From the IMG/VR virus record IMGVR_UViG_3300024520_000058: a DNA stretch of 20,000 nt; one strand, written 5' to 3'. This DNA is from an uncultured virus (IMG/VR IMGVR_UViG_3300024520_000058). Its lineage: Duplodnaviria > Heunggongvirae > Uroviricota > Caudoviricetes. The position numbers were made by a program, and so were the translations under genes. The notes beneath the pieces were generated by a model. The model saw only the letters and a program-made list of their open reading frames with translations. It did not search any database and was not told the DNA's origin. Positions 1 through 20,000 of this stretch are shown piece by piece (the stretch's first letter is position 1; the number at the start of each line of letters is the position of its first letter).

Positions 1-1163
1 ATGTTTCTTCGAATAGCATTGTAGTTGAATTGGATGCTAGTCATCCACTCCACCATGCTCTGGCACTCGTAGAAGGTTCGATTGCCACGTTCATCTGCAG
101 TGCGTTTCCACCACAGGAATATGAATGGGTGCCGTTTGGGACCGACCTCGACTACCCTGGTGCTCTGCCCACCCATGTCATTCTGAACCTGGATCCGTCG
201 CCTGCTGGTCAACGGGTTGGGCTTGATATCCAGTATGGTGTTGTCACACATGGTGGCCACCAGGCCATATTTATATTCGGTTGCCTGTAGTTCTTTACCT
301 GTAACCAGGTCATTTGCATACAGGGTGTGCGGAAAGATCCATGCTTCATACACATCTTTCTTGGCACCTTCCAGGGGATCCACTGGTACATCTGCGGAAG
401 ATAGGCTGAGGGATGATGGCATAGGATAATTCATTGCCGATGGAATCCGGGGGCCTGACAGTGGTTTCGTGAGCTCAATGTTAGACATCCCCATCATATC
501 TTTGGCGTAATTCCAGTTAGCCTGACGGCCTCGCGATCCTCCAATTCCGAACAGCATGGCAGCTTTCTTCCCAAACTTGGCTACCAATTCCTCCGGGAGC
601 TTCCGCACGTGGTGGATAATGAACCGTGGGTCTATACCTCGCTGACAGTTACTCGCGTATGGATCCACGAATAGTGCGCCTTCAGGGATGGTAAGAAGAC
701 GTATGACACCTTTTCTTCCCGGGTAAGTAACGAACGGGTCCCAGATAGCTTTCATATTTGACAAACCTGTGAGCTGAGCGTCTTCCATGTATGAGCGGAA
801 AATAGATTGACCGTTGCATTCTGTCCATTGCCAATGCCACATGCCATCCAGGTCGTCGCCAAGTTCTATGTGCTGGGGAAGATACGGCTTTCGCCGGATC
901 ACCGGGTTGTTCTTCAGCAACACTGATCCCAGCTCATCCACCGTCTCACCGATGATATTTCTACGGGAAGTGGCATTCTGCTCATCGATGCCCATATCAT
1001 CCTGCCCCATCATGGGGGCCAGAAACCGGTTGCCTTTGTACCAGGAGCGCATATCCTTAGCGTTCTCCAGGTATCTAATCCTGGATGGATTCCGTCTACA
1101 CAGGTCCAGCATCCAGTTGATTAGCTGCGGGGTTACCCACTTGGGCCATGCCTGCTCTGCCAT
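1..1163 (-). CDS. Portal protein, P22-like (partial, at least 387 aa, continues past the window edge)
   Basis: Not in the ORF track because it has no stop in the window. Manual translation from ATG 1163 (SD AAGGAG) is open to the edge: MAEQAWPKW...RSWYKGNRF...NIIGETVDELGSVLLKNNPVIR...DAQLTGLSNMKAIWDP...LFVDPYA...HPFIFLWW...SMVEWMTSIQFNYN. These motifs and the position after terL fit P22-like portals. Confidence 0.82.
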   Translation of the reverse strand, partial: MAEQAWPKWVTPQLINWMLDLCRRNPSRIRYLENAKDMRSWYKGNRFLAPMMGQDDMGIDEQNATSRRNIIGETVDELGSVLLKNNPVIRRKPYLPQHIELGDDLDGMWHWQWTECNGQSIFRSYMEDAQLTGLSNMKAIWDPFVTYPGRKGVIRLLTIPEGALFVDPYASNCQRGIDPRFIIHHVRKLPEELVAKFGKKAAMLFGIGGSRGRQANWNYAKDMMGMSNIELTKPLSGPRIPSAMNYPMPSSLSLSSADVPVDPLEGAKKDVYEAWIFPHTLYANDLVTGKELQATEYKYGLVATMCDNTILDIKPNPLTSRRRIQVQNDMGGQSTRVVEVGPKRHPFIFLWWKRTADERGNRTFYECQSMVEWMTSIQFNYNAIRRN

Positions 1164-1608
1164 TTGGTACTCCTTCGGCTACGCGAACTCTGCCGACTAA
1201 TTGAGAAAAGTGAAGGTGCCCATAACGAATACACTCTGAGAGCAAAAGCTGTAACTTCTGATTCACCACAGTCTGTGCCCAATTCCCCTTCATGTCAAGC
1301 TCTCCCCCGGGACCAAAGATCCTCACCATCATGTCACGTAGCTGGTCGATGATGAACTTGTCCTTCAGGGTGATGGTCAGCAAGGGAATTGGTTCTTTCA
1401 CAATCTGTTCAAACATAGCCAGTGACTTGAGCCTGGCTTCCTGACTCTGCGTTGCACGTGACATTTGCGAGATCTGCTGTGCCTGCCTACCGTTTGCCTC
1501 CTTCAGCCGTTCGTTTTCCAGCAGGACAGAGTTCAACGCCTGGCTGGGGTCCACTACATGCTGTACCACATTTCTCTGCATCTGTTGATGCTTTAGATTA
1601 CCACCCAT
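1096..1608 (-). CDS. Hypothetical protein with N-terminal coiled coil (170 aa)
   Basis: SD AGGAGA immediately after the terL stop; heptad-like LLENERLKEAN...QEARLKSL; 3' end overlaps the portal start by 68 bp. Confidence 0.7.
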   Translation of the reverse strand: MGGNLKHQQMQRNVVQHVVDPSQALNSVLLENERLKEANGRQAQQISQMSRATQSQEARLKSLAMFEQIVKEPIPLLTITLKDKFIIDQLRDMMVRIFGPGGELDMKGNWAQTVVNQKLQLLLSECIRYGHLHFSQLVGRVRVAEGVPNGRAGMAQVGNPAANQLDAGPV

Positions 1609-1617
1609 AGATTTCTC

Positions 1618-3453
1618 CTAAAACACAAGCTCTTTCTGCTTGGTTGGTTGAGTTCTGATGAGCTGCTCGATGAACTTCTGACGAAGTACCGGCGCCGGTA
1701 AACCATTTATGTCTCTGCCCACTTTCCAGAGACTGTCTGCCTCACGCTTTTCTTCTACCTCATCCGGACGTCCCTGGCCACTCTCCAATAAGTCCATCAC
1801 CTGGTGGCCAATCCCCAGAGCAAACAGCCTGTCGTCCGGATGACCCTGGAGCTTCCCGTTCTTGTCCTGGACAAATCCCAGCGCTTCATTTATGCAACCC
1901 AGATCAGGTACCGATAACAGTAAATCACTTACAAGTGTCCTATGTGCCTCTACGATTGCCCGTCGCATTCCACCGATCACATACGTTCGGGTACCCACGT
2001 GGGTGTCCCAACCTGGCGCTGACTGAAACCGCAAACCCAATGCCAGGTCATTGGTTGATGGTCGATGGAAGATTCTACCTATGGGGTACTTCTCAATCCC
2101 CAGCTCTTTGTATCCCCGGATGAGGTACGTTTGTGCCTGTGCTCCATAGTTACGTATTTCAATCGCCATCCACGCAGGTTTGTAGTTGGGCTCCCCTTCA
2201 TGGTAGAAGTGCCCAAGAAGCCATAGCTCCCGCGCGAGCTGCTCTTCAGAGAGGTGTCCGTGGATACTTGCCACTATCCGACGAGTATCTTTCCGGAACA
2301 CGTATGCAGCAGTATAGTCTCCACCTGGTTTTCCCTCTGCTACATCCACTGCTATCACATACCCAGGACTTTGCTGGAGATGCTTCTTGGGAACAGGTAG
2401 CTCCCATATCTTCAGCATGTAATCTCCCTCTGGCAAATCAGGGAAATATCCCAGCTCATCAGTACTGTCCACAAACTTGACCATGGACCCAAGAGGTTCC
2501 TGGGGGTCGTGGATAAGAACACCTAACTTGGGGGTGGATACCTCCAGATGGTCCATGAGATGGGTACGCAGCTTTAGAAGTATGTCTCGGTCGAAGCAGC
2601 TTCTTCCGGTGAAAACCATGAAGAGCCCGGTCTCCCGGATGCGTATCTCCATAGCTCCCATACCTGCCATCATGTCCAGCGCCTGCTGCACGTTCATATA
2701 CTTTGCGTTTTCTCTCATGTTCACGTAATAGATCCACAGCTCTGGCCTGGAGCTCTGGTCCCTCTGCCAAGGTTCCACCAGGTCTTTGTGCATCCAGAGT
2801 ACGTCTCTTGCAAGTAGTGGGCTATCAGCATCCACAACTGGTGTCAAACAGATCCACATATAGCCTCCAGACCTGGTGAATCTCATTTTGATTTCGTTGT
2901 AGATGGAGCGAGGATGTGGCTCATCCATGAACACGAAGTTCTTCTTTGAACCCTTGTAGGCGTTGACACCCTGGGTGACCCACTTGCAGTTCCACCAGGA
3001 GGGATATCTGTCATCGATGCCTTTGAACATGGCGCGATGCATGATGCCTTCCCGTATGTCATAGTTTTTCACGTAGGGTCCCATTACGCGGTCGAAGATA
3101 GGACGAATATTATCACGCTGTACGTCCTGCGAATAACAGGACATCCAGCCTTCAATCCCCGTTGTAGGTATGCGAAGGTCCATGTAGGGATGAATTGTCT
3201 TGCCAGTAAGATTGCCGTCTTCGTCTTCTTCAGCAACGGTATGCCATCCGGCTCGCACCATTCCGCAGTAGCTCTTGCCAGATCCGTTGCCCCCAGCGAA
3301 GATTATCTCATGGTGGTCAATATCCTCAAAGAATGGAACTTGACCACCCTCATTTGGCGTGAAGGTGTCAAGAATGGTAGACTCTTCCACACTTTCGAAG
3401 ATCGCCGCCAGTTCGCGCTGTTCTTCCTCTGTGGTAAACAGATTCGCTTCCAT
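1618..3453 (-). CDS. terL: Terminase large subunit
   Basis: Walker A IFAGGNGSGKS, Walker B FVFMDEP, motif III CLTP; RNase H-like nuclease motifs IAVDVAEG-x3-GDYT, AIEIRNYG and HPDDRLFALGI; lies just upstream of the portal gene. Confidence 0.93.
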   Translation of the reverse strand: MEANLFTTEEEQRELAAIFESVEESTILDTFTPNEGGQVPFFEDIDHHEIIFAGGNGSGKSYCGMVRAGWHTVAEEDEDGNLTGKTIHPYMDLRIPTTGIEGWMSCYSQDVQRDNIRPIFDRVMGPYVKNYDIREGIMHRAMFKGIDDRYPSWWNCKWVTQGVNAYKGSKKNFVFMDEPHPRSIYNEIKMRFTRSGGYMWICLTPVVDADSPLLARDVLWMHKDLVEPWQRDQSSRPELWIYYVNMRENAKYMNVQQALDMMAGMGAMEIRIRETGLFMVFTGRSCFDRDILLKLRTHLMDHLEVSTPKLGVLIHDPQEPLGSMVKFVDSTDELGYFPDLPEGDYMLKIWELPVPKKHLQQSPGYVIAVDVAEGKPGGDYTAAYVFRKDTRRIVASIHGHLSEEQLARELWLLGHFYHEGEPNYKPAWMAIEIRNYGAQAQTYLIRGYKELGIEKYPIGRIFHRPSTNDLALGLRFQSAPGWDTHVGTRTYVIGGMRRAIVEAHRTLVSDLLLSVPDLGCINEALGFVQDKNGKLQGHPDDRLFALGIGHQVMDLLESGQGRPDEVEEKREADSLWKVGRDINGLPAPVLRQKFIEQLIRTQPTKQKELVF

Positions 3454-3498
3454 GATAACGGTATCCTACCTATGATTTTTTAAGGGCCCTTCAAAGCA

Positions 3499-3547
3499 AG
3501 GTTACCATATCTGACAGAGATTGTCAAGCCGAAATCCGGTTTTTTTT
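3499..3547 (-). promoter_or_regulatory. Sigma70-type promoter for the terL-portal operon, with operator-like inverted repeat and upstream A-tract
   Basis: Minus strand TTGACA (3527-3522), 17 bp, TAACCT (3504-3499), with TG of an extended -10. Inverted repeat TGACA-N5-TGTCA (3512-3526) overlaps the -35. A8 tract at 3540-3547 sits in the UP-element position. Confidence 0.7.
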
Positions 3548-3562
3548 GGGTTGGGAGGTTTC

Positions 3563-3629
3563 ACAGAATCCATGAGGTGTCACATGCAGGTAGGTAGGAT
3601 GCCAAAGTAACACCTCGAATGGATTCTGT
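3563..3629 (-). promoter_or_regulatory. Long RNA hairpin between dnaB and terL with an anti-SD loop
   Basis: Minus-strand arms ACAGAATCCAT-tc-GAGGTGTTAC and GTGACACCTC-ATGGATTCTGT (21 bp, one G-U, one 2-nt bulge). The loop contains ATCCTACCTA, the exact complement of TAGGTAGGAT at the terL ribosome-binding region (3463-3472). Confidence 0.7.
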
Positions 3630-3692
3630 AGTGAGGGGAGGGATCGGACGCCGCTTAAATCGCAAAATGCTCTGGTCGAATATGCGGAATGT

Positions 3693-5084
3693 TCAAGGCC
3701 TGGCCAGAGTCAAGGTTCTTTTGTCAGGCCGGGCTCGCTGTGACTGCTTGAACTTTGCTTCCATCAGATTGAAAGTTACAGGTATCATCCCTGTGGGTCC
3801 ATTGCGCTGCTTGCCAATGATGAGTTCGCAGGGCCCTCCCTGGCTGGGATTGCGGCTCTGGTAGTCCTCTCGGAAGATGAATAACACGATGTCCGCATCC
3901 TGCTCGATTGCTCCTGACTCACGTAAGTCAGAAAGCTGGGGCCGCTTATCAGGACGGTATTCAACGCTCCGATTGAGCTGCGATACAACGATGAACGGTA
4001 TGTCCAGGGACATAGCCAGAATTTTCAGTTCCCTGGAGATCTGAGTGATGTCATCAACACGCTTGCCAGTGGGTTTGGATGCGCTCATCAGCTGCAGGTA
4101 GTCTATGATCACCAGGTCAGGTTTCCCCTGCTTGCCAGTAATACGGAGAAGGTGCGACCGTACATCCCGGGGTGTGAGGTCTGGTGAGTCTTCTATATCA
4201 AATTTCGCTCCGCTTAGTCTACTTGCAGCAAGGGTCACGGCTGACCATTCCTTCTCCTGGATCTTTCCAACTCTGAAACGCAAGAACGGTATACCCGATT
4301 CTGAAGCAAGGATCCTGGTTACAAGCAGTTCTTTCTTCATCTCCAGAGAAAACATTACTGCGTGTTTCTTGCCTTCTACCGTGACATACTGTCCAAAATT
4401 CTGGACAAGAGTGCTCTTCCCTACACCTGGCCTGGCTGCCACAATTACCAAATCACCACCAGCAAGTCCTGTGGTCTGCAGGTCCAAGTACTTTATGCCC
4501 AAAGCCAGACCTACTATAGGATTGTCCTCCTCATTCATTTTTTGCAGTTTGTTGATTACCTGCTTTACACTCTCCTTCGTGGTAACCTGGTCCGGGAGGG
4601 TTGAGTTATTCAGTTCCAGAAGCTGATTCAAAGCCTCTGCCAATATCTTCTCTGAGGGTTGCTCGTTGTCGTAGGCACTCTCATTGATGTGAAAACTTGC
4701 GTAAATCAGCTGCCGCTTAATCGCTTCCTCAATAATCATCTCAGCATAGTACTTCACATTGGCTGATGAAGGACTGGCGTCTATCAGCTCGTTGACGTAT
4801 GGAACGCCGCCCACTTTCTCAAGATGTCCGTTACGCTCCAATCTCTTGGTTACCATCAGCAGATCTACCGGCTCATCGTCATCGAATAGCTCCTTGATAA
4901 TATTCCAGATTTTGTTATGCCGCTCTCGATAGAATACCTCGTCACCTCTGATAAGCAACATACACTCAGCGATTGAACCTCTCTGATCGTCATCAAGGAC
5001 CATCAGACCCCCAAGTAGAGCTCGCTCAGCATCGATGTCTTGCGGCGCTACTCTATCCAGTTGTATGCGAGTTCCGTTATTCAT
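3693..5084 (-). CDS. dnaB: Replicative DNA helicase DnaB (phage-encoded)
   Basis: N-terminal PQDIDAERALLG, Walker A AARPGVGKS, FSLEM, IIDYLQLM, SQLNR...RPQLSDLRESGAIEQDAD, KQRNGPTG. Confidence 0.97.
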   Translation of the reverse strand: MNNGTRIQLDRVAPQDIDAERALLGGLMVLDDDQRGSIAECMLLIRGDEVFYRERHNKIWNIIKELFDDDEPVDLLMVTKRLERNGHLEKVGGVPYVNELIDASPSSANVKYYAEMIIEEAIKRQLIYASFHINESAYDNEQPSEKILAEALNQLLELNNSTLPDQVTTKESVKQVINKLQKMNEEDNPIVGLALGIKYLDLQTTGLAGGDLVIVAARPGVGKSTLVQNFGQYVTVEGKKHAVMFSLEMKKELLVTRILASESGIPFLRFRVGKIQEKEWSAVTLAASRLSGAKFDIEDSPDLTPRDVRSHLLRITGKQGKPDLVIIDYLQLMSASKPTGKRVDDITQISRELKILAMSLDIPFIVVSQLNRSVEYRPDKRPQLSDLRESGAIEQDADIVLFIFREDYQSRNPSQGGPCELIIGKQRNGPTGMIPVTFNLMEAKFKQSQRARPDKRTLTLARP

Positions 5085-5898
5085 CCGTCTCCCCTAGTGC
5101 TGTCATGAAACTGTAATTGCCATATTCCACCTCTGTTCCAGTCACCTGGAGGTAGATCCAGGGCAAAGCTTGAAAGTCTGGAAGCTTCTTAATCTTGCGC
5201 GCTTTATCCAACCAACGAACGATCTCTCTATACTCAATTCCCATAGCCTGAAATTCCACCATTACCTGACGTAAATCTGGCAGGAACAGATAGGGCTCAT
5301 AACCTGCAAATTCATGGTTCAAATCCTGACCCCATTTGTCAGCCTCATTGATGGGCTCAAAAGGTCGTGAATATTCCTGTTCCCCATCACCATAAACACC
5401 GTTTTGTTGTTCCGCGTTGTGTTTAAAGTTTTCTGTATAAGGATGAGATCTGTCCTCTCGTACGGTACTCGATGTCCTCTCGTACGGTACTTTATGTCCT
5501 CTCGTACGGTACTGATCTGTCCTCTCGTACGGTACTGATGTCCTCTCGTACGGTACTTTATGTCCTCTCGTACGGTACTTTCCCAGCCAGTTTAGCACAA
5601 ATTCGTAGTCCAATTCGTAGCTTGGTGACGATCCTTTTCCACGCGTATTTTGAGTGATAAAAGAGTGTTCAGAAAGGGTCTTGAGATGGCGGGTTATATT
5701 CCTCGTATTCAGCCCTGTTCTGGATGCCAAATGGAGGTTCGGAATAACAAGAGCATCGTCTGTCCAATACTCGCCATTATTCTCGCCATTGAATATCTCC
5801 AATATGTAGAAACCCAGACACTTATGTACTGAATTCAGATCATCCAGGGAGAACAGACATTTTGTACAATTCATGAAATTGATGGGATTGGTTGACAA
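5077..5898 (-). CDS. Phage replication initiator (lambda O-like layout, N-terminal winged helix)
   Basis: TTG start with SD AAGGAGG 6 nt upstream; wHTH-like LASRTGLNTRNITRHLKTLSEHSFI; internal iteron array; overlaps dnaB by 8 bp. Confidence 0.8.
   Translation of the reverse strand: MSTNPINFMNCTKCLFSLDDLNSVHKCLGFYILEIFNGENNGEYWTDDALVIPNLHLASRTGLNTRNITRHLKTLSEHSFITQNTRGKGSSPSYELDYEFVLNWLGKYRTRGHKVPYERTSVPYERTDQYRTRGHKVPYERTSSTVREDRSHPYTENFKHNAEQQNGVYGDGEQEYSRPFEPINEADKWGQDLNHEFAGYEPYLFLPDLRQVMVEFQAMGIEYREIVRWLDKARKIKKLPDFQALPWIYLQVTGTEVEYGNYSFMTALGETDE
5447..5579. repeat. Iteron array, putative replication origin: 6 x TGTCCTCTCGTACGGTACT
   Basis: Identical 19-bp copies start at 5451, 5473, 5495, 5518, 5539 and 5561 (periods 22, 22, 23, 21, 22). 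An AT-rich stretch is adjacent (~5420-5440) and the array lies inside the initiator gene. Confidence 0.9.
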
Positions 5899-5904
5899 GG
5901 ATAG

Positions 5905-6000
5905 CCTCCTTCAGTGCGGACTCGGCAATGGTGGACGACTGAAGGGGCGTCCACCACCGAGTCACAGGCTGCTGAACAGGGAGCTTATCCCCTGTTAGCA
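5905..6000 (-). promoter_or_regulatory. Structured 5' leader of the replication initiator mRNA (two hairpins, anti-SD in loop)
   Basis: Hairpin 1: TGCT-AACAGGG / CCCTGTT-c-AGCA (6000-5970). Hairpin 2: GACTCGG-TGGTGGACG / CGTCCACCA-ttg-CCGAGTC (5963-5919), whose loop CCCCTTCAGT is complementary to ACTGAAGG (5915-5908) overlapping the SD. Confidence 0.75.
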
Positions 6001-6026
6001 TGGGCAAGTGTGAATTTTCTATCTGC

Positions 6027-6055
6027 ATTATAGCAGGTGATACCTGTTAAGTCAA
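6027..6055 (-). promoter_or_regulatory. Strong sigma70 promoter of the rep-dnaB operon with a palindromic operator in the spacer
   Basis: TTGACT (6055-6050), 17 bp, TATAAT (6032-6027), with TG of an extended -10; the spacer contains CAGGT-atc-ACCTG (6046-6034). Confidence 0.85.
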
Positions 6056-6061
6056 GGTCAG

Positions 6062-6095
6062 TAGAAAATGGGGCCGGTCTATTCCCCAGCCCCAT
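6062..6095 (-). terminator. Rho-independent terminator
   Basis: Stem ATGGGGCTGG / CCGGCCCCAT (one G-U) with an 8-nt loop, running into TTTTCT; lies directly upstream of the next promoter. Confidence 0.75.
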
Positions 6096-6096
6096 C

Positions 6097-6164
6097 GCTT
6101 CCGCGTTCTTCTGGGAGGTAACTTGGAAGGAAACGCAGAAGCTATCGGCACACGTCTGCACCGA
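6097..6164 (-). ncRNA. Structured 3' UTR element, candidate regulatory RNA (two hairpins before the terminator)
   Basis: Hairpin A: TCGGTGCA-gacg-TGTGCCGA (6164-6145). Hairpin B: GCTTCTGCGTT-tc-CTTC / GAAG-AACGCGGAAGC (6142-6097) with loop CAAGTTACCTCCCA. The wobble positions are G-U only on the minus strand. Confidence 0.55.
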
Positions 6165-6563
6165 CTACTTAATACTCAATATGAACAATGGTCGTAACCC
6201 GTCGCGCTCTGCATCCAGGAGATCTCTCATCTCTTCCTTAGTGCAGGTGAACTGCCCCTTCTTTTTCTTCCCTGTGTACATTCCATCTTCAAGTGACGAC
6301 AGGTTAAGTGGATGTTTGTCAGGCGTCTGTTCCACCGGAGCAGCTTCCCCCACTTCCTCCAAAGCTTTCTCAATAGCTTCAGATGCTTCCTTGGCTGCCT
6401 GCTGCTCCTTATCGTCTTCCTCAGCAACTGCTTCCTTCGCATTCAGGGCCAGTTCTTCTTGGCTGGATTCCCCTGGTTGCTTGTCCTGGGGTTTACGGAT
6501 GTATTTCATCATACCTTCTGCGTCAATATAGCAGTAAAACTCGAGACTCACTTCAGCTTTCAT
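6165..6563 (-). CDS. Hypothetical acidic protein (132 aa)
   Basis: Start reassigned to ATG 6563 (SD GGAGG); Glu/Ala-rich middle; last gene before the terminator. Confidence 0.7.
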   Translation of the reverse strand: MKAEVSLEFYCYIDAEGMMKYIRKPQDKQPGESSQEELALNAKEAVAEEDDKEQQAAKEASEAIEKALEEVGEAAPVEQTPDKHPLNLSSLEDGMYTGKKKKGQFTCTKEEMRDLLDAERDGLRPLFILSIK

Positions 6564-7047
6564 CGTTTTCTTCCTCCATCTCTTCATCGTTCACAATAGG
6601 TAGCTGGCGCATGGGGGAGATGGCTACAATACCACGCTCATCGATGCCCACGTGCCGCACTTCTCCCCAAATTCTATGGTAGACACTTTCGTCACCGGTG
6701 ATAAGACGCACAGCGGCTAAGACCTTAGAACGATGCGGATCCAGAACCGGATGATTATGTGACTCTGGGGTCAGCTTCTTCAAGAGGATGCCCAACTCAG
6801 CACGCGATTGTTCTTTCGCCTCTATCTCTTTGCTGATGACCTGCATCGTATCTCTTATCCGAGAGACCTGCTCATCATCGTGGACACCCAGGAATCTCCG
6901 CAGAGCGTCTTTCGTCTCTAATGTTTCTTCCACGTCTTCCTTTGGGAAGAAAACACGATAGCTCCCGTCTTCCAACTCATCGATTAGAAGAAGGTCGTCC
7001 ACAAAATCGTAGCCTTTCTTCCTTACTTCATCCCACAGTTTGCTCAT
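6553..7047 (-). CDS. Hypothetical protein (164 aa)
   Basis: ATGA overlap with the upstream gene; SD AAGGA. Confidence 0.7.
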   Translation of the reverse strand: MSKLWDEVRKKGYDFVDDLLLIDELEDGSYRVFFPKEDVEETLETKDALRRFLGVHDDEQVSRIRDTMQVISKEIEAKEQSRAELGILLKKLTPESHNHPVLDPHRSKVLAAVRLITGDESVYHRIWGEVRHVGIDERGIVAISPMRQLPIVNDEEMEEENDES

Positions 7048-7589
7048 GTTTCTTCCTTTCTTCCCTCTAGCATACCCTTGGCTTCCATCAGTCTCAGAAG
7101 GTCCTCTATCTTGATGCAGATGTAGTCGATGTGTCCCTGCTCAGAATACTGATTCATCAAAAGCCCTGGGACCTTCTTGTCACCAGCTAGTCTAGTTACT
7201 CGAGAGAAAGCTTTCTGGAAGGACATGGAGTCATTCTTCTTCCAGAAGATCATCCGGTAGTCTGGTACCCAGAAAGCAAACTTAGAAAAGAACCACCTTT
7301 TCTCCACCACGGCATAGGACTGTCCTTCTCCGACTGCCCTGAACACCAGGATGGCTGGTTTATTTAGCTTCAGGGAATACTCTACCAGGTCAGCCATCCA
7401 TGCCCAAGGGCTCAGCTTAGTCCTCACCTTGGCATCGATGATCCATTCAGGCTCTGTACCATCAGCAGGAGCAGCATCTGCCTTCTCGTCTGTGCCCTTC
7501 ATCAATGCGCGCTGGTAGCCAAAGAGCTCAGCTATTTTCTGTTCATATTTTTTCCACGTCCTTGAATGCATCTCACTTCCTTTCATCAT
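7044..7589 (-). CDS. Holliday junction resolvase-like PD-(D/E)XK nuclease (Hjc-type)
   Basis: WKKYEQKIAELF...KAD...IIDAK...KPAILVFR...YAVV matches phage Hjc-like proteins; the true start may be ATG 7571. Confidence 0.65.
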   Translation of the reverse strand: MMKGSEMHSRTWKKYEQKIAELFGYQRALMKGTDEKADAAPADGTEPEWIIDAKVRTKLSPWAWMADLVEYSLKLNKPAILVFRAVGEGQSYAVVEKRWFFSKFAFWVPDYRMIFWKKNDSMSFQKAFSRVTRLAGDKKVPGLLMNQYSEQGHIDYICIKIEDLLRLMEAKGMLEGRKEET

Positions 7590-7828
7590 CTACTGTCAGG
7601 AACTATCTCGGAAATGCCCACTGCGCCATCCTCTAATATTATGTAAGGCCTGGCCTCGAGTGCCTCGACTCGCTTCTCCAGTTCCTTACACGTCTCAGAG
7701 CAACGAGGTGCGCCGGGGTTTGTCAGGATGCCATCCATACGACCTGCGATGTATAGAGCACCCATTAACGCAAGGAGTAACAGCAATATCGAACCAATCA
7801 GTATGGCAGAATGGTCTGGTATCTTCAA
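7586..7828 (-). CDS. Small single-pass membrane protein (80 aa)
   Basis: TTG start with SD AGGAGG; hydrophobic ILIGSILLLLLALMGALYIAG followed by short coiled coil ELEKRVEALE. Confidence 0.7.
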   Translation of the reverse strand: MKIPDHSAILIGSILLLLLALMGALYIAGRMDGILTNPGAPRCSETCKELEKRVEALEARPYIILEDGAVGISEIVPDSR

Positions 7829-7838
7829 CGCAACCTCC

Positions 7839-8705
7839 TTACAGAAACGTCGGTTGCCTTTCAGTCCTGGTCCTGGTCTTCTTCTTCCGATCCATGATCC
7901 AGCCAGACTGTATCCACTCAGTCACATAACCCCGGTAGTACTGTTTGTCTGTAATCAGATTCGTACAGTTTCGCTTGACGCAGACCTTAGCTCCCGACTC
8001 TTCAAGTGCTGTGGCCAGCTCAGTGATCTGAACAGGTGAAGGCTGTTGCTCAGGTGTCAAAACTCCACACGTATCAGCGCCGATGCTTACCATGTCCCAG
8101 GGTACCTGCAACAGGAGCTCCATAAACTTGTCCAGGTCCTTCCACTTCATCACCGGCTCGACGCTCAGCAGGAACTTGCAGCCCAATGGCTTGTCGGCAC
8201 TGGCGTAGACACGTTGCATCTCTACTGCCCTTGCATACGGTGATGGGGCCCTGCTCATGTCGCCATAGAGTTCCACGTCATCAGTTTCTATAGTAGTTGC
8301 CAACCAGGTGCTATCTGGCAGCTCCCCCAGGAATCTCTTGAACCTCTCAGGACCTTTACTCTGGAACAGAAACGTGGGCTTCTCCAGAAAAGCTGGTGTC
8401 ATCATGGTGGACAATCTGCAGTTGGTGAGCACCTGGGCAATATCATCATCAGCTACATTGGGATGCCACATATCCACAGCTGTCCCTATGAAATAAAACT
8501 TCCCTGATTTGTACTGAACATCCAGCTCATCTGGATACAACGTAAGAGGACCGCTGTAGTAAGGACTTTTTGAGCGATTACCAAACTTCATATAGCAATA
8601 TCTACACCCATATCCATGGAGTATTTCGGAGCAGCCTCCCTTGATTGGGTTGTGGCAGTGGCTGACAAAGCTATACATATTCCCTCTAGCATTAGTGATT
8701 GGCAT
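7839..8705 (-). CDS. Radical SAM-like protein, DUF5131 / phage Gp37-Gp68 related
   Basis: NPIKGGC-x8-CRYCY cysteine cluster, DMWHP, FLFQSKGPERF, WLATTIETD, LSVEPVM, VSIGADT. Confidence 0.75.
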   Translation of the reverse strand: MPITNARGNMYSFVSHCHNPIKGGCSEILHGYGCRYCYMKFGNRSKSPYYSGPLTLYPDELDVQYKSGKFYFIGTAVDMWHPNVADDDIAQVLTNCRLSTMMTPAFLEKPTFLFQSKGPERFKRFLGELPDSTWLATTIETDDVELYGDMSRAPSPYARAVEMQRVYASADKPLGCKFLLSVEPVMKWKDLDKFMELLLQVPWDMVSIGADTCGVLTPEQQPSPVQITELATALEESGAKVCVKRNCTNLITDKQYYRGYVTEWIQSGWIMDRKKKTRTRTERQPTFL

Positions 8706-8709
8706 GGCA

Positions 8710-9024
8710 TCATCCTTTCATGTTCCCAAAGAAGAAGTAGCTTTTCCCTGTGGTTCTGGGACGTCGCCTGATGGGATCAGGCCGGAAGTTGGGCTTAGCT
8801 CCCACCTCTTCCATGGTTATACCAGTGGCAGTCACCAGCTCCCCAACAGTAAAGGGCTCGCCAGCAGCGTTAGTTCGAACACCAATGTACCGTTGCAGAG
8901 CAGCCACCTCGTCAGCAGATACAGGGCCTACGGGAGCACCCGTATGCTGATCGATAATATCATGCATGGCTTCCTCTATCTTCGCGTGCCTGGCAACCTT
9001 GCTGGAATCGTGTTGTTTACCCAT
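8710..9024 (-). CDS. Hypothetical protein (104 aa)
   Basis: SD GGAGA; 8-bp overlap with the upstream gene. Confidence 0.65.
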   Translation of the reverse strand: MGKQHDSSKVARHAKIEEAMHDIIDQHTGAPVGPVSADEVAALQRYIGVRTNAAGEPFTVGELVTATGITMEEVGAKPNFRPDPIRRRPRTTGKSYFFFGNMKG

Positions 9025-10066
9025 TGTCTCTCCGATCTCGCGCCGCTATTTGCCGAAGTTGAGTACGCCAGTTAGGTCCAAGCGCTTGAGCTGCAGCTTG
9101 CATGTTTATATTGTTGCTAGGCGAAGCCATACCCGGTGACATCATCCCGCCCTGCAGCAGGCTTTGAGCCGTTGGGCCACCCATCCCACCTTGACTGCCA
9201 GCTCCCATATCCATGGAGTAAGGATCTCGCATGTAGGCAGGGCCCTGGGGCTGGACTATCTGTTGCTGAGGGATCTGAGGTTGCACAGGTACCGGAACAG
9301 GGGCAGGTCCTACCCCTGGGGGGCCCGTATACCCTGGTGGGTAGCTTGCCGCGAACTGTTGCTGTAGCACTGGCAGCTCTGGCGGTGGAAGAGGGTTGAA
9401 GCCTTCGTTTGGCCCCGGCATGGGCGCTCCCGGAACGGGCCCGGGTGGCAGTGGCGGTGGAATGTTTTCCTCTCTATACTGATTCATCCACTGCATGAAC
9501 AGTTCGTACATCTGCCTACTATGCTGTGGATCAGGAGTATTCACAGGACTCACAGGAAGTACCCCTACAGCTTCTGCACGTGGATGAAAGTTAGGAATGT
9601 AACCAGCCGGAGGTTCCCCTGCAGGTACACGCGACTGTCCATACAGGGGTACCGGGGGCTGCTGCTGAGATCCTGCTACCTGATTCACGAAGGAAGGGAC
9701 TGACGACTTTGATTGTAGATCCTTTGGCATTAGTCGTCTATCTTTTTTACGAGGTAAGATCGTGGTGGGATCAGGTACCAGGTCCTCTGCAGTTGGAGCA
9801 CCTGACTTAACAGGAACTTCAGGTTGCTCCACATCCGGAGAAGTGGCAATGGTCTTCTCCGGAACTTCCGGCTCAAATACTAAGCCGTTCTTAGTGTAAT
9901 GTGGTAAGCCATAGGTTAAAATTGCTTCTACTATCTGCGACCGCCCATGCCTGGTCTCCGATACTACATTACCCAGCAACTCCAGGAGCGGAAGTGTCAA
10001 TGAGAACCCGCTCTTTTTCTTGGGTATCCTGGGGGTCGCTGGTTTTTTCAAAGTTTGTTTGGCCAT
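9017..10066 (-). CDS. Putative ribbon-helix-helix DNA-binding protein with long Pro/Gln/Gly-rich disordered tail
   Basis: SD AGGAGG. Residues ~16-54 (KKKSGFSLTLPLLELLGNVVSETRHGRSQIVEAILTYGL) fit the CopG/Arc pattern; the rest is low complexity. Confidence 0.65.
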   Translation of the reverse strand: MAKQTLKKPATPRIPKKKSGFSLTLPLLELLGNVVSETRHGRSQIVEAILTYGLPHYTKNGLVFEPEVPEKTIATSPDVEQPEVPVKSGAPTAEDLVPDPTTILPRKKDRRLMPKDLQSKSSVPSFVNQVAGSQQQPPVPLYGQSRVPAGEPPAGYIPNFHPRAEAVGVLPVSPVNTPDPQHSRQMYELFMQWMNQYREENIPPPLPPGPVPGAPMPGPNEGFNPLPPPELPVLQQQFAASYPPGYTGPPGVGPAPVPVPVQPQIPQQQIVQPQGPAYMRDPYSMDMGAGSQGGMGGPTAQSLLQGGMMSPGMASPSNNINMQAAAQALGPNWRTQLRQIAARDRRDNG

Positions 10067-10075
10067 GTTTGCCTC

Positions 10076-10429
10076 CTATGCGATTGCGGTCTGCAACACT
10101 TCCCTCATACGATTTTCCCAGAAGACCTCTCCCTCTGCAAGTTCAGCTGCCGTCAGGGTTTCCTCCTCAACCGACCTGCCATCGAAGACAATCCTCTGCC
10201 AGACGTCTTTGAATGCCATAGCCCGCGCCTGGCAATGTTGGAATCCATTAGTGTCCCGCGCCTTTGCTTTCAGATTGGCATCTTCCCTGGCAGCTACCAT
10301 CTGACCGTATGCCCACAGGCCAAACCTGTCGGCCACGGCATTTATGAGGTCATCTACGCTTTGTTCCAGCAGGTCTCCACTGGCTAATTCCTCCATAATA
10401 TCTCGAACACTTTCCTCAAATATCCCCAT
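10076..10429 (-). CDS. Hypothetical protein (~117 aa)
   Basis: ATG 10429 or TTG 10438, both with purine-rich upstream sequence; helical composition. Confidence 0.7.
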   Translation of the reverse strand: MGIFEESVRDIMEELASGDLLEQSVDDLINAVADRFGLWAYGQMVAAREDANLKAKARDTNGFQHCQARAMAFKDVWQRIVFDGRSVEEETLTAAELAEGEVFWENRMREVLQTAIA

Positions 10430-10534
10430 CTTCCTCAATTCCTTTCCTCAATCCCTCAATCCCTTGAGGAGGCTCCTGCCGGGCACCACACCATCACATT
10501 CCAACCGGATAATGTTCCGACAGAAGCCAATGCG

Positions 10535-11053
10535 CTACTTGGTAAACTTTCCCCGGCGTATCTGCCGGAGACTCTCTATGGTATACTCAATTCCGAAATG
10601 CTCCTTTACCCAGAGCCGGATGGCCTTTTCTTCAGTATTGTCGTCTGGCCCTGCTACCCAGAGGCTGAGATGGATGTTATATGCAGGGTCCTCACAGCCT
10701 CTCTTCAATGTAAGCCAGTAGATGGGATACTCGTCCAGTCCCTTTATCCTGGCCTCCCTATCCTGACTGCACCAATGTGCGAACCTGGTGCCATCGTCCT
10801 TCACCCGCAGAGCCAGGTAGACATTAGTGATAGCCTTGAGATACTGTTCGAATCTTTTCTTCTCTTCATCATCAGCTATTTTCTTGTAGTCTAACGCTCC
10901 TTCTGCGTTCTCAAGTGTGCGAGGGTCTGCACCCCTATGACACTCTGGATCGGCAATAGCAACGAGATTGCGTAACATATTGACAAAGGGAATATGTAGG
11001 GTCTCATTCTTCTGTACTTTCTCCAGGATGCTCTTTTCCACTATCTTCTCCAC
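10535..11053 (-). CDS. Hypothetical protein (172 aa)
   Basis: GTG start with SD AAGGAG; fits the operon. Confidence 0.7.
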   Translation of the reverse strand: MEKIVEKSILEKVQKNETLHIPFVNMLRNLVAIADPECHRGADPRTLENAEGALDYKKIADDEEKKRFEQYLKAITNVYLALRVKDDGTRFAHWCSQDREARIKGLDEYPIYWLTLKRGCEDPAYNIHLSLWVAGPDDNTEEKAIRLWVKEHFGIEYTIESLRQIRRGKFTK

Positions 11054-11489
11054 TGTCAGCTCCTTTCACAGCAATCAGTTTTATTGGTACCCAATGCGGT
11101 TTGGTATAGGTCCTCCCTGTTTGCTTGGCAACAGGAAGCGGAACTCCACAAGACTGGATCCAGTAAACAGCCGGATCACAGGTTATGTAATCAATATGCC
11201 TCCCCATAGCCAAGGCAGTAATGGCCTCACAAAGTTCCAAACTCATGCCCTGCCATAACACGTGCATCCTATCCACATGTTTCAGTGAGTAGGTACCATA
11301 GTCAAGGAAGTAGCGCTGAACGGCAACGAAGTCTCGACCCTCGTCAGCTTTCTTGATGAACTCAAGAAGGCTCTGCTCACTCAGAGCCGGAGCTTCCAGG
11401 AATATCGGCAACCCCGTTTCCGGATCCTTCCGGTTGCTGTTCACCAACTTCTGTAGCGGCTGCTTGTGCGGTCGTTGCTGCTTGCTCAT
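11004..11489 (-). CDS. Conserved phage / pathogenicity-island-type hypothetical protein
   Basis: SD AGGAG. VLWQGMS-x3-C-x-AI...PAVY...LPVAK...YTKPHWVPI resembles, from memory, a widespread phage/SaPI family ending in YKxPHW(L/V)P. Confidence 0.65.
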   Translation of the reverse strand: MSKQQRPHKQPLQKLVNSNRKDPETGLPIFLEAPALSEQSLLEFIKKADEGRDFVAVQRYFLDYGTYSLKHVDRMHVLWQGMSLELCEAITALAMGRHIDYITCDPAVYWIQSCGVPLPVAKQTGRTYTKPHWVPIKLIAVKGADSGEDSGKEHPGESTEE

Positions 11490-12162
11490 GTGTGATCTCC
11501 TGACCTACTACAGCTGCCACATCCTGCGCTCCTGGCAACATGCCTGATGGAACAGCCGAGGGACCTCCAGCAGTGTGTCCCTGCAAGCACTCCATGCTGT
11601 GATAGCCTTCAGGCGTTCCTGACAAAACCATGCCCTCACTGTCGTACATCAACAGTCTGCCACACTCCGGAGCTTGACAACGTGCCAGGCGCTTGGCTCC
11701 ACGGATCACCAGCATCAGCTCATGCCAGCCACGTGCGATGCTGATGGCTCCAGGATTCGCACCCCCTAGATTACGGTAATAACCTTCTGCCTTGGCGGTT
11801 ATGTCGATCTGCTCTGCAGTAAGCTCGTTGGTTTGCATCAGAGTGTTTATCGCTATACACAGCTCTTCCAGATCATAGGCGAAAAGGTCTGTACCGTAGA
11901 GGCTTTCTATCTCAGGTGACGTGTTGGAATCAGTGCCTATGTCAACGTTCCAACGATGAATGAAGACTTCCAAGACCTTTACTTGTGGATACTGCTTCGA
12001 AGTCGCCCACTGGTCATACAGCATTGGCAGGACTTCACTCTCAGCTGTTCGTTGAAAGGTCTCCAGGAGGCGATGCCTTCCTGGAGTTCTCAGGAACTCT
12101 GCTAACGTCACTTCCAACGCCACCTCTGGGTTCTCAAATTTTCCGAAAAGTTCTGAACGCAT
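11377..12162 (-). CDS. Hypothetical protein with C-terminal Zn-finger-like motif (261 aa)
   Basis: SD AAGGAGG; RCQAPECGR...YHSMEC; the tail overlaps the next gene by 113 bp. Confidence 0.7.
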   Translation of the reverse strand: MRSELFGKFENPEVALEVTLAEFLRTPGRHRLLETFQRTAESEVLPMLYDQWATSKQYPQVKVLEVFIHRWNVDIGTDSNTSPEIESLYGTDLFAYDLEELCIAINTLMQTNELTAEQIDITAKAEGYYRNLGGANPGAISIARGWHELMLVIRGAKRLARCQAPECGRLLMYDSEGMVLSGTPEGYHSMECLQGHTAGGPSAVPSGMLPGAQDVAAVVGQEITHEQAATTAQAAATEVGEQQPEGSGNGVADIPGSSGSE

Positions 12163-12171
12163 AACGCCTCC

Positions 12172-12669
12172 TTATCCTAATCTAATTTTGTGCTCTTCGT
12201 ACTTTTTAGTGGTCCAGGAGTTGACCTCCCCATTACTATGTGTAAAAATGTCGGGGACAACGTAAAGCCCATCATCCTCAATCTGGAACTTAAAGGAAAG
12301 AGTCCCTACTGGAAATGGGCTTATCGTCTCAAGCTCTATGGAATGCCTCATCTTTTCTGCCGCCTCACTCAAACGCTCCAGGAAATCGGGAGACGCATCC
12401 TTCAGCTTCAGCTCCACCTTCTTACTGAGCGTCGCAGTTATCATCGTCTCTACTAGATTCCGGATGAAAGCAGGCTTGAACTCCACCATAGTGCTACCTG
12501 CCTTACGCTCCAAGACGCTCTGCTCCAGAAAGATACATCCTGCTTCATTGACGAGGGTTCGTAGACCAACATCGCTGCCATCCCACTTTACCAGGATGTG
12601 ATTGAATACCGAAGTGAAATACTCTTTCATCTGTTGATAGGCTGCATCATTTCCTTGCTCAAGGCCCAT
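12172..12669 (-). CDS. Hypothetical protein (165 aa)
   Basis: Start reassigned to ATG 12669 (SD GGAGG), immediately after the upstream stop. Confidence 0.7.
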   Translation of the reverse strand: MGLEQGNDAAYQQMKEYFTSVFNHILVKWDGSDVGLRTLVNEAGCIFLEQSVLERKAGSTMVEFKPAFIRNLVETMITATLSKKVELKLKDASPDFLERLSEAAEKMRHSIELETISPFPVGTLSFKFQIEDDGLYVVPDIFTHSNGEVNSWTTKKYEEHKIRLG

Positions 12670-12670
12670 A

Positions 12671-13036
12671 TCACTTCCCTCCAATCTGGATAGGTGGCTT
12701 GCCACCAAGTGGCTCCAGAGCTTTCAGTTGTTTACCGACACTAGCAAGCATTGAGAACATATACTCCAGGAACACAGCATGGCTCTCCTGGGCCTTCTCA
12801 AGAATCTCTTCCCTGTTGGGGAAATCAGCGAAATTCTCATTGGTACCCATGCTCTGGATGATGTCTCCACTTTTCACAAGACAGTTCTGAATCTGACTCA
12901 TGAGTACCAAATCAAACTCCATTGCCTTTCGTTTAATTACCTCCTCTTCACTGATGGGTTGCTGCGTAATCATTCTGAGGTCAAACTGGTTAGCGTCTTT
13001 AAAGTCGCCTGGGTTAGGCATCCGATTCTTGTCCAT
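12671..13036 (-). CDS. Hypothetical protein (121 aa)
   Basis: TAATG coupling with the upstream gene; SD AAGGAG. Confidence 0.72.
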   Translation of the reverse strand: MDKNRMPNPGDFKDANQFDLRMITQQPISEEEVIKRKAMEFDLVLMSQIQNCLVKSGDIIQSMGTNENFADFPNREEILEKAQESHAVFLEYMFSMLASVGKQLKALEPLGGKPPIQIGGK

Positions 13037-13248
13037 TACTGCTCCTTTTCTGAAAGCTGCTTCAGCTTCATTGTAGCCAACAGCTTTAGTGATGCTGCAG
13101 CTGACTTGAATATGAGTTCCCCAATAGGCATTTCGATAAGAAAGTCAGCAAATATCTCTATGCTCCTAGGATTTGGGTCTACGCCACGCTTGGCGAACTC
13201 ATTCTCCAAATCGGCTTGTGTGAAATGTATCAATACTCGGTCACTCAT
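13036..13248 (-). CDS. Hypothetical protein (70 aa)
   Basis: SD AAGGAG; fills the gap in the operon. Confidence 0.7.
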   Translation of the reverse strand: MSDRVLIHFTQADLENEFAKRGVDPNPRSIEIFADFLIEMPIGELIFKSAAASLKLLATMKLKQLSEKEQ

Positions 13249-13257
13249 AGGAACTCC

Positions 13258-13740
13258 TTACGACCACATCTCCAGATTCAGCTGAATGAGCTCATCCGCA
13301 AAGGGATCATGCTTCGGATGGATATGCTCACGCGGGTAAAGTTTGTGAAGCATCTCCTTCGCTTCAAAGTAAGGGATACGCAAAACCGTTGCTATGTATA
13401 CAGCCACAACAAAACACGACTGGCTCACGCCCTCATGACAATGAACAAACACATCCCAGGGCCCATTCTCCAGGAACTGCAATGCGGACAACGCATGTAT
13501 ATAGGCATAGATGCTGTTGTCGTCACCATCGTTAAGCCCTGCGTGAAGAAACATGACATCCCGAGGATGGGGATACTCCGGATAGTCATCTGCTACATCC
13601 AGGATGGCATAGCCTGAAGGACCTTTATGAATTGGCAGGTCTCCCAAATCCACATCGCCACCCATGAACTTATGGCATACTGCCTTCACCTCATCACCAG
13701 GGCCAATCCATATCTTCCCAAAGACCTTCTTAAGTTTCAT
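13258..13740 (-). CDS. Dual-specificity phosphatase-fold protein with degenerate P-loop (CX5R to CX5Q)
   Basis: KIWIG, AILDVA, GLNDG (acid loop), VFVHCHEGVSQSCFVVAVYIA; SD GGAGGT. Confidence 0.82.
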   Translation of the reverse strand: MKLKKVFGKIWIGPGDEVKAVCHKFMGGDVDLGDLPIHKGPSGYAILDVADDYPEYPHPRDVMFLHAGLNDGDDNSIYAYIHALSALQFLENGPWDVFVHCHEGVSQSCFVVAVYIATVLRIPYFEAKEMLHKLYPREHIHPKHDPFADELIQLNLEMWS

Positions 13741-13758
13741 TTCTTACCTCCGTGAACA

Positions 13759-13788
13759 ACTCTATCACAATAAGTTTCTTCCTGTCAA
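13759..13788 (-). promoter_or_regulatory. Sigma70-type promoter for the 13740-6165 operon
   Basis: TTGACA (13788-13783), 18 bp, TAGAGT (13764-13759), with TG of an extended -10, in an 80-bp intergenic gap with A-rich upstream sequence. Confidence 0.6.
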
Positions 13789-13820
13789 GAAACAATTTCT
13801 TCCTTTCTTCCAAGGTCTTC

Positions 13821-14123
13821 CTACTCCTGGTAATCTTTCTTCCCTTTCTCCTTTCTTCTGCGTTTTGCCTGGAAGTAAGCGCTCTTACAGGCAGGACTAT
13901 GGAACTTCTGATCCTTCCTGGAGAGGGGGAAGGATATCGTACAGTAAAGACATTTTCTCCTTACGGTCTTCTCCCTGCCCATGAACTGCTCCCAGATGAA
14001 ATCCCGCACCTTGTCCTGGTTTAGACAACAGTAGGTGTTGTCAGAGGAAAAGCACTTCTCCCTGTGCTCACCAGCTGGACGAGCGAATCCATCCAAAAGC
14101 CGTTCGAACTGTCCTCTATTCAT
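13821..14123 (-). CDS. Hypothetical protein with Zn-finger-like motif and basic tail
   Basis: CLYC...QKFHSPACK followed by KRRRKEKGKK; ATGA overlap with the upstream gene. Confidence 0.68.
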   Translation of the reverse strand: MNRGQFERLLDGFARPAGEHREKCFSSDNTYCCLNQDKVRDFIWEQFMGREKTVRRKCLYCTISFPLSRKDQKFHSPACKSAYFQAKRRRKEKGKKDYQE

Positions 14124-14815
14124 GACCTATTACCCTCTGTGAGCATAGCCAACGCTGTAGGTTTGCTATTTCTATCATCCATATCCGGGAGAACGATTTC
14201 CAACAGCTGGTTTGCACGCTCTTCGTGCTTGTCTCTCTCAAGCACCTCCTGGGTACGCAAGTCCCGCGGAGACTCCGTAGATTCAGGGAGGGCAGGTGGT
14301 TCGTGGTCAGGCAGCTGATTCAATCTCTCCTGCATAGTACGCATTGGTCTGCTGGGTATACACATGCCCAATCCAAAGGCATTGCTATACATCGCTCCCC
14401 GAAAATATGATGGGGTCTGGCGAAAACGCATATCATAGGGTCCGCCCCCGGGTCTGATTGAAGGTACCATCTGTTCCCTGTGAGCCGTAATTACAGGGGG
14501 CCTGGTCTCAGTCTCAGTCACCCAACCAGGTATCCTGTAATTGAGGCCTCGCCATGAGCCGTACTGACTCCGATCCTGCAGCAGGTAGTACCGACCCGTT
14601 GACCACGCGAAGAGCTGCAACACGCTCTGGTCTCCACCTGGATCTCCCAGGTCTACATGGATAGCAGGTACCCGCCTTCTGGACGTGACGCCCTCTACGC
14701 CAGTTCCCTGGAACCTGGCATGGTTCTGTACATACGCATCTACCTGGGGATCACTGATCCCCGTTCTCCTGGAAAAAGCAGCTATCGTCTGAGCCGGTTG
14801 TCTTATCTGATTCAT
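14120..14815 (-). CDS. Hypothetical protein (231 aa)
   Basis: Start reassigned to ATG 14815 (SD GAGGAGG). Confidence 0.62.
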   Translation of the reverse strand: MNQIRQPAQTIAAFSRRTGISDPQVDAYVQNHARFQGTGVEGVTSRRRVPAIHVDLGDPGGDQSVLQLFAWSTGRYYLLQDRSQYGSWRGLNYRIPGWVTETETRPPVITAHREQMVPSIRPGGGPYDMRFRQTPSYFRGAMYSNAFGLGMCIPSRPMRTMQERLNQLPDHEPPALPESTESPRDLRTQEVLERDKHEERANQLLEIVLPDMDDRNSKPTALAMLTEGNRS

Positions 14816-15167
14816 GTTTGCTTTCCTCCTCAATATGTGGGCACCCAAACAATGGTACCTGTCCTTTTCGAAGACCCGTCATCAACCCCTGAATATGTCT
14901 TAGCTCGTCGTGTAACTCTTCCAGGGTGCGTATAATACACGCTTCATACGTTATATCTCCCATTATAGATATAGGTCTATCAAGCGCCCCTTCTGGACAA
15001 GCCTTCAGGTCCTCAACAAATTCACTGTAGCTCTGCTGAAAACGCTCTGCCAGTACCAAAAACTCCGACCCTGGTTTTGTGAAGTCCAGGCCAACTTCTA
15101 CTGTAGTAAGCACCTTCGCCTTCAACTTCCCCCGGCGAAAGACCTTCTTTAGCCAGTTAAATCTCAT
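14751..15167 (-). CDS. Hypothetical protein (138 aa)
   Basis: SD-like AGGTGGTG upstream; N-terminal amphipathic MRFNWLKKVFRR. Confidence 0.65.
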   Translation of the reverse strand: MRFNWLKKVFRRGKLKAKVLTTVEVGLDFTKPGSEFLVLAERFQQSYSEFVEDLKACPEGALDRPISIMGDITYEACIIRTLEELHDELRHIQGLMTGLRKGQVPLFGCPHIEEESKHESDKTTGSDDSCFFQENGDQ

Positions 15168-15182
15168 TCCCCATCACCACCT

Positions 15183-15608
15183 TTATCCCAACATGAAGAG
15201 CTCAGGTGTCTTACCTGGCCCTCCACCATCCACGTGGACCCAACCTGCAACGTGAGGCTGGTCTCGATAAACCTTAATCCGGTTTAGCCCAGCGTAGAAC
15301 AACCCATCAAGAATCTTGTATAGATTGCGCCAATCAGCCCACGTGATGTCCACGGCATTGGGCCATCCACGGCTAAGCTCCTGGTCTGGAATCCATAAAT
15401 GACGGCTGTCAGACGCCCCTCCTTCATGCAGGTTCCACTCCCAACAGCGACACCCACTGCTCAGATTATAAGGCACTCCTGAGCGCGTCCTGGCAGTCTG
15501 AATGTTATACATGAAGTCAGGCTGCATCACTGCGTATCCACAAACACCACAATTACACCGGATCTCATCTTCCGTGAAATTCGGTAACCTGTCCCAATCT
15601 ATATCCAT
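15183..15608 (-). CDS. Peptidase M15A family cell-wall metallopeptidase (endolysin-like)
   Basis: NFTEDEIRCNCG, SSGCRC-x2-WN-x3-GG-x3-SRH, AVDI and WVHVD (Zn ligands H, D, H); start ATG 15608 with SD AGGAG. Confidence 0.88.
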   Translation of the reverse strand: MDIDWDRLPNFTEDEIRCNCGVCGYAVMQPDFMYNIQTARTRSGVPYNLSSGCRCWEWNLHEGGASDSRHLWIPDQELSRGWPNAVDITWADWRNLYKILDGLFYAGLNRIKVYRDQPHVAGWVHVDGGGPGKTPELFMLG

Positions 15609-15609
15609 A

Positions 15610-15945
15610 CTATACTCCTGTCTCATAGCTAAAGGCAGTCATCGTCTCTCTAGGAGTCCACTGCCACTTCGATTCGCTGCCATCTATCAGCTCCCATTCA
15701 GCGAATATCGCCGGAGCCACATACTCCGAAGGATCCATAGGCTCCATGTCCTTCCTACGAGTCTGGTGATACGCAAAGAAAAGACGCTCACCATCGTAGG
15801 AAGCCTTAAACGTCTCACAGAAACCAAAGTTCCGCCGGCCGAACACGACCTCCCCATGAGGTGGACGACTATTCAGTAACTCCACCAGCCCACGACGAGC
15901 ATTACGGTCAAGCTTTACTTGTCTGCCATCCGGAAGCTCTATCAT
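15610..15945 (-). CDS. Hypothetical protein (111 aa)
   Basis: Start reassigned to ATG 15945 (SD AGGGAG). Confidence 0.6.
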   Translation of the reverse strand: MIELPDGRQVKLDRNARRGLVELLNSRPPHGEVVFGRRNFGFCETFKASYDGERLFFAYHQTRRKDMEPMDPSEYVAPAIFAEWELIDGSESKWQWTPRETMTAFSYETGV

Positions 15946-16034
15946 TTGCTTACTCCCTTCCTTCGTGTTATCCGCAACGGAAGATAATGTCCGCAGTGAG
16001 TAACGCTCAGGCCCGACTCTGTCCATGCCTTAAA

Positions 16035-16427
16035 CTACGATAACCCCTCGTGATGGGCCATCAGCCCTGACAAATGCCATGCCAGACGCCGAGCTTCAAT
16101 GTCCATCACATCCTTGCGCTTCTCAACCTCCGGCAAATCGTCAAAAGGTACCAGATCAGGATGCGTCCTCAAAAGCTTGTCCTTCACTTTACCATAGACC
16201 CAGCCCTGAGAAGACCTGTATGCCATCCAGTTCTTATGATTGTCTGCAGGAGTCATCCATGGATCCTTTAGGAAGGCCTCTACCGCATCCGAATGTGATG
16301 CCAGATCCTCTTTGTTCGGCTGCAAGTTATAATCCTGACCACAACCCATCTGGTAAAAACACCACGCCTTGTGGCAAATCATCGGTGCTATCTGATTGAA
16401 AATCTCTCTCCGTCTCTTCTCATCCAT
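16035..16427 (-). CDS. Stand-alone RyR (ryanodine receptor repeat) domain protein (130 aa)
   Basis: HKNWMAYRSSQGWVYGKVKD-x4-THPDLVPFDDLPEVEKRKD is the RyR domain signature; start ATG 16427 with SD AAGGGG. Confidence 0.88.
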   Translation of the reverse strand: MDEKRRREIFNQIAPMICHKAWCFYQMGCGQDYNLQPNKEDLASHSDAVEAFLKDPWMTPADNHKNWMAYRSSQGWVYGKVKDKLLRTHPDLVPFDDLPEVEKRKDVMDIEARRLAWHLSGLMAHHEGLS

Positions 16428-16441
16428 CTTATTTCCCCTTT

Positions 16442-16534
16442 CTAGCCGAACCGACCAAGCATCCTTACTTCTGATAATCCTTGAAGCTTTAACTCTATCC
16501 ACTCCCTAGTAGCGCGGTGCAACTGCATCTTGCC
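16442..16534 (-). pseudogene. C-terminal remnant of the DUF5662-like gene
   Basis: Frame not in the track reads GKMQLHRATREWIELKLQGLSEVRMLGRFG*, which resembles the recalled KMQLHxxTRxWIE terminus of this family; the stop abuts the SD of the RyR gene. Confidence 0.55.
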
Positions 16535-16764
16535 AATTCCGTTGTGAACCGCTTGATGATATTCTGCTCTGTAGCTTTCAGAAAGGCGTCGTTGCCACAA
16601 GATAGCATGTCATTCACTATCTGGTCAGCTATGGTCTCAACGCATGTGCAGTGGTCGAATTCAGCATAGGCGTTGAAGTATTCCCAGCCTAGCTCCTCCA
16701 GTAGTTCGATGGCTGGTTGCTCCACCAGTTCATTCTCCGAATAGCCGCTCGTTGGGGTGGTCAT
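16495..16764 (-). pseudogene. hsdR: Truncated type I restriction subunit (first ~38 codons) fused to unrelated sequence
   Basis: MTTPTSGYSENELVEQPAIELLEELGWEYFNAYAEFDH is a typical HsdR N-terminus, coupled to hsdS by ATGA; similarity ends at ~16651 and the ORF stops at 89 aa (HsdR is about 1000 aa). Confidence 0.85.
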
Positions 16765-18026
16765 ATAGTCTCCTCGGGGATGGTGATGTCAAGTTCTGAT
16801 ACGTCCAACTCACCAGATATGAGTCTGGGTAGGAGTAGATCGCGGGTAAGGCGAAGGCTGACGTTGCTATCCCTTAAAGATTCTCCCAGTTCATGTGTAT
16901 CGTTCGCTATTTGCTCGAATAGCCTTATTAGTTGTCTCGTAGGCAACGCGAATGTGAAGTTGAGCGCATCATCTGCTCGAAAACCAAGTACTGTAGTTCC
17001 GCTGGCACAGCCCTTCGCATATTCATGAAATCCACCTGACTGAAGAAGATGGAACAGGAATATCTGATTCATGGGACTATGCTCTTCCAACCTCACTATG
17101 CAGATGTGATGAGATGCAATACCTCCTCCATCGAATCCACTTCGTGGTACAAGCCCTGGGCTGCCGATTATATTTCCAGCCTGAGTAAGATCCGTATTAG
17201 CAAAGACAAGATCTCCTGACTGTACCCGGTGCCTTGATTTGTAGTCACCTGAATATGGCTTAGTTCCATCTCGTTTGAATCCTCCACCGGGAGGTATACA
17301 TTTCAGATTCACCATCGGGAGCCCATCATCTGTTAGATATTTACCTTTATAAGAGATCCCCTTGTCTATTGTGATGAGTTCGCGAAGTTTCTTCACTTCC
17401 CACTCCTCCGGAATCCCATCAACGAAGCGGGCATCCGCGTTGCCAGGGAAGCGGAACTTGACGAACCACTCCCTGTAGAGGTTCTCCGCCATCTCCTCCA
17501 GTATCCTGATCCGCCGCAGGTTGTTCTCGATCAGGTCGTCGTAGGCGGAGAGGATCGAGGCGATCTTGTGCTGTGTGGGGAGTGGAGGGAATCTCCACTC
17601 CGAATCACAGAGCACTTTCCAGCTTGCGCGGGGCATTCTGGTACCACTCGATATGTTGGTCGCGTGATCAATGAATTCTTGACTTGCGATCAGGTAGTAG
17701 AGAAACACTTGGTGCGTATTAGCTTTAGCACGAATGACGGTGATATCTGTCGAACACACCCCCCCAAATCTTGGCCTTGCTACTTTGCGGAAGTATGGCC
17801 GCAGGCTGCCGAAGAGGATTTCTCCTGCACAGAATGCTTTCTTTGTGCTTATGGTGGCTGTGGAGCTACCTATCCCGTTTAATCTTAGCGACTGCTGAGC
17901 TATGTGCTCTAACCCAATATATGGATATTCCTCTCCACTTGCAGGTTCGTATAAGTTACGGATCTCTTCGGCCCTATCTCCTAATTTGCAGATAACCCAC
18001 TGATCCTCGGCAGTTGTGTTCACCAT
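16761..18026 (-). CDS. hsdS: Type I R-M specificity subunit
   Basis: Two TRDs separated by conserved PPLPTQHKIASILSAYDDLIENN...LYREWFVKFRFPG and closed by RDLLLPRLISGELDV; TAATG-coupled to hsdM. Confidence 0.96.
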   Translation of the reverse strand: MVNTTAEDQWVICKLGDRAEEIRNLYEPASGEEYPYIGLEHIAQQSLRLNGIGSSTATISTKKAFCAGEILFGSLRPYFRKVARPRFGGVCSTDITVIRAKANTHQVFLYYLIASQEFIDHATNISSGTRMPRASWKVLCDSEWRFPPLPTQHKIASILSAYDDLIENNLRRIRILEEMAENLYREWFVKFRFPGNADARFVDGIPEEWEVKKLRELITIDKGISYKGKYLTDDGLPMVNLKCIPPGGGFKRDGTKPYSGDYKSRHRVQSGDLVFANTDLTQAGNIIGSPGLVPRSGFDGGGIASHHICIVRLEEHSPMNQIFLFHLLQSGGFHEYAKGCASGTTVLGFRADDALNFTFALPTRQLIRLFEQIANDTHELGESLRDSNVSLRLTRDLLLPRLISGELDVSELDITIPEETI

Positions 18027-19591
18027 TACTTCTCCTCCAACAGCCTCACTACATTCTTAGCGATCCGCTCCTCCAACTCCCGCGCTTCGCTGTTGAGTAC
18101 TTCCAGTTCCTCGTTCAACTCTTCCAGCCTCTCGAAGAAGTCGAAGTCATCCTCCTCACGCGCAGCTACTCCTACATAGCGCCCAGGATTGAGACTATAG
18201 CCCTGAGCCTCTATCTCCTCCACTGTGGCCACCTTACATAGCCCAGGCACGTCAGCGTACTCACCATTAGGGAAGCTCCCTGCCATGAGTTCAGCACTAC
18301 CGTGTAGATCCTCAGCTTCCTCACCACGATAGAGTCGGGCTATATTAGCCAGGAACTCCACCTGCTCCGGCGTCCAGTCGCGATGGGCACGGTCGATCTG
18401 ATTGTAAATATGGCGGGCGTCGATGAAGAGCACCTGGTCGGCGCGATCGGTTTCCCTCTTGCCCTTATCCAGGAACCAGAGGGTGCAAGGCAGCGTCACC
18501 GTGTAGAAGAAATTGGAGCCTACAGCTACCATCACATCCACGGCACGTTCCTCGATAAGCTTCTGGCGGATCTCCATCTCTGAAGATCTGGCGTCGGATG
18601 CGGAGTTTGCCATGACAAAGCCAGCCCGACCTCTGTCATTCAGCGCGCTGTAGAAGATCTGGATCCAGAGATAGTTGGCGTTGTCCGGCCGGGGTAATCC
18701 CAGCGGGAAGCGCGGGTCGTCCTTCAGGCGGTCCTTATCCACCCGGTCTACGTTGAATGGCGGATTAGCCATCACGAAGTCAAACTTGCCGCCGCCCGCG
18801 GTGCTGGTGTGCAAATCCTCATAGTATGTATTGCCCTGCCGTATATCTCCGTCCAGTCCGTGAACGGCCAGGTTCATCCTGGCCAGCCGCACAGTTTCGG
18901 ACACTCGCTCCTGACCGTGGATGCTCAGGTCGCCGCCGGACATGGCCCTATGCTCAGCCACAAAACGGGCGCTCTGGACGAACATACCGCCTGAGCCGCA
19001 GGCCGGATCGAATATGCGCCCCTGGAAAGGCTCCATGATGGAAACTATGAGCTTGACGATGGCGGTGGGCGTGAAGAACTCGCCGCCCTTCTGACCCTCA
19101 CTCATGGCGAAGTGGCCCAGGAAGTACTCGTAGATCCTACCGAAGGCGTCACCCTCTATGTCCATAGGGATGGAACTCATTATTCTGAGTAACTCAGCTA
19201 GAGTAGTGCTCTCGAAGCGGTTGTAGGTCTTAGGGAGTACGTCCTTGAGGTCGGGATTGCCACCCTCTACTGCCCGCATGGCGTCATTGATAGCCTGACC
19301 GATGTTGGTGCCCTCTGGAAGCTTAGTCAGTGATGAGAAGCGCGCCTCCTGTGGAAGGTAGAGCACACCTCGTGCCTGGTAGTCGGCTGGGCCAATAGTA
19401 CGTCTCCCTGTGGCGCTCCCCTTCAGTTCCTCCGCAGCAACCTGGAACCTATGGTCTGCATAGCGCAGGAAGATCAATCCCAGGACAGGGATGGAGTATT
19501 CAGATGCCTTGAGCTTGGAGTTAGCCCTCAGTTCATCGGCGGCATCCCATAGCCTATTCTCTAGCTTAGTGTCTAGTCCATTGTCGTTCAT
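18026..19591 (-). CDS. hsdM: Type I R-M N6-adenine DNA methyltransferase subunit
   Basis: [17 protein letters not shown], motif [11 protein letters not shown], motif [23 protein letters not shown]. Confidence 0.97.
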
Positions 19592-19603
19592 ATGTTACTC
19601 CTG

Positions 19604-19732
19604 TTAGTGGCATCCATGATCATGTTGGGAAGTTATAACTATTGATTCCATTTCATATACAGGCAGCGGCAAATACTGCTCTTGGTTTTCTGCGTAAACC
19701 TTATTTTGCTCTTTGAATTCTATCGGATTCAT
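19604..19732 (-). pseudogene. Truncated small phage protein (42-aa ORF)
   Basis: SD GAGGGGG then MNPIEFKEQNKVYAENQEQYLPLPVYE, matching the recalled start of a common phage family (MKPIEFKEQNxVFAKDQPEYLPLPAH) whose continuation (SCWKL...) is absent. Confidence 0.6.
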
Positions 19733-19742
19733 TCTATCCCCC

Positions 19743-19877
19743 TCACATCATCATTTGTAGCTTCTCTCTAACACGCCGCATAATCGTCTTGTCTACGTCC
19801 TCTTCGCCTACCGCACTAATGGGCTGCACAGTTGTCGGCACGAGTAGCTCATCAGCGCCTACTGCGGGATAATCCCG
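19743..19877 (-). pseudogene. Fragment resembling the C-terminus of an HK97-type portal protein
   Basis: RDYPAVGADELLVPTTVQPIS resembles the xPVxGGDELLVPxNMxPL tail of HK97-family portals; no start of its own. Confidence 0.4.
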
Positions 19878-20000
19878 GGGGCTTATAATAGCCAGTCTCA
19901 TCACGACCAGCTGTGATGTCCTTCCCCTTCCCATAGAAATGGTCAGCGTAGGGAAAGAACTCTGACGGACGCAACTTCGACCAGTCATGGATAATGCCAC
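19852..20000 (-). pseudogene. DUF5662-like (HD-like) phage gene, N-terminal part, truncated
   Basis: Frame not in the track (from 19998) reads GIIHDWSKLRPSEFFPYADHFYGKGKDITAGRDETGYYKP then PGLSRSRR*. It has the HDxSK-x2-xE motif but lacks the expected H-x3-NxHH motif. Confidence 0.7.

What the first reader, a model, noticed from the sequence alone, without database searches (positions are those of the whole stretch)
3463..6164. Recurrent long hairpins displaying anti-Shine-Dalgarno loops at operon boundaries: candidate RNA-based translational control system
Seen: three hairpins of unrelated sequence (6097-6142, 5919-5963, 3563-3629; stems of 15-21 bp). Each loop is complementary to the ribosome-binding region of the first gene after one of the three promoters found: TTACCTCC to GGAGGTAA (phosphatase gene, 13744-13751), CCTTCAGT to ACTGAAGG (rep, 5908-5915), ATCCTACCTA to TAGGTAGGAT (terL, 3463-3472). 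The matches extend beyond the generic SD core into gene-specific flanks, and stem wobbles are G-U only on the mRNA strand. Known: SD occlusion times expression in T4 (genes e, soc) and IncI/IncB plasmid rep leaders. Inference: this phage may gate its accessory, replication and packaging operons by loop-SD pairing. I do not recognise the three-part arrangement as a described system.
Basis: partly seen in the sequence, partly recalled or inferred. Interest (0 to 1): 0.85.

Follow-up and report, generated by a model that had tools for sequence, protein, structure and literature searches.

The report
Hairpins and terL ribosome-site occlusion
The three hairpins are real, but only the one upstream of the terminase gene plausibly blocks a ribosome-binding site, and it does so by a read-through safeguard already known from phage T4, not by a new three-part system.

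Summary
All genes lie on the minus strand of an uncultured marine phage.

**Strength of the three matches**
- **Loop 1 to the phosphatase site:** no better than chance. P is 0.04-0.08 and the target is 7.6 kb away.
- **Loop 2 to rep:** moderate, P about 0.006. It cannot form in cis while the hairpin stands, because a 3-nt linker would have to cross a ~17-bp stem.
- **Loop 3 to terL:** the strong one. It matches 12 of 13 bases, with P between 3e-4 and about 0.01.

**What the relatives show**
- None of the hairpins is conserved. Rep has no homologues, and hairpin 3 is absent from six related metagenomic loci.
- In those six loci the extended -10 of the terL promoter pairs with the terL ribosome site. 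Fold z-scores are -3.5 to -6 and two pairs carry compensatory changes.
- This pairing can form only in read-through RNA. That is the mechanism of T4 genes e and soc.
- The window keeps a weaker copy of this pairing, and the loop of hairpin 3 looks like a second lock on the same site.

A fourth long hairpin (10471-10528) has no anti-SD loop. Verdict: a new member of a known kind, of modest interest.

The parts
3563..3629 (-). Hairpin 3. It has 11 + 10 bp with a 2-nt bulge and a 23-nt apical region. It lies between the dnaB stop (3693) and the terL promoter, and no U-tract follows it.
   Evidence: -34.1 kcal/mol, z -8.6; the plus strand gives -29.8. It is absent from relatives L001-L006.
3591..3603 (-). 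Anti-RBS segment in the loop of hairpin 3 (GGCAUCCUACCUA).
   Evidence: pair I1: 13 nt, 92% complementary to 3460-3472; duplex -18.7 kcal/mol, reached by 2 of 2000 shuffled loops.
3499..3527 (-). terL promoter. The -35 is TTGACA (3527-3522), the spacer is 17 nt, and the extended -10 is TGgTAACCT (3507-3499).
   Evidence: TTGACA and TGGTA..CT are invariant in 7 of 7 aligned leaders. The consensus scan did not list it, because the window's -10 matches only 3 of 6.
3499..3511 (-). 5' arm of the promoter/RBS hairpin (GAUAUGGUAACCU). It is present only in RNA that starts upstream of this promoter.
   Evidence: -12.1 kcal/mol against the terL RBS, reached by 5 of 300 shuffles; this helix is part of the minimum-energy fold of the read-through RNA.
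3454..3472 (-). terL ribosome-binding region (UAGGUAGGAUACCGUUAUC), followed by ATG at 3453-3451. It is the target of both the loop of hairpin 3 and the -10 arm.
5919..5963 (-). Hairpin 2 in the rep 5' leader. It has 7 + 9-10 bp with a 3-nt bulge, and its loop is CCCCUUCAGU.
   Evidence: -29.0 kcal/mol, z -4.5; the loop pairs with ACUGAAGG-A-GG at -14.0, reached by 13 of 2000 shuffles; the best nested fold containing that helix is 4.8 kcal/mol above the minimum-energy fold.
5899..5915 (-). rep ribosome site (ACUGAAGGAGGCUAUCC), followed by TTG at 5898.
   Evidence: The gene caller's version (P0034, 265 aa) starts at the in-frame ATG 8 codons downstream.
6027..6055 (-). rep promoter, TTGACT-17-TATAAT.
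   Evidence: 11 of 12 matches, with TG before the -10.
6064..6094 (-). Intrinsic-terminator-like hairpin followed by UUUUCU. It ends the upstream operon.
   Evidence: -21.7 kcal/mol, z -4.9. The scan did not list it.
6097..6142 (-). Hairpin 1 in the 3' UTR of gene 6587-6165. Its loop is CAAGUUACCUCCCA.
   Evidence: -23.5 kcal/mol, z -3.4; its RBS matches are at chance level.
10471..10528 (-). It has no anti-SD loop.
   Evidence: -37.2 kcal/mol on the minus strand against -24.4 on the plus strand; its best RBS match is 7 nt, and to an unrelated gene.

Best explanation
The region holds ordinary operon-boundary RNA hairpins. Only one of the three proposed loop-SD pairs is likely to be functional.

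**Shown by comparison.** In this clade of marine phages, the terL ribosome site (AGGAUACC plus its spacer) is complementary to the extended -10 region of terL's own sigma-70-type promoter.

**Follows directly from the sequence, if the promoter is real.** RNA that reads through from the upstream genes contains both arms, so the SD is locked into a long hairpin. RNA started at the terL promoter lacks the 5' arm, so the SD is free.

**Inferred from one genome.** The window keeps a weakened copy of this lock. The loop of hairpin 3 lies upstream of the promoter and matches the same ribosome site at 12 of 13 bases. It probably acts as a second, stronger anti-RBS on read-through transcripts from the rep-dnaB operon.

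**The other hairpins.** The SD matches of hairpins 1 and 2 are chance, or are not usable in cis. Like the fourth hairpin at 10471-10528, these hairpins are most likely RNA processing or stability elements.
For: **Family lock**
- In L001-L006, the stretch from the extended -10 to the start codon folds at -20.1 to -25.2 kcal/mol, z -3.5 to -6.0, with 0 of 300 shuffles as good in each of the 6.
- In alignment A2 (7 sequences), the 12-pair lower stem has 92.9% of 84 cells paired, against 30-63% when the partner is slid by 1-3 columns.
- Two of those pairs carry changes on both sides (GC to AU, UA to CG). The covariation score is 0.266 against 0.215, and 16 of 500 shuffles reach it.
- The sense strand folds better than the antisense strand in 6 of 6.
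- Specificity: I found 21 sigma-70-like promoter matches in the window plus L001-L010. Only the 7 terL promoters of this clade have a -10 arm complementary to downstream sequence (-11.3 to -17.7 kcal/mol, 0-5 of 300 shuffles). In each of the 7 the target is the terL RBS. The other 14 give -2.5 to -8.1 kcal/mol, with 71-277 of 300 shuffles as good.
- The predicted unpaired probability of the SD window is lower in read-through RNA than in promoter-initiated RNA in 6 of 6 (0.01-0.29 against 0.30-0.50).

**Hairpin 3**
- The loop-to-next-gene 10-mer gives P 0.0003.
- The duplex is -18.7 kcal/mol (2 of 2000 shuffles), against an opening cost of 7.9.
- No minus-strand terminator-like site lies between dnaB and terL, so read-through is expected.

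**Precedent**
- T4 genes e, soc, 49 and I-TevI work this way. [quoted passage not shown]
Against: - No transcript ends, RNA data or translation data exist. No RNA run was listed.
- Only 6 relatives are available, with 5 distinct leaders. Covariation is therefore thin, and both arms are also constrained by promoter and SD function.
- Hairpin 3 occurs in this genome only, and the four other metagenomes that hold it show no variants. Its role therefore rests on statistics that were framed after the match had been seen. As a plain local inverted repeat, the 12-of-13 match is reached by 17 of 500 shuffles.
- The window's own -10/RBS fold is not significant as a whole (-13.9 kcal/mol, z -1.27, 36 of 300).
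- The terL promoter looks constitutive (consensus -35 and extended -10). Why read-through translation would need to be blocked is therefore unexplained.
Confidence: 0.45

Rival explanations
1. All three loop-SD matches are coincidences. The four long hairpins are RNase III-type processing sites, 3'-end stabilisers or leaky terminators of long polycistronic phage mRNAs. They have no role in translation.
For: - Four regular 15-21 bp hairpins sit in the largest intergenic gaps of a one-strand gene array.
- One of the four has no anti-SD loop.
- Loop 1's match is at chance level.
- Local complements of 8 nt or more are common, in 8.2% of windows.
- None of the hairpins is conserved.
- T7 carries RNase III processing signals within its polycistronic early mRNA precursor (PMC3867540, one passage).
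Against: - The 12-of-13 match of loop 3 to the very next ribosome site is rare: P 0.0003 and 2 of 2000.
- It targets a site that the family demonstrably occludes by another arm.
- Processing and occlusion are not mutually exclusive.
Confidence: 0.33
2. Three hairpin loops form a dedicated system that gates the accessory, replication and packaging operons by loop-SD pairing. A variant pairs hairpin 1 with rep rather than with the phosphatase gene.
For: - All three loops are pyrimidine-rich (64-80%).
- Loops 2 and 3 match the next gene's RBS.
- Hairpins 1 and 3 share the layout hairpin, then promoter, then RBS.
- Loop 1 against the rep RBS gives -10.6 kcal/mol, reached by 86 of 2000 shuffles.
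- The rep leader has an alternative fold containing the loop-2/SD helix only 4.8 kcal/mol above its minimum-energy fold.
Against: - Loop 1 to the phosphatase site gives P 0.04-0.08 over 29 sites, and the target lies 7.6 kb upstream.
- Loop 2 is a 10-nt loop whose target begins 3 nt after a ~17-bp stem. A cis pseudoknot is sterically implausible (inference), and the hairpin (-29 kcal/mol) outweighs the helix (-14).
- The scan found no plus-strand promoter in 5860-6060 that could make an antisense trigger.
- There is no conservation and no Rfam family.
- The fourth hairpin lacks the feature.
Confidence: 0.08
3. The inverted repeats act as DNA. They could be operators for a regulator that brackets the terL and rep promoters, or packaging or replication structures next to terL and the iteron origin.
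For: - The 13-bp arms at 3460-3472 and 3591-3603 bracket the terL promoter.
- Hairpin 2 folds equally well on both strands (-29.0 against -31.0).
- A 10-bp palindrome, AAGGGCCCTT, lies in the terL leader (pair I5).
- No small terminase subunit or pac/cos site was identified.
Against: - The family hairpin contains 13 G-U cells among its paired cells, and it is much weaker on the antisense strand in 6 of 6.
- Hairpin 3 and the fourth hairpin favour the mRNA strand.
- A spacing of 118 bp between the arms is unusual for a dimeric operator.
Confidence: 0.08

Closest known systems
Occlusion of the ribosome site on early read-through transcripts of phage T4 genes e (lysozyme), soc, 49 and I-TevI (PMC3014915, passages of section 29)
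   Same: - The SD or start codon is sequestered in a helix whose 5' strand is encoded by, or lies upstream of, the gene's own promoter.
- Transcripts from that promoter lack the 5' strand and can be translated.
- The feature is conserved among related phages.
   Different: - The promoter here is of sigma-70 type (TTGACA-17-TGnTATTCT), not a T4 late TATAAATA promoter.
- The gene is terL.
- The phages are unrelated to T4.
- The window adds a second anti-RBS, displayed in the loop of a separate hairpin about 120 nt upstream. This would be a long-range loop-to-strand pairing, not a simple hairpin.
RNA pseudoknot switch of rep translation in IncI-alpha, IncB and IncL/M plasmids (repZ/repA). I know this from recall; here I saw only titles in the reference list of PMC10724649.
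   Same: A hairpin loop in a rep leader is complementary to sequence next to the rep ribosome site.
   Different: - As I recall it, that pseudoknot activates translation, is coupled to a leader peptide, and is opposed by an antisense RNA.
- Here the pairing would cover the SD.
- The target starts 3 nt after a ~17-bp stem.
- The scan found no antisense promoter.
RNase III processing hairpins between genes of phage T7 polycistronic mRNA (PMC3867540, one passage)
   Same: Long irregular hairpins with bulges lie at gene-cluster boundaries of a phage whose genes are all transcribed in one direction.
   Different: - Cleavage is untested.
- The host is unknown.
- T7 sites are not defined by anti-SD loops.

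Membership tests
T4-type RBS occlusion on read-through transcripts | The SD or start region is base-paired in transcripts that begin upstream. | tested here: met
   This is an in-silico test only.
- The hairpin is significant in 6 of 6 relatives.
- 92.9% of cells are paired, and 2 pairs are compensatory.
- The window's minimum-energy read-through fold contains the helix.
- SD accessibility is lower in long RNA in 6 of 6.
T4-type RBS occlusion on read-through transcripts | The gene's own promoter lies within or upstream of the 5' arm, so its transcripts lack that arm. | tested here: inconclusive
   The 5' arm is the extended -10 itself (alignment columns 19-30). Any start downstream of the hexamer therefore lacks it. 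The promoter is inferred from conservation alone, and no 5' ends have been mapped.
T4-type RBS occlusion on read-through transcripts | Transcription from upstream genes reads into the gene. | tested here: inconclusive
   No minus-strand terminator-like site lies in 3454-3692, and hairpin 3 has no U-tract. No RNA data exist.
T4-type RBS occlusion on read-through transcripts | Long transcripts are translated poorly and short ones well. | not testable with these tools
   This needs reporter or toeprint assays.
IncI-alpha/IncB rep pseudoknot control | A hairpin loop is complementary to sequence adjacent to the rep RBS. | tested here: met
   The loop CCCCUUCAGU pairs with ACUGAAGG-A-GG at -14.0 kcal/mol, reached by 13 of 2000 shuffles.
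IncI-alpha/IncB rep pseudoknot control | An antisense RNA gene overlaps the leader. | tested here: not met
   The consensus scan found no plus-strand promoter-like site in 5860-6060 and no plus-strand terminator-like site there. A weak promoter cannot be excluded.
IncI-alpha/IncB rep pseudoknot control | The pseudoknot is geometrically feasible with the hairpin intact. | tested here: not met
   A 3-nt linker (CGC) would have to span a ~17-bp stem. This is an inference from A-form geometry, not a 3-D model.
RNase III processing site | About two turns of mostly regular dsRNA lie in an intergenic region of a polycistronic mRNA. | tested here: met
   The four hairpins have 15-21 bp and lie in four intergenic positions.
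RNase III processing site | RNase III cleaves it. | not testable with these tools
   This needs an enzyme assay or 5'-P end mapping.
Intrinsic terminator | A G+C-rich hairpin is followed directly by a U-tract. | tested here: not met
   Hairpins 1, 2 and 3 are followed by GAUGGGG, CGCACUG and GAAACCUC. Only the 6094-6064 hairpin is followed by UUUUCU.
Any Rfam family | The match reaches a family's gathering score. | tested here: not met
   One search found one hit below threshold, elsewhere in the window (12384-12448, 19 bits against a gathering score of 38), and nothing in 3400-6200.

The most novel reading that the evidence does not exclude
This phage uses anti-RBS sequences displayed in hairpin loops as long-range locks.
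- Hairpin 3 forms a pseudoknot spanning about 120 nt with the terL ribosome site. It backs up a decaying promoter-arm lock.
- The rep leader is a two-state switch. A trans factor that captures the 3' arm of hairpin 2 would release the loop so that it covers the SD.

Together these would make a small family of loop-borne translational gates at operon boundaries.
Probability: 0.1. Interest if true: 0.6.

Novelty: new member of a known kind. Interest (0 to 1): 0.33.

Why it matters
If it holds, it shows that the T4 trick has arisen independently. In that trick, a gene's own promoter is placed inside the RNA arm that silences the gene's ribosome site. Here it occurs at the terminase gene of an uncultured marine phage clade that uses host-type promoters. 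That gives annotators a simple sequence signature for late genes that are insulated from read-through transcription.

Tried and rejected
- **Whole genome and earlier findings:** neither was available.
- **Rfam:** nothing in the region.
- **Cultured relatives:** none are close. The DNA search hit only short dnaB segments (15 records). TerL tblastn found 11 records at 31% identity or less.
- **Rep-based relatives:** none in viral contigs. A search of the 5.8-billion-protein collection returned only the window's own protein. Covariation for hairpin 2 could therefore not be tested.
- **TerL-based scans:** these found nothing in viral contigs, either with the single protein or with alignment A1, and nothing in genome contigs.
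- **DNA searches in viral contigs:** an exact 23-mer from hairpin 3 gave 0 hits. The leader motif gave 118 or more stretches. None of those held as loci encodes a relative of any window protein or has the promoter context, so I dropped all of them as chance matches.
- **Sequencing runs:** no RNA holder was listed. Contigs of four DNA runs laid on 3400-6200 show no differences in the hairpin or RBS stretches they cover. There is therefore no microdiversity to use for covariation.
- **Inverted duplication as the origin of loop 3:** local alignment finds no similarity beyond the 13-mer.
- **Literature on loop-displayed anti-SD systems in phages:** the search listing held nothing relevant.
Full report
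**Layout**

All credible ORFs are on the minus strand. In the order of transcription the region reads as follows:
- a long gene array running from a phosphatase-like gene (13740) to gene 6587-6165;
- a small hairpin, then hairpin 1 (6142-6097), then a terminator-like hairpin with UUUUCU (6094-6064);
- the promoter TTGACT-17-TATAAT (6055-6027, 11 of 12 matches);
- a 122-nt leader holding a 7-bp hairpin (5994-5973) and hairpin 2 (5963-5919);
- CGC, then ACUGAAGGAGG, then 6 nt, then the TTG start (5898) of a 273-aa protein that carries six 22-bp iterons inside its ORF (5447-5579);
- DnaB (5084-3693; Pfam DnaB_C, E 2e-83);
- 63 nt, then hairpin 3 (3629-3563), then an A8 run;
- the promoter TTGACA-17-TGgTAACCT (3527-3499);
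- a leader, then UAGGUAGGAUACCGUUAUC, then the ATG (3453) of TerL (PHROG 2), a 170-aa ORF and the portal gene.

The phage is uncultured.
- Its DNA is held by six seawater metagenome runs.
- No whole genome is held for it.
- The nearest cultured phages share 31% TerL identity or less.

**Observation**

The three hairpins are real and stable on the mRNA strand, with z -3.4, -4.5 and -8.6. The quoted complementarities sit at the quoted coordinates. The terL match extends to 12 of 13 bases (pair I1).

The strand-specificity argument is weak. There are only two G-U pairs in all, and the energy differences between strands are +1.3, -2.0 and +4.3 kcal/mol.

**Chance**

I tested each loop against composition-preserving shuffles.

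| Loop | Exact match tested | P | Duplex energy test |
|---|---|---|---|
| Loop 1 | 8-mer to any of 29 ribosome sites | 0.08 (245 of 6662 random windows) | not run against all 29 sites |
| Loop 1 | chosen phosphatase site only | not run | 27 of 2000, before correcting for 29 sites |
| Loop 1 | next gene, rep (5 nt) | 0.15 | 86 of 2000 |
| Loop 2 | 8-mer to rep | 0.006 | 13 of 2000 |
| Loop 3 | 10-mer to terL | 0.0003 | 2 of 2000 |

The background tempers these figures.
- 8.2% of 2806 random 22-nt windows have a complement of 8 nt or more within 300 nt upstream, and 0.5% have one of 10 nt or more.
- Among the 29 genes, 3 reach 8 nt or more.
- As a bare local inverted repeat, the 12-of-13 match is reached by 17 of 500 shuffles. 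It is the placement, with one arm in a loop and the other on the next ribosome site, that makes it rare.
- My rough joint estimate for loop 3 lies between 3e-4 and 1e-2.

An unbiased scan found a fourth regular intergenic hairpin (10528-10471).
- It folds at -37.2 kcal/mol on the mRNA strand against -24.4 on the other strand.
- Its apex is purine-rich and matches no ribosome site by 8 nt or more.
- The loops of the four other small hairpins tested also match none.

**Relatives**

- TerL has 33 relatives in the protein collection, at 35-73% identity.
- A scan of metagenome contigs with alignment A1 returned 10 loci. Six of them (L001-L006, TerL identity 60-76%) form the close clade.
- L001 and L004 share the window's gene order around dnaB, terL and portal.
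- Rep has no homologue apart from itself. Hairpins 1 and 2 therefore cannot be tested by comparison.
- Hairpin 3 is absent in all six. Their intergenic region before terL holds only the promoter and leader. In L001, for example, the upstream ORF ends at 5876 and the -35 begins at 5897.

**What the relatives show instead**

From the -35 onward the seven sequences align well.

In L001-L006, the stretch from the extended -10 (TGTGGTATTCT) to the start codon folds into one long hairpin. Its 3' arm is the ribosome site (AGGATACCACA).
- The energies are -20.1 to -25.2 kcal/mol, z -3.5 to -6.0, with 0 of 300 shuffles as good in each.
- On the alignment, the 12-pair lower stem has 92.9% of 84 cells paired, against 30-63% in the six slid controls.
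- Two pairs carry changes on both sides.
- The covariation score is reached by 16 of 500 shuffles.
- The structure is much weaker on the antisense strand in 6 of 6.

The feature is specific to terL in this clade. I tested 21 sigma-70-like promoter matches in the window and L001-L010.

| Promoters | Duplex of -10 arm with downstream sequence | Shuffles as good (of 300) | Target |
|---|---|---|---|
| 7 terL promoters of this clade, including the window | -11.3 to -17.7 kcal/mol (window -12.1) | 0-5 (window 5) | terL RBS in all 7 |
| 14 others | -2.5 to -8.1 kcal/mol | 71-277 | none consistent |

The 14 others include the window's two other promoters and the terL promoters of the more distant L007-L010.

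L007-L009 instead carry a canonical terminator directly before the terL promoter.

**Mechanism**

The 5' arm is the -10 element itself. A transcript started at this promoter therefore cannot contain it. Only RNA arriving from upstream can form the lock.

The predicted SD accessibility is lower in read-through RNA than in promoter-initiated RNA in 6 of 6. This assumes a start 7 nt after the hexamer.

This is the logic described for T4 genes e, soc, 49 and I-TevI (PMC3014915, passages of section 29).

In the window the promoter arm is degraded. The -10 is TAACCT, which gives one A-A mismatch, and the whole fold gives z -1.27. Hairpin 3 has no steric obstacle, because about 110 nt separate it from its target. 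Its loop offers a stronger duplex with the same site: -18.7 kcal/mol against an opening cost of 7.9. I read it as a second lock. This step rests on one genome and is inference.

**Hairpin 2**

The whole 10-nt loop can pair with ACUGAAGG-A-GG. However, the target begins 3 nt after a ~17-bp stem, so the pairing cannot coexist with the intact hairpin. This is an inference from helix geometry.

A nested alternative fold that contains the helix lies 4.8 kcal/mol above the minimum-energy fold. Folding in the order of transcription would favour the hairpin. The scan found no antisense promoter. A trans-triggered switch is possible but unsupported.

**Hairpin 1**

Its loop carries the generic anti-SD core, ACCUCC. 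The proposed partner is the first ribosome site of the same long operon, 7.6 kb away, and the match is at chance level.

**Verdict**

- The three-part system is not supported.
- The part that survives is terL RBS occlusion on read-through RNA, with a loop-borne second lock in this genome. It is a new member of a known kind.

Noticed in passing
window 10471-10528 (minus strand): A fourth long intergenic hairpin folds at -37.2 kcal/mol on the mRNA strand against -24.4 on the other strand. A small CCUCAA/UUGAGG hairpin follows it, and then a tandem GGGATTGAGG-GATTGAGG just before the TTG start at 10438.
   Followed up: partly
window 5447-5579: Six 22-bp iterons (core GTCCTCTCGTACGGTACT) lie inside the ORF of the 273-aa protein upstream of dnaB. 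This suggests a lambda-O-like origin within the initiator gene. The protein has no homologue in the 5.8-billion-protein collection apart from itself.
   Followed up: partly
window 3483-3492; L001-L004 and L006 leaders: The motif GAAGGGCC is conserved in 6 of 7 terL leaders (not in L005). It lies at about +1 to +12 of the predicted mRNA, in the apical loop of the leader hairpin. In the window it is part of a 10-bp palindrome, AAGGGCCCTT. It could be a protein-binding site.
   Followed up: no
window 3526-3550 (plus strand): A terminator-like hairpin (AAGCCGAAATCCGGTTT) followed by T8 lies on the strand that has no genes, between hairpin 3 and the terL -35. It could stop antisense transcription coming out of terL.
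   Followed up: no
window 13759-13788: In the promoter TTGACA-18-TAGAGT, the -10 ends only 7 nt before the GGAGGTAA of the phosphatase-like gene. That mRNA would therefore begin at or inside its own SD.
   Followed up: no
L004 3429-5897: The DnaB homologue is 822 aa long and matches the window's DnaB in two separate segments. This is consistent with an inserted element such as an intein.
   Followed up: no
L007 about 300-350; L008 about 3480-3530; L009 about 5880-5930: The more distant relatives (TerL identity 47%) have a canonical hairpin-plus-T-run terminator directly upstream of the terL promoter. They have no complementarity between the promoter and the RBS. This is a different way of insulating terL.
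   Followed up: partly
window 16761-19591: The phage carries type I restriction-modification genes, an HsdM-like methylase (N6_Mtase, E 5e-84) and an HsdS-like specificity subunit. No HsdR is visible in the window.
   Followed up: no
L006 1924-2043: In the closest relative, the gene upstream of terL is a RyR-domain protein, not dnaB. The conserved module therefore starts exactly at the -35 of the terL promoter, which marks a mosaic boundary.
   Followed up: no

Follow-up and report, generated by a model that had tools for sequence, protein, structure and literature searches.

The replication locus and its candidate initiator gene

The question posed by this locus is whether a structured RNA limits synthesis of a phage replication initiator and, if so, by what route. 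Our analysis covered a 20,000-nucleotide stretch of DNA (the window, to which all positions refer). The source phage is unclassified and marine. The replication locus includes the following features.

5077 to 5898, minus strand: replication-initiator candidate, 273 amino acids from TTG 5898, proposed from iterons, DnaB neighbour, and ESM-Atlas neighbours
5452 to 5579, no strand assigned: six identical 18-bp iterons within the initiator gene, spaced at 21-23 bp, mostly 22 (none of 200 shuffles gives six matches)
3693 to 5084, minus strand: replicative helicase of DnaB type; overlaps the initiator gene at its end (DnaB_C 2.2e-83, DnaB 2.6e-25, phrog_19)

The gene at 5077 to 5898 looks like a replication initiator, judging from its iterons, the DnaB gene alongside, and the families of its ESM-Atlas neighbours (HTH_36, Phage_rep_O, and RepA_N, taken as a lead only). 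The same three observations support the link to initiator synthesis that was originally drawn from the DNA sequence. In the gene direction, the iteron array is followed by an AT-rich stretch (5400-5446). Together, these elements appear origin-like and lambda-like. In phage lambda, the origin is inside the initiator gene, O. The shared properties are iterons within the initiator reading frame, then an AT-rich stretch, and an N-terminus that may be winged-helix-like, given sub-threshold Pfam matches and ESM-Atlas neighbours that include Phage_rep_O. Unlike lambda O, the phage protein has no significant Pfam or PHROG match, and the phage has its own DnaB beside the initiator. We know of no structured leader, of the kind described below, for lambda O. 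Note that no iteron copies occur in the window outside 5452-5579. Autoregulation through a promoter iteron was rejected for this reason.

The protein itself is an orphan. Its Pfam search returned no family at E ≤ 0.01, and the sub-threshold winged-helix matches have E values of 0.055-0.28. A single-sequence AlphaFold2 model was unusable (mean pLDDT 37); in this model, residues 21-96 follow a helix-helix-helix-strand-strand order that is, at most, compatible with a winged helix. No relatives were found in IMG/VR. Similarly, the initiator was itself alone among 167 candidates from a 5.8-billion-cluster search, and matched only itself in a HMMER search of 1.84 billion representative proteins.

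A promoter and two stable hairpins precede the gene

Upstream of the initiator gene are signals for the end of one transcript and the start of another.

6062 to 6095, minus strand: intrinsic terminator, arms 6095-6086 and 6077-6068, then UUUUCU (from inverted repeat, sequence, and fold)
6027 to 6055, minus strand: sigma-70-type promoter with extended -10 TG, 11 of 12 consensus matches
6031 to 6049, no strand assigned: dyad-symmetric sequence resembling an operator, TAnCAGGT-N3-ACCTGnTA, between the two promoter boxes (-35 and -10)

The terminator is predicted to close the upstream operon and to insulate the replication operon. The promoter reads TTGACT-17-TATAAT, with an upstream extended -10 TG, and ranks top among the 9 promoter-like sites of the whole window. 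From its position, transcription is predicted to start at about A6020, which coincides with the left edge of the leader as originally drawn. Within the operator-like dyad, CAGGTNNNACCTG at 6034-6046 is the sole perfect copy in the window.

After the promoter, the order on the minus strand is two stable hairpins, AAGGAGG, and then the TTG start (5898).

5968 to 6005, minus strand: leader hairpin 1, 12-bp stem, one bulged C, loop AUAAGC (from folding)
5915 to 5966, minus strand: leader hairpin 2, about 20 bp in all, -28.3 kcal/mol folded alone
5938 to 5947, minus strand: hairpin 2 apical loop CCCCUUCAGU, 10 nt, pyrimidine-rich, complementary to the ribosome-binding site (from a pairing search)

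There are 15 unpaired nucleotides 5' of hairpin 1. Sequestered within hairpin 1 is AUG 6001, the start of an upstream reading frame without a Shine-Dalgarno sequence. Hairpin 2 is built from 4 bp (UGUG/CGCA), a 7-bp outer stem (GACUCGG/CCGAGUC), a 3-nt bulge (5928-5926), and a 9-bp inner stem (UGGUGGACG/CGUCCACCA). A 151-nt stretch of leader folds with an energy of -51 kcal/mol, compared to a shuffle mean of -38.7 (z = -3.19), and 0 of 200 shuffles fold as well. Hence, folding bears out the two-hairpin leader expected at the outset. The suggestion that the leader might refold into a second nested state found no support. Both hairpins are kept in every inspected structure class within 6 kcal/mol of the minimum, and the nested fold is the predicted ground state. 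Two other candidates were rejected. Attenuation by an intrinsic terminator was discarded because no U-run follows hairpin 1 or hairpin 2. A kink-turn at the 3-nt bulge of hairpin 2, bringing the loop to the stem base, was discarded because there are no G-A pairs beyond the bulge.

The leader had also been proposed to resemble a riboswitch. In that case, both hairpins would make up a ligand-sensing aptamer. A long structured leader before a regulated gene would fit, and several small classes of riboswitch use a Shine-Dalgarno-hiding pseudoknot as their expression platform. However, the hairpins match none of 4227 Rfam families, either at gathering score or at E values up to 10. The sole weak match in the range searched (5800-6120), to PtaRNA1 with E = 0.57, sits over the terminator. 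Furthermore, these are two plain, near-perfect hairpins, with no junction and no conserved internal loops. There is no metabolic logic in such control of a replication initiator, and there are no relatives to define conserved unpaired positions. We consider a riboswitch extremely unlikely.

Another suggested form of control was by antisense RNA. In the classical case, akin to the plasmid CopA or Inc RNAs, a plus-strand transcript spanning 5900-5970 would attach either to the loop of hairpin 2 or to the ribosome site. The plus-strand copy of hairpin 2 has the loop ACUGAAGGGG, which could kiss the sense loop, and there is a perfect TTGACA on the plus strand at 5893-5898. However, the hexamers 16-18 nt past this TTGACA are poor -10 boxes, and no plus-strand promoter-like site within 5000-7000 reaches 9 of 12 matches. 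Neither plus-strand hairpin is followed by a U-run, and the hairpins match no Rfam antisense family. An antisense-controlled switch is thus very unlikely.

The hairpin 2 loop is complementary to the initiator ribosome-binding site

The site facing the loop is as follows.

5905 to 5915, minus strand: loop target ACUGAAGG and Shine-Dalgarno sequence AAGGAGG (from pairing and sequence)

The 8-nt loop segment CCUUCAGU is the exact complement of ACUGAAGG (5915-5908), with a pairing energy of -10.5 kcal/mol. The target overlaps the Shine-Dalgarno sequence AAGGAGG (5911-5905), and TTG 5898 is six nucleotides downstream. Hence, the 8-bp pairing predicted between the 10-nt loop and the ribosome site of a TTG-start gene is exact. 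It takes in 4 of the 7 bases of the Shine-Dalgarno sequence. If one A is bulged, pairing extends to the whole 10-nt loop (-14.0 kcal/mol) and covers the entire Shine-Dalgarno sequence, 7 of 7 bases. Pairing of the ribosome site with the 16S anti-Shine-Dalgarno sequence is worth -11.7 kcal/mol. This is a strong Shine-Dalgarno, consistent with the AAGGAGG originally described ahead of a TTG start. Note that public gene calls instead begin the initiator at an ATG, codon 9, without a Shine-Dalgarno sequence. The AAGGA sequence also pairs with UCCUU (5901-5897), producing a local 5-bp hairpin of -4.9 kcal/mol that takes in two start-codon bases.

We compared this arrangement with 422 hairpins (stem of at least 8 bp, loop of 6-12 nt) from 946 kb of DNA. 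An 8-nt loop complement no more than 60 nt downstream was found for 3 of the 422, hairpin 2 counted, and so for 2 of the 421 others (about 0.5%). Composition-preserving shuffles reached 8 nt in 974 of 200000 cases for the loop, and in 113 of 200000 for the ribosome-site window. Since it is rare among both hairpins and shuffles, the pairing is real and uncommon. Alone, it is not decisive, because it was picked out of a very large scan.

Pairing of the loop could, in principle, activate translation. In such a scheme, modelled on repZ of plasmid ColIb-P9, the loop would open the AAGGA/UCCUU hairpin and free the TTG. The initiator gene has a weak, non-AUG start, and the -4.9 kcal/mol hairpin ties part of the Shine-Dalgarno sequence to two start-codon bases. 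The loop target is also at the 5' edge of the Shine-Dalgarno sequence, like the CGCC target of ColIb-P9 (PMC4705826). Against this, the initiator Shine-Dalgarno is strong, and pairing conceals more than it exposes, since the loop covers 4 of its 7 bases, or 7 of 7 if one A is bulged. In addition, no translatable leader peptide ends close to the ribosome site. A single reading frame lies upstream (AUG 6001 to TGA 5840). It lacks a Shine-Dalgarno sequence, begins inside hairpin 1, and ends 56 nt into the gene. We regard activation as highly improbable.

A second hairpin of the same design precedes the terminase gene

Independent support for functional pairing between loop and ribosome site comes from a second gene in the window.

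3562 to 3630, minus strand: hairpin of the same design as hairpin 2, before the terminase gene (-34.1 kcal/mol, z = -7.66, 0 of 200 shuffles)
3463 to 3472, minus strand: purine-rich terminase ribosome-site region UAGGUAGGAU, the loop target (from sequence and pairing)

The hairpin at 3630-3562 consists of a 12-bp lower stem, a 2-nt bulge, a 10-bp upper stem, a short GCA/UGC helix, and an 11-nt loop, UCCUACCUACC. A small mid-stem bulge and a length of about 20-25 bp are common to this hairpin and hairpin 2. The sequence AUCCUACCUA (3600-3591) is a perfect 10-nt complement of the terminase ribosome site, where UAGGUAGGAU ends 9 nt 5' of the large-subunit ATG (3453). A possible internal promoter, with TTGACA at 3526-3521, could give rise to terminase transcripts without this hairpin. 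Composition-preserving shuffles reached 10 nt in 90 of 200000 cases for the loop region and 44 of 200000 for the ribosome-site window.

Each loop is specific for the gene that follows it. When compared with 29 ribosome-site windows, both loops had the best match at their own downstream gene (8 nt for hairpin 2 and 10 nt for the terminase hairpin, with the next best at 6 nt in either case). On the other side, among the roughly six intergenic minus-strand hairpins inspected in the window, only two carry a loop with 8 nt or more of complementarity to the ribosome site that follows. The structures, the complementarity, and its specificity are all seen at the initiator gene, and seen again at a second gene. 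By reading, GGAG or AGGA is found upstream of most of the 29 starts. Since the genes of this phage use such sites, occluding a Shine-Dalgarno sequence should matter.

The second hairpin also bears on whether these elements might work as DNA, either as a hairpin signal for priming or helicase loading by the origin, or as a protein-binding inverted repeat. The leader hairpins are about 350 bp from the iteron array, and long inverted repeats flank some origins. Yet complementarity between loop and ribosome site would be meaningless in DNA, and the second hairpin adjoins the terminase gene, far from the origin. Furthermore, neither motif recurs as a binding-site family in the window. Indeed, neither loop/target motif is a repeated DNA word there, which favours a role at the RNA level. 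We attach very little weight to a DNA-level element.

A more serious possibility is that the hairpins serve some other RNA purpose and that the loop complementarity is incidental. They might be sites of double-strand-specific (RNase III-type) processing or sites to which a phage or host protein binds, or they might stabilise the mRNA or cause pausing. Hairpins of about 20-25 bp, with a small mid-stem bulge, resemble the RNase III sites of phages T7 and lambda. In addition, the nested fold dominates, and 8-nt complements arising by chance are not negligible at the scale of our scan. Incidental complementarity must, however, account for two independent cognate matches, of 8 and 10 nt, each specific for its own gene. 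Processing and pairing are also compatible with each other. As for stabilisation, such a hairpin is expected at the extreme 5' end of an mRNA, but neither hairpin is so placed, and 15 unpaired nucleotides precede hairpin 1. We judge this explanation unlikely, though far from negligible.

Pairing within or between molecules

Only C-G-C separates the base of the hairpin 2 stem from the target. The steric argument made at the outset is therefore correct: with a 3-nt linker, the lower stem must open if loop and target are to pair within one molecule. The result would be a pseudoknot with S1 of 9 bp, L1 of 2 nt, S2 of 8 bp, and L3 of 13 nt, a layout that we judge feasible by general geometric rules. 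Rough estimates from lowest-energy structures place the pseudoknot at -0.9 to +3.4 kcal/mol relative to the nested, two-hairpin state; with the ensemble cost, the estimate becomes about +2 to +6 kcal/mol. Since these rough values are near the nested state, a second state is energetically conceivable. Against it stands an ensemble opening cost of 15.4 kcal/mol. The H-type pseudoknot originally envisaged may thus lie about -1 to +6 kcal/mol from the two-hairpin state, at the price of an open lower stem of 7-11 bp. Note that, during transcription, the lower stem is completed immediately before the target emerges. Hence, an intramolecular OFF state would be kinetically hindered and slow.

Pairing between molecules meets no steric obstacle. 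After opening costs, it has a net energy of about -5.8 kcal/mol, which implies that binding is weak if not assisted by loop geometry or a chaperone. We conclude that, for hairpin 2, this is an equally good or better route than pairing within the molecule. For the hairpin at 3630-3562, intramolecular pairing is unhindered and has a net energy of about -7.0 kcal/mol.

Relatives and precedents

In contigs from four seawater runs, compared to positions 5000-6700, the leader is identical, and there are 3 single-contig differences elsewhere. DNA patterns for hairpin 2, and for loop plus target, had 0 matches in IMG/VR, and blastn of 5000-6700 found no match in GenBank phages or PLSDB plasmids. The terminase has no relatives in IMG/VR. 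Neighbours of the DnaB protein occur at no fewer than 80 IMG/VR loci and at least 80 metagenomic loci, and those listed are all 32-45% identical. This is too distant for the same leader to be expected at the listed loci. A literature search on loop/Shine-Dalgarno pseudoknot control of replication initiators returned no phage initiator leaders.

The closest plasmid parallels are ColIb-P9 (IncI-alpha), IncB, and IncL/M. Here, stem-loops form pseudoknots with sequence by the rep Shine-Dalgarno, and an antisense Inc RNA competes. These systems and the phage locus have in common an initiator gene with a non-AUG start and control at translation, a leader loop complementary to the 5' edge of the rep Shine-Dalgarno, and local structure involving the Shine-Dalgarno and start codon (PMC4705826 and PMC8053102). 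The plasmid pseudoknot activates translation, depends on a translated leader peptide, and is blocked by an antisense RNA with a transcript of its own, whereas repression would be expected in the phage because the loop covers the Shine-Dalgarno sequence itself. With respect to Inc-type masking, the phage has a TTG start, a strong Shine-Dalgarno (-11.7 kcal/mol), and a mask of -4.9 kcal/mol. Other differences are that neither a usable leader peptide nor an antisense promoter was found, and that the element belongs to a phage whose initiator gene contains a lambda-like origin.

Phages provide a second parallel. In phage P4, the CI RNA controls a replication operon. Both CI and the C4 RNA of phages P1 and P7 are antisense immunity RNAs that are co-transcribed with the transcript they control and processed from it. 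The likeness lies in a structured RNA upstream, on the same strand and transcript as its target, with a loop that complements the ribosome-binding site of a gene further along (PMC5320573). In contrast, the phage element is a single hairpin with one loop, while C4 and CI are three-stem RNAs with loops a' and b'. The phage target is 3 nt from the hairpin base, and 5800-6120 has no match to the Rfam C4 family, at gathering score or at E values up to 10. The logic of the phage element has precedents in ColIb-P9 repZ (PMC4705826) and C4 RNA (PMC5320573).

Finally, the E. coli rpsO operator is an equilibrium between a double hairpin and a pseudoknot, which S15 stabilises (PMC3985624). As in the phage, one leader would have two-hairpin and pseudoknot states, and a factor favouring the pseudoknot would repress translation. 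In contrast to rpsO, the phage lower stem must open first and no binding protein is known. There is no relation of sequence or family.

A proposed translational brake on phage replication

The reading we prefer, and hold at slightly below an even chance, is that the gene-specific anti-ribosome-site loop of hairpin 2 represses initiator translation. The leader would then be a translational brake, encoded in cis, on the initiator of phage replication. The 10-nt, pyrimidine-rich loop presented by hairpin 2 would be specific for this gene through its complementarity to the ribosome-binding site. Pairing of the loop with ACUGAAGG(A)GG would hide the Shine-Dalgarno sequence from the 30S subunit and less initiator would be made. 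With the loop unpaired, the strong AAGGAGG would be weakly masked by the 5-bp local hairpin, and the weak TTG start would be used. By the intramolecular route, the lower stem (7-11 bp) would open to give an H-type pseudoknot on the 9-bp upper stem. By the intermolecular route, the hairpin would act from another transcript, or as a processed, stable fragment. Hairpin RNA would build up with transcription and so impose negative feedback on initiator translation, like plasmid copy-control RNAs. That pairing occurs in the cell, that it represses, and that it takes one or other route, within or between molecules, are inferences.

A bolder proposal, which we think quite improbable, is that the long bulged hairpins are a family of co-transcribed, gene-specific anti-ribosome-site RNAs, cut from the mRNA and silencing the next gene (initiator or terminase) in trans. 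A double-strand-specific nuclease, acting for instance at the mid-stem bulge, would free a stable small hairpin. If true, replication would be subject to negative feedback with a delay, and the timing of packaging would also be controlled. Such a system would need no antisense promoter of its own and would be unrelated to the C4/CI family.

Because both pairing partners are short and defined, the brake proposed for hairpin 2 is directly testable by compensatory mutations in loop and target. The design is also searchable, by structure and self-complementarity, in the many phage genomes that encode proteins without homologues. Should the pairing prove functional, a marine phage of lytic type, with a lambda-like origin, would be seen to restrain its initiator through an RNA mechanism of a kind so far tied to plasmid copy control and P1/P4 immunity. 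Terminase would be under the same RNA-RNA pairing control as the initiator. A simple, portable design, comprising a long hairpin with a loop complementary to the next ribosome site, would then be added to the ways in which phages time replication and packaging.

Genes of the phage and a candidate replication initiator

The phage was found in seawater metagenomes and all recognisable genes of the window are on the minus strand. Their identities, from Pfam and PHROG searches, are listed in order of transcription.

Genes of the window (minus strand)
First: methyltransferase-like protein
Then: endolysin-like protein
Then: RusA-like resolvase
Then: several unknowns, up to the 273-aa orphan
5898-5077: 273-aa orphan, initiator candidate
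5084-3693: DnaB-type helicase (DnaB_C, 2.2e-83)
3453-1618: terminase large subunit (phrog_2, 2.2e-07)
Last: weak portal match (phrog_156, 0.00064)

Neither the initiator candidate (5077-5898, minus strand) nor the terminase (1618-3453, minus strand) has a relative in IMG/VR. Among the matches listed, none shares more than 45% identity with the helicase. The lineage appears essentially unsampled.

Replication initiation is the role that best fits the 273-aa orphan. The end of its gene overlaps the start of dnaB. Within the frame are six identical 18-bp iterons (5452-5579; spacing 21-23 bp, mostly 22) that encode a repeated peptide, VPYERT. None of 200 shuffles reached six matches. Beyond the iterons lies an AT-rich stretch, and the two together (5400-5579) form a lambda-like origin, placed within the gene of a protein for which no homologue was detected. 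Searches with HMMER, against 1.84 billion representatives, and with one other protein search, returned only the protein itself. Pfam winged-helix matches, at residues 28-109, were all sub-threshold. The ESM-Atlas neighbours, a lead only, belong to phage HTH_36, Phage_rep_O and RepA_N clusters.

The public record of the initiator (265 aa) takes codon 9, an ATG that lacks a Shine-Dalgarno sequence, as its start (5874-5898, minus strand). TTG 5898 sits 6 nt past the Shine-Dalgarno sequence AAGGAGG, an ideal spacing. Another TTG gene of the phage (start 7828) has this layout, which also fits the GGAG- or AGGA-type sites ahead of most of the 29 starts. On these sequence features, TTG 5898, rather than the codon-9 ATG, is probably the true start.

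A predicted structured leader precedes the initiator candidate

The original prediction placed a leader at 5896-6020, with two hairpins and a loop complementary to the Shine-Dalgarno region of a TTG-start gene. All of these elements were confirmed.

Features ahead of the initiator gene (minus strand)
6095-6062: hairpin-plus-U terminator, ends the upstream operon
6055-6027: promoter TTGACT-17-TATAAT, extended -10 TG, 11/12 matches
6005-5968: hairpin 1, 12 bp, loop AUAAGC
5966-5915: hairpin 2, 4 + 7 bp lower stem, 3-nt bulge, 9-bp upper stem; -28.3 kcal/mol

The promoter predicts a transcript start near A6020, the left edge of the leader as first proposed. Its spacer is filled by a dyad, TAnCAGGT-N3-ACCTGnTA (6031-6049), the sole perfect copy in the window and likely an operator for a repressor. 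The leader begins with 15 unpaired bases, followed by the two hairpins. The 151-nt region has a folding z-score of -3.19, and none of 200 shuffles is as stable. The loop of hairpin 2, CCCCUUCAGU, pairs through 8 contiguous bases with ACUGAAGG (5915-5908). If one A is bulged, all 10 loop bases pair and the entire AAGGAGG is covered. Note that an 11-bp hairpin (6096-6145, minus strand) separates the stop of a 140-aa gene from the terminator; ACCUCCC and UCCUUCC, which are anti-Shine-Dalgarno-like, occur in its large pyrimidine-rich loop.

Riboswitch-like and antisense control had both been envisaged for this leader. Rfam contained no family matching the hairpins, whether at the gathering score or with E relaxed to 10; two weak hits fell over the terminator. 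Nothing suggested a ligand pocket, and a riboswitch is unsupported. No promoter-like site was found on the plus strand in 5000-7000, and the plus-strand copies of the two hairpins carry no U-runs. Hence, a classical counter-transcript is unlikely. The sole upstream reading frame (6001-5840) lacks a Shine-Dalgarno sequence, and hairpin 1 sequesters its AUG. Neither hairpin is a terminator.

A second loop complement precedes the terminase gene

With the hypothesis fixed beforehand, each gene with 250 nt of upstream sequence inside the window was scanned: its ribosome-site window was compared with that upstream region, and complements of 8 nt or longer were kept. Four genes scored. Two complements fall in upstream coding sequence, approximately the chance expectation. 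The others coincide with the two long non-coding regions: the initiator leader and the dnaB-terminase spacer. In the spacer, UAGGUAGGAU (3472-3463, minus strand), which ends 9 nt before the terminase ATG, is a perfect 10-nt match to AUCCUACCUA (3600-3591, minus strand). The latter makes up the apical loop of a spacer hairpin.

Terminase hairpin
3630-3562, minus strand: 12-bp lower stem, 2-nt bulge, 10-bp upper stem, short closing helix, 11-nt pyrimidine-rich loop

The architecture is the same as that of hairpin 2. The folding energy is -34.1 kcal/mol (z = -7.66; 0 of 200 shuffles fold equally well). The spacer also has a plus-strand terminator-like hairpin with a T run (3526-3542), with no plus-strand gene evident nearby.

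Loop complements compared with chance

Across 946 kb, 3 of 422 comparable hairpins, hairpin 2 among them, have an 8-nt loop complement no more than 60 nt downstream. In composition-preserving shuffles, the hairpin 2 match recurred 974 times in 200000 (loop) or 113 times in 200000 (ribosome-site window). Taken alone, this complement is only moderately beyond chance and, having been picked from a very large scan, is not by itself decisive. For the 10-nt terminase match, the counts were 90/200000 and 44/200000. Compared with all 29 ribosome-site windows, each loop matched its own gene best (hairpin 2, 8 versus a next best of 6; terminase hairpin, 10 versus 6). As DNA words, neither motif recurs in the window. 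As a caveat, about six intergenic hairpins on the minus strand of the window were considered (6145-6096, the terminator, hairpins 1 and 2, 3630-3562 and 10528-10471), and loop complements occur in only two. The second case is our main ground for thinking that the complementarity is selected and acts at the RNA level.

The intergenic hairpin at 10528-10471 (within 10425-10530, minus strand) has a 12-bp lower stem. Directly behind it, CCUCAA can pair with UUGAGG, which occurs three times at the next start. The repeats include the Shine-Dalgarno sequence of that gene (start 10438 or 10429). This is another apparent Shine-Dalgarno-hiding arrangement, but linear.

Energetics of loop pairing

Pairing of loop and ribosome site would repress translation, either within one molecule or between molecules. 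Nested folding yields no switch: the structure classes inspected, among 373090 suboptimals within 6 kcal/mol, retain both hairpins. In the nested fold, the Shine-Dalgarno sequence is partly masked by a 5-bp AAGGA/UCCUU hairpin (-4.9 kcal/mol). As originally argued, a target only 3 nt beyond a stem of ~20 bp is out of the loop's reach unless the lower stem opens. Within one molecule, this would give an H-type pseudoknot (S1 9 bp, L1 2 nt, S2 8 bp, L3 13 nt). Its energy was estimated, roughly, from ViennaRNA stacking energies, with the 6.0 kcal/mol hairpin-loop term removed and a penalty added. The penalty was set at 7-11.3 kcal/mol, after published models, and the loop lengths were judged feasible by geometric rules. 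With such penalties, the pseudoknot is put roughly -0.9 to +3.4 kcal/mol away from the minimum; an ensemble opening cost of 15.4 kcal/mol shifts the estimate to about +2 to +6 kcal/mol. Hence, the intramolecular state is thermodynamically conceivable. In stepwise folding, the lower stem closed before the target was transcribed. Conversion therefore needs 7-11 bp to be melted and, we infer, would be slow.

Between molecules, the loop could pair with the ribosome site without steric obstacle. The net energy for 8 bp is about -5.8 kcal/mol after opening costs. Such pairing is predicted to be weak unless strengthened by a chaperone or by loop pre-organisation. The terminase target is ~90 nt from its stem base and so intramolecular pairing would be unhindered; the net energy is about -7.0 kcal/mol. 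The terminase Shine-Dalgarno sequence pairs only weakly with the anti-Shine-Dalgarno (-6.4 kcal/mol) and hence the loop should win there.

Comparison with known systems and implications

The hairpins may resemble the sites that RNase III cuts in phages T7 and lambda. In logic, ColIb-P9 and its relatives seem closest to the phage leader. In the plasmids, a leader stem-loop pairs beside the rep Shine-Dalgarno sequence and the start is non-AUG (PMC4705826, PMC8053102); the phage leader has a comparable loop complementarity and a probable non-AUG start. The plasmid pseudoknot activates, requires a leader peptide and is opposed by antisense RNA; in the phage, neither a usable leader peptide nor an antisense promoter was found and the loop is proposed to repress. 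C4/CI RNAs embody a similar idea: a structured RNA lies on the same transcript as its target, and its loop occludes a downstream ribosome site (PMC5320573). Their family model does not match the phage hairpins. The rpsO operator has an equilibrium between a double hairpin and a pseudoknot (PMC3985624), as proposed here. We file the phage element as a member of none of these families.

That loop pairing is a functional translational brake on the initiator is the reading we favour, tentatively, and place slightly short of evenly balanced. Its basis is two loci of a single genome together with energy models. Between the terminase hairpin and its target, TTGACA (3526-3521), 17 nt and TAACCT, below our promoter-scan threshold, make a possible promoter. 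Transcripts from this putative promoter would escape the terminase loop.
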